Positions 1 through 56,893 of a stretch of 56,893 bases of DNA are shown here, piece by piece. Below the pieces are notes generated by a model, which ran no database searches, was not told the origin of the DNA, and was given only the letters and a program-made list of their open reading frames with translations. The DNA is from Planctomycetota bacterium (GTDB taxonomy: Bacteria > Planctomycetota > UBA8108 > UBA1146). Numbering within the stretch: position 1 is the first letter of the stretch; each line of letters begins with the position of its first letter. Both the position numbers and the translations under genes were made by a program. The stretch covers positions 1-56,893 of the forward strand of contig JAYZBV010000033.1 of NCBI GenBank assembly GCA_036338595.1, given 5' to 3'.

Positions 1-1222
1 CGCAGTCCTCGCACTCATCCGGAACGCCGTTGCCGTCACAGTCAGCCGAGGTGCCCGATGCGATATCAAAGGCATCATCGATGCCGTTGAGGTTGCAATC
101 GCAGAATCCCGGCTCGTTGCGGAAGATGCGGTCCTGCCACCCTTGCCAGTAGCCCACCACCAGGTCGAGGTCGTTGTCGGAGTCGATGTCTCCGAGGGCC
201 AGGGACGTGGTGTCCAGATTGCCACCGAGACTCTGTAAATTGTCGATGAAGGTGCCGTTGCCTCCGTTGAAGTAGACCAGATCCGGCTGCTGCCAGTTGC
301 CGACGACCAGGTCGAGATCGCTGTCGCCATCGAGATCGCCCAGTGCCAGTGCGGTGGTCGGCTCGTCACCGCCGATCTCCAGGATGGCACTGAAATTACC
401 GATGCCATCGTTCACGTAGGCGATGTTGGGAAAACCATTGTTGCCCTCCACCACATCGGGATCGCCATCGCCATCGATGTCGCCCACTACCAACTTCAGG
501 GATTCGTCGGGCCCCGAGCCGAAGGTCTGGCTGCTGGCGGTGAAGAGCCCATCACCGTCATTGAAGTAGACCTGGTTCGCCTCGAAGCGATTGACCACCA
601 CCAGGTCGAGATCGGTGTCGTTATCGACATCGATCAGCGCCATCGCCGCGCTCTCGCTGTTGCCCAGCTGCTGGCCGGGATCCTGGGTGAAGATGCCGCT
701 GCCGTCGTTTCGATAGACCAGATTCGGCTGCGACCCGTTGCCCTCGACGAAATCGAGATCTCCGTCGTCATCGATGTCGCCGACAGCGATCGATTCCGTC
801 TCCCACGTTCCGATCGCCTGGTTGGTATCGGTGAAGTTGCCGGTGAGGTCGTTGTCGTTGAGGAGGACACGGTTGGGCTGGCTGTTGAACTCGCCCATCA
901 CCAGGTCGAGGGCCCCGTCCATGTTAAAATCCGCCAGCACCAGGGCAGTGGTATCGCCGGTGCCCGGCGGACCGAGCGCCTGACCGCTGTCGGTGTAGAT
1001 GCCATTGCCATCGTTGAGATAGATGGAGTTGGGTTGACCGCTATTGCCCACCACCAGATCAAGATCACCATCCTGATCGACGTCACCGAGGGTGATCGTC
1101 CCGGTGTAGGAGAGCCCTGCAGTGCCGAGCAACTGACCGTCGTCATCCAGCCATCCGTTGCATTGCGCCAACAGCGCCTGCGGAACGATGAATACGGTGA
1201 GCAAGATCAGCAATCTCATCAT
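1..1222 (-). CDS. Secreted FG-GAP/VCBS-repeat (beta-propeller) protein followed by Cys/Asp repeats; 3' end runs off the window
   Basis: Not in the ORF track because it is open at the edge. Manual translation from ATG 1222 (AGGAGG RBS upstream): MMRLLILLTVFIVPQALLAQ signal peptide, repeated LGDVDQDGDLDLVVGNSGQPNSIYLNDG units, then DCNLNGIDDAFDIASGTSADCDGNGVPDEC. Confidence 0.85.
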   Translation of the reverse strand, partial: MMRLLILLTVFIVPQALLAQCNGWLDDDGQLLGTAGLSYTGTITLGDVDQDGDLDLVVGNSGQPNSIYLNDGNGIYTDSGQALGPPGTGDTTALVLADFNMDGALDLVMGEFNSQPNRVLLNDNDLTGNFTDTNQAIGTWETESIAVGDIDDDGDLDFVEGNGSQPNLVYRNDGSGIFTQDPGQQLGNSESAAMALIDVDNDTDLDLVVVNRFEANQVYFNDGDGLFTASSQTFGSGPDESLKLVVGDIDGDGDPDVVEGNNGFPNIAYVNDGIGNFSAILEIGGDEPTTALALGDLDGDSDLDLVVGNWQQPDLVYFNGGNGTFIDNLQSLGGNLDTTSLALGDIDSDNDLDLVVGYWQGWQDRIFRNEPGFCDCNLNGIDDAFDIASGTSADCDGNGVPDECEDC

Positions 1223-1294
1223 GAAGACACCTCCTGGAACACTCTGTCGATTATCCATCTGGAGGAGGGGGTTTGGTAGTGGTGAGAGCGTTAC

Positions 1295-1339
1295 AAAAGT
1301 AGGCTCCGGCGCGTTTGTACGCTCCGGAGCCTGCTTTTT
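1295..1339. terminator. Intrinsic terminator hairpin downstream of the traT-like gene
   Basis: AAAAGTAGGCTCCGG...CCGGAGCCTGCTTTT inverted repeat with A/T tracts on both sides. Confidence 0.7.
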
Positions 1340-1362
1340 AATGCTGCCGCGACCGTTACTCG

Positions 1363-2187
1363 TTACGGCAGGATCTCGGGGATGATTCTTTCGAGTCTTT
1401 CCTCGATGGCGGGCAGCGCATCCGCTTCGGTCAACTGAATCTGTCTTGCCGTGATCACCAGCGTGTTCTTGATGCGCACCTTGGTGCGTTCGGCGGCGTA
1501 GACCTGGTTGCGGCGGGTGCGGTTGCCCTCGGCGCCGGCGACGATGCCGGAGCCGCCGATGGCGGTGACGGAACCGGCGACGGAACCCTTCTTGGAGCGG
1601 TCATCGAGTTCGGTCTTGACGATGCCGCCGACCGCCTCGTCGATGCGCGTCTCGATGATCATCGTCCACGCCTCGCTGCGGCTCTTGCGGTCGATCATGT
1701 CGCCGACGGCGGATCCGATGAAGGCGCCGGCGATGGTGGCATTCTTACGGGTGCTGCGACTGTTGTTGCGCGCCTGGTTATTGCCGATGGCGCCGCCGGC
1801 GACGGTGCCGAGCAACTTGCCCATCGAGGAGGAATCGTCGGGCAGGTTCTCGTTACGGCCCCAGAACTTGATGACGGCGGTGATGTCGTAGAGCGCCTCG
1901 GCGGGGTCCTTGGTGACGGTCCAGCCTTCCTCCTCCATGCTGGCGACGAGCATGGCGCGCAGCTTGCGGGTGTTGAGATCGAGTCCGGAGGGGTTTCTGA
2001 CCTGGATGGTGACGCGGCGGTCGTCGCCGCCGGGGCGATCGCCGATGAACTCGGGCACGCCATCGACCCACTGCGCCTGGACATTCATCTCCTTGTAGCG
2101 CTCGCTACCGCCGGAGACGCTGACACAACTGACGGTGGAGAGGATCAGCAGGGAAACGAGAGAGAAACAGATCAACGATCGAAACAT
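1363..2187 (-). CDS. TraT-family (complement resistance) outer-membrane lipoprotein
   Basis: Lipobox-like STVSC; VTIQVRNPSG...GWTVTKDPAEA; central glycine zipper; WTMIIETRIDE; C-terminal ITARQIQLTEADALPAIEERL. These are collinear with TraT as I recall it. Confidence 0.7.
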   Translation of the reverse strand: MFRSLICFSLVSLLILSTVSCVSVSGGSERYKEMNVQAQWVDGVPEFIGDRPGGDDRRVTIQVRNPSGLDLNTRKLRAMLVASMEEEGWTVTKDPAEALYDITAVIKFWGRNENLPDDSSSMGKLLGTVAGGAIGNNQARNNSRSTRKNATIAGAFIGSAVGDMIDRKSRSEAWTMIIETRIDEAVGGIVKTELDDRSKKGSVAGSVTAIGGSGIVAGAEGNRTRRNQVYAAERTKVRIKNTLVITARQIQLTEADALPAIEERLERIIPEILP

Positions 2188-2309
2188 CGGGGACTCCTAG
2201 CTGCAGTATTCGGGCGGGCTCGATGGAAAACAGGCGTGACTCCGATGGGGAGCCACGCCTGATGATGTCTCATCGAAGCGGCACAGGCAAGGTGTGCCTG
2301 CCGTTGCGG

Positions 2310-3806
2310 CTAGTTGCGCGGCATCAGCGGACACGCCACCTGCGGACGCTTGCGGATGAAGACGAAGTCCTCGAGGGTCTGGTTCTTGTTGTGACAGACG
2401 AGGCAGGCGGTCTCCTTGACCGATGGCCACTGGTGGTTGACCGGATCGCGCGGGTGATCGGGGTTGAGACCGTGGCAGTTCTCGCACTGAACATTCTTGT
2501 ACGGTTCGGCATCTTCCGGCGCGATGAACGCCTGGCCGTAGCCGAGTACATGACAGGCGATGCAATCCTGGCGCCACTGATCGCCGGTCTCCACGAGACT
2601 GGCGAAGGCGGTCGCGTGCTTGGTCTTCTGCCAGAACTCGGTCTGCTCGACGTGACACACCGAGCAGGTGGTCGCGGTCAGGTACTTGTCCTTGTCGTGC
2701 AACGGCGGCAACTTCTCGATGTCGAGGAACTCGGCGTTGCGACGAAACGCCTCGACCATCTGGAGGATCTCGGGATCTTCCAGCAGGTGCGGCTCCATCG
2801 AGGCGCGCTCGTACCAGTAGGTCGATCGGCCGGCGGGGGGTGCCTCTTCGACCGACAGCGTCACCATCGGGCCACCGCCCTCGATCCAGTCGATGTCGAG
2901 GGTGCCGAGGCGTGCCCCCTGGCTATCGGTGCGCGCCAGCAACGTGTTGTTGATCGTCTCGAGGCTGTCCTCCTCATCGATCCAGATCTTGTGATTGCCC
3001 AGTTCGATCATCGGATCGAGCATCAGGTCGATGCCATCGACCTCGGCGGCGAGCTGACGGTTGGTGTCGAGGTGGTTGGCCGACAGCAGCACGACCATGT
3101 CGCACTGCTGGCGCAACTCGGGGACCAGCCGCTTGGCGGTCTCGATGGAGTTGAGCAGTGCCAGGGGACGCTCGGGATTGGCCCGCTCGAGGAAGTAGGA
3201 CGGGATGGTGTCGATGGTCAGACCGAGCACACCGATCTTGAGCCCTCCCGATTCGATGATGGCAGTGCCGGGAAACACCGGTTTCCGATCGTCGGCGTAG
3301 ACCAGGTTGGCGGAGAGCAATGGAAAGCTGGCCTGCTTCTGGAACTCCAGCAGGGCTGAGAGTCCCAGCGTCAGATCGTGGTGGCCGACCAGCATCGCCT
3401 CGTAACCCATGCGGTTGTAGGACTCGATGATCAGCTTCGCCTTCGACAGCAGTTGCTTCTTCTCGAAGTCCTTCTTCTTGCCATCGTCGGGACCGAACAG
3501 CGTGTTGCCACCGTCGATCAGCAGCAGGTTCTCGTGGTGATAGCGCGCCTGGCCGATGTAGGCGGCACGACGGGTGATGGAACCCTGACGCACCTTCTTG
3601 CGCTTGCAACCACACACATCGATGTAGCCGATGTTGTTGATGGAGAAGACCAGAAACAGGTTCTTGCTCGCATCTTGCAGCTGCTTCATGGGAGCCGGGG
3701 TGGAGCCGAGTTCGGCACTCGCCTGATGGCGGTTACCGACCAGCGCGGGATAGACCATCATCAACAAGATGGCCACGGTGATGATCTGAGGAGCCGATCG
3801 CTTCAT
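2310..3806 (-). CDS. UshA/5'-nucleotidase-like metallophosphoesterase domain fused to a tetraheme cytochrome c (c554-like) domain; cysteine paralog
   Basis: Signal peptide; NIGYIDVCGC...GSITRRA; LLIDGGN; VGHHD; FPLLSAN; four CxxCH motifs (CSVCH, CIACH, CENCH, CLVCH). Confidence 0.85.
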   Translation of the reverse strand: MKRSAPQIITVAILLMMVYPALVGNRHQASAELGSTPAPMKQLQDASKNLFLVFSINNIGYIDVCGCKRKKVRQGSITRRAAYIGQARYHHENLLLIDGGNTLFGPDDGKKKDFEKKQLLSKAKLIIESYNRMGYEAMLVGHHDLTLGLSALLEFQKQASFPLLSANLVYADDRKPVFPGTAIIESGGLKIGVLGLTIDTIPSYFLERANPERPLALLNSIETAKRLVPELRQQCDMVVLLSANHLDTNRQLAAEVDGIDLMLDPMIELGNHKIWIDEEDSLETINNTLLARTDSQGARLGTLDIDWIEGGGPMVTLSVEEAPPAGRSTYWYERASMEPHLLEDPEILQMVEAFRRNAEFLDIEKLPPLHDKDKYLTATTCSVCHVEQTEFWQKTKHATAFASLVETGDQWRQDCIACHVLGYGQAFIAPEDAEPYKNVQCENCHGLNPDHPRDPVNHQWPSVKETACLVCHNKNQTLEDFVFIRKRPQVACPLMPRN

Positions 3807-3812
3807 GAGAAG

Positions 3813-5282
3813 TTACTTTCCTTCGCGACGTTTCAGGAGTGGACAGGCGATCCGGGGCATCGCTTGCACCGGATCGAAGGGAACCTTGGTCTCGCTCGGA
3901 TTATGACACGACCAGCAGGGGGTGTCTTTCACTGCGGGCCACGGGAAGGCCTCGGGTTTGCTCGGGTGGCGTGGATTCAGGCCGTGACAGCTCTCGCACT
4001 GGACATCCTTCCAGCGTCCCGGCTCGTGGGCATCGACGAAGGTCTCGCCGTAACCGGTGACATGGCATGGCATGCAGTCGTAGCGGAACTGATCGCCGGA
4101 TGTTTCCAGCGTCGCATAGGCACGGCCGTGGGCGGTCTGTTTCCAGAACGCAGCCTGCTGCGGGTGACAGACGGTGCAGGTGACGGAGCCGAGGAAGTGT
4201 GTCGATGGCTCGAACTGCATCTCGTCGGCATCGATCGGGTTCTTGTAGCGGGTCGTGGCCATGAACTCCGCAACGATCTTTTCCATCGCCGGGTGTCTGC
4301 CGATGTGCGGTGCCAGTCCGACCGTCGAGAGATCCGCTATGTTGGAGCCGGCGGGGGCATCTTCATCCCAGATGCTGAACCACGGCTTCGCCTTGTCGCG
4401 AAACCACAGATCGGCGCGGGATAGTTCCGACCCCTGGCCACTCGGCTTCAGCAGCACCGTGCCGGAGTGCAGCGTCGTCTTGATCTTGTCGTTGATCCAG
4501 GTGTTCTCGGAGCCGTTGCTGGAGTTGGGTTCGACCACCACATCGACGCCGGTGACCTCGGTTGCGAGGCGGTCGACATCGGCACGGTCGATGTGGCCCA
4601 GCACGACACACAGATCGACCTCATCGATATGGGCCTCGATCTGCTCGAGGATGGCCGGGTAGGGGTCGGAAAAACTCGATCCGGCACAGTGCTTGTCGAT
4701 GAAGCGCTGCGGTGGCACGCGCATGGCGCCGACGATCAGCACCTTTCGTCCCTGGCTGGTGACGATGGTCGAGGCGGCGAAGGGGGACTCGCCACTGGCG
4801 TCCTTGAAGTTGGCGCACAGCACCGGAAACTTCATGCGCTTCTGGAACTCGACGAGGCGGTCGAGACCGAGTGCCAGATCGTGCTCGCCCAGGGCAACGG
4901 CCCGGGTGCCAAACAGGTTGTAGGCATCGATCAGCAGCAGCGCCTTCTGCAACATCTGTTGCTGCAGCAATGGATTTGGATGCAGTCGCCCGAGCGAGAA
5001 GAGCCAGTCGCCGCCATCGACGAGGAACGGTTCGATGCCCTCGGATTCCAGCGAGTTCAGGTAGGTCATCCGTCTCGACAGACTGCCGAGCTTGATCTTT
5101 CTCTTCGGTCAGCCACACGGTTCGATGTAGCCGTAGTTGTGAACCGTCGTCAGCAGCACGAACGGTTTTTCCTCGTCGTTGGCGGTGGCGGCGGCCGAGG
5201 CACGACCTTCGCCGTTTCCTGTCAGCGATGACAGGATCAGCGGTGCACACAGCAGCAGTAACAACGGGTACTTCAACTTCAC
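3813..5282 (-). CDS. Predicted selenoprotein: UshA-like metallophosphoesterase domain (CGU motif) plus tetraheme cytochrome c domain; UGA at 5109-5111 read as Sec
   Basis: ORFs 5109..5318 and 3813..5069 are in the same frame and separated only by one TGA: HNYGYIEPCG-TGA-PKRKIKLGSLSRRMTYL aligns with paralog NNIGYIDVCG-C-KRKKVRQGSITRRAAYI. GTG start at 5282 gives a signal peptide. Heme motifs CTVCH, CMPCH, CESCH, CWSCH. Confidence 0.85.
5074..5090 (-). promoter_or_regulatory. Bacterial SECIS-like hairpin
   Basis: Minus strand CUCGGCA-GUC-UGUCGAG (7 bp including one G-U) begins 18 nt 3' of the UGA. The apical GCAGUCUG resembles the E. coli fdhF SECIS apex GCAGGUCUGC. Confidence 0.65.
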
Positions 5283-5296
5283 TCCCTTTGCCCCCC

Positions 5297-5992
5297 TCAG
5301 GGGCACACATCCAGGCATGGCAGTGCACCTGCCGAACCACGGGGATACAAGAGTGTCGCTTCGAGTCCGGTGCCGGCGGCGAGTCGCGCCAGTGCCAGTA
5401 CCGAATCCTCGATGGTGACGGTTCCATCGTCATCGAGATCTCCGGCGGCGAGGCAGCGAGGTTCGGGACCGGATTCGCGCAGCCAGCTGATCAGTTCCTG
5501 GAAATCGGCCCAGTCGAGGCGGCCATTGGCATCGACATCGCCGCGGATCAGCGTCATCGAGGCGACGGCGGGGGTGTCGAGCTGCGGAACGGTGATGCTG
5601 GTCGGGATTCCCGACAGCAACACCCAGCCGACCAGCAATGCCGCAGCACTGCTCCACCAGCGGCCTGCAGGTGGCGACACGGGTGGCGAATCTTGCCCAT
5701 CGGCGAGGCGCCGGGCGGTGTCACTGCCACGGCTCGACTCGATGGCGATCTGGTGCCGGGTCGCGCGCGAAAGCGCTGCCACATCGGCGGAACTGACGCC
5801 GGTCAGAGCCTCGATCGTCATCAGCAACTCGTCGCGACAGCGGTCGTGAACTTCACGACAACCGGGGCACGAGGAGAGGTGCTGGGCGATGCGCGTTTCT
5901 TCGAGCGGACCCGACTCGCCGTCGAGAAATCTCGGAAGAACGCTTCGCACACCATCACAATTATCGAGTGGGATCATCGGGCGATCGCTCAT
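5297..5992 (-). CDS. Anti-sigma factor: zf-HC2 zinc finger, TM helix and C-terminal dockerin-like domain
   Basis: ATG 5992 overlaps the sigma-factor stop (ATGA). NCDGVR...LPRFLDGE...HLSSCPGC; TM WWSSAAALLVGWVLL; IRGDVDANGRLDWAD...CLAAGDLDDDGTVTIEDSV. Confidence 0.8.
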   Translation of the reverse strand: MSDRPMIPLDNCDGVRSVLPRFLDGESGPLEETRIAQHLSSCPGCREVHDRCRDELLMTIEALTGVSSADVAALSRATRHQIAIESSRGSDTARRLADGQDSPPVSPPAGRWWSSAAALLVGWVLLSGIPTSITVPQLDTPAVASMTLIRGDVDANGRLDWADFQELISWLRESGPEPRCLAAGDLDDDGTVTIEDSVLALARLAAGTGLEATLLYPRGSAGALPCLDVCP

Positions 5993-6546
5993 GCGCTGCC
6001 CCCCTTCGCTGATTCGGAGCGTTCCAGCTCCTTGCGTAACGCCGCACGTGCGCGGCGCATCAGGTAGTCCACCTGGTGGAAGGACATGCCAAGGCGATCC
6101 CCGATCTCGTCGTAGGAGCGCCCCTCGATGTACTTCCATTGCAGCGCCAGTCGCATCTCATCGGGAAGGCGTTGCACCAGTTCGTCGGTCTCGATCGAAC
6201 TCGATTCCTTCGAACGGTGCTGGGCCCGGGCCAGCAACTCGGTGCGCGCTTGTTGCAGCACGACCCGCTTGCGTTGTTTCTGCTGGATCCAGCGATGGGC
6301 CCTGTTCTGGACCAATCGTGAAAGCCAACCGATGAAGGCGCGTGGCTCCCTGAGCGAGGGCAAGGAGCGCCAGATGTGAAAGAGGGCATCCTGGGCGACA
6401 TCGTCCGCGTCCTCACGACCGACCTTGCGTCGGGCCAGACCCAGCACCAATCCTCCGAAGCGATCGATCAGGACGCCGAACGCGGCCTCATCGCCGCTGG
6501 CGGCGAGTTGCACGAGTTCGACATCTTCGAGATCCTCGGGAGCCAT
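5989..6546 (-). CDS. ECF RNA polymerase sigma-70 factor
   Basis: AAGGAG RBS; DVELVQLAASGDEAAFGVL; DADDVAQDA; FIGWLSRL; region 4 LPDEMRLALQWKYIEGRSYDEIGDRLG. Confidence 0.9.
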   Translation of the reverse strand: MAPEDLEDVELVQLAASGDEAAFGVLIDRFGGLVLGLARRKVGREDADDVAQDALFHIWRSLPSLREPRAFIGWLSRLVQNRAHRWIQQKQRKRVVLQQARTELLARAQHRSKESSSIETDELVQRLPDEMRLALQWKYIEGRSYDEIGDRLGMSFHQVDYLMRRARAALRKELERSESAKGGSA

Positions 6547-6790
6547 CGATGCTCGCTCCTTCGGCTGCTCGGGTCGGTCACCTGGAGGGGGGCACATGCG
6601 GGATCTCCGGGTCGGGAGGGGTGCAGTGAGAGGATCAGGAATCCTCTCTCGCGGACGGGGCGCCGGGCCCTGAAATCGGGCCAGGATCACCTTCCTGAGC
6701 AGTATAACATGAGCCGGGACCACCCCGGATCAGAGCCTCGCTGCTGACTGGAAGTACCGCAGTGCAGGGGCGATTCGGAAGCCATTTGCC

Positions 6791-7828
6791 TCAAATGGAG
6801 CGGATGGCTCGAAAGCCCTCCAGAGCCTGTTGAAGGCCAGTATCGTCGATTTGACGGTGGAACACGGCGCGCAGGCCGCGATCTCCGACCGCCAGCACCC
6901 GCACCCCCCGGGCATCGAGATCGGCCTCGAGTTGCTGATGACCGGCGACATCCAGATCGTCAAAACGGACGAACAGGATATTTGACTGTGGCGGGTTCGG
7001 TTCGAGGCGGGCACCCGGTAGATCGGCGAGCCCCTCGGCGAGTTGCTGACAGCGGCGGTGGTCATCGGCGAGTCGCTCGATGCCATCGGTGAGTGCGACC
7101 AGTCCCGCTGCGGCGATGACGCCGACCTGGCGCATGCCACCGCCGAGCAGTTTTCTCAAGCGCCTCGCCTCGGCGATGTGATCGGTGGAGCCACACAGCA
7201 GCGAACCGATGGGGCAGGAGAGTCCCTTCGAGAGACAGAAGGAGACGGTGTCGAAGGGAGCGGCCAGCTCGGCAGCGGCGATGCCGAGGGCGACCTCGGC
7301 GTGAAACAGTCTCGCACCATCGAGATGCATCTTGAAATCGTGCTCGGCGGCGACGGCGGCGATACCGGCGATCTGTTCGGTACCGATCACGCGCCCGCCA
7401 CACATGTTGTGGGTGTTCTCGAGACAGATCAGCGATGTGCGCGGCTGGTGGTCATCGTCGGGTCGGATGCTGCTACGGACCGATGCCGCATCGAGGCAAC
7501 CGTCGACCGATGGCAACGGATGCGGATGGACTCCCCACAGTCGTGCCGAACCGCCCGCCTCGTACAGGTAGATGTGGCTATCTTCCATCAGGATCATCTC
7601 GTCGCCAGGATTCGTCAGCGTGCCGATGGCGATGGTGTTGGCCATCGTGCCGGTCGGAACAAACAGCGCCGCTTCCTTGCCGAGGCGGGCAGCACTCTCC
7701 TGCTCGAGCCTGATGACGGTCGGATCGTCACCGAAAACGTCGTCGCCCAGCGGTGCAGCCACCATCTGGCGGTACATCTGCTCGGTCGGGTGGGTGACGG
7801 TGTCCGATCTGAGGTCGACCCGGTCCAT
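6791..7828 (-). CDS. ltaE: Low-specificity L-threonine aldolase (PLP)
   Basis: DLRSDTVT, GDDVFGDDPT, PTGTMAN, LENTHN, HLDGARL, FCLSKGL, GGGMRQ. Confidence 0.92.
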   Translation of the reverse strand: MDRVDLRSDTVTHPTEQMYRQMVAAPLGDDVFGDDPTVIRLEQESAARLGKEAALFVPTGTMANTIAIGTLTNPGDEMILMEDSHIYLYEAGGSARLWGVHPHPLPSVDGCLDAASVRSSIRPDDDHQPRTSLICLENTHNMCGGRVIGTEQIAGIAAVAAEHDFKMHLDGARLFHAEVALGIAAAELAAPFDTVSFCLSKGLSCPIGSLLCGSTDHIAEARRLRKLLGGGMRQVGVIAAAGLVALTDGIERLADDHRRCQQLAEGLADLPGARLEPNPPQSNILFVRFDDLDVAGHQQLEADLDARGVRVLAVGDRGLRAVFHRQIDDTGLQQALEGFRAIRSI

Positions 7829-7984
7829 GGTTCCTCCTGGTAGCGGTCAATGACGAGGCGATGACACCACGAAACGGCTCCGACAGGAAGTGTTCCCGGG
7901 ACTCACCTCGGCGTGGGGTTGTACCGGAGCCGTCGGCAGTGGACTCTTGGGGCGGGTACCAGGGGACCAGCCGGGAGGCGTGCG

Positions 7985-8353
7985 ATGGAACTCGATGACA
8001 GGGTTTGCTACTGCTTTCGCGTGACCCGCAGGAAATTGCTCAACTTCACGCGCCAGACGCAGCCGAGCCGTCCTTCGCAACTGTCGGAGTGTTTCGGGGC
8101 AGGTACCGGCTGTGGCTGGTGTATCCCCTTCCTGATGAGAATCCACGCCGAGGTGATGGATTCGGATGAGCGCGCCGATGGTCCCGATCCGCTCGAGATC
8201 AGTGCCGAGGAGTACGAGCAACTGCGCGCCACCTACCGCGAGCAGGTCACTGCTGGCGAGCGCCAGAAGAATCACCACGGGGCTGGTTCTGGCGATCAGG
8301 AAACGGGGGGTGGCGATGCAGCGGGGGAGATCGATGACGATGCGTTTGCCTAG
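7985..8353 (+). CDS. BFD-like [2Fe-2S]-binding protein
   Basis: DDRVCYCFRV...SECFGAGTGCGWCIPFL; GGGAGG RBS before ATG 7985. Confidence 0.8.
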   Translation: MELDDRVCYCFRVTRRKLLNFTRQTQPSRPSQLSECFGAGTGCGWCIPFLMRIHAEVMDSDERADGPDPLEISAEEYEQLRATYREQVTAGERQKNHHGAGSGDQETGGGDAAGEIDDDAFA

Positions 8354-8360
8354 CGGTCGA

Positions 8361-8615
8361 TCAATCCTCGGCGATGGCGCTCAACTTGCGGTCGATGGCA
8401 TCGATCTGGATGCGGAGCTCGACGATGCGCTTGGGATAGCGACTGAGGGTGGTGGTGCGATCGGTCTCGTCAGACCCCATGCCGATATTGAGTTTCTTTT
8501 CGAGCAGTTCCAGCTCGGTGACGAGGCCTTCTCGCTCTGATTCCAGGTCCGCGCGCTTTCGAGACAGTTCCTGGCGCTTCTGCTGCTTTTTCTTGCCGAA
8601 AAATCCGAAGATCAA
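8361..8615 (-). CDS. Small hypothetical coiled-coil protein
   Basis: 84-aa helical ORF filling an intergenic gap; GAGGGAGG upstream of a TTG start. Confidence 0.55.
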   Translation of the reverse strand: MIFGFFGKKKQQKRQELSRKRADLESEREGLVTELELLEKKLNIGMGSDETDRTTTLSRYPKRIVELRIQIDAIDRKLSAIAED

Positions 8616-8697
8616 GGAGTGCCTCCCTCTTCGAAGAAACTAACCATTTGTCTGCGATCTGGAAAGCCCCCACGCCATCTGCCGCAGGATGAGCTCC

Positions 8698-9849
8698 TCA
8701 GCGGGCTCTGCGCGCCTGGTCCGATCGGTTCAGTCTATCGACCAATCTGGCGAGGATCGACTGCAGGTGCTTGCCGGGACAGCCTGTATCTCGCAGATCC
8801 TTGTGGCCATAGATGCGCGAGGGGCGAATCTCGTGCACGGCAGCGAGTGTCCCCAGCAATGAGCCGAGACTCTCCACTTGCGACGAGGTGGGGCGATCTC
8901 GATCAAAATTGCCGATCAGTGCGATGCCGATATTGCCGCGATTGAGCGTGTTGTTGCCGGCGTGTGCGCCCTGGTACTGGATCGATCGGCCCTCCCAGAT
9001 GCGGCCGTCGGCACTGATCAGGTAGTGATAGCCGATGTCGCCCCACTGGAGACTGCCGGTGCAGTAGTCCTGGATGCGGCGCAGGTACTGTTCGGGATCG
9101 CTGACGCCCAGCGATGCGATGGCGGGCTGGTCGGCGGTGTGATGGACGGTGATGCGACTCGGTCGTGTCATCGCAACGATGCGGCGAGTTCGGGGTGGTC
9201 GGGCTTGCCAACTGCTTCGCTTGTGGAGCTGGATTCGCTGCGGAGTTTTCGGCACCGTCACCCGGGGCACCCCCGTCGGCGGTCTCGCGACGACGGTCGG
9301 GCCGGGAGTGACATCGCGCACCCAGATCGATGTGTATTCAGGGAAGCTGCCGTTGCCAGCTGCATTTCGATAGAGCGCAGGCACTGCTTCTCCCAGCTGA
9401 TCGAGTGTGCGTGTGATGAGGTAAGCAGCACGACGGCGCTCTTCGGCTTCGAGGAGAGCCGGGTAGGCTTTCTCGAGTTGATTGAGTCCACTGTTGGTCG
9501 AGCCCGATCTCAGCAGTGCTTCTCCCAGGTAGAGATGAGCGCGAGCCAGATGGGCTCCCGGTCCGAGCAGTCTTCTGGCCATTTCGAGGTGGCGGATCGC
9601 GGCCTCGATCTGACCACTGGCGAGGGCGCAGCGACCGAGCCCGGTGCGAGCGATGCCCCGAACGCTGGCGGCTTTTTCTGGACTCTCCCAGGAGGCAAAG
9701 ATGCTTCGCGCCCGCTCGATGTCACCCGCTTCGAGAGCGCTTTGAGCCTGGACCAGTGCAGCGGGCATGACGGATGTGGTGCGAGGGGGTGGCGTTTGGC
9801 CACAACCACTGATGATCAGCACCGAGATGAGTAGCGAGAATCGCCTCAT
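8698..9849 (-). CDS. TPR-containing lipoprotein with a PGRP/Amidase_2 N-acetylmuramoyl-L-alanine amidase domain
   Basis: Lipobox IISGC; TPR-like helices; ITVHHTA, WGDIGYHYLI, GRIWEGR, GAHAG, GHKD, TGCPG. Start could be 9849 or 9861. Confidence 0.85.
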   Translation of the reverse strand: MRRFSLLISVLIISGCGQTPPPRTTSVMPAALVQAQSALEAGDIERARSIFASWESPEKAASVRGIARTGLGRCALASGQIEAAIRHLEMARRLLGPGAHLARAHLYLGEALLRSGSTNSGLNQLEKAYPALLEAEERRRAAYLITRTLDQLGEAVPALYRNAAGNGSFPEYTSIWVRDVTPGPTVVARPPTGVPRVTVPKTPQRIQLHKRSSWQARPPRTRRIVAMTRPSRITVHHTADQPAIASLGVSDPEQYLRRIQDYCTGSLQWGDIGYHYLISADGRIWEGRSIQYQGAHAGNNTLNRGNIGIALIGNFDRDRPTSSQVESLGSLLGTLAAVHEIRPSRIYGHKDLRDTGCPGKHLQSILARLVDRLNRSDQARRAR

Positions 9850-10195
9850 CACTGGCCGCATCGCTGCCGAAAGCAGCGGATGGGCCCCCATCCCCGTCAT
9901 TGTTGGCTCGCACTCTGGCAACGCCGCACCGGTCTTCCCCCGCGGGAAGATGCCCGCAGGCGCAGCATACCGGAACTGCACTCAGGAACCAAACATCTAG
10001 GGCTGGACTTGATGTAAGGGTTTTGTTAGGGTTGGCCGCCAGCGATCCTCGCGCCAGCTTGCGACCGGGAAAGGGGGGGGCATCGATCCGCTTCCTGCCA
10101 CCTCATCCGCCGACCGAGATCGACCCGTCGATGGCGCCGCTGCCTCGGGTTCAAAGCAGCGGGCGAACCTCGAAACGACAACCCGCAGCGCCACG

Positions 10196-12622
10196 ATGGA
10201 GATCCTCGAAGGGGTCCGTTCGCGCATCGCATCGGCCGATGAACTGGTGGCAATTCGAACCATCGAGGCGCGCCCTGCCGTGGCCGCGACCGAGATTCCA
10301 GCGCTCGAGCAGCGCCTGATCGACCACCTGAAGTCGCGCCAGATCTGGCCCCTTTACAGCCATCAGGCGGAGGCGATGAAAGCGGTTCTCGATGGAGAGC
10401 ACATCGTCGTCGCGTCATCGACCGCCAGCGGCAAGACGCTGTGCAGCACGGTGCCAGTGCTCGATGCGATGATCCGGGATCCGGGCGCCCATGCATTGTT
10501 TCTGTATCCGACCAAGGCGCTGAGCCAGGATCAGCACCGTCACCTGCGCGACATGATCGATGGCATCGGTTTGAGGCTGGAGACGGGGATCTACGACGGC
10601 GATACCGAACCGGTGACGCGGCGCAAGTTACGCAGATCGGGACGCATCATCCTGAGCAATCCGGACATGTTGCACGCCTCGATCTTGCCCAACCACGGCG
10701 GCTGGGCGGCCCTCTTTGCAAATCTGCGCTACGTTGTCATCGATGAGGTCCACACCCTGCGCGGCATCTTCGGATCTCATGTGGCGAGCGTGATCCGGCG
10801 GCTGCGCCGTATCTGTCGCTTTCACGGTTCCGATCCCGTCTTCATCGCCGCCAGCGCCACCATCGCAAACCCAGGTGAGCATGTCGAGAGATTGATCGGG
10901 GAGCCGGTGCGCACCATCACCGAGGATGGGGCGCCACGAGGCCGAAAGCACATCGCATTGTGGAATCCTCCGCTGATTCAGCGCGACGACGGCACCACAT
11001 CGAGGCGGGGTCCGCTGTCGGTGGCGGTACGACTGCTGCCAGAACTGGTGCGCCGAGGCATGCGGACCATCTGCTTTGCCCGCACACGCAACAGTGTCGA
11101 ACTGATCCTGCGTTACATCCGCGAACGCGCTCGTGGCGCACGCGACCGACAACAGGTCGCTTCTCGCATCGATGCCTACCGCGGTGGATACCTGCCGAGC
11201 GAGCGGCGACGCATCGAATCGAAACTGTTTGGCGGAGATCTGGGCGCAGTGGTGACCACCAATGCGCTCGAGGTGGGGATCGATGTCGGAGGACTCGACG
11301 GCTGCATCGTGGTCGGCTGGCCCGGAAGCGTCTGCTCCTTCATGCAACAGTCGGGTCGGGCGGGGCGATCCCACGGCGAGTCGCTGGTGTTTCTGATCGC
11401 GGGCCAGGATCCCATCGATCAGTGGTTCATCCGTCACCCGGATACCCTGTTCGGGAGTAGCCCCGAGAATGCCGTGATCGAGACCGACAACCCTTACATC
11501 GTGGCTCGCCATCTGATCTGTGCGGCCTACGAACTGCCCCTGTCGGGCGCCGACGCCGACCTGATGGGACCGGATGTGCTGGGGATGTGTACCGTTCTGC
11601 AGGAAGAGAATCGGCTGCGCGAGGAGGGGGGGCACTGGTATCTCAGCAGCGATGAATATCCCGCCGCGTCGGTCAGGTTGCGGACCACCAGCGAGGAGAA
11701 CTTCACGATCCTGGAGATGGGGCCCGACCGCATCGTGGGCGAACTCGATTATGTGGCCGCCATGGTCAGCCTGTACGAGGGAGCGATCTACATCCATCGC
11801 ACCGAGACCTTCATCGTCGAGCAGATGGATCATGTCAATTGTCTGGTCAAGATCCGGCGTACCGATACCGGCTACTACACCCAGGCACTGACACAGAAGC
11901 GGGTCACCTTGACAGAGGAATGGTCGAAACGAGAGGAACCCGGAGCCATTCTTCGGCTGGCCGAGGTGGAGGTGCGGACGAGGATCACCGGTTTCAAGAA
12001 GGTCCGCTTTCATTCGATCGAGAACATCGGCTACGGCGAGGTCGATCTTCCGCCACTGGAACTCGATACCGTCAGCCATCAGATCCAACTCGATCGAGAA
12101 ACGGTGCAGGCCGCCGAGCGCTTCGGTACCGGATTCCTGAGATCTGCGATGCACGGCGTGGCGCGACTGTTCAGGGATCTGCTGGCGATCCGCGCCATGT
12201 GTGATCCGACCGATCTCGACCACCATGTCGATGCGGATCGGATGAATATCTACGACCTGTACCCTGGCGGAATCGGTTACTCGGAACTGGGTCATGAAAA
12301 GCACGCGGAGGTGCTCGAAGATGTACTGGAAGCGGTGGTGGAGTGCGACTGCGCTGCGGGTTGTCCTTCCTGCGTGTTGCCCGGATCGTCGAGGGTCGAG
12401 TCGGTGCTGGAAAAGGAGGTGATGGAGTATCCCTATCCGAAGGAGGCGACCCGATGGCTGATTCACCGGCTCACCGGAAGGAAGGAATACCAGCCCGATC
12501 TCACCGGGGTGGTGGCCACCGTGCCAGCTGCCCCGAAGCCACCGGAGCCGCTGCTCGATGACCGCACCGAGCGCAAGGTCAGAAAGGTCGCCCGCTGGAA
12601 GCGAAAGGGGGGGCGTTCGTGA
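10196..12622 (+). CDS. DEAD/DEAH-box helicase with DUF1998 Zn-binding domain (MrfA/YprA/SftH family)
   Basis: LYSHQAEA, TASGKT, LYPTKALSQDQ, DEVH, SATIANP, TNALEVGIDVG, QQSGRAGR, YDLYPGGIG, CDCAAGCPSC. Confidence 0.92.
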   Translation: MEILEGVRSRIASADELVAIRTIEARPAVAATEIPALEQRLIDHLKSRQIWPLYSHQAEAMKAVLDGEHIVVASSTASGKTLCSTVPVLDAMIRDPGAHALFLYPTKALSQDQHRHLRDMIDGIGLRLETGIYDGDTEPVTRRKLRRSGRIILSNPDMLHASILPNHGGWAALFANLRYVVIDEVHTLRGIFGSHVASVIRRLRRICRFHGSDPVFIAASATIANPGEHVERLIGEPVRTITEDGAPRGRKHIALWNPPLIQRDDGTTSRRGPLSVAVRLLPELVRRGMRTICFARTRNSVELILRYIRERARGARDRQQVASRIDAYRGGYLPSERRRIESKLFGGDLGAVVTTNALEVGIDVGGLDGCIVVGWPGSVCSFMQQSGRAGRSHGESLVFLIAGQDPIDQWFIRHPDTLFGSSPENAVIETDNPYIVARHLICAAYELPLSGADADLMGPDVLGMCTVLQEENRLREEGGHWYLSSDEYPAASVRLRTTSEENFTILEMGPDRIVGELDYVAAMVSLYEGAIYIHRTETFIVEQMDHVNCLVKIRRTDTGYYTQALTQKRVTLTEEWSKREEPGAILRLAEVEVRTRITGFKKVRFHSIENIGYGEVDLPPLELDTVSHQIQLDRETVQAAERFGTGFLRSAMHGVARLFRDLLAIRAMCDPTDLDHHVDADRMNIYDLYPGGIGYSELGHEKHAEVLEDVLEAVVECDCAAGCPSCVLPGSSRVESVLEKEVMEYPYPKEATRWLIHRLTGRKEYQPDLTGVVATVPAAPKPPEPLLDDRTERKVRKVARWKRKGGRS

Positions 12623-13365
12623 AGCGGGACTCGCAGGAACGCCTGCGGCGATCTTTGCGAAGATCATCGCAAGAGGCATCTCGTCGAGCAGCACAGCGAT
12701 CGACTGGGTTATCTACTGGGCGATCCACTTCGGTGGATACCGGCAGATCCCCGACGATTCCCGAAGATTTCGATGCCATCGTCGATCATCGCGTCGACAG
12801 CGACATCATCGAACAGACTCCCCACGATGCGTTATTTCTCGATCTCGAGACGACCGGTTTGCGAGCGGACCGGTCGCTGGCATCGATGATCGGGTTCCTC
12901 CATCGGGAACAGGACTCGCTGCGACTGCAGCAGTGGTACAGCGGAGATGTTCGGATGGAGCGTCGGCAACTGGAGCGGCTGCATCGATTGCTGGAACGAT
13001 TCGATCGGGTGGTGACCTATAACGGCAATGGCTTCGATCTGCCCTTCTTGCGCACCCGATGGCGCTGGCATCGCCTGAGTGGCATCACCGGTGCCCTCGA
13101 ATCGGAAGATCTGCTGGTCGAGGTGAGGAAACGGTACCGCAAGCAGTGGCCCGATTGTCGCCTGACGACGGCAGAGGAGCGATTGCTGGCCACTCCCCGT
13201 CAGGGTGACGATGTGCCCGGAAGCGAGGCGCCGCTTCGATTCCAGGATCTGCGCGAAGGTGCCCCGGTATCGGTGATCGAGCCGGTGTTCGAACACAACC
13301 GCCGAGATCTGATCTCGCTGGTGGCATTGAGAATCGCCCTGCAAGGGGTGACAATCGATCGATAG
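12619..13365 (+). CDS. YprB/MrfB-like RNase H-fold DEDD exonuclease
   Basis: LFLDLETTGL, VTYNGNGFDLPFL, DDVPGSEAP, HNRRDL; GTGA overlap with the helicase. Confidence 0.85.
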   Translation: MKRDSQERLRRSLRRSSQEASRRAAQRSTGLSTGRSTSVDTGRSPTIPEDFDAIVDHRVDSDIIEQTPHDALFLDLETTGLRADRSLASMIGFLHREQDSLRLQQWYSGDVRMERRQLERLHRLLERFDRVVTYNGNGFDLPFLRTRWRWHRLSGITGALESEDLLVEVRKRYRKQWPDCRLTTAEERLLATPRQGDDVPGSEAPLRFQDLREGAPVSVIEPVFEHNRRDLISLVALRIALQGVTIDR

Positions 13366-13423
13366 AGGGAGTTACAGAGGCTCCCACCAGACGACCTGTA
13401 AGATCACCGCTGGAGCCGCCACC

Positions 13424-14011
13424 ATGTTCGAAGATTTCGATTCGCTCACCGACCTTGAGATCGAAGCGGGCGATCTGTTGATCGCGACGCCGATGCTGAG
13501 CGACCCCAACTTTCATCGAACGGTGATTCTCATCTGTGATCATGACCTGGAGGGTTCCTTCGGGCTGGTGATCAATCGGCCGACCCAGATCCCTGTCGAT
13601 CGTGTGCTGGAAGCGATGGATGCCGAAGGAACCTCGAGTACTTGCGTCCAGTTCGGTGGACCCGTCGAGAGCGACAAGGTGTTTGCACTGGTCCATGGAC
13701 AGGGTCACTCGCAGCAGGATCGCGAGGTCGGCAGCGGCATCTACTTGCCGGAAGATCTCACCCGATCGATCGAAAGAATCCGATCCGGTTCCGAGTCTGT
13801 CGAGCACTACCTGTTCTTTCTCGGCTACTCGGGTTGGGGGGCAGGCCAGCTGGAGCAGGAGGTCCGGGATCAATCGTGGGTGCTCTCGAAGGGTGCGCAG
13901 GTCGGACTGTTCCAGACGCCTGCCGATCAGATGTGGGCCAGGCTGCTCGGGGAGATGGGTGGAGAGCAGACACTCTGGTCCTGGATGCCCCCGGATCCGG
14001 GCTTGAACTGA
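13424..14011 (+). CDS. YqgE/AlgH family protein (DUF179)
   Basis: LLIATPMLSDPNFHRTVIL, FGLVINRP, GGPV, FLGYSGWGAGQLEQE, C-terminal PPDPGLN. Confidence 0.9.
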   Translation: MFEDFDSLTDLEIEAGDLLIATPMLSDPNFHRTVILICDHDLEGSFGLVINRPTQIPVDRVLEAMDAEGTSSTCVQFGGPVESDKVFALVHGQGHSQQDREVGSGIYLPEDLTRSIERIRSGSESVEHYLFFLGYSGWGAGQLEQEVRDQSWVLSKGAQVGLFQTPADQMWARLLGEMGGEQTLWSWMPPDPGLN

Positions 14012-14062
14012 CCGGATCCGGAGGCTCCTGGATCTGAGTGATGGCGGGCGGGACCAGAATCT

Positions 14063-14659
14063 TCAGGCAGACTCGATCGTCGACTGGATCATCATCAAGG
14101 GTTCCGAGGTGGCACCGTTACCGGAGCCGCGCTTTTCCAGTGCTTCGAGCACCGGCTGCCCCTCGATCACTTCCCCGTAGACGGTGTGTTTGTCATCGAG
14201 ATGCGGAGTCGGAGTGAAGGTGATGAAGAACTGGCTGCCGTCGGTGCCGGGGCCTGCGTTGGCCATCGAGAGCAAGCCGCGACGGTCATGACGCGCTTCG
14301 GATGAGAACTCTCCCTCGAACTTATAGCCGGGACCGCCCATGCCGGTTCCCTCGGGACATCCGCCCTGTGCCATGAATCCGGTGATGACCCGATGGAAGT
14401 TGAGGTCGTTGTAAAATCCCAACTCGGTCAGGTACATCGTGTTGCGGACATGATCGGGAGCCACATCGGGCAGTAGACGCGCCTTCATGGTGCCGTGGTT
14501 GGTCTCGATCACCCAGTAGATCTCATCCTCAGCAGAGAGGGTGGTCTCGGGGAAGCGAGGCAGGGCAGTTCTCCAGCTTGCCGACGATGTGTCGATCTCG
14601 CCAGCTTCCTTGAGCGCTGCAACGGCTTCCTTCATCGCATCGATGCTGTCGTTACTCAT
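14063..14659 (-). CDS. Cyclophilin-type peptidyl-prolyl isomerase (no signal peptide)
   Basis: FHRVITGFMAQGGCPEGTGMGGPG, LSMANAGPGTDGSQFFIT, HLDDKHTVYG; ATGA overlap with the upstream paralog. Confidence 0.9.
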   Translation of the reverse strand: MSNDSIDAMKEAVAALKEAGEIDTSSASWRTALPRFPETTLSAEDEIYWVIETNHGTMKARLLPDVAPDHVRNTMYLTELGFYNDLNFHRVITGFMAQGGCPEGTGMGGPGYKFEGEFSSEARHDRRGLLSMANAGPGTDGSQFFITFTPTPHLDDKHTVYGEVIEGQPVLEALEKRGSGNGATSEPLMMIQSTIESA

Positions 14660-15438
14660 CGGTTCTCCTTCTGGGTCGGTTCCTTCTTGGCCGGTTCTTT
14701 CTTTTCGACTTTCTTTTCGACTTTCTTCTTCTTCGAGGCACCTTTGGTTTCGATCGCCACCGTCGCTTTTTCGATCTTCACAGATTCCGTGGTGCGCCCC
14801 GCTCTGGACCCGACCTTCTCGATCGACTTGAGGGTGGGTTCGCCAGCACGCACCTTGCCGAAGATGGTGTGTTTTCCGTCGAGCCACGGTGTCTCTTTGA
14901 AGGTGATGAAGAACTGGCTGCCATCGGTATTTGGCCCCGAGTTGGCCATCGAGAGCAGGCCGCCCCGAGTGTGCCTTACCTGCGAATCAAACTCGCCGGC
15001 GAAGCGATATCCTGGATTGCCACGACCGCTTCCCTGTGGGCAACCGCCCTGCGCCATGAAGCCAGGAATGACCCGATGGAAGTTGAGATCGTCGAAGAAT
15101 CCCAGTTCCGTCAGGTAGATGAAGTTGGCGACATGATTTGGCGCCACATCGGGGAGGAACTCGATCTCGATCTCTCCCTTGGTTGTCTTCAGTTTCCAGA
15201 TATAGGTACTGGTCGCAGGGAACTGGACCGCCGGAAACTTGGGCAGGCGGGATTTCCAACCCGTTGTATCCTTCTGGAGAGCTCCAGAACTGGTTTGCTC
15301 GGCAATGAAGGTCTGCATCTTCACAATTACCGGGTCCTTGCTCTTCTCTTCATCTCCTGTGGCAAAGGAAAGGGCAGGAACCTGCACTGCCAGGAGCAGC
15401 GCAGTGAAACACAGTCCACTGATGATCATCTTCTTCAT
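14656..15438 (-). CDS. Cyclophilin-type peptidyl-prolyl isomerase, exported, with Lys-rich tail
   Basis: AAGGAG RBS; signal peptide MKKMIISGLCFTALLLA; FHRVIPGFMAQGG; SMANSGPNTDGSQFFIT; WLDGKHTIFG. Confidence 0.9.
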   Translation of the reverse strand: MKKMIISGLCFTALLLAVQVPALSFATGDEEKSKDPVIVKMQTFIAEQTSSGALQKDTTGWKSRLPKFPAVQFPATSTYIWKLKTTKGEIEIEFLPDVAPNHVANFIYLTELGFFDDLNFHRVIPGFMAQGGCPQGSGRGNPGYRFAGEFDSQVRHTRGGLLSMANSGPNTDGSQFFITFKETPWLDGKHTIFGKVRAGEPTLKSIEKVGSRAGRTTESVKIEKATVAIETKGASKKKKVEKKVEKKEPAKKEPTQKENR

Positions 15439-15467
15439 CTCGATCTCCTTGTCTCTTCTAATCAGTA

Positions 15468-17189
15468 TTACGAACTGGAGTTTTCCAGCATTTCGATCTC
15501 TTCGCGGACCATTCCGATCAGGTCCTCGAGCATCTCCTGTGAAAAGTCGAATTTGATTCCAGCACCCGCGTATAGTTCTGGGAGTGAGCGGGTGTTTCCA
15601 AGTGCCAGGCCGGCACGATAACTCTGAATCGCACCATCCGTGTCCTTGCGATGATTTCTCCACACCTGCAGTGCTCCCAGTTGAGCGATCGCGTACTCGA
15701 TGTAGTAGAAAGGAACACCGAACAGGTGCGACTGACGCAACCAGCGGTTCTCTCTGACATGCTCGAAGCCGCTCCAGTCCATCTCCTTGGTACTGAATCG
15801 GTCCATGATGCCGAGCCATGTCTGGGCTCGGTCTTCCCTGGAGTGGCCCGGGTTGGTGTAGAGCCAGTGCTGGAAGGAGTCGATCATCGCCACCCATGGG
15901 AACAGGCTGACGACACCTTCGAGGTGTTCGATGCGAGCGCGTGTGATCTGATCCGGATCCTTGTAGAAGACATCGAGGTGAGGCGCACCCAGCAGTTCCA
16001 TCGCCATCGAGGCGACCTCGCAGAACTCGATCGGGGCGCCACGGTTGGCAATCAGTTCGTGGTGGCGGGATTCGATGCTGTGGAAAGCGTGCCCACCCTC
16101 GTGGAGGAGCGTCTCGACATCACCCTGTTTTCCGGCAGCGTTCATGAAGATGAAGGGAACCCGGATCTCCTCGAAGTTGTACTGGTAGCCGCCGGGTGCC
16201 TTGTTCTTGCGGGAATCGAGATCGAGCAGTTCGCCGTCGATCAGCAGGCTGAACATCTTCTGAAGATCGGGATGAACCTCGCCGAAGATCTGGCTGCAGC
16301 CATCGATCAGGTTCGTATCCCCCTCGAGAGGGCGAAGCGGTGGCCTTCCCTTCGGGTCGACAGATGAATCCCAGGGCCTCAGTCGATCTACTCCGAGAGT
16401 CTCGCGACGCCTTGCGGCTCGTTCCTGGACAAAAGGTAAGATCACCTTCTCGATGGAGTCGTGAAATTGCATGCACTCCGGAGGGCCGTAATCGAATCGT
16501 TCGAGCTGACGAAAACGTAATGTTCTGTAGTTGTCCATGCCGGCGTTGAGCGCCATCTGATGGCGAAGTTCCAGTTGCTTGTCAAAGATGTCCTGCATCG
16601 CTTCGTTGTCCTGGCCGAATCGGTCCCAGATGGCGCGAAATGCTGCTTCACGCCGATCTCGGTCCGTTTCTTCCAGGATTCTGCCCATGAAGGGGATGGT
16701 GCGCGTCTCTCCGTCGAACTCGATGGTCATGGCACCGACTACCTTGTCGTACTCGGCGTCTAGCTTTGCTTCCTCGGTCTGCAGTGGGATATTTTCCTCG
16801 CGGAACAACTCCACGCTATTGCGAACCGATTTGACCCATGTACCGAATTCTTCGGTCGGAAGGGAATCGAGTGCTCCGGATGCGATGAATTTTCGATCCA
16901 TGTCGAACATGATCTTCTTGAGCCCTGGACGGATCTTCTCGATCCATTCCATGTAGCGGGCAGTGATCGCCTCGTCAGTGGTGTAGCAGGTGTGGTCGAC
17001 GTACCTGCGCGCACCCTCCTCCGCCAGCACGGCGTCGACTTCACTCCACTCTCTGCACCAGTTGAGCAGAGATTCCTGGTCCTCGATGTCTCGATCGAGC
17101 AGTTCGAGGTAGATCGCCTCGATCGATTCGAGGCTGCTGGCAGTGAAATCCTCGGCGAGGAATCGGCGCGGAAACGCTGTTTTTTGCAT
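15468..17189 (-). CDS. M3 family oligoendopeptidase F
   Basis: RKNKAPGGY, PFIFMN, LLHEGGHAFH (HExxH), EFCEVASMAME, PFYYIEYAIAQLGALQ. Confidence 0.9.
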   Translation of the reverse strand: MQKTAFPRRFLAEDFTASSLESIEAIYLELLDRDIEDQESLLNWCREWSEVDAVLAEEGARRYVDHTCYTTDEAITARYMEWIEKIRPGLKKIMFDMDRKFIASGALDSLPTEEFGTWVKSVRNSVELFREENIPLQTEEAKLDAEYDKVVGAMTIEFDGETRTIPFMGRILEETDRDRREAAFRAIWDRFGQDNEAMQDIFDKQLELRHQMALNAGMDNYRTLRFRQLERFDYGPPECMQFHDSIEKVILPFVQERAARRRETLGVDRLRPWDSSVDPKGRPPLRPLEGDTNLIDGCSQIFGEVHPDLQKMFSLLIDGELLDLDSRKNKAPGGYQYNFEEIRVPFIFMNAAGKQGDVETLLHEGGHAFHSIESRHHELIANRGAPIEFCEVASMAMELLGAPHLDVFYKDPDQITRARIEHLEGVVSLFPWVAMIDSFQHWLYTNPGHSREDRAQTWLGIMDRFSTKEMDWSGFEHVRENRWLRQSHLFGVPFYYIEYAIAQLGALQVWRNHRKDTDGAIQSYRAGLALGNTRSLPELYAGAGIKFDFSQEMLEDLIGMVREEIEMLENSSS

Positions 17190-17295
17190 CTGTGATTTTC
17201 CCTTTCTGGGGACGAATCGGCGGTTGCCCTGAGCAGTCAGGAGGTGGATTCTAACCGCTGAGAGCAGTGGAATCACCGAGACCTGCAGAAACGGA

Positions 17296-18321
17296 GTGGG
17301 CCAATTGAGAAGATATGAGGGGCAACCTGGTACCGTCGAGGTGGTCGAACATCGCTCCGAACTGCTGATGAACAACCCGCTGGGCGATTCTCCAGTGCGA
17401 CAGGTCGCCATCTGGACACCTCCGGGCTATCACGATGGCACCGATCAGCGCTATCCGTTGCTGGTCGATCTGGCCGGATTCACCGGCAGTGGATTGAAAC
17501 ATCTGGGCTGGACGGCTTTCACCGAGAACCTGCCCGAACGCCTCGATCGGCTCGTCGGAACCGGCCAGATGAAACCGTGCATCGTTGCCATGCCCGATGG
17601 ATACACGTCTCTTGGCGGCAACCAGTACATCGATTCCCCTGCGGTGGGGCCATGGGCCAGTTATCTGGTCGAGGAACTGGTGCCCTTCATCGATTCGAAG
17701 TGGCGAACCATCCCCGGGCGAGATCATCGGGGTGTGTTCGGGAAATCCTCTGGAGGTTACGGAGCCATCGTTCACGGCATGTTGCACTCCGATACATGGG
17801 GTGCCATCGCCTGTCACAGTGGCGACATGTACTTTCCATATGGTTACCTGCCCGATTTTCCCGTGGCTCTGGATGTCCTGCGAAGAACGGGAGGCAAGGA
17901 GGCCTTCCTTGAGAAGTTCCGTGCCAAGGTGAAGCCCAAGCATGCGGATGTGATGACGCTGATGATTCTGGCCATGGCTGCGTTCTATGATCCCGATCGG
18001 GAGAAACCGGGGGAATACCACCTGCCGTTCGATCTCGAAACCGGAGAGATCATCTCCGAGAGGTGGCAATGCTGGCTCGAACACGATCCGGTTCAGATGG
18101 TCGACCGACATGCAGATGCATTGAAGTCGATGAAGTTACTATTTATCGACTGTGGATACCGCGATCAGTTTCGGCTTCACCATGGTGCCCGGATGCTGGC
18201 CAAGAGATTGCGAGAATTATCGATCACTCACATCCATGAGGAATTTGATGACGACCATTCCTCCGTCGATTACAGGCTCGACGAGTCCTTACCACGGCTT
18301 GCCGAGGCACTCTCTCCCTGA
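17296..18321 (+). CDS. Alpha/beta hydrolase, enterochelin-esterase-like
   Basis: WTPPGY, RYPLL, LGGNQYIDS, ELVPFID, nucleophile elbow GKSSGGYG, DCG..DQF, EEFDDDH. Confidence 0.85.
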   Translation: MGQLRRYEGQPGTVEVVEHRSELLMNNPLGDSPVRQVAIWTPPGYHDGTDQRYPLLVDLAGFTGSGLKHLGWTAFTENLPERLDRLVGTGQMKPCIVAMPDGYTSLGGNQYIDSPAVGPWASYLVEELVPFIDSKWRTIPGRDHRGVFGKSSGGYGAIVHGMLHSDTWGAIACHSGDMYFPYGYLPDFPVALDVLRRTGGKEAFLEKFRAKVKPKHADVMTLMILAMAAFYDPDREKPGEYHLPFDLETGEIISERWQCWLEHDPVQMVDRHADALKSMKLLFIDCGYRDQFRLHHGARMLAKRLRELSITHIHEEFDDDHSSVDYRLDESLPRLAEALSP

Positions 18322-18349
18322 TGGATCGCCTGCAGCGCTGGGGTCATCG

Positions 18350-18387
18350 AAAAAGGCTCCCACCGTATCGACGGTGGGAGCCTTTTT
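18350..18387. terminator. Bidirectional intrinsic terminator
   Basis: AAAAAGGCTCCCACCGT-ATCG-ACGGTGGGAGCCTTTTT between convergent genes. Confidence 0.85.
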
Positions 18388-18416
18388 CTTGGAGGTTTGT
18401 TTCCAGAGATTCTGGT

Positions 18417-20570
18417 CTAGCAGCCTTCAAACTCCTGACAGGTCAGGTTGTCGATGGAATCGTCCGGCCCGCAACCATCGGAGGGGGCAGGAGGAACCGA
18501 CCCACCCTGGAACAGGAACTCCAGGAGCGAGATCGCGTCGGAGATGTCCACCGCTCCATCGTCGTTGATATCTGCAGCATCCAGGCAAGTGGAAGGAGAC
18601 TGAGACGGGTCAAACATGTTGATCAACAGCACCGTTACATCGACCAGGTTACGGGTTCCATCCGGGGCAAGGTCGCCACGAATAAAGTCGGATCCGGTTC
18701 CCGAGAGGTCACCGGAGAGCATGTAGATGGTCGCAGTATCGCCTCCGATGAGATAGGTGACGGGTGTTCCAAAAGGTCCTGTTTCTGTGGATGAGATCCC
18801 TGTGACATCTCCTGTGTTGGCAGACGGAGTGATATCGAAGCCGATTCCGCTGGCCGTACCGTCGACGGCGCGCTCGATGCGGCTGATGCCACCATCGTTG
18901 AGCGAACCGACGGCAAAGTCACAGACACTGGTCTGACCTGAATCCCTCGAGGTGATTCCGCCGATGAACACCGACTCTCCAGTGGGTGTCGGGGGGATGG
19001 GCATCAGCCGAACGCCCGTGGTTCCATCCGGGTCAAACTCGAAGGTGGAAGCCTCGGAACGATCAATTCCAAGGAAGCGGCCAGCAGAGGAGGACCAGGT
19101 GATCTCTCCGAGTTGTCCCATTCCTGGAGAAGTCAGGGTCGCACTGGAGATCGAAACACCTTGCAGGTCGGTGGTGAGGAGTTCGCCGGTTGAAGTCAAC
19201 CATGTGAGGGTGTCATTCGACGAGTTCCAGGCGATCCCGATCAGATCCACTGCCGAAGCGAAGGGACCAGGGATGCTGCCTGTCGGTGAGAGATCTTTCG
19301 AGTAGAGCCAGGCGGTCAGTCCCGAAGAATCTGCGACGACCAGCTGTCCTGAACTTTCGATGACCGTGGTCGGTCCGGGATTGCTGCCGCCATGAGGAAC
19401 CTGACCGAGCAGACGACCGAATCCGACGACAACGCTACAAGCGGCTTCCGGAAGATTGACCCCGCTCGCCGGAACCGGCTTGAGGGTGTAGAGATAGGAT
19501 CCCGAGTCGAGGTCGGCATCGGTGTAGGTATCTATTCCGGTGCCGATGGTGGCAATCTCGACATTGTCTCGTGAGAGAATGATGCTGGAGTAGTTGATGG
19601 GGTTGATCCACTCGAGGGTGACATTGTTGTCGCCATCGGCGATGCAACTGAAAGTCGAGATCGAGGGTGCATTCGGGTTGGGAACCGCCACCTCGACGAT
19701 GATTTCATTGGAGAGGTCGACCACGAACTCGCTGGGTCCACCCCAGCTGCCAAACTCGGTCCATCCGATGCCGGTCACCCACCCTGTCAGGGCGTTGATG
19801 CTGGCGAGGGGGTAGAAGAGGCCCTGCTCGGCACCGGTCTCATCCACCCTCACGACCTGGTTGGCACGCTGAGCAGACGGTGGTCCGACCGGAATATCGA
19901 ACAGGTAATAGCCAGTGTTCTGATCGAGCATGATCGATAAGCCGAGTCCGAATGCGCCAGCTCCTGGTGAGGTCGCTTCCGGATTCGGGAAGGAGTTACC
20001 AGAGAAGCTGCCGTCAGGCGACAACTCGAGGTAGGCATCGCCCTGCAGATCATTGGTCCAGAGATTTCCCGTTCCGGGGTGCCACTCGAGGCCTGTCACC
20101 GTGGTGGTGCCGACGGGAAGATCGAGAACTACCGGAGTACCGATCAGATTTCCTCCGGAACTCGAGGACGCAAGGATCAGCGCACCCTGATCATTGACCA
20201 GCCAGTAGAGAAGATCCTGGTCAGTATCCCACGCTACGCCGAGGTAGGTTGCGGGTCCGAGGGGGCAGGAGAATTGCGACGAATTGGCGAGCGAGCCGAC
20301 ATCGAACTTGTAGAAGAGGCCGCTCAGGTAATCGGAGACGAGAACAACCGATTCTCCATCGATCACCGTTGCTGCGTAGGGCAACTCACCAGGGTAGGAA
20401 CCGGTCTGCATGAAACAGGTGCCGAAGGGAGGATTGGTCGACGGACAGGGCACCTGAGCTTCGATGAAAGTGGCTGCCGAGAAGAGCAACACGATGGCGA
20501 GCAGCCAGTGGGAAGCCCACAGGTGTGTGATTCGATGCGAATCCCTCTTCGTTGCAGATGGATAGGACAT
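18417..20570 (-). CDS. Secreted protein with two beta-propeller-like regions, an FN3/Ig-like module and a C-terminal dockerin
   Basis: Signal WLLAIVLLFSAATFIEAQ; repeated G.AW....D.L.W strands; VTLEWINPINYSSIILSRDN module; FIRGD...CLDAADINDDGAVDISDAISLLEFLF. Start is uncertain. Confidence 0.75.
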   Translation of the reverse strand: MSYPSATKRDSHRITHLWASHWLLAIVLLFSAATFIEAQVPCPSTNPPFGTCFMQTGSYPGELPYAATVIDGESVVLVSDYLSGLFYKFDVGSLANSSQFSCPLGPATYLGVAWDTDQDLLYWLVNDQGALILASSSSGGNLIGTPVVLDLPVGTTTVTGLEWHPGTGNLWTNDLQGDAYLELSPDGSFSGNSFPNPEATSPGAGAFGLGLSIMLDQNTGYYLFDIPVGPPSAQRANQVVRVDETGAEQGLFYPLASINALTGWVTGIGWTEFGSWGGPSEFVVDLSNEIIVEVAVPNPNAPSISTFSCIADGDNNVTLEWINPINYSSIILSRDNVEIATIGTGIDTYTDADLDSGSYLYTLKPVPASGVNLPEAACSVVVGFGRLLGQVPHGGSNPGPTTVIESSGQLVVADSSGLTAWLYSKDLSPTGSIPGPFASAVDLIGIAWNSSNDTLTWLTSTGELLTTDLQGVSISSATLTSPGMGQLGEITWSSSAGRFLGIDRSEASTFEFDPDGTTGVRLMPIPPTPTGESVFIGGITSRDSGQTSVCDFAVGSLNDGGISRIERAVDGTASGIGFDITPSANTGDVTGISSTETGPFGTPVTYLIGGDTATIYMLSGDLSGTGSDFIRGDLAPDGTRNLVDVTVLLINMFDPSQSPSTCLDAADINDDGAVDISDAISLLEFLFQGGSVPPAPSDGCGPDDSIDNLTCQEFEGC

Positions 20571-20886
20571 GGTCCGTCTTTCAGTGCTACCGGGTCCTCG
20601 ATTCAGAAGCCGGTAAGGTTCTTCCTGTGGCGTAGCCAGATGGAACAGGATCATGGCGACCCTGTCGCATCCTCGGGGCCAGAACAGTAGTAAATGACAC
20701 CGATCCTTTGCCCCATCCGGGGTCCAATCCGATCGTTGGAGGCACTGCCAGGAGACGGGATGAATGGTCGTTGTGACCATTTAATGGGTCCCGCAGAGGA
20801 GCATCTCCAATTCGAATTCTATCCGGGAGAGAGTGCGTGTCAATCGGGGCAGGTGGGCGAGCGATGGAACGGAAAAGATTTCCGGT

Positions 20887-21459
20887 TTATTGGCCCGAGG
20901 AGGACTGTTGACCGGAGTTACCAGCGACGTCTCGTGCTCCAAAATGACGCCCGATGGCGCGGCGGGCGCGCACCAGCGAATCTGCGACGGCTTGCTGGGT
21001 GACCTGCAATCTCTGAGCGATCTCCTGCTGCATCAGCGATTCCCGGTAGTAAAGACGGACCACCTCTTGCTGCCTCGGGGTCAGGATCTGGATATTGTCG
21101 AGCAACACGTTGACGCTTCGAAGTCCCATGAAGAGGCGCGGCAGATCTTCCGAGTCGACTCGCCCACGCTCCATGCTGGGGATCAGCTGATCGACCAGAT
21201 CACAAATCCTGCTGCATCGGGATCGCGCGGGACAACGGGAACAGTAGGGTCCGTATGAACCTGGAGCGAATTGAGTATCACCAGGTCGCTGGCCGTTGTG
21301 GTGGTGGCCATTGAGGTCTTTGCCATTGAGGTCTTTGCCATTGAGGTTTTTGCCATCGAGGTTCTTGCCATTGAGGCGATTGCCATCGAGGTTGTGGCCA
21401 TTCCTGTTCGGGCCACCATTGCTGGCAGAAAAACCATTCGAGTTGCCGACCGCAGACAT
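20887..21459 (-). CDS. Sigma70 region-4-like HTH protein with a 4-Cys motif and an N-terminal NGxxL repeat
   Basis: LTPRQQEVVRLYYRESLMQQEIAQRLQVTQQAVADSLVRAR; CSRCPARSRCSRIC. Confidence 0.7.
   Translation of the reverse strand: MSAVGNSNGFSASNGGPNRNGHNLDGNRLNGKNLDGKNLNGKDLNGKDLNGHHHNGQRPGDTQFAPGSYGPYCSRCPARSRCSRICDLVDQLIPSMERGRVDSEDLPRLFMGLRSVNVLLDNIQILTPRQQEVVRLYYRESLMQQEIAQRLQVTQQAVADSLVRARRAIGRHFGARDVAGNSGQQSSSGQ
21307..21396. repeat. Six imperfect 15-nt tandem repeats (consensus GCCATYGAGGTCTTT) encoding [N/D]GxxL
   Basis: Units gccattgaggtcttt x2, gccattgaggttttt, gccatcgaggttctt, gccattgaggcgatt, gccatcgaggttgtg. Confidence 0.9.
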
Positions 21460-21567
21460 CGTCTAACCTTTCAACTCGCTACTGCCTTTCGAGAAGCGGG
21501 GTACCTACTCAAGCATACACCACGATGGGGACTTCGACATCCCCGAGGTTTGCAGAGCAATATCGGT

Positions 21568-21611
21568 AAAAAAATGCGGGTTTCGGGAAACAACTTGTTT
21601 CCCGAAACCCG
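21568..21611 (-). terminator. Intrinsic terminator of the giant surface-protein gene
   Basis: CGGGTTTCGGGAAACAA-C-TTGTTTCCCGAAACCCG; followed on the minus strand by CATTTTTTT. Confidence 0.8.
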
Positions 21612-21644
21612 TTCGGTGCTGCAAATTAGTGCTGTTTCGACTTT

Positions 21645-24600
21645 CTAGTACGGAGAATCGATGCAATCGAGCATATCGTCGGACGGATCGAGTCCCGCAT
21701 CGGGATATGGCGACGCGGGCGGAACCAATGGCGTTCCATCCGCATGCAAGTAGTAGAAGATCATCAACATCGCATCTCCGATGGTCACGATCCCGTTGTC
21801 GTCGAAATCTGCAGAATCGAAACATGTTGGTTCTTGACCGCCGATGAAGAGCCAGTTCAGCACCCAGATGCCGTCAGCGATGTCACAGTTCGTATCACTG
21901 TTTGCATCTCCGCGCAGGAACGCTTTGACATTTCCTGAACAGGTGGTGGAAGTGGTGATTCCATCGGCATGTTGAGCCCAGATCCGGTAGGTGTAGGTAC
22001 CCTCGGCTGGAACCACATTGATGGAACTGGTTGCTGCTCCCGGGATCGAAGAGATCAACACACCGTTTCGCTCGATATGAATCGTCGTGTAAGCGGCAGT
22101 GTTTTCCCAGTCGAGATGTACTGGAGCACCGAAGAAGGTACACGCCAGATTGATCGGTGCTGGCAAGATGGTGACGGAGCAATTGATCGGCGCCGTCTGA
22201 GATCCTGCCAGAGTTGCAATGATCTCGTAGGAGTAGGTACCTGCACCGAGGGAGAAGTCAGTGAAACTCTCTTCAGTTCCATCGACGAGCCCAACCACCA
22301 TGCCGTCGCGAGAGATCTGGATCAGGTCATAGGCCTCACCGTTACTCCAGCTGAGGGTGTTTCCATCTCCGATGGTGCTACAGGCGATTCCCGACATCGG
22401 TTGCGGAACCACGATGTCACAGCAAACGGTGGCACCGGTCCCATTGCCGATGTTGACGATCAAGCAGTACTGATAGGTGCCGGGTCCCGGGCTATCGGTA
22501 GTACCTGTGGCAGAGCCAGCCAGGGAACCGATGGGGGAGCCGTTGCGCAGCAGGCTGATGAAATCGCCACTGGCGGGGAGATCCCAGGAGATCTGAACCT
22601 CGGACCCGCCGGAGAGGCTGCAAGCCATGTTCTGCGGTGTCGAGGGGACCTCTTCCGTGCAGGAAGCGGTGGCGGAAGTACTCTGGTCGCCCAGGCTTGC
22701 CGTCAATTCGTAACTGTGAGAACCGTGCGGTTGCGACGGATCCGTGTAACTCTCGGTGGTCCCCGGCAGTAATGCCAGCAGGGCGCCGTCACGAGTCAGC
22801 GTCAAGGTGTCGTAGTCATCGGTGTTGGTCCAACTCAGCACCACATCTCCCGAAGCCGACACGCAGCCGAAGCCGGTCGGAGCGGAGATCACTCGAGCCG
22901 AGCAGCAGGTCTCTGCGCTGGTGCCAGTTCCGATCTGGTTGACGATGCAGTACTCGTGAGTGCCAACCCCGGCGCCGACATCGTCGTATGAGGTGGCGCT
23001 GCCACCGAGGGTCGCGATCACAAGGCCATCACGGCTCACCTCGACGGTCGTGCCGTCTGTTGGCAAGGTCCAGGAAAGCGAGACGGTCGAGTCCAGAGCA
23101 GAGCAAGCCATGTCGGTCGGTGTAGAAGGCACATCGACGGTGCAATCGACGGTGTCGCTGATGCTGGAAGCTCCGGCGTCAGCAGTCATGTCGTAACTAT
23201 GTGCCCCGGCTCCCGCAGTAGCGTCGTGGTAAGAGCTATCGCTTCCCGAGAGGATCGCCAGCAGTTGGCCATCTCGATTGAGAGTGATGGTGTCGTAGAC
23301 ATCATTGTTGGTCCAACTGATATCGACCTCGCCGCCATTGGCAGCACAGGCGAATCCGCTCGGGGCAGCGAGTACCCTGGCACTGCAACATGTGGTGGCA
23401 CTGGTGCCATTTCCGATCATGTTGACGATGCAGTATTCGTTGGTACCCACAGGCGCTCCCACATCCTCATGTGAGGTGGCATCTCCTGCGAGCATGGCGA
23501 TGACGGTGCCATTTCGGCTCAGTACGATGGTTTCGCCCGGGGCCGGCAGGGTCCAGGAGAGGGAAGCGGTCGATCCGAGTGCCGAACAGGCCATGTCGGT
23601 GGGAGTCGAGGGCACATCGACGGTGCAATCCACGGTATCACTGACGCTAAGAGCTCCGGCGTCAGCAGTCATGTCGTAACTGTGGAGTCCGTGACCGGCA
23701 GTGTCATCATGATAGGAGTTGTCACCCCCCGGGAGGATCGCCAGCAACTGACCATCGCGGTTGAGTGTGATGGTGTCGTAGGTGTCGTTGTTGGTCCATG
23801 TGATATCGACCTCTCCCGAGACCACTGCGCAGGCGAAGCCGGTCGGGGAAGCCAGTACGCGTGCCGTGCAACAAGTGGTGGCACTGGTACCACTACCGAT
23901 CTTGTTGGTGATGCAGTAATCGTGGGTTCCCACCGGAGCACCGACATCTTCGTAGGAAGTTGCGCCACCACCGATGTTTGCAATCACCATACCATTTCGC
24001 TTCACCTCGATGATGTCGCCGGGTGCTGGCAGAGTCCAGCTGAGGGACGCGGTCGAGCCGAGTGCCGAGCAGGCCATGTCGGTGGGGGTCGAGGGGACAT
24101 CCACCGAACAGTCGGCCGTGGCACTGGTGCTGGACGGGCCACCGTGGGCGGTCAGATCGTAACTGTGAGCACCGTGCGCCGGCATTGCATCCTGGTAGGA
24201 GGAGTCGCCTCCCGAGAGGATCGCCAGCAGCTGGCCGTCACGATTGAGAGTGAGAGTGCTGTAGCTGTCGTTGTTGGTCCAGGAGATCTCGACATTGCCC
24301 GAGACGGTCGAGCAGCTGAAGTCGCTCGGATCCGCCAGCACATGAATCGATGCGCAGATGGTGGCACTGGTACCGTCTCCGATTCGCATCGTGAGGCAGT
24401 ATTCGTAGTCGCCAGAAGCCAATCCCGAATCGTCATACGACTGGGTAGAAGCGGGAAGCGACTCGATGAGCGCCCCGTTTCGGTACAGATCTGCGGTATC
24501 TCCAGGACCTGAATGGCTCCAGGTCAAGGAAACGGTCGAGGCGAGGGCACTGGCTGCCAGATCCGTGGCGGCTGCCGGGACTGCTTCGTTGCAATCGATA

Positions 24601-27600
24601 GTGGCTGAACTGTTGCCATCCTTGGCACCGCTGAGGGTGTAGGTATGGCTGCCAGGAGTCGGCGCGACATCGGTGTAGGTGGTTGTTGCGCCGGGCAGAA
24701 CTGCGATCACGGCGCCATCTCGCTGCAGCGTCACGTCGTCGTATTCTTCGTTATTGGTCCAACTCATGTCTACATCGCCTGCAGTGGCGAGGCAGGAGAA
24801 CCCGGTCGGGGGTGCTGGAACCAGCAGGGTGCAGCAGGTGGAAGCACTGGTCTTGGGTCCGAAGATATTGATCACGCAGTACTCGTAGGTCGCAGGTGCC
24901 ACACCCGCATCGGTGTAGCCGGAGCTGGTCGGGGGCAGATCTGCAATTTCGACCCCGTCCCTGAGCACCATGATGCTGGTGGATGGCTGGGTGTTGACCC
25001 ATGTCAGCACCGAATCGATGCCACCGGCCACCGAACAACTGAGGTCGGCGGGCGGGTAAGGCACGGTCACTTCGCACCAGATGAATTTGGATTCGTAGTT
25101 GCCGATTCGACCACTGACCTCGTAGATGTGAGGTCCAGGTCCGGCCATGTTATCGATGTACTCGGTGGTGGTGCCGCCCAGATCTTCCAGGATGGTGCCA
25201 CCGTCTCGCTTCAGGATGACATTGTCGTAGGCATCCATGTTGGTCCAGGAAATGGTCGCAATCGAGGAATCGACTCCGCACATGATGTCAGCAGGGGCAG
25301 CCGGGACAATTGCACCGGCGCAGGAATCACTGCTGTAGTTGTTGCCGATGCGAGCACGCAGGCAGTACTCGTAGTTGCCTGGATCCTGAGAAGGATCGAT
25401 GTAGGAAGTGGCCCCGGCAGGGATGGTCGCGATGACGATTCCATCACGGAAAATCCGCACGGTGGTGGCGTCTTCCGTGGGCGCCCAGGTCAGCAGTACA
25501 TTTTCACCCTCGAGCAGTCCGGTGCCGAGGCCGTTGACCGGCTCGGGGATCACGGATGTGCAATGGGTCGCATTACTCTCACTCGATCCCTTGACTCCAC
25601 GAATCGAGTAGGAGTAATCACCAGGGCTGAGTGGAGTATCGATGTATTCGGTGGAGGTACCTGCGACCGAAGCGATCACGGTGGAGCCACGCATCACTTC
25701 AACGGAGTCATAGGCGGGAGCAGGGTTGCTCCAGTTGAGTCGCACCTGATCGGCTTCACCGCGGCATGTGAGCGATTCGGGTCTGCGCAGGACCGTCAGC
25801 GAGCACGATTCTGCAGCACTGAGACCCTGACGGCGCTGTGCCGTGATGGAGTAAGTGTGGGCACCGAAGGGCGAGCCTTCGTCGGTGTAACTGGTGCTAT
25901 TTCCAGAAATGGTGTCGATCAGATTACCATCGCGACGGATGGCGATGCTGTCGTAGGTACCCCCGTTGGCCCACATGAGGAACACCGATGTTCCCGTTGC
26001 CGAGCAACCGAGTGGTCCGAGCGGCTCGGGTACGGTGAGAGTGCAACAGGTACGGCCGCTCTCTCCATTGAACCTGACACCACGGATGCAAACGCTGTAA
26101 TCACCGGGGCCATCGGCAATCGTGGTGGTGTAACTCTGGCTGTTGCCGAGGATCTGATCGATTTCGACCGGAGGTGTGGATCCATCTCCCGGACCGAACT
26201 CGACGATGATGTAGTCATACGCATCGGTGTTGATCCATGTGATGGTAGCGATGTCCACATCCGAGGCGCAGTCGATTTCTTTGACGGAAATCGGATCGAA
26301 GATCTCGCAGGTGGCACGAGCACTGATGCTTCGTCCGCCATCGGAGACCCCCTCGATCTCGTACAGGAAACGACCAGCCGAGATGGTGTCCTGGGTCGTC
26401 ATCGCATCTCCGGCGAGAGTCTGGATGTGGGCACCATCGCGATAGATGTTGATCAGATCGAACCCGTTCGGGTTCGGCATCAGGTTCCAGTTGATGGTGG
26501 CGATGATCTGGTTCTGGGCGTTCGGAGCGGCGCTACAGGATGCGTTGTAGGGAGGCATCAGCGCGGTGATGTCGCAACTGGTCGAGAGTGTCGTTGTGCG
26601 GTCACCGCGTTCCACGACGCTGTAGGAGTGAATTCCCGAGGAGACATCGTTGTCGTGATAGGAAGTGCTACCGCCTGGAAGTGATGCCAGGAGCCCTCCA
26701 TCGCGATAGAGATCGATGTGATCGTAACTGTCGCTGTTGGTCCAGGAGATGGAAACATCCCGGTGCTGTGATGTGCAATCGAGGGCCGCGATCGGCACCA
26801 GTACACGGATGTCGCTGCCTCGCTTGACCGTGTTGATGTCGCGGCGCCGACCCCGGACAGAGTAGTTGTGATCGCCGTAGGCGACATTGGTATCGATGTA
26901 CATCTCGGTCTGGCCCGGCAAGGTGGCCAGCAGCGAGCCATCGCGGAACAGGTCGACCTCGTCGTAGAAGGCGCGGTTGTTCCAGGTGATGGTCACCGTC
27001 TGACCCAGAGCTTCCGTTTCTACATTATTGGGCGAGCGTAGTTTCTGGCCCATGAAGAGATATACGGCTCCAGCCTCTTCTCGTCCGTAGGGTTTCGATC
27101 CAGGCGCTCCGATGAGGGCATCATTTCCACGGTCATCGTTGAAGTCCCCGACCGATCCGACGGAAGCGCCGACCATCTGATTTTCCTGAAGTCCGAGGTA
27201 TCCCCGACCCTCATGCTGGAACAGGTCGAGCAACTGGGCTTCTCCGAGGTACTGGCCACCATCGACTCGGTGCGCCATTCCTTTTTCGACATCGAGCAGG
27301 ATCGATCGCGCGATTCCCACGATGTGGTCATCGATACCATCTCCACTGAAGTCGAGGGTGGTGTGTACAGACTGACCCTCTTCATCGTTGTCGTAGAAAC
27401 TCATGTACCGGGTGATCCACGGCGCAGGGTTTGCGAGGTTGATGATCGCACCCGGACTGATACCACCACGGACCAGATACGCGACATTGGCGATCGTTTC
27501 CGGGTTGTGGTCGTGCAGGGAGCGGCTCACCAGAAGTTCACTGTCTCCATCGGAATCGGCATCCCCTGCACAGCCGATCGACTGACCCAGTTCATGGTTG

Positions 27601-28592
27601 GCATGCGGGACTCTCACCGTGGTGCTGGCGAGGCCACTGGCTCCAATATCATTGAGAGCGACTTCTGCGGGAGGAGCGCTGCCACCGTAGATGACCCAGA
27701 CTCGCCCGGCATTTGCCGAGGATCCGTCTGAATGGCGCATCGAGGCGATGGCGATGTCGGAATGCCCGTCACCATTGAAATCTTCCAGATCGGTGACACA
27801 GGAGCCGACCTCCTGATTGGGGCCACCGGAGCGGAAGATCGTCACATTGGCGTGGGATTGTTTGAGGTCCATCGTCTGGGGCAGTGAAGACCCTCCTCGG
27901 ATCAGGAATGCGCTACCGCAGACTTCGAGAGCATCATTCGAGTCCTCGGGGGCGCCGACCAGAACATCGGAGAACCCGTCTCCGTCGAAATCACGTGCGC
28001 CAGATACAGAAGCTCCGAAGTGACCGTCCTCACGAGCACCGATGATCTCGACACCCATACTTCCCAGGTTCGATACATCGATCATTGAAGGAAGATTTTC
28101 AGAACCGAAGATGATGTAAGCGCGACCCGCTTCTTCCTCGTCCGGGTGACTACTGGAGGCACTGGGTGCACCGATGATGACATCATCGATATTGTCACCG
28201 TTGACATCTCCTGCATTGGATACCGAGGAGCCCAGCATCGACCCTGCCGGAGCTCCGTGGATCACGATCACCGAGCCTGGATGTGAAAATTTCAGATCCA
28301 GTTGGGTAGGGGGGGATCCAGAGCCGAGGATGATGTATGCGGCTCCGCCGGAGTTGTTGGAGTAGTTATACGAGCCAGGTGCTCCCGCGATGAAATCCGG
28401 GAAGCCATCGCCGTTGACATCTCCTGCACCGGAGGTGGAGGCACCGAGGTGGTCCTCAGCGTGACCACCGAGGATCTTCAACTGTGCTGTATCGATGAAA
28501 ACCTGATCGGAGGTCAGAGCTGCATCAGGTGTAAGGATTAGAGCGGCAATTGTCAGATAGACTGTGACAACAGTCAATATACGCGGGGACAT
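21645..28592 (-). CDS. Giant secreted/surface protein (2315 aa): integrin-alpha-like FG-GAP propeller, about 20 Cys-containing FN3/Ig-like modules, C-terminal dockerin
   Basis: Signal peptide; AGDVNGDG..D.I.GAP repeats; recurring LSWTN.D.YD.I...RDG..LA.L.G...SY.D modules; FLRGDANSDTNCDIADG...CFDSADFDDNG. Confidence 0.88.
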   Translation of the reverse strand: MSPRILTVVTVYLTIAALILTPDAALTSDQVFIDTAQLKILGGHAEDHLGASTSGAGDVNGDGFPDFIAGAPGSYNYSNNSGGAAYIILGSGSPPTQLDLKFSHPGSVIVIHGAPAGSMLGSSVSNAGDVNGDNIDDVIIGAPSASSSHPDEEEAGRAYIIFGSENLPSMIDVSNLGSMGVEIIGAREDGHFGASVSGARDFDGDGFSDVLVGAPEDSNDALEVCGSAFLIRGGSSLPQTMDLKQSHANVTIFRSGGPNQEVGSCVTDLEDFNGDGHSDIAIASMRHSDGSSANAGRVWVIYGGSAPPAEVALNDIGASGLASTTVRVPHANHELGQSIGCAGDADSDGDSELLVSRSLHDHNPETIANVAYLVRGGISPGAIINLANPAPWITRYMSFYDNDEEGQSVHTTLDFSGDGIDDHIVGIARSILLDVEKGMAHRVDGGQYLGEAQLLDLFQHEGRGYLGLQENQMVGASVGSVGDFNDDRGNDALIGAPGSKPYGREEAGAVYLFMGQKLRSPNNVETEALGQTVTITWNNRAFYDEVDLFRDGSLLATLPGQTEMYIDTNVAYGDHNYSVRGRRRDINTVKRGSDIRVLVPIAALDCTSQHRDVSISWTNSDSYDHIDLYRDGGLLASLPGGSTSYHDNDVSSGIHSYSVVERGDRTTTLSTSCDITALMPPYNASCSAAPNAQNQIIATINWNLMPNPNGFDLINIYRDGAHIQTLAGDAMTTQDTISAGRFLYEIEGVSDGGRSISARATCEIFDPISVKEIDCASDVDIATITWINTDAYDYIIVEFGPGDGSTPPVEIDQILGNSQSYTTTIADGPGDYSVCIRGVRFNGESGRTCCTLTVPEPLGPLGCSATGTSVFLMWANGGTYDSIAIRRDGNLIDTISGNSTSYTDEGSPFGAHTYSITAQRRQGLSAAESCSLTVLRRPESLTCRGEADQVRLNWSNPAPAYDSVEVMRGSTVIASVAGTSTEYIDTPLSPGDYSYSIRGVKGSSESNATHCTSVIPEPVNGLGTGLLEGENVLLTWAPTEDATTVRIFRDGIVIATIPAGATSYIDPSQDPGNYEYCLRARIGNNYSSDSCAGAIVPAAPADIMCGVDSSIATISWTNMDAYDNVILKRDGGTILEDLGGTTTEYIDNMAGPGPHIYEVSGRIGNYESKFIWCEVTVPYPPADLSCSVAGGIDSVLTWVNTQPSTSIMVLRDGVEIADLPPTSSGYTDAGVAPATYEYCVINIFGPKTSASTCCTLLVPAPPTGFSCLATAGDVDMSWTNNEEYDDVTLQRDGAVIAVLPGATTTYTDVAPTPGSHTYTLSGAKDGNSSATIDCNEAVPAAATDLAASALASTVSLTWSHSGPGDTADLYRNGALIESLPASTQSYDDSGLASGDYEYCLTMRIGDGTSATICASIHVLADPSDFSCSTVSGNVEISWTNNDSYSTLTLNRDGQLLAILSGGDSSYQDAMPAHGAHSYDLTAHGGPSSTSATADCSVDVPSTPTDMACSALGSTASLSWTLPAPGDIIEVKRNGMVIANIGGGATSYEDVGAPVGTHDYCITNKIGSGTSATTCCTARVLASPTGFACAVVSGEVDITWTNNDTYDTITLNRDGQLLAILPGGDNSYHDDTAGHGLHSYDMTADAGALSVSDTVDCTVDVPSTPTDMACSALGSTASLSWTLPAPGETIVLSRNGTVIAMLAGDATSHEDVGAPVGTNEYCIVNMIGNGTSATTCCSARVLAAPSGFACAANGGEVDISWTNNDVYDTITLNRDGQLLAILSGSDSSYHDATAGAGAHSYDMTADAGASSISDTVDCTVDVPSTPTDMACSALDSTVSLSWTLPTDGTTVEVSRDGLVIATLGGSATSYDDVGAGVGTHEYCIVNQIGTGTSAETCCSARVISAPTGFGCVSASGDVVLSWTNTDDYDTLTLTRDGALLALLPGTTESYTDPSQPHGSHSYELTASLGDQSTSATASCTEEVPSTPQNMACSLSGGSEVQISWDLPASGDFISLLRNGSPIGSLAGSATGTTDSPGPGTYQYCLIVNIGNGTGATVCCDIVVPQPMSGIACSTIGDGNTLSWSNGEAYDLIQISRDGMVVGLVDGTEESFTDFSLGAGTYSYEIIATLAGSQTAPINCSVTILPAPINLACTFFGAPVHLDWENTAAYTTIHIERNGVLISSIPGAATSSINVVPAEGTYTYRIWAQHADGITTSTTCSGNVKAFLRGDANSDTNCDIADGIWVLNWLFIGGQEPTCFDSADFDDNGIVTIGDAMLMIFYYLHADGTPLVPPASPYPDAGLDPSDDMLDCIDSPY
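22700..24400 (-). repeat. Internal ~483-nt (161-aa, two-module) tandem repeat, at least three copies
   Basis: CTVDVPSTPTDMACSAL-like segment recurs near 23107, 23590 and 24073 with high DNA identity. Boundaries are approximate. Confidence 0.8.
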
Positions 28593-28810
28593 AACACAAC
28601 TCCCATTTTAGATAGACGACACGATCCGAGTGAATAGTACAAACACACTCAGACTGAATTCTGAATAGTCCTCAGGTCCCACCATAGAGACCCCTGGTTG
28701 CACTCCAAAGATATGATCTGAGGGCATTCCCCACAAGCACTAGATGGTTCTATCAGTGCTGGAGAGGTCAGTACTGGGCAGGTATCGCCAATGATCGGAA
28801 GGGGGCGATT

Positions 28811-28852
28811 CAAAACAAAAAATGAGGAGATGCCCGCATCGGGCATCTCCTC
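28811..28852 (-). terminator. Intrinsic terminator
   Basis: GAGGAGATGCCCG-CAT-CGGGCATCTCCTC, followed on the minus strand by ATTTTTTGTTTTG. Confidence 0.8.
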
Positions 28853-28891
28853 TGCATTCATTGCATTGTAACGGCCAGCACTAGCACATGT

Positions 28892-29458
28892 TCAGGAACT
28901 GACAGTCTCGGCATTCGTGACGGTACAGTCATTCGTGACATTCTGGACAGGTGCGCTAGTGTTCACATCCGTCGCCCAGTTGGCAACATTGACATTGGCA
29001 TTCTCGAGCACGCAATAGGCACAGGCGTTGGCGAAGGCCTTGCACACCCAATAGCCACAGATGCTGACGATGAAGGGGAACACCATGGCAGTCACCGCAA
29101 CGGCGACGGTGCTGGTGGCGGCGGCGGCGAAGAAAGCGCCTCCACAGAAGATCGCACAGGCGACCAGGAAACCGTAGGAAGCGGTGTTCCAGTAGCATGC
29201 TGCATTGTAAGCGTTGTCGACCTGGCCGGTGAAGACCTGGTAGCCACTCTTCCACATGTCGGTGGTGCAGACTGCGAAGCAGGTGACCAGCGCGGTGGCG
29301 ATGATCGATGCAAACACGTTGAGATCAAACATGGTGTTGATCGCGTAATTGGTGGCGATGGTGCAGAGGGCGAAGAAGCCCAGGACACCCGTGATGACCC
29401 GAGCAGTCGGGTAGTTGACGATGTTGCAGTCAGTGCTGCAGTTGTTGTTGGCGTTCAT
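28892..29458 (-). CDS. Hypothetical Cys/Asn-rich membrane protein (about 4 TM, 188 aa)
   Basis: GAAAGG RBS; strongly C-ending codons; four hydrophobic stretches; own terminator. Confidence 0.75.
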   Translation of the reverse strand: MNANNNCSTDCNIVNYPTARVITGVLGFFALCTIATNYAINTMFDLNVFASIIATALVTCFAVCTTDMWKSGYQVFTGQVDNAYNAACYWNTASYGFLVACAIFCGGAFFAAAATSTVAVAVTAMVFPFIVSICGYWVCKAFANACAYCVLENANVNVANWATDVNTSAPVQNVTNDCTVTNAETVSS

Positions 29459-29569
29459 TGCCAGACCTTTCTCTTGTTGCCGGCGCGAAGCTTCAAAGAG
29501 TGGCCGGCTTGGCTCATGGCCCGGAACGCCCAGGCCCAAGGTCTTCTTCGTCAGTGGTGGTGGGAATCT

Positions 29570-30703
29570 TTACCGATTTTGAAGAATTGGCCCGTCCCCA
29601 GGCCCGATAACATCGGTCAGCTCGGAGACCAGGGTGGTCGCCAGGGATCCCGCGTCAAAAGTCTGGATGGCGTGTTCCCGTGCGTTTCTGGCCATCTGCT
29701 GACGACGGTGGGGATCCCGGGCGAGGCTGAGCATCGCTTCGCTGAGAGTCTCAGTTGCCTCGTTTTGAAGCAGTATGCCGGAATTTTCCGGAATCAATTC
29801 TGGCAGCAATCCGCGCCGACTGGCGATGACGGGAACACCACAGCTGAGGGCTTCCCTGGCCGCACGGCAGGTGCCATCGGATCCGGGCACGAGGAATACC
29901 AGCATATCGAAACGGCTCAGATGCTGCGGGTAGCGGTCCGGATCGACGTAACCGGCAAAATGAATCCTGTCGCCGAGCCCGGTCCGAGCCGCAGGATCGC
30001 GAGCCACCTCATCTTGATGGGTACCGCGGCCGAGAATTTCGAGGCGTAACCGCGGTTCCCGTGCCGCTGCTGCGGCGAACGCCTCGATCAGTTCAGGGAA
30101 GCGGCGGTGTCTCTGCATGCGGGCCACGACGCCGATCACGATCGGCGGATCGTGGCCACGATCCGTTTCGACAGCAGCCGGTTGAAATCGCTCCAGATCG
30201 ACAGCGGGGGCAGTGACACGTGTTTTGCCCTCGACCGCCGGGTGCCGGGCGATCAGGCACCGCTCGGCTTCCCTGGTGGGGGGCAGCCAGAGGTGGGTGT
30301 GACGCGCAAGCCAGCTGCCGCGCCAACCGGTCGGAGGATCGAGCTGGTAACTGCTGCGAATCACCCTGACCGGGGTCCTGCGGGCGCAGATGCAAGCGAG
30401 CAGGTGATCGCCGTCGAGGTGGCAGTGAAGAAAATCGGGTTTCTCCTCGTCGATCCAGCGCCTCAGCCGGTTCACATCGAAATAGAGGCTGAATGGTTGC
30501 AGGTGCTTGCCGAGGCGAAGTCCTGACCGGGTCTTCAGTCCCCTGCGGGTAGCCATTTGCTCGACGGTGTTCTCGATCCTCGGGTGTGTACTGGAGATGA
30601 AACTGACTTCCGCACCTGCGCGTTGCTGGCCACTCGCCAGCACCAGCGCCACATCTGCAGGACCGGTGAACTTGTGATTGGCAAACAGGTGAAAGATCTT
30701 CAT
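29570..30703 (-). CDS. Glycosyltransferase family 4
   Basis: PAVDLERF, IGVVARMQRHR, PGSDGTCRAAREALSCGVPVI; ATGA overlap with the GT2 gene. Confidence 0.85.
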   Translation of the reverse strand: MKIFHLFANHKFTGPADVALVLASGQQRAGAEVSFISSTHPRIENTVEQMATRRGLKTRSGLRLGKHLQPFSLYFDVNRLRRWIDEEKPDFLHCHLDGDHLLACICARRTPVRVIRSSYQLDPPTGWRGSWLARHTHLWLPPTREAERCLIARHPAVEGKTRVTAPAVDLERFQPAAVETDRGHDPPIVIGVVARMQRHRRFPELIEAFAAAAAREPRLRLEILGRGTHQDEVARDPAARTGLGDRIHFAGYVDPDRYPQHLSRFDMLVFLVPGSDGTCRAAREALSCGVPVIASRRGLLPELIPENSGILLQNEATETLSEAMLSLARDPHRRQQMARNAREHAIQTFDAGSLATTLVSELTDVIGPGDGPILQNR

Positions 30704-31560
30704 GAGTCGTTCTCTGTCACTTCCCCGGTCGCTCTCCGTGGCCGCCATTCCGGTCCCCTGTGGTGGCGCGGTAAGGAATCGGGGTCGAGACCTCTGGCTC
30801 TCAGTGCTCTGCGTTCCCACAACACTGCGTACTTGAGGAATACATAGATACTGCTAATCCCTGCCAGGATGAATCCGGCGAAGCCATCTCGGTATCCTCG
30901 CTTGAACAGCAGCATCCGGATGAACTTCCAGGGAGCTCTCAGTAACATGCCGGCGAGCGGGCTCCCCTGCCCGCGCTCATCCATCTCGCGAGCTGCGATA
31001 CTGGTGAATGAATCGATGGTTTCGATGTGGTGGTGAAGATTGCGAAAGGAGTAGTGCAAGATTTCACCGTCGAGCGCCAGTGCCTCTCCGGCGAGATCGA
31101 TGTGGTCATGTGGGTTGACTCCTGCCCAGCGCGCTCTTTGGCGGTCGAAGACACGAATCTTTCGGTCGGGATACCAGCCGCCATGGCGGATCCAGCGTCC
31201 CAGATGCCAGGTAAGGCGCGGCATCGAGAATCCAGGGTGAGAGGGGGTTCCCTTCAGTTGTTCCTGGATCTGCTGCTGGAGTCTGGGCGTCACCCTCTCA
31301 TCGGCATCCAGTGAAATCACCCAGTCCGTGGGTGCCAGATCGACGGCTCGATTCTTCTGCTCGATGTGTCCGGGCCAGTCGGTGACATGGACGTGTTCGG
31401 TGAACTCCCTGGCGATCTCGACGGTCCGGTCGGTGGATCCTGAATCCACGACCACGATATGAGAAACCCATCGGAGGGATTCGAGGCAGTCGCGGATGTT
31501 CGCCTCCTCGTTGAAGGTGATCACCGTTGCCGTCAGTTCGATGGCTCTGGAGCCGATCAT
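30700..31560 (-). CDS. Glycosyltransferase family 2 (WaaE/KdtX-like beta-1,4-glucosyltransferase)
   Basis: ITFNEEANIRDCLESL, VVDSGSTDRT, WVISLDADE, GGWYPD, GYRDG. Confidence 0.88.
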   Translation of the reverse strand: MIGSRAIELTATVITFNEEANIRDCLESLRWVSHIVVVDSGSTDRTVEIAREFTEHVHVTDWPGHIEQKNRAVDLAPTDWVISLDADERVTPRLQQQIQEQLKGTPSHPGFSMPRLTWHLGRWIRHGGWYPDRKIRVFDRQRARWAGVNPHDHIDLAGEALALDGEILHYSFRNLHHHIETIDSFTSIAAREMDERGQGSPLAGMLLRAPWKFIRMLLFKRGYRDGFAGFILAGISSIYVFLKYAVLWERRALRARGLDPDSLPRHHRGPEWRPRRATGEVTENDS

Positions 31561-32363
31561 CGGTTCACCTCCAGATAGCGCGGTTGCCACGACCGATCGA
31601 TGTCTCGATCGAGTTCTGCCCTGAAGCGGTGAAAGAGCGTCATCGACTGCTTCTCTGCCTCTCCAAGATCGTATCGGATGCAGCGACTCAGGTAGTCCCT
31701 CGCCTCGGCAATATCGAGTACATCGGGATTCATGCTGGAATATTGATCAGCGATCCGCTCCACCTCCGAGATTCCGGAGCGCGCAGCGGAGGCGAGTTCT
31801 GCACTGACCCAGGGTGGAAGGCCCGACCGTGCCAGCCAGATGGCAAAAACGAACGGAAGGTCGGTCCTCTGTTTCCAGGCCATGCCGAGGTCGGTGCGTT
31901 CGAGCGACGAAATTTTCCTGTGTTTCAGTGCTGCATCTCCGATCAGCAGCACCGCGTCGAGGGTGGTGGATTTTTCAAGTAGAGACAGATCCGAGCGGCT
32001 CTCGACGATCTCCAGAGGTGCCAGGCCATCGAGGTGTCTGAGCACCTGAAGCAGAGCGATGGAGGAGTTGCTGGCCCGATCCGCAGCGACCCTTTCGAGT
32101 TGTTGCCATGGCTTTCGCTCGAAGAGAAGGATCGAGCCCACTTCGCCGTCGCAGGAGATGCAATGACCATCGACGATGCGGTAGTCCGCATCGAAGCAAG
32201 CCTCGACCTGCGGAACCAGACCCACATCGATCTCACCGCATCGAAGAGCGCTGGCCAGTTCACTCGGCATTCCTTCGACGATTTGCCACCGTTCGTGGTC
32301 GCGTGGAAGTTGGCTACAGAGGGGGGCCGCGTTGAGAAAATCGATGGCGCCAACTCGAACCAT
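31557..32363 (-). CDS. mqnA: Chorismate dehydratase of the futalosine menaquinone pathway (MqnA/MqnD family)
   Basis: VGAIDFLNAAPL, CISCDGEVGSI, ASNSSIALL, LLIGDAAL, DLGMAWKQRTDLPFVFAIW. Confidence 0.85.
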   Translation of the reverse strand: MVRVGAIDFLNAAPLCSQLPRDHERWQIVEGMPSELASALRCGEIDVGLVPQVEACFDADYRIVDGHCISCDGEVGSILLFERKPWQQLERVAADRASNSSIALLQVLRHLDGLAPLEIVESRSDLSLLEKSTTLDAVLLIGDAALKHRKISSLERTDLGMAWKQRTDLPFVFAIWLARSGLPPWVSAELASAARSGISEVERIADQYSSMNPDVLDIAEARDYLSRCIRYDLGEAEKQSMTLFHRFRAELDRDIDRSWQPRYLEVNR

Positions 32364-33208
32364 CACCGCCTCCACTCGGATTGTGGAAGCAGGTCCTGGC
32401 TGGCGCGAACAACCCTGCGCAGTAGCGCTGGATCCGCGCCCGTGACCTGGTGCAGGAAGCGGATCCCTTCGCCGTGGCGAAGGGGGGGGATGCGGCCCCG
32501 GATCGATTTGCGGTAGGAGCGTACCAGTCGCTTCAGATTGCCGAGTCGGTCTGCTGCGGGGCCCAGGCCACCGGGATCGAGGTCGACCAGGATCGCTCGT
32601 GGCGGAGTTTCCGGGATCTGCTGGACGAGGATGTTCATCAGATTCAGATCGCCATGCAGAAATCCCGCTTCGTGAAAATCCCGGATGGTGTCGGCGACCG
32701 CCTTGAGCACCTGGCGTCTGTTCAGATCGGATCGAGTTTCATCGGCGAGGGTTTCGAGCAAGGTCTCGACTTCATTCTCGAGTCGCACCAGCATCTCGAC
32801 CCGATGGCCAATTCCTGCGGGAGTCGCTGCGATGGCGATCACGTCAGATGTAGCAATCCCCAGAGATCTTGCTCTGGCCGTCAATTCCATCTCACGCAGA
32901 AATCGCTGAACACTCCAGTGACGATCGTGCACCAGCGTCCCGAACCAGCCGCCACGCAGGCATCTTTTCCACAGCAACAGCGTGCCATCGCTACCGAGGT
33001 ACACCGGGTGCTGACCTCGACCGGTACGGTGACTCTCCGGATGTACGGTTGCGGTGCCGGTGACAAATCCACAGTCCTCCACGACCTGCTGGTCTCGACT
33101 GGAAAACCACACCTCTCTGGTGCCGGAGCTGATATGAAGCGGCGAAGAGGGGCGCGAGCGATCTTCAGGGATCCGGGAGGAAGGAACTGGAATCGGGTTC
33201 GGGATCAT
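32363..33208 (-). CDS. Lipopolysaccharide kinase (Kdo/WaaP/InaA family)
   Basis: GRG, KRCLRGG, RFLREM, FHEAGFLHGDLNLMNIL, LVDLD, NLKRLVRS. Confidence 0.8.
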   Translation of the reverse strand: MIPNPIPVPSSRIPEDRSRPSSPLHISSGTREVWFSSRDQQVVEDCGFVTGTATVHPESHRTGRGQHPVYLGSDGTLLLWKRCLRGGWFGTLVHDRHWSVQRFLREMELTARARSLGIATSDVIAIAATPAGIGHRVEMLVRLENEVETLLETLADETRSDLNRRQVLKAVADTIRDFHEAGFLHGDLNLMNILVQQIPETPPRAILVDLDPGGLGPAADRLGNLKRLVRSYRKSIRGRIPPLRHGEGIRFLHQVTGADPALLRRVVRASQDLLPQSEWRR

Positions 33209-33247
33209 GGCGTCCCTCGTGCTGCTGGACCCGACGGGGCGAAAAAA

Positions 33248-33324
33248 TGGTCGGACCGAGTGGATTCGAACCACCGACCTCCACACCCCCAGCGTGGCGC
33301 ACTACCAAACTGTGCTACGGCCCG
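33248..33324 (-). tRNA. tRNA-Pro(GGG)
   Basis: CGGGCCG acceptor stem, anticodon arm CCACG-CTGGGGG-TGTGG, GGTTCGAATCC T-loop, encoded CCA. Confidence 0.95.
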
Positions 33325-33379
33325 ACCTCTAGTCGTGTTTCTTGCAAGGGGTCCGATGCTAGTCGGAGCGTTGGCCCCG

Positions 33380-34231
33380 TCAAGGCCTCGGATCTGCTTC
33401 ATCGTGTACTTCTTGGGCGGATTCATCGCCAGCGGGGATCTGTCGCTGGATCGCCGCCGCATCGGGGATCTGATTCGGGGGAAGGATCACACCTGCGGAG
33501 ATGGTGAAGCGAAGCACCTCGTCGACGCTCAGGTCGAGAGGGATCACGGTTTTTCTGGGAACCAGGATCGTGTATCCGGTGATGGGCGTCGGGCTCGACG
33601 GGATGAAGATCGCGACCACCTCCTCGCCCGCTATCTCGCTCACCGTCTTGAATCCAGAACTGGTGACGAACCCGAGGGACCAGATGCCCATTCGAGGGTA
33701 TTCAACAGCCACTGCAGTTTCGTATTCGATCTTGTTCTTTTCCTCGAAGAAGAACTCGGTGACCTGTTTTGCATAGGGGTAGATGACCTTGATCAATGGG
33801 ATCTGCTGGATGAGAGACTCGAGGCCTTTCAAGACCTGCCTACCGAGGTAGCCCCTGAAGAGGATGCCCACTGTAAAAACCAGGGCAAGTGCGAGCAAGA
33901 AACCAAGCCAGTGAGGAGCGATCCCTTCGACATAAGCCGTGAAGGGGATGTCACCTGCTCGCTCTGGCAGCCCGCTGGTGTCGATCACCTCGTCGAGTTG
34001 CCAGTCGGGCATCCCCAGCACACCCTGCCACAACTGGTCCTTTGCCAGCTGAGAGGACAGACTCTTGTGGATCAGGTTATTGAGTGGAACGGCGATCTTC
34101 TCGTTGAGGAAGTTGTAAGCGATGGTCAGGATCAAAATCGTCAGTACGGTGGGAAGTAATGTTGCGAGGCCGGTCAGGAATGCCCTGCTCAGCCCACCAC
34201 GCTTCTTTTTCTTCTTCTTCGATCTGGTCAA
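33380..34231 (-). CDS. DUF502 family membrane protein
   Basis: FLTGLATLLP, IPLIKVIY, VEYPRMGIWSLGFVT, FIPSSPTPITGY, SVDEVLRFTISAG. Confidence 0.88.
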   Translation of the reverse strand: MTRSKKKKKKRGGLSRAFLTGLATLLPTVLTILILTIAYNFLNEKIAVPLNNLIHKSLSSQLAKDQLWQGVLGMPDWQLDEVIDTSGLPERAGDIPFTAYVEGIAPHWLGFLLALALVFTVGILFRGYLGRQVLKGLESLIQQIPLIKVIYPYAKQVTEFFFEEKNKIEYETAVAVEYPRMGIWSLGFVTSSGFKTVSEIAGEEVVAIFIPSSPTPITGYTILVPRKTVIPLDLSVDEVLRFTISAGVILPPNQIPDAAAIQRQIPAGDESAQEVHDEADPRP

Positions 34232-34436
34232 AAATCCCCCGATGTTGTAGCAACGACCGCTGGCAGGGTAACAGGGTATCAGGCACGACCCGTATCAGAA
34301 GGGCTCGTTCCATGTCGATGGCAGCCATTCTGGCCAGAAATCTCCACCTCGACAAGTTCTGCAGTCCGTCTGGAGATGAGGATCGGTTTCGGTACCCTGT
34401 CAGCAGTCCAGTCGAGGGGCAGGGGGGAGCGACGCA

Positions 34437-35432
34437 ATGAGCCTCATCACATTATCTGGCCTCACGCCGAGCAGTTCCGGCATCCATCTGGGGAATTACT
34501 TCGGTGCCATCCGACAGTGGATCGATCTTCAGCAAGCGGGTGGGGCTCACTACTTCATCGCCTCATACCATGCCCTGACGACGGTCAGGAAACCTGAATT
34601 GTTGGCTTCCAACATCACATCGGTGGCGATGGATTACCTGGCTCTCGGGTTGGATCCAGAGGTGGCAGTGATCTACCGCCAAGAAGATGTGCCCGAGGTG
34701 TGCGAACTCTCGTGGATCCTCTCGACACTGACTCCGATGGGCTTGCTCGAGAGATGCCACGCATACAAGGACAAGGTCTCGCGAGGAATATCTGCAGATC
34801 ATGGACTGTTTGCGTATCCAGTTCTGATGGCCGCTGACATCTTGATCGTGAGATCGAACAGGGTTCCTGTCGGTAACGATCAGAAGCAGCATGTCGAGGT
34901 GACCCGGGATATCGCCGGCAAGTTCAACCAGACATTCAGTGAGGTGTTCCCGATCCCTGAACCGCTCATCATCGAGGGGAATGCTGCAAAGGTTCCGGGG
35001 ATCGATGGCCAGAAGATGAGTAAGTCGTATGGCAATGATCTGTGTATCTTCGATACCGAGAAAAAACTGCGCAAGAAGGTGATGTCGATCGTGACCGACT
35101 CGAAGGGGGTCGAAGAAGCCAAAGAACCGGATGGAAACACCATCTTCGAACTCTACAAACTGGTCGCATCCAGCGATCAGGTCGAGGAGATGGCGGACAA
35201 ATTGAGATCGAGCGGTGTCGGTTACGGATACGGTCACGCCAAGCAGGAACTTCACGATGCGATACTCGAGTATTTCTCCGATGCACGCACTCGCAGGCAG
35301 CAACTGGCAGATAATCCGTCTCAGGTGGAGGAGATCCTTCGCCATGGGGCCAGTCGGGTGCGACCCGTCGTGGAGTCCACCATGGATGCTGTGCGATCAG
35401 CGGTGGGTGTCAGTCCGAGAACGATCCTCTAG
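34437..35432 (+). CDS. trpS: Tryptophan--tRNA ligase
   Basis: HLGNYFGA, YPVLMAADIL, VPVGNDQKQH, KMSKS. Confidence 0.97.
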   Translation: MSLITLSGLTPSSSGIHLGNYFGAIRQWIDLQQAGGAHYFIASYHALTTVRKPELLASNITSVAMDYLALGLDPEVAVIYRQEDVPEVCELSWILSTLTPMGLLERCHAYKDKVSRGISADHGLFAYPVLMAADILIVRSNRVPVGNDQKQHVEVTRDIAGKFNQTFSEVFPIPEPLIIEGNAAKVPGIDGQKMSKSYGNDLCIFDTEKKLRKKVMSIVTDSKGVEEAKEPDGNTIFELYKLVASSDQVEEMADKLRSSGVGYGYGHAKQELHDAILEYFSDARTRRQQLADNPSQVEEILRHGASRVRPVVESTMDAVRSAVGVSPRTIL

Positions 35433-35464
35433 AGCAGCCACATCAGAGAAGAAACTGGATCGTT

Positions 35465-36706
35465 TCAACCCTGGATCCGCGTCGGATATCCATCGCACAT
35501 CTCTCGCACCCTCGCCCGGATCCCTTCGATGCTGTTCTCGTCATCCGGGTTCTTCAGCACCTCTAGAATCATGCCACCGATGCGACGGACCTCTTCAGCG
35601 CCCATACCGCGACTTGTGATGGTCGGTGTGCCGATGCGCATGCCGCTGGGTCGACGCGGTGGCGCCGGGTCGTAGGGGATCATGTTCATGTTGACGACGA
35701 TGCCGGCGCGTCCCAGTGCCGCTTCTGCGATGTCTCCGGTCAGGTCCATCGACCTCAGGTCAGCGAGGATCATGTGATTGTCGGTTCCACCCGAGACCAG
35801 TCTCAATCCTCCATCGGAGAGGATCTGACCCAGCTGAATCGAGTTGTCGACGACCTGGCGCGCGTAATCGCGAAACTGGTCGGTCAACGCCTCGCGAAAG
35901 CAAACGGCACGCGCAGCGACCTGATGCATCAGCGGACCGCCCTGACCGCCGGGGAAAACAGCAGAGTCAATTTTCTTGCGCCACTTCTTTCGGCACAGGA
36001 TCAGGCCGCTTCTTGGCCCCCTGAGAGTCTTGTGTGTCGTGGTCGTGACCACATCGGCATGCGGGATGGGACTCGGATGAACCCCTGCGGCGACCAGGCC
36101 AGCGATGTGCGCCATATCGACCATCAACCTCGCGTCCACCTCTTCTGCGATGCTCCGGAAGCCCTCGAAATCGATGATTCTCGGGTATGCGCTGGCTCCA
36201 GCGACGATCAGTGAGGGACGCACTTCTTTCGCCATCTTCCTGACCTGGTCGAGGTCGATCAATTCGCTCTCGCTCGACACGGGGTAGTGGTGAAAGTTGT
36301 AGATCTTGCCAGTGAGGCTCACCTTGGCACCGTGAGAGAGATGTCCACCATGAGATAGATCCATGGCAAGTACGGTGTCGCCGGGAGAGAGCAGTGCGGA
36401 GTATGCAGCGACATTGGCCTGGGTTCCCGAGTGCGCCTGGACATTGGCGTGATCGGCTCCGAACAACTCCACGGCGCGAGAGCGTGCAAACTCCTCCGCC
36501 TCGTCCACCACCTCGCAGCCACCGTAGTAGCGTCGTCCGGGGTATCCTTCGGCATACTTGTTGGTCAATACTGAACCCTGTGCTGCCAGAACCGCATCGC
36601 TGACGATATTCTCGCTTGCGATCAGGTTGACCTCGCCCTTCTGGCGAGCCTCTTCCCGGACGATGATGTCGGCGATCTCTGGGTCCGTTTGCTGGATGGC
36701 TACCAC
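35465..36706 (-). CDS. glyA: Serine hydroxymethyltransferase
   Basis: LIASEN, NKYAEGYPGRRYYGGC, GGHLSHG, TTTTHKTLRGPR; AAGGAG RBS before GTG 36706. Confidence 0.97.
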   Translation of the reverse strand: MVAIQQTDPEIADIIVREEARQKGEVNLIASENIVSDAVLAAQGSVLTNKYAEGYPGRRYYGGCEVVDEAEEFARSRAVELFGADHANVQAHSGTQANVAAYSALLSPGDTVLAMDLSHGGHLSHGAKVSLTGKIYNFHHYPVSSESELIDLDQVRKMAKEVRPSLIVAGASAYPRIIDFEGFRSIAEEVDARLMVDMAHIAGLVAAGVHPSPIPHADVVTTTTHKTLRGPRSGLILCRKKWRKKIDSAVFPGGQGGPLMHQVAARAVCFREALTDQFRDYARQVVDNSIQLGQILSDGGLRLVSGGTDNHMILADLRSMDLTGDIAEAALGRAGIVVNMNMIPYDPAPPRRPSGMRIGTPTITSRGMGAEEVRRIGGMILEVLKNPDDENSIEGIRARVREMCDGYPTRIQG

Positions 36707-36716
36707 CTGTTGCTCC

Positions 36717-37832
36717 TTATCCGGTCGATTGATCCGTACGTGATTGTTGTCGCAGCCAACTCTCGATGAATGGCTGCAAATCACCATCGAGAACCGAATC
36801 TGTATTTGCTGTTTCGTGGTCAGTGCGGTGATCCTTGACCATCTTGTAGGGGTGCAGCACGTAGGATCGGATCTGACTGCCGAAGGCGATCTCGCTCTTG
36901 GTGCCCTGGATCCTGTTCATCTCCTCGCGGCGCTCCCGCTCCTGGGCCTCGAGGATACGAGCCTTGAGGACCCGCATCGCCTGAGCCCTGTTGGCGTGCT
37001 GGGAGCGTTCGTTCTGGCACTGCACGACGATTCCGGTGGGCAGGTGAGTGATCCTGACTGCAGAGTCGGTGGTATTGACGTGCTGCCCTCCAGCTCCACT
37101 GGCTCGATAGGTGTCCACCCTGAGATCGACTTCTGCGATCTCGATGTCATCGACTACATCCGTTTCAGGTATCACCCGTACGGATGCGAACGCAGTCTGT
37201 CGTCTTGCCTGTGCATCGAAGGGAGAAATCCTGACGATACGGTGCACTCCCGATTCAGCCCGCAGGTAGCCATAGGCATAATCACCGACGAGGTGAATCG
37301 TCGAGGACTTCAATCCGGCTTCCTCTGCGGGTTGTTCATCGATGATGGTGGTGCGGTACCCCTGCTGTTCTGCCCAGCGAAGAAACATGCGCTGAACCAT
37401 CAGTGTCCAGTCGCAGGCATCGGTACCGCCGGCACCTGCCTGGATTTCGAGGTAGGCGTTGGCTGCATCGTATTTACCGCGCAGCAGAGTCTTCAGTTCG
37501 AGCCCCTCCGCTCGTGCGAGCAGTTGCAGGCTATCTTGCTCGACTTCATCCATCGCTTCCGAGTCCTGATCAGCCACGGCGAGTTCGAGCATCGACAGGG
37601 CATCTTCGACCTCACTCGAGAGGCCCTCGATGCTCTGGACCGATTCCTTGACCCTTTTGAGTTCTGCGATGGTGCGTTCGGCATTGTCGCGGTCATCCCA
37701 GAAATCGGAGGAGGACAGCTGCTCCTCCAGTATCGTCAGCCGCTCGCGCTGTTGATCGTGACAGGTCGCATCGCGGATCCTGTCGAGCAGATCCTTGACG
37801 CTGTGTAGTCTGGAGTTGACCTCGGCGTTCAC
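36717..37832 (-). CDS. prfB: Peptide chain release factor 2, continuous ORF with no programmed frameshift
   Basis: SPF anticodon motif (RISPFD), GAGGQHVN, FGSQIRSYVLHPY. Confidence 0.95.
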   Translation of the reverse strand: MNAEVNSRLHSVKDLLDRIRDATCHDQQRERLTILEEQLSSSDFWDDRDNAERTIAELKRVKESVQSIEGLSSEVEDALSMLELAVADQDSEAMDEVEQDSLQLLARAEGLELKTLLRGKYDAANAYLEIQAGAGGTDACDWTLMVQRMFLRWAEQQGYRTTIIDEQPAEEAGLKSSTIHLVGDYAYGYLRAESGVHRIVRISPFDAQARRQTAFASVRVIPETDVVDDIEIAEVDLRVDTYRASGAGGQHVNTTDSAVRITHLPTGIVVQCQNERSQHANRAQAMRVLKARILEAQERERREEMNRIQGTKSEIAFGSQIRSYVLHPYKMVKDHRTDHETANTDSVLDGDLQPFIESWLRQQSRTDQSTG

Positions 37833-38014
37833 GATTTTGTGCCATTTCAGTCTGGGTACTGGACTTGATTTCGGTCCCCATGGTGCCGCCGAGACGGCTC
37901 CGGGCCAAGTGGACCCGTTGCGCCGCGACCAAGTTTCGCCAGATGAGAGCAGTTTTTTGCCGTGCGGGGGGTCGATGAGGCCATCGGAAGCGGGTGAGGG
38001 GCTGTTGCTACAGG

Positions 38015-38055
38015 AATTGAAGAAGGGCCCGGAAGGAGAAACTCCTTCCGGGCCC
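38015..38055 (-). terminator. Strong hairpin, probable intrinsic terminator
   Basis: 14-bp stem GGGCCCGGAAGGAG/CTCCTTCCGGGCCC, followed on the minus strand by TTCTTCAATT. Confidence 0.65.
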
Positions 38056-38325
38056 CGTCATCTGCTGGGCAAGTTGGGCGGATCGGGCCGCCTTCCCCGT
38101 CAGGGAGCGTGCTACCGCACCCACCCCCCAGCAGAGCCACTAAACTTCATCAATGGATCACCTCCTTTCCGGGTAGAGCACCCGGCATCATGCGGACATG
38201 GCACCCGCAACCGGGAAACCGTCCCATCCGGCGGCGTCCCACCGGAACGATCAAACAGGATCCGACGACGTCGCATCGGAAAATCGTTGTCAATGTGGAG
38301 GCCGACGCGTTGGTCGGCTGCTGTG
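38015..38325 (-). other. Candidate structured RNA or leader with a perfect extended Shine-Dalgarno and a 12-codon sORF (38112..38150, MKFSGSAGGWVR)
   Basis: GAAAGGAGGTGATCCA at 38154-38169, several hairpins, long stem TCTGCTGGG/CCCAGCAGA, terminal terminator. Confidence 0.45.
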
Positions 38326-38444
38326 CTACCATTCTACCGCTTCGTGGCCAACTGGGAATGGTCGCTCTCGATCGAGCAGGAATGCCCTGAAATTCGGTGA
38401 TATCACGCCACCCGATGACGGTTTGTCGATCAGAGGAGGTAACG

Positions 38445-39395
38445 ATGGGGCAGGTGCGTGCGCTGATCGGAAGGCTTGCACCCAGCCCGACCGGAGTACT
38501 GCACCTGGGAAACGCACGCTCATTTCTGCTCGCCTGGTTATCGATCCGTAGTCGAGGCGGCAGGTTGCTGCTTCGCATCGAGGATATCGATGGACCTCGA
38601 GTTCGAAGCGGTGCCATCGAGAGCAGCATCGAGGATCTTCAGTGGCTCGGACTCGACTGGGATGGCGAGATACAACTCCAGAGCCTTCAAAGGGCTCGCC
38701 ATGATCAGGTGCTGGCAGACCTGATCGGTGCAGGTCTCGCGTATCCATGCGTCTGTACCCGAAAAGAGGTGGGAGAGGCGGCGAGCGCTCCCCATGAGAG
38801 CTCCGTCGGAGACATTCCAGTCTATCCCGGTACCTGCCGAGGTCGTTTCAGCAGCGAGCAGCAGGCGAGTGAGGAGACGGGCAGAGACAGCGCCATCCGG
38901 ATGGCCGTGAGTGAGGAAGCGGTCCCCTTCGATGATCTCTTCGTCGGACCCTGTTCGGGTGTCATCGGTGGTGACTTCGTGATTCGAAAACGCGATGGAA
39001 CCCCCTCATACCAGCTGGCGGTGGTCGTCGATGATGCAGATTCCGGGGTGACGGAGGTGCTGCGTGCCGACGACCTGTTGCCTTCCACGCCGCGTCAATT
39101 GCTGCTGTACCGGCATCTGGGAGCGGTCGCTCCCGATTTCGTGCATGTCCCTCTGGTTGTCGGGCCGGATCAGCGGCGACTTGCGAAACGCCATGGGGAC
39201 ACCAGCCTCGCTCGCTATCGACGCCAGGGAGTGGCGCCGGAGGCGATCATCGGGGCCCTCGCCAGTAGCCTCGGTTGGGTTACCGACGGCACACCCTGTC
39301 GACCGCAAGATCTTGTGGGTCGATTCGATCTCTCCACCATTCCGAGAGAGCCTATGACCTGGGACGATGATGGGTGCCTACAACTCGAGGATTGA
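38445..39395 (+). CDS. gluQ: Glutamyl-Q tRNA(Asp) synthetase
   Basis: GRLAPSPTGVLHLGNAR, LRIEDID, AYPCVCTRKE, YQLAVVVDD, RLAKRHG; short, without anticodon domain; GAGGAGG RBS. Confidence 0.92.
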   Translation: MGQVRALIGRLAPSPTGVLHLGNARSFLLAWLSIRSRGGRLLLRIEDIDGPRVRSGAIESSIEDLQWLGLDWDGEIQLQSLQRARHDQVLADLIGAGLAYPCVCTRKEVGEAASAPHESSVGDIPVYPGTCRGRFSSEQQASEETGRDSAIRMAVSEEAVPFDDLFVGPCSGVIGGDFVIRKRDGTPSYQLAVVVDDADSGVTEVLRADDLLPSTPRQLLLYRHLGAVAPDFVHVPLVVGPDQRRLAKRHGDTSLARYRRQGVAPEAIIGALASSLGWVTDGTPCRPQDLVGRFDLSTIPREPMTWDDDGCLQLED

Positions 39396-39422
39396 AGTTT
39401 TTGTGCAGATCCGGCATAGTTC

Positions 39423-41729
39423 GTGTGTCCCGGTCTGCCGCTCCGGGATCCGGGTCCGGAGTCATCATTGATCAGTGTCGTGAGCTGTAGTCAGCGGTCG
39501 GCTACCCTTGCCGCCTCGGGGTTGGATCCCCGGTGCCCGCCAGCGGCATCCTTCGGTTCCTCATCTTCTCCCCTCTGGATACTCGTTTATCTGCTCGGTT
39601 GCTGTTGTGGCTTCATCTCTGAAACAGCCCTGGCCAGCGATCTTGAGCTCACTCTTCCCGATGGAAAGTGGTCGATCACCCGACCACTGCAGCAAACCGA
39701 TGTGCTGGCGATCTCCTTGCCTGCCTCGCAAGGCTGGAGACGAATGGAGTTGGCGCTCGTCAGTGGCTCGGTGAAGATTCCATTGACGGCTGTCGAAGTG
39801 GACGCAGGGGAAGCCCGAATACTGCTCTCGGATGCGGAACTGTTCGGCCCCGATCCCACTCGATTGCTGGAAGGGGACCTGCTGGTCTCGGTGATGGAAC
39901 AGGGGCAGGAGACGCTTCGCTCGAGCATCGCCTCGGTGATCGATCTGGCTCCATGGTATCCAGCGGGGGGCACTCCAGAAGATGTCCTCGAGCGTGCTGC
40001 GATAAAGTTGCGAGAGGGCCTGACCACGGATGCTGCAACTGAACTCGAGTTGCTTCGTGGTCAGAAGATGGAGCCAGCATTGTCATCGGAATGGATGCGA
40101 TTGACGGCCTCGGTTCAGCACGCGTATTCCAATGTCAGTTCAATTCACGCACGCACAGCAGAACAGTTTCTGGAAGAGGCGGCCAGTCGCGCACCCGATC
40201 AGTCCTCTGCGCGGGAACGTGTACTCATCGATCAAGCAACTCAGAGTATTCGCAATGCCAGCTACTCTGCAGATCGCGAGGAGTGGCGAACAGAACTGAC
40301 CACCGCACTGGCCCGTGCAAGATCTGCCCTCGCTCAGGCGAAGGCCAGAGGAGATCGAAGCAATGCTGCAGCGGCACTGGTCGAGATTGCATCGGCAGCG
40401 TCGTACCGGGGCTGGGTTCAGGAGACCCGAACGGCAACAGCGGCTGCGCTCGATCTGGTAGGAGACCCTGATACGTCCTGGAAGTGTGCCGTGGCCCGGG
40501 CTCGGGTCCTGATGATCTCGGGAAAATTGGATCTGGCGAGGATCGAGGCCAGCGAGGCGCTGGCCACCGTGGAACGAATACGCCAACATCGTGAAGATGA
40601 CGCGGCAGCGTTGTCGCCCAGACGAGATCCTGCATTGTTGCTGGCAGATATCGAGTCTCGGCGAGGAGATGCGCTCGCATCGTTGCTGGCTGCGGAGCAC
40701 ATCCGCGTGCGGGGCTCGGGGGAAACTGCTCCCGAGAGGGCCGACCTCGAGGAGGTGGCTCGAAAGGCCCAGGGACTGGCGATGGTGATCGTCACTCTCG
40801 ATGCCGGGGACGTGCTGCTGGTCTGGACCTCTCGTAACGGTGCATGGGAACTGCGTCGAGTGGATCAGAACCCGGGTGAGGCGACGAGGCGAGGCCTCGA
40901 CCTTCATCGCTCTCGCGGCAGTGATCCAACGGCCGTGAAATGGCTTTCCCGGAAGATCTTTGGCACTGAATTCCCTTCCTGTGATCGGCTTCTGCTGGCT
41001 CCCATCGGAGGCATGAGACGAATCCCATGGGGGATTCTGAACATCGATGGATCGACACTCGTCGATCGCTGCAGCTGGAGTCTTTTACCGAGTGTGAGTG
41101 CGGCCAGGCGCGCGCTGGGTCCGCTTCCGCGTGAAGGGTGGTGGACGCTGGTGGATCCGGTGGTTCCACAGCAGCCTGCGTTGAAAGGATCCAGGGTGGA
41201 GGGCCAGCGTGTCGTGGATCGCCTTCCGCAGGCGGTGCTCAAGGTAGGAGCGGAGGTGACCCCAACTGCGGTCATCGATGCCACGCACGAAGCAAAGGTA
41301 CTTCACATCGCATGCCATGGTGAGTTTCACCCCTACCAGCCGACTTCATCTCAATTGTTGCTGACTCCGGAGGATGGTTCTGACGGCACCTTCACCGCGG
41401 CAGAACTGGCGCGGCAAGATCTTTCGAACTGCCGGATGCTGGCACTGACCGGCTGCGAGACCGCCATCGGCTCGGCTGCCGGCGCCGATGATCTGGCGGG
41501 ATTCCCGCGCGCCGCATTCGAGGCGGGGTGTCCGGCGATCCTGGGCACACTCTGGCCCGTAGAAGATTCCTCAGCAGGCAGACTGGTGGCATCGCTGGTA
41601 GAGGCCACAGATGGCCTCAAAGGGCCTGCAGAAGTACTCAGGGAAGCATGTAGCGATCGCAGAGCGGATCCCAGGGATCGGGATCCATCTGCCTGGAGTG
41701 GTTGGGTTCTGGTTGAGAATGGCTGGTGA
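39423..41729 (+). CDS. TPR-like plus CHAT (caspase-family) domain protein, possibly exported
   Basis: LLLAPIGGMRRIPWG, VLHIACHG, LTGCET, GTLWPVED, PSAWSGWVL. Start codon is uncertain. Confidence 0.8.
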   Translation: MCPGLPLRDPGPESSLISVVSCSQRSATLAASGLDPRCPPAASFGSSSSPLWILVYLLGCCCGFISETALASDLELTLPDGKWSITRPLQQTDVLAISLPASQGWRRMELALVSGSVKIPLTAVEVDAGEARILLSDAELFGPDPTRLLEGDLLVSVMEQGQETLRSSIASVIDLAPWYPAGGTPEDVLERAAIKLREGLTTDAATELELLRGQKMEPALSSEWMRLTASVQHAYSNVSSIHARTAEQFLEEAASRAPDQSSARERVLIDQATQSIRNASYSADREEWRTELTTALARARSALAQAKARGDRSNAAAALVEIASAASYRGWVQETRTATAAALDLVGDPDTSWKCAVARARVLMISGKLDLARIEASEALATVERIRQHREDDAAALSPRRDPALLLADIESRRGDALASLLAAEHIRVRGSGETAPERADLEEVARKAQGLAMVIVTLDAGDVLLVWTSRNGAWELRRVDQNPGEATRRGLDLHRSRGSDPTAVKWLSRKIFGTEFPSCDRLLLAPIGGMRRIPWGILNIDGSTLVDRCSWSLLPSVSAARRALGPLPREGWWTLVDPVVPQQPALKGSRVEGQRVVDRLPQAVLKVGAEVTPTAVIDATHEAKVLHIACHGEFHPYQPTSSQLLLTPEDGSDGTFTAAELARQDLSNCRMLALTGCETAIGSAAGADDLAGFPRAAFEAGCPAILGTLWPVEDSSAGRLVASLVEATDGLKGPAEVLREACSDRRADPRDRDPSAWSGWVLVENGW

Positions 41730-41927
41730 AGTGCCGATAATCCTGGATTGTGCGTCCGCTCCTCCTTCGCACACCGATGCCTCGGTATCGGGCAGGCGGG
41801 AGCCAGATGAAAGTTACGGATCGAGGGAGAAATTCCGTGCCGGGTTCCTGATTTGGGAACCGGGCACCGGCTTTGAACGCTTACTCCCGGGAGTTTTCCC
41901 GGGACGAGGATTGCCCGGGAGCGGCAA

Positions 41928-44414
41928 ATGAGAGGTATTGCTATCGATCACCGAGCCAGGAACCTCTGGTTTCAGATTCTATTCTTGATCGTGCTGGTGC
42001 TCAGCCCGGGGCCGGGAATCGTCCTCGATGATCGAGGCGCAGGTCGATTGTTCGGCCAGGTGCCGAATCTGACCTTCGTCGAGTTGTTTCATGTCGATGC
42101 GGAGGAGGTGATCCAGTTCCTGCGCGGGATCCCCGAACTCGAGGCAATCGTCGAGAACGGGACGATCCAGCTGATCGCCAACAGACCCCAGTCACTGCTC
42201 GTGAGCGCCGATCCGCCGACCACCGAAGCACTGGTGAGGACCATCCGGGAGTTCGAGAACCTCGAGGTTCGCGATCGCCTGGTGCAGAAGGCGATCTCCA
42301 TCCGGTATGCCAGTATCCAGGTGGTACTGGAGTCGCTCGCTGCCGCCAAGGTGTGTCAGGTTTTTCACCGCACCGAGGAGGTCACCAACGACTCGACCAA
42401 GCAGGGGAATCGAACCATCACACATACCTACAAGAAGGCACTGTACTCCCGATATGAAGCGGCCAGTGACACCCTCTTGCCATCGTGGAATCTACCGGAA
42501 TATCCCTACATCCTTGAGATCCCTCATGTCGATCCGGTCGAGTTGCCACCTGTGAATCTGGGCAGTGGCATCGATGCTGCCGCATTGTCACTGACCTTCA
42601 AAGATTCGCCATCGACGGAAGCACGAAACCGACTGCTGGTGGTGGGAACAGAGCAGGATATCGAGAAGATCCAGCTCTTCATCGATCAGATCGATGTTCC
42701 TGCGCGCCAGATCATGATCGAGGTCCAGATCATCGAACTGGAAGCCGATGCCCTGTCAGATCTCGGCATCGATATGCTTGCCTACGAGAAGCGCCATGCC
42801 GTGATCGATTTTGCGTCCCCGATGCCCGGGGAAGAGATCCCACAGCCCGGCAGCAACTTCAATCCCATCGAGCAGGCGGGCCTTTCCTTCCTCTTCGATG
42901 ACACCACCGAGAGGCTTTCTGCCCAGTTCCTGGCAGGAGTACACGCTCTGGTCCGCAAGGGCGACGCCATCATCAAGGCGAGGCCAAAACTGTATGCGCT
43001 GGACGATCGCCAGAGCCAGTTGCACCTGGGAGAGAAGATACCCACCTTCATCTCTACCGAGGTGACCCAGACCGACGTGGGCAACACCTACCTCGCAAAC
43101 ATCAACAAGGTGGGAACCGAGCACATCGGTACCACTCTGGTCGTCAAGCCGCGCATCAGCGGTCCTGACGAGAACGAGGTGTCGATGCTCATCGACATCA
43201 CCGTCAACAACCTTCAGGGCCGGCAGCGTGTTTTTGCCGAAGATCTGCTCGGAATTCCCGAGGTGGCTACACGTAATTTCCGTGGCCAGGCACGAGTGAA
43301 AAACCACCGTCCGCTGATCCTCGGGGGGCTGATCAAGGAGAGCGAGTTCGAAACCAGAAACAAGATTCCTGGGCTGGGGAGTATTCCATTCATTGGAGAA
43401 CTGTTTGGCCGCAAGAACTCGCAGCAGATTCGATCAGAGATCATCATCGTGCTCACTCCACACATCCTGAGTGAAGACGGTATCGATCCGATCTCCACAC
43501 CCAAGGAGAGCCGACACTTCGATACCTACAACAGTGTGCTCTTCAATGACCGGTACATCCTCAAGGGCAGGGATCTGGTCGGACTCGATCCGATCAGCAG
43601 ATCCCCGGTGGAGGGCTTCACCCGGATTGAGGTGGTGGATCTGACGCTGTTGAACATCGTCAAGAAGCGCGAACTGGTCAGTCGATTGAAGATTTTTGAC
43701 GACTACCTGCCTGAAGCTGCCGCAAAATTGAGTTTCTTCAAGAAGAAGCATCCGGAGAAGTCGATCCAGACCTGGAGCGTGGAGGAACGTCAACTCTTCT
43801 TCCAGGCTGCTGCGATCCTGGTCGAGAACATCAAGAGCCTCAATCCAGGCCTGACATACGATGATGTGGTCTCTCCTCGCAGGGAAATCGTCGTGCCGAC
43901 GAGCCCGTACCATGTCAGCCTTTCCTTCGACAAGTTGAAGACCTTTTATGAAAAGGGAGACATCGTCGTGTTCCGCGGCGAGACCCATCTGTCAGAGCAG
44001 ACGATCGAGGCGATGCGTGAGCTTTTGAAGCGCTCGCTGGCAGAGTTTGCAACATTCCTGGAATTGCAGGGGCGCACCGAGGAGCAACATCATGATTTCC
44101 GCAGATTGCTGGAACAACAGCGGCTGGCGCTGTTCCCGGATGCTGGTGATGCTTCGCAACTGGATTACTACGAACTGATCCACGATCTCGACGGCAGGGG
44201 AATCAATTTCATCTCCATTGCGACCTATCTGACGCTCCGACTCCAGGCTGCAGTTTCAGATGGTGAGATCGCGCTGGGCGTACTCGAAGATGACCTCGAG
44301 GCCTTCAAGAATCGGACGGTGACTCTCGACGAACTGGGAGATCGCTTGCAGACACTCGATGAGCGGTGGGAATTTCTGAATAGTTCTCCATTACGACCCG
44401 TGAGAGGCCTGTGA
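41928..44414 (+). CDS. Secretin (GspD/PilQ-like) with a ~310-aa C-terminal extension
   Basis: NRLLVVG...IDVPARQIMIEVQIIE, ARPKL, GEKIP, GTTLVVKPRI, LILGGLI, KIPGLGSIPFIGELF, EIIIVLTPHIL. Confidence 0.85.
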   Translation: MRGIAIDHRARNLWFQILFLIVLVLSPGPGIVLDDRGAGRLFGQVPNLTFVELFHVDAEEVIQFLRGIPELEAIVENGTIQLIANRPQSLLVSADPPTTEALVRTIREFENLEVRDRLVQKAISIRYASIQVVLESLAAAKVCQVFHRTEEVTNDSTKQGNRTITHTYKKALYSRYEAASDTLLPSWNLPEYPYILEIPHVDPVELPPVNLGSGIDAAALSLTFKDSPSTEARNRLLVVGTEQDIEKIQLFIDQIDVPARQIMIEVQIIELEADALSDLGIDMLAYEKRHAVIDFASPMPGEEIPQPGSNFNPIEQAGLSFLFDDTTERLSAQFLAGVHALVRKGDAIIKARPKLYALDDRQSQLHLGEKIPTFISTEVTQTDVGNTYLANINKVGTEHIGTTLVVKPRISGPDENEVSMLIDITVNNLQGRQRVFAEDLLGIPEVATRNFRGQARVKNHRPLILGGLIKESEFETRNKIPGLGSIPFIGELFGRKNSQQIRSEIIIVLTPHILSEDGIDPISTPKESRHFDTYNSVLFNDRYILKGRDLVGLDPISRSPVEGFTRIEVVDLTLLNIVKKRELVSRLKIFDDYLPEAAAKLSFFKKKHPEKSIQTWSVEERQLFFQAAAILVENIKSLNPGLTYDDVVSPRREIVVPTSPYHVSLSFDKLKTFYEKGDIVVFRGETHLSEQTIEAMRELLKRSLAEFATFLELQGRTEEQHHDFRRLLEQQRLALFPDAGDASQLDYYELIHDLDGRGINFISIATYLTLRLQAAVSDGEIALGVLEDDLEAFKNRTVTLDELGDRLQTLDERWEFLNSSPLRPVRGL

Positions 44415-45223
44415 TGAAATCGATGACAACCAGGTGTATTCCCATCGCCGGCGGCCTGCTGAGTTCCTTGCTGATCGTGGTACTGGTGGCGATGGTAGGG
44501 TGTCAGACTCCCGACCAGCGCACTGAAGAAGCGGATGTGCTACAGGATATTCGAAACACGACCGTGATCCCCAATCTCGGATCGTACGATGAATCGGTCA
44601 GAAAGAAGTCGGTTGAGCGCATCTTGATGAGTCTGGAGAAGGCTCCCGAGATCACCAAGAACCTGCTGGTCGCAGCACTCGATGACTCACTGGTGAGTGC
44701 CAGGACCAAGCGTGTGATCTGCACCATCCTCGCCGAGGAGGGGGATCTCAGGGCGCTTTCACCGCTGACTGGAATGCTCGCTGAAGGTTCCGTGGCGCAA
44801 GACGATCTGCTCGAGACCGCCTTGCTCAACTTCGGAGACAGGGCTGTGCCGCGGATCGCGACGGTGCTTGCAGAGGGCGGGGAGATCGCCCGGAGAAATG
44901 CAGCGGGGATCTTACTCGGGATCGGTGGGCCATTCGCATATGATGCGTTACGGGCGCGTTTGACCCTGGAACGAGATTCCGAGGTCAGGTTCTTGTGCGT
45001 CTGTGGTCTCGTCCAGGATGCCCGGTCATCATCTCTACCGTTCCTCGGAGTGGTCCTGGATGATGCCGATGAAGAGGTGAGAAAAGCTGCATGGGGTGGA
45101 TTGTCGCGTCGAACTCGTCCTCCCGGTCATCTGCTGTTCGATGCATCCGCAGAGCCTTCCGTGAGAGTGCGTCAGGCAGCCCAGGTACGAGCGTGGCTCG
45201 AGGGCGGCGCGGTTCCTCTCTGA
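44411..45223 (+). CDS. HEAT-repeat lipoprotein
   Basis: Lipobox AMVGC; repeats such as LDDADEEVRKAA and ERDSEVRF; GTGA overlap with the secretin gene. Confidence 0.75.
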   Translation: MMKSMTTRCIPIAGGLLSSLLIVVLVAMVGCQTPDQRTEEADVLQDIRNTTVIPNLGSYDESVRKKSVERILMSLEKAPEITKNLLVAALDDSLVSARTKRVICTILAEEGDLRALSPLTGMLAEGSVAQDDLLETALLNFGDRAVPRIATVLAEGGEIARRNAAGILLGIGGPFAYDALRARLTLERDSEVRFLCVCGLVQDARSSSLPFLGVVLDDADEEVRKAAWGGLSRRTRPPGHLLFDASAEPSVRVRQAAQVRAWLEGGAVPL

Positions 45224-45255
45224 TCCTCTCCTGATCGTCGCTGCTCGAAGCCACG

Positions 45256-45292
45256 AAAGAAAACGGGCCTGCAGGGTAACCCTGCAGGCCCG
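45256..45292 (-). terminator. Intrinsic terminator
   Basis: CGGGCCTGCAGGG-TAA-CCCTGCAGGCCCG, with TTTTCTTT on the minus strand. Confidence 0.8.
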
Positions 45293-45333
45293 CGTTCCAT
45301 CTCATCTCGATCCGCAGCCATCTGCCGCCTGGA

Positions 45334-46362
45334 TCATGCTTCCTGGCTCTGCTCCTCGATGAACTCCTGCCAGAAGTCTTCCGGCATATCGAGCGCAATC
45401 TTGAGCGCACCATTGGAACCGGCGTACTGAGGCTCCTCGACCGTTCTCACCTTGCCTCCGCCGTACTCGACGAGGGCCTCCTCGAAGGCTCGAGAGAGTC
45501 CCGTGATCTGGCTACCTCCGCCGCCGAGCAGGATATGATTGCGCATCTTCTGCTGAAACTCCGGGTCAAAGGTGGCGATCAGATCCTGCAACGCTTCGAC
45601 GGTGGGAGTGACGATGGCGGCGCAAGCTTCGCTCACCTCTGCGGTGATGTCGAACTCGGTGGGCTTGCCCTGCACGGGAAATGTGACCTCGACCGGATCC
45701 ATGTGTGATCCAACACAGGCGTGGAACTCCTTGATCTCTCGCACCATGTTGGTGGAGAAATCTGCCTCCGGATGGTTCTTGGTCAGCAACTCGACGAGTT
45801 TGTTGTCGATGGCATCTCCGGCGAAGTGGTGTGTTCTTTGATCCTCGGGCTTGGGCATCGTGCCGTGAACACGACATAGATCGACCGTGCCTGCACCGAT
45901 ATCCACGACCAGCGTGTCGGCGAGGAAGTCGAGTCCATAGGCAACGGCAAATGGCTCTGAACAGACGACGATGCTGTCCATGAACTCCGAGGCGGCACCG
46001 AGAATGTGAGCCTTGGAGTCGACACTGGCCTCTGCTGGTGCGCCGATCACGCCGTAGATGGTGCTTCCAGTGGGGATCTCTGCCTGTTCGATGACATACT
46101 CGAGCAGGTCATGCACAGCTTGTTTAGATTTCTCATCGTCGCAGATGACTCCCTTGTCGAGCGGACGCACCAGATCCACTGCCATGCGATTTTGCACCGC
46201 TTCTTCCCCGAAAACCTTTTCTCGTCCGCCGAGAAGTTTACGGCTGACATGGTCCTGGGCGTAACCGACATAGGACCAGACGGTGGTCCGGACACCTGTC
46301 GAGGTGGTGATGGAGGTACGACTGGTGCCGAGATCCATCCCGATGAAAACGACTTCGCTCAT
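45334..46362 (-). CDS. MamK-like bacterial actin (MreB/MamK family)
   Basis: IGMDLGTSRT, SYVGYAQD...KLLG, RPLDKGVI, VIGAPAEAS, SEPFAVAYGLD, VDIGAGTVDLC...HGTMPKPEDQ, GGGGSQITGL, GALKIALDMPEDFW. Confidence 0.85.
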   Translation of the reverse strand: MSEVVFIGMDLGTSRTSITTSTGVRTTVWSYVGYAQDHVSRKLLGGREKVFGEEAVQNRMAVDLVRPLDKGVICDDEKSKQAVHDLLEYVIEQAEIPTGSTIYGVIGAPAEASVDSKAHILGAASEFMDSIVVCSEPFAVAYGLDFLADTLVVDIGAGTVDLCRVHGTMPKPEDQRTHHFAGDAIDNKLVELLTKNHPEADFSTNMVREIKEFHACVGSHMDPVEVTFPVQGKPTEFDITAEVSEACAAIVTPTVEALQDLIATFDPEFQQKMRNHILLGGGGSQITGLSRAFEEALVEYGGGKVRTVEEPQYAGSNGALKIALDMPEDFWQEFIEEQSQEA

Positions 46363-46394
46363 TCTGCTTCCTCTCCCTCAAGTGAACCTGCCGT

Positions 46395-47645
46395 TCAGGC
46401 GAGGTCCCTTTCGGTGATCTGTGAGTTCTTCTTTCTGGAGGAGATCTCTCTCCTGAGTGCCTGGTTATCTTGCATCAGTTCCAGCAGTAGCGCACGGCGG
46501 CGGCCGTGGTGAGGATCGTCTCCGTCACTGGCCTCGATGATCTTGCCGTCCGACGCGCGGGAAAATCCAGCGGAATCGCGCGATTCTGCTCTCCGGACGC
46601 TTTCCCGGGCATGATCTCGCTCTTGCCGGGCTTCGTCCAGGCTTCTGGCGAGGCGGCCAACCTTCCGTTCGAGCAACTGGATATTTTCAGTCCGGGCCTG
46701 TTCTTCCTGGATCCGGATGCGTTCTCGCTCCGAATCAAGAGAACGCTCCATCGCCTCTCTCAGTTCCGCCTCCAGTGCGGGCGCGACCTTCCCCGAGTCA
46801 ACAGCCGCATCGATCATCGACCCGAGAGAAGCCTCCAGGTCGATCATCGCAGTTTCCGAGAGGGTGAACTGCTCTCGCTCCACCTCACGATTTTTTTCTC
46901 GACCCAGTAACTCCTGGGCGCGGTCCAGTCTTCCAGAGAGGCCTTGCACGAGCGATTGAAGATCCGCCTTCTCGTTCTCGAACTCGCTCAGTTTTTCGCG
47001 AAAGCGCTGTTCAGACTGCTCGATGAGCAACTGGGTTTCCTTCTCGTCGAGGGAGCGATCGCTCTCGCGCAGCGCATCCTCGACGGCGTCCTGGATCAGA
47101 TCCTTGATCGCAGAAAGATTGAGGACCCGGACGCTGTCTCGCTGAGCAGCGATGGCCGAGGTGCGGACCAGCCTCGACCGCGACCGAAGTGCAGATTCGA
47201 GATCGGGATGACTATCGAGAGAAGTGCTGCCGGAGAAGAGTCGTTCCAGCGCATCCAGTTCTCGAGGATGTGCTGGCTTCCACCGCATCAGAATGCCGGC
47301 GGATGTTCGCTGGAACACCTCGGCGTGGATCAACTCGGCGTGTCCATCGGGTCGCTCGACGATCAACTCGAAGCGGTCACCCTCGCGTAGTCGAATCGAT
47401 GGCTCCAGCAACACCTCTCGCTCATCGATGCGAGCGACGGGCAATCTCAGGATTCCCGCTTCCAGTTCTGCCACGACGCTCCAGCGTCCGGGACCGTTGG
47501 ACAGGCTCTGGGGGTTTGGGTCCGGCAATTCGGTTTCCGATCTGGTCCGGCGGGATCTGGGCAACTGGATCATCGAGCCACGATAGGGTCCTGCCACAAC
47601 GCGAAGGCAGCGAAGAAGCACGGCAAAAAAGAATCGTGGCAGCAA
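46395..47645 (-). CDS. Hypothetical protein: PilZ-like beta domain plus long coiled coil
   Basis: LREGDRFELIV...IHAEVFQRTSAGILMRW...ELDALERL, followed by E/R/L heptad-rich helices. True start is probably later than 47645. Confidence 0.6.
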   Translation of the reverse strand: MLPRFFFAVLLRCLRVVAGPYRGSMIQLPRSRRTRSETELPDPNPQSLSNGPGRWSVVAELEAGILRLPVARIDEREVLLEPSIRLREGDRFELIVERPDGHAELIHAEVFQRTSAGILMRWKPAHPRELDALERLFSGSTSLDSHPDLESALRSRSRLVRTSAIAAQRDSVRVLNLSAIKDLIQDAVEDALRESDRSLDEKETQLLIEQSEQRFREKLSEFENEKADLQSLVQGLSGRLDRAQELLGREKNREVEREQFTLSETAMIDLEASLGSMIDAAVDSGKVAPALEAELREAMERSLDSERERIRIQEEQARTENIQLLERKVGRLARSLDEARQERDHARESVRRAESRDSAGFSRASDGKIIEASDGDDPHHGRRRALLLELMQDNQALRREISSRKKNSQITERDLA

Positions 47646-47879
47646 AGAAGGCTATCGGGATCTACCGATTTCCGCAAGGAGACGCGTGATCGTGCCCGAT
47701 TCCGGCACCCGCAGCCGGGCGCTGGTTCCGGGATTTGTTGCCGGAACCTGGATCGAGCCCAGATCGTTACTTCAGGTGCCAGGAACTCCCGGTGCCCGAC
47801 CTGGATCGATGGTCCTCGGTTCAGCGTTTCATCGAGACCGATGGATCGGGTCCGTTGGACTTGGGGACCCCGACATGGG

Positions 47880-48725
47880 ATGATCCTGCTGTTGGAGTTT
47901 CTCATGGCTTCCAGTTGTGTTCTCGTCGTGCTGCTGGCCTCGATTCATGGCCTTGCCGTGGATGTGATTCCCGGTAGCGAGCCCTCCCGACAGGGGGCCA
48001 TTCCTCTCGGATCGGTGTTCTATTCCCCCGAATCGGGCCAGGTCGAGGCCGAGGGTTATTTCAATCTCAACAGCGGTTTTGTCGAGTACCTCGCCTGTCT
48101 TCCCGGAGTCAAAGCTCACGAGACGCTGGTTGCGCTCGATTGCGACCCTGCAGATCTCCAGGGTGCGTTGCTTCTGCTGGGGCTCGAACCATCCCGAAGC
48201 CCCCGATCAGAGATGGATCTGGCGCCGCTCGTGGGAGGGGACAGGGTCGTCATTTCACTCAGATTCAGGGTTCAGGACGGCGAAGGACGAGAGTGGGTTC
48301 GGACAATTCGGGCCGAAAATTGCCTGATCAATGCACCGATGGAGCGAGAGATGGTTCGTTGCGGTTTTTGCTTCACCGGGTCCTCGTTCGAGATGCTGGA
48401 TCCACCGCCTGGGGCGCCCGAAGGAAGTGAGCCGCAAGAGCATTTCATGTCGCGTGTGACCGGAGAGATCGTATCCCTGTGCCACAGACCCTGGGCGATC
48501 CTGGACAATCCGCTAGCGTTACCCTACCCGGACGGCGACTATTTCGCATACGCAGAGGTACTTCCTGCGTCTCGCAGAGATGACCCACCGCCGGTCACGA
48601 TGTTGATCCGGCGGGTTGCGAACGGTGACGTGGATCCTGATGCGGTCCGGATGGAACTTCCGCCCAGGGACAAGACCGTTGCAGATGAAGAAAAAAAACC
48701 GGAAGGGGAAGGCGGACGAAGATGA
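47880..48725 (+). CDS. YdjY-domain protein, probably exported
   Basis: VEYLAC.PG.KAHET, LQGALLLLGLEP, FCFTGSSF, GEIVSL, AILDNP. Start is uncertain. Confidence 0.7.
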   Translation: MILLLEFLMASSCVLVVLLASIHGLAVDVIPGSEPSRQGAIPLGSVFYSPESGQVEAEGYFNLNSGFVEYLACLPGVKAHETLVALDCDPADLQGALLLLGLEPSRSPRSEMDLAPLVGGDRVVISLRFRVQDGEGREWVRTIRAENCLINAPMEREMVRCGFCFTGSSFEMLDPPPGAPEGSEPQEHFMSRVTGEIVSLCHRPWAILDNPLALPYPDGDYFAYAEVLPASRRDDPPPVTMLIRRVANGDVDPDAVRMELPPRDKTVADEEKKPEGEGGRR

Positions 48726-49960
48726 CGACACTCGCCACATCCAGCGGCGCGATACGCGCGATTTCATCGATGCTCCTGGCGATCGCCCTGCTTATCGGGT
48801 GGGCCTGGGTTCCTTCGAACTTGCTGGCCCGACAGGATTCTGCTGCCGAGAAGACGCTCGACCGAGCGGCACTGAAGGATGTGATAGACCGCGGTGCCAA
48901 CTGGATCATTGATCACCAGCGCCCCGATGGTTCCTGGGGATCCTTCGCAGGCGACCCGGGTATCACTGCGATGGCGCTGAAATCTCTGGTGGATACGCCA
49001 AGAGCCTATCGCGAGGAGGATGGTCCCTTCATCAGTGCGGCGATCAAGTATCTGCTCTCCCATCAACAACCCGATGGCGGCGTGTATGTTCCTGACCAGG
49101 GATTGATGAATTACAAGACCTCGGTGACGGTGCTGGCCCTGACCGCCCTCGATGCCGGACGAAAGAAGCCACGCTACCTCGCCGAGGTAGCGCGAATGCG
49201 CGACTACATTGCAGGCATTCAATGTTCCGAACAGTCCACGCCGGTGGGGTATGACCCCAAGACTCATGTCAGTTCCTACGGTGGGATCGGATACGGCAGC
49301 GATCGTCGCCCCGATCTGAGCAACACACAGCTGGCACTGGAAGCCCTTGAGGCTGCTGGACTGTCAGAGGATTCGGAGGTCTGGCGCCGAGCGGCACGAT
49401 TCATCTCTCGCTGCCAGAACAAGAAAACCAGCAACGATGCACTCGATGGTGTCCGTAGAACTTCGACCGAGGACGGCGGGTTTTATTACCATCCGGATGA
49501 ATCCAAGGCGGGGACAGTCACCAATGAAGATGGAAGCCAGTCTTTTTCATCGTATGGGTCGATGACGTACGCTGCAGTGAAGTCGATGATCTATGCCGGA
49601 CTGCAACGGGACGATCCGCGACTCAAGGCCGCAGTGGAGTGGATCCGGACGCACTGGAGCGTCACCGAGAATCCCGGCATGTCGACTCCCGAGAACCCGA
49701 CTCGTGGCCAGATGGGCTACTACTACTATCTTGCAGTGATGGCTCGCGCCTTGCAGGTGCTCGAAGTCACAACTCTGACCGATGATGATGGACAGGAACA
49801 CAATTGGGCGCAGGAGATTGCCACGGCCCTGATCGAGCGCCAGCGTAACGATGGTTCCTGGTCAAATGAGATCGATCGGTGGTGGGAAGGGGATCCCGTA
49901 CTCGCCACTTCCTACGCATTACAAGCGCTCAATATCTGCTACCAGACGATGGAGGAATAA
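48722..49960 (+). CDS. Exported prenyltransferase/squalene-oxidase-repeat protein
   Basis: Signal peptide; QW-like repeats HQRPDGSW, HQQPDGG, RQRNDGSW; GGIGYG...RPDLSNTQ; DGGFYY; SYGSMTYA; GYYYY. Confidence 0.8.
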   Translation: MTTLATSSGAIRAISSMLLAIALLIGWAWVPSNLLARQDSAAEKTLDRAALKDVIDRGANWIIDHQRPDGSWGSFAGDPGITAMALKSLVDTPRAYREEDGPFISAAIKYLLSHQQPDGGVYVPDQGLMNYKTSVTVLALTALDAGRKKPRYLAEVARMRDYIAGIQCSEQSTPVGYDPKTHVSSYGGIGYGSDRRPDLSNTQLALEALEAAGLSEDSEVWRRAARFISRCQNKKTSNDALDGVRRTSTEDGGFYYHPDESKAGTVTNEDGSQSFSSYGSMTYAAVKSMIYAGLQRDDPRLKAAVEWIRTHWSVTENPGMSTPENPTRGQMGYYYYLAVMARALQVLEVTTLTDDDGQEHNWAQEIATALIERQRNDGSWSNEIDRWWEGDPVLATSYALQALNICYQTMEE

Positions 49961-49964
49961 GTAC

Positions 49965-51140
49965 GTGCCAAAGATGAAAGCGGTTCGAGGTTTGCGGGCC
50001 AAACTTGAAGTAGTCGACCCGGGGGAAGTGATCTGTCCTCCTTATGATGTGATAGCCCCGGACCTTCATCAGAAACTCCTCGACCATTCACCTGACAATG
50101 CAGTGCGCTGGATCCTGGGAGATGACCCCTCCGAGACGGTCGGCGAGGATGTCTTTCACAGTTGCAGTGCCGCTCTCAGGAGTGCCTACGACGAGGGAAA
50201 GCTGGAGCGCGAGCAGAATCGTTGCTTCTACCGTTACACCATCCAATACCGCAGTGATTCTGGAGATCAGCATCAACTCGATGGCGTGCTGGCCGCAGTG
50301 GAGGCACTTCCATGGGGTGACGGCGTGCTTCGCCACGAGGAGATCCGTCCCCACACCGTGGAGCGGCTCGTCAAGCAGGCCCGCGCCACCGGGATCGATC
50401 CGGGTGTCGTGATGCTGACCTGTGAGGGCCTCGAGGAAGCACTCGAGGCGGTCGGCAGTTCTCGAGAGGCGGGGGATCTGGTTTTCGAGAGCCAGGACTG
50501 GAACGGTGATACCCATACCCTGCGCCGGATCGATGATCCTGAACAGGTGGCAGCGATGGAGGCGACACTGGCCCCGATGCCATCCGCAGTGGCGGATGGG
50601 CATCATCGATACACCACCGCCCAGACCCTCAGTTCAGATGCTGACTTTCCTGGAGCTGGCCTGGTGATGGCATTCCTCTGCGATCTCCATCAGCCAGGCT
50701 TGCGCATCCGCCCGACCCACAGGGTCTGGACCTGGGAGAATGGGAAGAATGACTCGCGGCAAGTTCGAGATCGCCTGGTCGAAGCACTCGATGACGGTGA
50801 CGGCGATCAGTGGTGTATCGAGATTCCGGGCGGTGACTCGGTGACCCTGAACTGCCGTCAGGATGCAACTCGACCGACCCTGGCTCGCCGACTCGCAGAT
50901 GTTGTCGAGGAGATTGGCGGCATGGGGGCTCCCGCAACACCTCACGAGATCATGGCTGGACAACAGCTACTGACTGAAGCGGAGCAGGGTGTGTTCTGCA
51001 TCTTGCCACCTGTCAGTCGAGACGAGTTCTGGACCCGGGTACTGGCGGGCGAGATCTTTCCTCCGAAGACCACATTCTTTGAACCCAAGATTTCCAACGG
51101 AGTAGTCATCCGATTTATCGACGAACAGGAGCCATCATGA
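49965..51140 (+). CDS. DUF1015 family protein
   Basis: ICPPYDVI, RHEE, ADGHHRY, IRPTHR, PPKTTFFEPK; GGAGG RBS before GTG. Confidence 0.85.
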   Translation: MPKMKAVRGLRAKLEVVDPGEVICPPYDVIAPDLHQKLLDHSPDNAVRWILGDDPSETVGEDVFHSCSAALRSAYDEGKLEREQNRCFYRYTIQYRSDSGDQHQLDGVLAAVEALPWGDGVLRHEEIRPHTVERLVKQARATGIDPGVVMLTCEGLEEALEAVGSSREAGDLVFESQDWNGDTHTLRRIDDPEQVAAMEATLAPMPSAVADGHHRYTTAQTLSSDADFPGAGLVMAFLCDLHQPGLRIRPTHRVWTWENGKNDSRQVRDRLVEALDDGDGDQWCIEIPGGDSVTLNCRQDATRPTLARRLADVVEEIGGMGAPATPHEIMAGQQLLTEAEQGVFCILPPVSRDEFWTRVLAGEIFPPKTTFFEPKISNGVVIRFIDEQEPS

Positions 51141-52237
51141 GAGCCGTAGACGATCATCCAGTGTGCCGGAATGTTCCGCGCCTGTTCATTCCGGGACCTG
51201 TCGAGGTGGAGGAGGAGATCCTCCAGGCGATGACTCGTCCCATGATTGGACATCGAGCGCCGGAGTTTTCGGTGCTAGGAGAAGAACTCCACCGCAATTC
51301 TCAGAGGTTTTTCCGCACGGAAAATCCGGTCTATATCCTCACATCCTCGGGCACGGGGGGTATGGAAACCGCAGTCAGAAATGGTGTCAAGGAGAAGGTC
51401 CTCTGCTTCATCAACGGAGCATTCAGTGAACGGTTCTACAAGGTCTGCGTGTCGAATGGCAAGGACGCGACCCGGGTCGAGATTCCCTGGGGAGAAGCGG
51501 TCAAACCAGACAGAGTGAGAGATGAACTGTCACGGGGGAGTTTCGATGCTGTGACCATCGTTCACAACGAAACCAGTACCGGTGTCATGAGTCCACTGGC
51601 TGATATCGCCGAGGTGGTCTCCGAATTTGATGATGTCTTCCTGCTTGTCGATGCCATCACAAGTGCTGCTGCGGTGCCGATTCACCTGGCAGACATGGCA
51701 CCCATCGATTACCTCACGACAGGAAGCCAGAAGGCGCTGGCATTGCCGCCAGGTCTTGCACTGCTTGCGGTTTCCGAGCGGGCACTGGAACGGGCGGCCA
51801 GCATCGAGAACCGGGGTCTGTATTTCGATGTTCTGGAGATGCACAAGTCGTGGCAGAAGAATCAAACGCCCAGCACGCCGACGATTGCGCTGATGCAGGC
51901 GCTGAAGGATCGCCTTGCCATGATTCTTGCAGATGAGGATCGTTGGTATGGTGGACATCTGGAGCGCGCCGAGTTGACGCGAGAATGGGCCAGGGATCGC
52001 TTCGAGATCTTTGCAGAATCTGGTTTCGAATCGGTTTCCTTGACCTGCATCCAGAACAACCGTGGCATCTCGATAGCCGACCTGAATGGAAAATTGCGAG
52101 AACAGGACATGTTTCTCTCCAATGGCTACGGCAATCTGAAGGAAAAGACATTCAGGATCGGACATATGGGCGCAGTGACCATCGATGACACGAAAGAGTT
52201 GCTCGGACTCATCGACAACTTCGTCGCAGCGTCCTGA
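51137..52237 (+). CDS. Class V PLP aminotransferase (alanine-glyoxylate/serine-pyruvate family)
   Basis: LFIPGPVE, SSGTGGME, VHNETSTG, VDAITS, GSQKALALPPG, QTPSTP, FRIGHMG. Confidence 0.9.
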   Translation: MRAVDDHPVCRNVPRLFIPGPVEVEEEILQAMTRPMIGHRAPEFSVLGEELHRNSQRFFRTENPVYILTSSGTGGMETAVRNGVKEKVLCFINGAFSERFYKVCVSNGKDATRVEIPWGEAVKPDRVRDELSRGSFDAVTIVHNETSTGVMSPLADIAEVVSEFDDVFLLVDAITSAAAVPIHLADMAPIDYLTTGSQKALALPPGLALLAVSERALERAASIENRGLYFDVLEMHKSWQKNQTPSTPTIALMQALKDRLAMILADEDRWYGGHLERAELTREWARDRFEIFAESGFESVSLTCIQNNRGISIADLNGKLREQDMFLSNGYGNLKEKTFRIGHMGAVTIDDTKELLGLIDNFVAAS

Positions 52238-52460
52238 TCCATCGGGTGGGCGACCACTCGGGGATCGATAAAGTGCCGCCAAGCAGATGGTCCGAGAGGG
52301 GATCGATCCGGACCATCGAATGCTGTAGATGGGTCAGAACAAGGGCATCCAGATCGAAATACCCGATCTGTCGGGCACTCCCCGGGATTGGAATTGGTTC
52401 GAGTGTTCTTGACCTTGCCGGTCCGATTGCTTAGGTTCTGGGGTGATAGGTTTGCACAAG

Positions 52461-52536
52461 CGCGGGGTGGAGCAGTTGGCAGCTCGTCGGGCTCATAACC
52501 CGAAGGTCGCAGGTTCGAGTCCTGCCCCCGCTACCA
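52461..52536 (+). tRNA. tRNA-fMet (initiator, CAT)
   Basis: C1:A72 mismatch, TCGGG-CTCATAA-CCCGA anticodon arm with three G-C pairs, GGTTCGAGTCC, CCA end. Confidence 0.97.
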
Positions 52537-52546
52537 AAATTCAGAG

Positions 52547-52577
52547 AGCGGCCGGCGATCTTCGTCGGCCGCTTTTT
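52547..52577 (+). terminator. Intrinsic terminator after the tRNA
   Basis: AGCGGCCGGCGA-TCT-TCGTCGGCCGCT-TTTT. Confidence 0.8.
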
Positions 52578-52940
52578 CGTGCCCGTCTCGGTTGGCCGTG
52601 ATCTTCGCGGGATCTCCGTGAGGTTTGTGCCACCTGGAACCATCATTTGGAACCATGGCGATACTTCGATGTTGCCGGGGATGGGCCTCGACGTCGCACC
52701 GTCCCGAGAGCCCCAAGAGGGTCGGCAGACCCGCTTGAGGGCCACTCAGTTGCACATCCTGCCCCGTCTCCAGCACCTACCCACACTCTATGCCTCGCAC
52801 CTTGTGGTGATAAGATGGAGACAGTCTGTTTCCCCTGTATCGCGGTGGAATAGATTGCCAGTTTGTACTCTGACAGTCCGCTCCTGTTCAGTGGGGAATC
52901 GTCTCCAGTTTTCTGGTGTTGCATCTCCAGGAGGATCACG

Positions 52941-55900
52941 ATGATCATTTCAAGGTTCGTTCGAACAACTGTTGCCACAATAATGCTGCTGTCACCGCTT
53001 GCTGTGACCGAGATTGCCATCGCACAGCAGTGTGATCCCGGTGGAGGGATGGGTGGAACCGGCCCGGATGTGATGGTCGGAGTGTTGACCGGCACCCAGA
53101 GTTATGGCCTGGCGAGTGGACACTATGCCTATTCTGTAGGAACCACCTCATGCAACATCGGAACGGATACCTTGTTGTGGATCGCCAACACCAACCAGCA
53201 CCCTGTCATCGGACAGAACCTCTACCGCCACAACAACGGAAGATTCGAGCAGATTGGAATGAGTTGGCTCAAGCATGGCTTCCTCGCTCTCGCTCAGAAT
53301 TCTTGCGGCTGTGGCTGCAACAACCCTGGTAACGGGGCTCTGCTGGGGATCGGTTGCTCCGATCCATATTCCTCCGGTCTCAACGGACAGCAGTCAGGTC
53401 TGGGTCCTCGGTCGGAGGTGACCGATCCAGCCAACGGTGGATACCAGTACCCGATCAATCTGAACCCGCCGAACACCGATCTGACAGCGAAGCGATTGCG
53501 GGTCAATGAAAGCGACAACGATCCGGCCTTGAATGCCGGGGCGACATACTTTGTCGAGGGACACTATGTGACGCCCGACGATGCTGCTGCAGGAAACGCT
53601 CACAACAATTGTTCCTACAGATCCGTGACCTTCTCGACCAACGCCAGCCGAGCCATGACTCTTACCGGTACGACACAGCGACAGCAGCCAGGGATCCAGG
53701 CGTGGCAGGACTCCGACCCATCGGTGACCCTCGTCGAGGCGATCGATGCGGATAATGGCCTCGTCATCGTGGGTTACAAGGTGACGGACATCGGCGGCGG
53801 CCAACATTCCTACGAGTACGCCATCTTCAACATGAACTCGACCCGCTCGGTGGCCTCGTTCCAGATGCCGCTCGCTGGTGGAGTGACGCTCAACTCCATC
53901 GAATCCCACCACCCCGCTTACCACAGCGGTGAACCCTACAGTTCCACCCCATGGTCCGCTTCTCAATCGGCGGGGGTGATCGAGTGGGCAACGCAGACGG
54001 TCACTCAGGATGTGAATGCGAACGCAATCCGCTGGAGTGCGCTTCACAATTTCCGCTTCATCGCCAATGCACCTCCGACCGTGGTGACTGCCACGCTGGG
54101 TCATTTTTCTGGCGGTGGGTCTTCTTCCCTCCAGATCCTGGCTCCCAGCGGTGATTTCACGATTCCCGTCTCGGCGCTGAGTTGTACTCAGGTCGGCGAG
54201 CAGGTGGAACTCAACTGGACCAACGGCGAAGTGTACGATTCCATCGAGGTCACTCGAGATGGTCAGGTCATCGCCACGATGGCTGGATCGTTGACATCGT
54301 ACACCGACGCGAGCACTACACCTGGTCTTCACGAGTACGGTGTCAATGCAAGCGCAGCAGGTGTGCCTTCCGGAGTGGTTGCGTGCCAGATCACCGTTGC
54401 CACGGCGTTGACCATCTCGGTCGTCGGAGGCGATCCAACGGTCTTTTATCCGCTCGGGGGAGACACATTCGATGTGGTGATCACCCCGACGGCAGGATCC
54501 TCGGTCCAGGCTGGCACGGAGGTACTCCAGATTCAGACGCCAGCTGGAGTTCAAACGATTCCGCTCGTCTTCGTCGGGGGGCTCTCGTACCAGATGACCT
54601 TCCCGGCAGTGACCTGTGGCACCGAGTTTGGCTGGTGGATCGAGGCGCAAAGTGCAGCGGGACAGCTGGTGACCTACCCCGATGGAGGCTCCACGGCCCC
54701 GGCACCGGGACTGTCCGCGTTCGGATTGACCGAGGAGATCACCGATTTCGAGACTGCCGCTGGCTGGTCCGTCGGGGCACCGAACGATGCCACGACCGGC
54801 AACTGGACCCGCGGAGATCCGATCGGAACGCTCGCCCAGCCGGAAGACGATCATAGTGATCCAGGTACATTGTGCTGGTTCACGGGGCAAGGCGCTGTCG
54901 GTGGATCGCTGGGCGCCAATGATGTCGACGGTGGATCGACCACGCTGTACACGCCCATCATGGACCTCTCTACCACCACCAATCCGCTGATCAGTTACTT
55001 CCGCTGGTACTCCAATGACAGCGGTGCGTCGCCTGGGGCTGATATTTTTGTCGTCGAGATCTCGGACGATCTGGCGACATGGATCAATGTCGAGACGGTC
55101 GGCCCTACCGGAACCGGAACCTCGGGAGGTTGGCTTGAACACAGTTTCAACGCCGCAGATTTCGTGCTGCTGACCAGTAACGTCAGAGTGAGGTTCACCG
55201 CCAGTGACCTCGCTTCAGGATCGATCGTCGAAGCGGGTATCGACGACTTCAGATTTGAAGATGTGGACTGTTCCGGGATCACCGATTGCAACCAGAACGG
55301 AGTTCCGGATGACCAGGATATTGGTTCCGGAACCAGTGCCGACTGCGATGTCGACGGCATTCCCGATGAGTGTACGACCGGGGATGGCTCCGTGCCTGAC
55401 TGCAATGGCAACAGTATTCCTGACATCTGCGATGTGGCGTCAGGGGCTGAAGACTGTGATCAGGATGGAGTGCCAGATACCTGTGAAGTAGATACCGACA
55501 ATGATGGCCAGATCGATGATTGCGATTCCGATATCGACGGCGATGGGATTCCCAATGATTGTGACATCGATCAGACTGCAGGGTCTGACTGTGACTCGAA
55601 TGGCCAGATCGATTCCTGTGATATCGCTTCCGGTGCGGTCGATTGCGACCTGAACGGTCAACTCGATAGCTGTCAGATGGCTGCTGACCCGAATACAGAC
55701 TGCGATTCGACGGGAACACTCGATACCTGTGATATCGCTGGTGGTCTGGCTACCGATTGCAACGGGAATTTGACTCCTGACAGTTGTGAGATTGCAGCAG
55801 ACGCCGCACTCGATTGCGACACCAGTGGAACGCTGGATTCGTGCGACATTGCTGGCGGGCTGGCAACGGATTGCGATGGAGATTCGACCCCAGATAGCTG

Positions 55901-56351
55901 CGAGATCGCAGCGGACCGAAGTCTCGATTGCGATACGAGCGGCGCTCTGGATGCATGCGAGATCGCTTCGGGAGCCGTTGCCGATTGCAATCTGAATTCA
56001 ATCCCGGATTCCTGCGACATTGCCAGCGGAAACAGCAGCGACAACAACTCGGATGGCGAACCGGATGAGTGTGCAGTTCAGGACTGGGTACGCGGTGACA
56101 TCAATGCGGATGGTGCTCACGACATCAGCGATGCCGTGGCCAGCCTCAACTACCTGTTCGGATCAGGAACGGTGTCCTGCGTGGCGACCGTCGATGTCAA
56201 TAATGATGAGAGCGTAAATGTTGCGGATACAGTTTTCTTGCTCAGTTACCTGTTTGCAGGAGGAGCGAGTCCAGCGGCACCCTTCCCGGCATGTGGTCAG
56301 GACCCAGGGGGAACCACTCTTGCCTGCGATGCCTTCTCATCTTGCCCATGA
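52941..56351 (+). CDS. Large secreted protein: Cys-containing N-terminal domain, FN3-like module, jelly-roll-like domain, Cys/Asp repeats and C-terminal dockerin
   Basis: AGGAGG RBS; signal peptide; GTTSCNIG...FEQIGMSWLKHGF..LG.GCSDPYS; many DCN.NG..D.CDI repeats; VRGDINADGAHDISDAV...DVNNDESVNVADTVFLLSYLF. Confidence 0.85.
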   Translation: MIISRFVRTTVATIMLLSPLAVTEIAIAQQCDPGGGMGGTGPDVMVGVLTGTQSYGLASGHYAYSVGTTSCNIGTDTLLWIANTNQHPVIGQNLYRHNNGRFEQIGMSWLKHGFLALAQNSCGCGCNNPGNGALLGIGCSDPYSSGLNGQQSGLGPRSEVTDPANGGYQYPINLNPPNTDLTAKRLRVNESDNDPALNAGATYFVEGHYVTPDDAAAGNAHNNCSYRSVTFSTNASRAMTLTGTTQRQQPGIQAWQDSDPSVTLVEAIDADNGLVIVGYKVTDIGGGQHSYEYAIFNMNSTRSVASFQMPLAGGVTLNSIESHHPAYHSGEPYSSTPWSASQSAGVIEWATQTVTQDVNANAIRWSALHNFRFIANAPPTVVTATLGHFSGGGSSSLQILAPSGDFTIPVSALSCTQVGEQVELNWTNGEVYDSIEVTRDGQVIATMAGSLTSYTDASTTPGLHEYGVNASAAGVPSGVVACQITVATALTISVVGGDPTVFYPLGGDTFDVVITPTAGSSVQAGTEVLQIQTPAGVQTIPLVFVGGLSYQMTFPAVTCGTEFGWWIEAQSAAGQLVTYPDGGSTAPAPGLSAFGLTEEITDFETAAGWSVGAPNDATTGNWTRGDPIGTLAQPEDDHSDPGTLCWFTGQGAVGGSLGANDVDGGSTTLYTPIMDLSTTTNPLISYFRWYSNDSGASPGADIFVVEISDDLATWINVETVGPTGTGTSGGWLEHSFNAADFVLLTSNVRVRFTASDLASGSIVEAGIDDFRFEDVDCSGITDCNQNGVPDDQDIGSGTSADCDVDGIPDECTTGDGSVPDCNGNSIPDICDVASGAEDCDQDGVPDTCEVDTDNDGQIDDCDSDIDGDGIPNDCDIDQTAGSDCDSNGQIDSCDIASGAVDCDLNGQLDSCQMAADPNTDCDSTGTLDTCDIAGGLATDCNGNLTPDSCEIAADAALDCDTSGTLDSCDIAGGLATDCDGDSTPDSCEIAADRSLDCDTSGALDACEIASGAVADCNLNSIPDSCDIASGNSSDNNSDGEPDECAVQDWVRGDINADGAHDISDAVASLNYLFGSGTVSCVATVDVNNDESVNVADTVFLLSYLFAGGASPAAPFPACGQDPGGTTLACDAFSSCP
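55278..56075 (+). repeat. Array of ~18-19-aa Cys/Asp-rich (thrombospondin type-3-like) repeats
   Basis: DCNGNSIPDICDVASG, DCDSNGQIDSCDIASG, DCDSTGTLDTCDIAGG, DCDTSGTLDSCDIAGG and others. Confidence 0.8.
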
Positions 56352-56372
56352 TCAGCAACTGGATGTATTGAC

Positions 56373-56412
56373 GAAAGAGGCCCCCGTGACCCTGGTCACG
56401 GGGGCCTCTTTC
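56373..56412. terminator. Bidirectional intrinsic terminator
   Basis: GAAAGAGGCCCCCGTGACC-CT-GGTCACGGGGGCCTCTTTC between convergent genes. Confidence 0.85.
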
Positions 56413-56454
56413 ATGTAGGCGTGGTGCGATGGACCGATCGTTGAAAGATTTGAA

Positions 56455-56893
56455 TCAACTGCCGGGATCGGGCGCATCGATGAAGTCTTCAATCTCCAGC
56501 CGAAGACGTTCAAGGATCTGATCGTAGGGAAACGATCCCAGGCTCAGGCTACCTCGCTTGAGATTGACGAAACTGGGTGCGCACCACAGCCCGAGATCCG
56601 CATCGTCGGTTTCTCCGGGGCCATTCACACGACATCCCATCACTGCGATGGTGATATCGTGAGTGGAGTACTGCTCGGAGAGTTGCTTCACATCTTGAGC
56701 GAGATCGACGAAGGCCTCGTTCTCGACCCGAGAACAGGAGGGACAGGAGATGATGTTGGGGCCGGAGCGCTGGTATTGAACAACGCTGCGAACGCGGCCG
56801 GCTGCGATGTCCTTCAGGATCTGATGTCCTGTATCGACCTCCTGGTACTTGAGTTCATTGGGAAGAGTCAGAGAAACGCGGATGGTGTCACCG
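56455..56893 (-). CDS. ispG: (E)-4-hydroxy-3-methylbut-2-enyl diphosphate synthase, C-terminal part (5' end outside the window)
   Basis: Manual translation: GDTIRVSLT...[12 protein letters not shown]...[13 protein letters not shown]. Confidence 0.9.

Follow-up and report, generated by a model that had tools for sequence, protein, structure and literature searches.

An in-frame UGA codon in a tetraheme cytochrome c gene of an uncultured planctomycete is almost certainly read as selenocysteine. The gene lies on the reverse strand at positions 3813..5282 of the window, a contig of 56,893 nt (C33) from a Planctomycetota bin of 2.9 Mb (88% complete, 7% contaminated); metagenome runs containing this DNA come from seawater, seeps and vents. 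The product of 489 amino acids, with selenocysteine (Sec) at residue 58, combines a nucleotidase-like domain carrying a Cys-Gly-Sec motif with a c554-like tetraheme domain. Together with a downstream paralog that has cysteine at this position and an upstream ECF sigma and anti-sigma pair it forms a candidate operon, and it may function as a heme-coupled redox enzyme.

The gene had been split by gene calling. As claimed in the original prediction, an open reading frame of 69 codons (5318-5109, reverse strand) ending with EPCG-TGA enters, in the same frame and with no stop between, a frame of 418 codons (5069-3813). Translation from GTG at 5282 (TTG at 5276 is also a possible start) to the TAA stop with TGA read as U yields 489 residues with a single recoded codon, U58. 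The motif Cys56-Gly57-Sec58 occupies 5109..5117, with the TGA at 5111-5109. In the BLASTP alignment with the adjacent paralog (3806-2310), U58 faces the second cysteine of the CGC motif, and the similarity extends to both sides of the TGA (32% identity, 498 columns, E 5e-94), both as predicted. The best 11-residue hydropathy value within the first 45 residues is 3.07 in the read-through product and 0.81 in the 418-residue frame. Thus the signal-like N-terminus (residues 1 to approximately 30, 5193..5282, with a putative cleavage site) is indeed confined to the read-through product.

We compared 60 genomic regions around the Sec and Cys genes at the DNA level. Codon 58 is TGA in 48 of 48 orthologous Sec copies (31/31 and 17/17, the set of 31 including the window gene and a second copy from the same bin). 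In the lineage of the Cys paralog it is TGC or TGT in all copies (32 and 19). The expected alternation of TGA and TGC among orthologs was thus not observed; the Sec and the Cys form instead represent separate paralogous lineages, both old. Of 59 class genomes, 56 contain proteins of this Sec/Cys type. One locus (L085), 98% identical to the Sec gene, comes from a record titled Bacillota, whereas all its other close relatives with a named record are titled Planctomycetota, and is probably mislabelled. The second, truncated Sec copy of the bin (L010, C93:3053-3532) has its own ECF and anti-sigma genes and shares 97% identity with its counterpart in G022, which belongs to another genus. It is likely to be contamination of the bin rather than a duplicate.

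Other readings of the codon, namely a true stop that splits the gene or marks a pseudogene, an error in the sequence, or a genome-wide reassignment of TGA, are taken together extremely improbable. All 25 database records examined from the Sec-copy lineage are cut near the TGA and start after it (41-87% coverage), as would be the case at a true stop. However, this is the expected behaviour of gene callers at a selenocysteine codon, and a true stop is hard to reconcile with TGA in every ortholog across the class and with conservation of the protein on both sides. The sequence of the codon could be checked in contigs, rather than raw reads, from four public runs. Nearby third positions vary among these contigs, some of which represent strains about 87% alike, and no variant at 5109-5111 was among those listed, which argues against an error. 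A reassignment is contradicted by the use of TGA as the stop codon of the anti-sigma gene and of many Cys paralogs, at conserved ends.

A SECIS-type hairpin, CTCGGCA-GTC-TGTCGAG, is present where it had been proposed, 18 nt past the TGA (5090-5074, reverse strand), and its loop contains or adjoins an AGU. Bacterial SECIS hairpins are positioned just 3' of the UGA. When the 75-nt region was folded as a single sequence, the result did not exceed chance (z 0.17) and the best structure differed from the proposed hairpin, which could again be cited in favour of a true stop; the support for the hairpin thus comes from conservation. In an alignment of 25 of the 31 Sec copies, pairing in the six-pair stem reaches 88.7%, as opposed to 30-59% in slid controls. 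There are 11 compensatory double changes in the stem, all at one pair, and 0 of 500 shuffles were as high; the aligned rows are kin and not independent, so these counts are support rather than a probability. The serine codon in the loop is AGT in 48/48 Sec copies as compared to 6/51 Cys copies, the share of AGT among serine codons of long open reading frames being 13%. An Rfam search of positions 1000-9000 produced a single chance match (E 0.25).

The genome also contains the selenocysteine machinery that recoding would need. tRNA-Sec, selA, selB and selD were all found, the sel genes scoring over their cut-offs, and selA occurs in 57 of the 59 class genomes. The gene therefore shows the features by which bacterial selenoproteins are recognised: an in-frame UGA facing cysteine in homologs, a 3' hairpin with G early in the loop, and selA-selD in the genome. 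The selD gene has an in-frame TGA of its own (GU motif, with its own hairpin); it is clustered on one strand with selA and tRNA-Sec (C72:32141-34795), and selB is located on C108. A genome-wide scan for UGA read-through yielded 296 candidates of 25,567, too noisy for a genome SECIS consensus. Further likely selenoprotein candidates among those listed are C34:49260 (-), C21:281 (-), C28:3132 (+), C77:15103 (+), C73:77268 (+), C55:5377 (-), C54:28815 (+), C105:2015 (+) and C10:2593 (+). The motifs around these candidate codons are PWUGWC (two copies), APUGPC (similar to APWUGPC), YSUGIC, GGGUFWG, NGUTSC, TTUCIC, GTUGC and PGUT. We take PWUGWC, APUGPC and YSUGIC to be UxxC sites of the thioredoxin or peroxiredoxin type, GGGUFWG to be MsrA-like and NGUTSC to be ArsC-like.

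The best NCBIfam match of the protein is NF041198, UshA-like (seleno)protein UshA_like_PCGU (E 2e-69). With U read as C, the Sec copy scores 234.3 bits, which is under the cut-off of 275, whereas the Cys paralog (314.3) and the Sec ortholog of genome G039 (277.1) score over it. The model (519 positions) is matched at 14-269 and 393-511, that is, in the phosphoesterase and tetraheme parts, and EPCGU of the Sec copy corresponds to the PCG[U/C] that NF041198 specifies after phosphoesterase motif I. The mention of UshA-like CxU proteins in the original prediction fits this result; the combination of domains does not count as new, since NF041198 already covers both. Compared to the rest of the family, the lineage of the Sec copy has N/H in place of the motif-I acidic residue, GS in place of GG, DP/EP in the last motif, and a fixed terminal cysteine, and it is accompanied by the Cys paralog and the ECF pair.

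The family was listed as "COG0737 UshA-like, CxU" in the 2008 GOS selenoproteome, with 76 sequences (PMC2398784), and NF041198 was relisted in the table of a 2026 review (PMC13188914). In the accessible parts of both papers UshA-like CxU is a table row only, with no mention of hemes, mechanism or gene context. A term search of the main text of BSepDB (PMC13326102) did not find this family named. No paper on hemes, ligands, operon or activity of UshA-like CxU proteins was found in a literature search that covered mainly openly accessible papers, and nothing usable was found on c554 ligand numbering or KsTH. Thus the family is already known as a selenoprotein; the operon, the loss of metal ligands with an invariant CG[U/C], and the His/Cys ligand pattern were not found in print.

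The profile of the Cys paralog matches 1,753 clusters (50% identity, E < 1e-30) from many phyla, partial and single-domain matches included, and homologs with the same two-domain architecture occur in many other phyla. Twenty-six of 137 cluster representatives (P0238-P0357) start with xGGL just past CG[U/C], as UGA-split Sec forms would, and 19 of these 26 end in cysteine. A separate Sec paralog with the motif LEPCGU and a terminal histidine was observed in G031, G033 and G037 (L069, L072, L079). Its long N-terminal extension resembles fibronectin type III repeats, and the hairpin past its UGA is different and longer.

The N-terminal part (residues approximately 39-345, 4248..5168, reverse strand) has a fold of the 5'-nucleotidase/SoxB type. 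In the AlphaFold model of both domains (103 rows, pLDDT 93.7, pTM 0.91), residues 39-345 superimpose on the 5'-nucleotidase 2Z1A with Z 30.9 and rmsd 2.6 over 277 aligned residues, and the domain matches SoxB 2WDC with Z 27.7. The protein shares with UshA/CD73 and SoxB the N-terminal calcineurin-like fold and the linker helix (Z 27-31). It differs from them in the loss of most dimetal ligands and of the substrate-binding C-terminal domain, and in the addition of CG[U/C] and four hemes; the structural matches stop at model residue 311-315, where the c554-like domain follows. In 5'-nucleotidase/SoxB hydrolases two metals are bound by the residues DxH / GD / GNH / H / GHxH. The complete set is absent from the Sec copy. 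The motifs HTNDTH, GNHE and GGHS of the Thermus nucleotidase are replaced by TVHNYG, GEHD and EPNS, and five of seven aligned metal ligands are substituted, with D89, D92, H134 and H230 kept in the window copy. The metallophosphoesterase fold is thus degenerate, as had been suggested.

Given the fold similarity with Z of about 30 and the residues D89, D92, H134 and H230, one could regard the protein as a surviving phosphoesterase of the 5'-nucleotidase kind, in which CGU acts as a redox switch and the hemes form an accessory domain. However, most of the aligned metal ligands are gone, the nucleoside-binding C-terminal domain is swapped for the heme domain, and the protein reaches just 15-28 bits on the UshA, SoxB and NadN models, whose cut-offs are 436-1646, so we consider a surviving phosphoesterase very improbable.

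The pattern of conservation in this domain is centred on the new motif. C56, G57 and U/C58 are invariant in 64/64 rows. Across 30 copies of the Sec and 29 of the Cys lineage they are fixed together with G66, S67, R70 and R71, whereas the metal-motif positions vary. This points to selection on CG[U/C] and not on the old metal site. On the other hand, part of the site is retained in the Sec lineage (D92 in 27/30 copies, H230 in 29/30, E133 in 22/30, H134 in 19/30, H48 in 19/30), which gives a metal site some residual probability. One possibility is that Cys56 and Sec58 ligate a rebuilt metal site together with H48, D92, E133/H134 and H230, making the protein a metal-dependent hydrolase or a metal-binding or metal-reducing protein served by the hemes. 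CGU directly follows metal motif I, and the five residues are kept more in the Sec than in the Cys lineage. However, the deep-branching Sec copies of G036, G038 and G039 have N, P and Q/S/A at positions 48, 133 and 134, and D92 is absent from 29/29 Cys-lineage copies, and yet CG[U/C] is kept in all these proteins. A rebuilt metal site is thus unlikely, if less so than the surviving phosphoesterase.

The C-terminal part (3816..4205, reverse strand) is a c554-like tetraheme domain with CxxCH motifs at 4178-4164, 4076-4062, 3998-3984 and 3917-3903. The four hemes proposed originally agree with these motifs, with a match to PF13435 over the cut-off and with the fold: residues 360-489 superimpose on cytochrome c554 (1BVB) with Z 11.6 and rmsd 3.2 over 129 residues, and the heme-domain profile matches c554 and OcwA with E 1.6e-16 and 1.6e-21. 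The fold, the spacing of motifs and the ratio of three distal ligands to four hemes are shared with c554 (1BVB) and hemes 1-4 of OcwA (6I5B). Unlike these proteins, the domain is fused to a 310-residue domain of catalytic type, has shorter loops and a cysteine at the last ligand position, and scores 28 bits on NF043010 (cut-off 400). An AlphaFold model of the heme domain alone, made without an alignment, was unusable (pLDDT 33). The bin contains 37 open frames with at least two CxxCH motifs, several with 4-10, which is many for a small genome.

The only conserved histidines and cysteines outside the four CxxCH motifs are the invariant His385 (4130-4128) and His439 (3968-3966) and Cys480 (3843..3845), the predicted distal ligand of the last heme. 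Seven ligands would thus be available for eight axial sites, so that one heme is predicted to be open. The alignment therefore predicts one His/Cys heme and one open heme in this domain. The match of C480 to the last heme ligand of c554 is tentative, as it draws on the end of a structural range, on a non-significant HMM segment that is two residues off, and on the numbering of the c554 ligands. The heme left open at the active site of both c554 and OcwA is heme 2 (PMC6703420, as far as this source was available).

Position 480 is cysteine in the class copies of both paralogs (59/59 and 36/36) and histidine in 5/5 unlinked paralogs of the class and in 19/19 homologs from other Planctomycetota (1 of 20 regions lacked the four-motif frame). 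Among the best 150 cluster representatives it is cysteine in 87 and histidine in 50, with eight not parsed and five having fewer than two hemes; the query was the Cys paralog, which favours cysteine, and 145 representatives bear hemes. On a FastTree tree of 137 rows there are about 17 switches between histidine and cysteine, as compared to 42 in shuffles (minimum 32); 13 of the 150 had been dropped as lacking four motifs plus the ligand, and a few labels are mis-parsed (e.g. P0231, P0267). A column restricted to histidine or cysteine would fit an axial heme ligand; binding to iron is a prediction, and a disulfide is the alternative. In a sample of 401 genomes of the phylum, with three candidates scored per genome, strong matches to the paralog profile were found in 22/23 genomes of the class and, outside it, in G065 only, whose protein is His-terminal. 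A tree of 200 rows with 96 terminal-Cys proteins on one branch had suggested that the terminal cysteine is an invention of this class. This was rejected as a sampling effect, as terminal cysteines are common family-wide.

Four genes of the reverse strand are arranged in tandem: the ECF sigma factor (5989..6546), the anti-sigma factor (5297..5992), the Sec gene and the Cys paralog (2310..3806). The sigma factor gene overlaps the start of the anti-sigma gene by 4 nt, and the next gaps are 14 and 6 nt. The paralog has 498 amino acids with CGC, four CxxCH motifs and the terminal Cys492 (2333-2331). Directly 3' of it there is a terminator-like hairpin of 13 pairs with a T tail (2231..2261); the number of such hairpins does not exceed the chance expectation (3 against 3.4), and position is the sole support for this one. 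Upstream of the sigma factor gene there is an extended -10-like element, TGTTATACT (6701..6709), a candidate promoter element by its match to the consensus, which is kept in 11/18 upstream regions of the window's family. The gaps and the terminator-like hairpin suggest a four-gene operon.

The Sec copy is followed by the Cys copy in 26/37 loci of the first set and 16/20 of the second, with several others cut by contig ends, and the ECF sigma and zinc-finger anti-sigma genes are present directly upstream in loci of 24/33 and 22/33 genomes, respectively. These data suggest that the four-gene operon extends across this class of Planctomycetota. The pairing of Sec and Cys genes is not obligatory, as in G025 (93% complete) and G028, both with selA, only the Cys copy follows the sigma pair, and in family f4 the Sec gene, the Cys gene and the sigma pair are not linked to one another. 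In G235 and G236, selA is present and only the Cys paralog was found. Contigs from RNA libraries of four runs contain parts of all four genes, and one spans the junction of the Sec and Cys genes; the shares are small (0.09-0.17) and much is uncovered, and we do not conclude from these contigs that the genes are transcribed.

The anti-sigma factor has a zinc finger (zf-HC2, HxxxCxxC) and a Cys-bearing C-terminal dockerin-like domain, a sensor design that is unusual and retained throughout the order. Three or four cysteines are retained in this outer domain (23 copies). Together with the frequent linkage to the sigma pair, they would be consistent with a periplasmic redox sensor or relay, in which the heme state is passed via CGU to the cysteines of the dockerin-like domain. 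However, genes located behind an ECF sigma/anti-sigma pair are usually targets of that sigma, the linkage does not extend to family f4, and the same architecture is present in homologs from many other phyla. A sensor is therefore distinctly less probable than a rebuilt metal site.

No sulfur-chemistry genes were observed among the conserved neighbours in the loci of 33 genomes. A TraT-like glycine-zipper lipoprotein (1363-2187) is encoded past the terminator in 7/33 loci. Conserved genes upstream encode a low-specificity threonine aldolase (6791-7828, 23/33 loci), a small Cys-rich protein on the opposite strand (7913-8353, 14/33 loci), presumably a BFD-type 2Fe-2S protein, and a TPR-amidase lipoprotein (8698-9981, 14/33 loci).

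A heme-coupled Cys-Sec redox enzyme, likely exported, is the function that we favour for this protein, with about equal chances of being right or wrong. Selenocysteine would be inserted at U58 in a SelB-dependent manner. The signal-like N-terminus and the CxxCH motifs support the exported four-heme product proposed originally, export itself being predicted, and hemes could be attached by a CcsA-type system, a gene of which is present in the genome. The nucleotidase-like scaffold, having lost most metal ligands, would carry the Cys-Gly-Sec centre, in which C56 and U58 may cycle between the reduced and selenenylsulfide states. The basic loop PKRKIK beside CGU could draw in an anionic sulfur-sulfur substrate, and Sec could attack a substrate of polysulfide, persulfide or thiosulfate type; the hemes would pass electrons to or from the Cys-Sec centre, with re-reduction via the heme chain. 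A sulfur-sulfur substrate in particular is a tentative suggestion by analogy, less probable than the redox function as such. The upstream ECF pair would control the operon, and the putatively co-transcribed Cys paralog may act as an isoenzyme independent of selenium or as a further subunit. Counting against the heme-coupled reading are the two genomes with the Cys copy alone and the lack of a sulfur-linked conserved neighbour. Many members have cysteine at the Sec site and histidine at the terminal site, so the family can do without Sec and without a His/Cys heme. A coupling analysis of CGU versus hemes (200 rows, Neff 163) gave only noise, and a complex prediction in which both domains of the paralog were combined with four hemes had scores of 0.11, 0.63 and 0.18 and gave no contacts.

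The closest mechanistic parallel is MccSep (ExtKL, NF040886; PDB 9WT8), the one enzyme with both Sec and heme that is known to have been characterised; His/Cys hemes also occur in the sulfur enzymes TsdA and SoxA. It is a Sec-containing pentaheme polysulfide reductase of Geobacter sulfurreducens, with a His/Cys heme and with Sec 3.6 angstrom from the heme-bound cysteine, according to the part of the preprint available (bioRxiv 2025.11.18.688581). Both proteins are periplasmic multiheme cytochromes c (by predicted export in our case) whose annotation was split at the UGA. The combination of Sec with a Cys-ligated heme was demonstrated for MccSep and is predicted for the UshA-like Sec copy. However, MccSep has five hemes and an Ig-like domain, as opposed to four hemes and a nucleotidase fold, and its Sec is late and single rather than early and within a CxU motif. 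The only similarity is a weak heme stretch of 80 residues (E 6e-4 to 0.03), and NF040886 is not among the NCBIfam matches up to E 0.1. A mapping of heme 2 of MccSep onto heme 2 of the tetraheme domain was dropped, as this weak alignment gives it no support. MccSep is thus an analogy that can guide thinking about the mechanism, and not a relative.

In a broader and rather speculative interpretation, which we rate slightly below the sulfur-sulfur substrate, the family would not be nucleotidases at all but a second class of heme-fed selenoenzymes, which arose independently and is very widespread. A dead dimetal-hydrolase fold would hold Cys-Gly-Sec against the open heme of the c554-type domain, the last heme switching between His/His and His/Cys. 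In this marine class of Planctomycetota, the Sec and Cys paralogs under one ECF sigma would be the functional unit, with sulfur or selenium redox chemistry in the periplasm as its task.

The recoding corrects an annotation error common to all the database records examined from this lineage. As the family is already on selenoprotein lists, it is the function that would matter. The natural variants, with Sec or Cys at position 58 and His or Cys at position 480, provide built-in controls. If the protein is MccSep-like, then catalysis by Sec plus heme evolved twice, and an uncultured marine lineage with these proteins in 56/59 genomes has an unrecognised periplasmic redox pathway.
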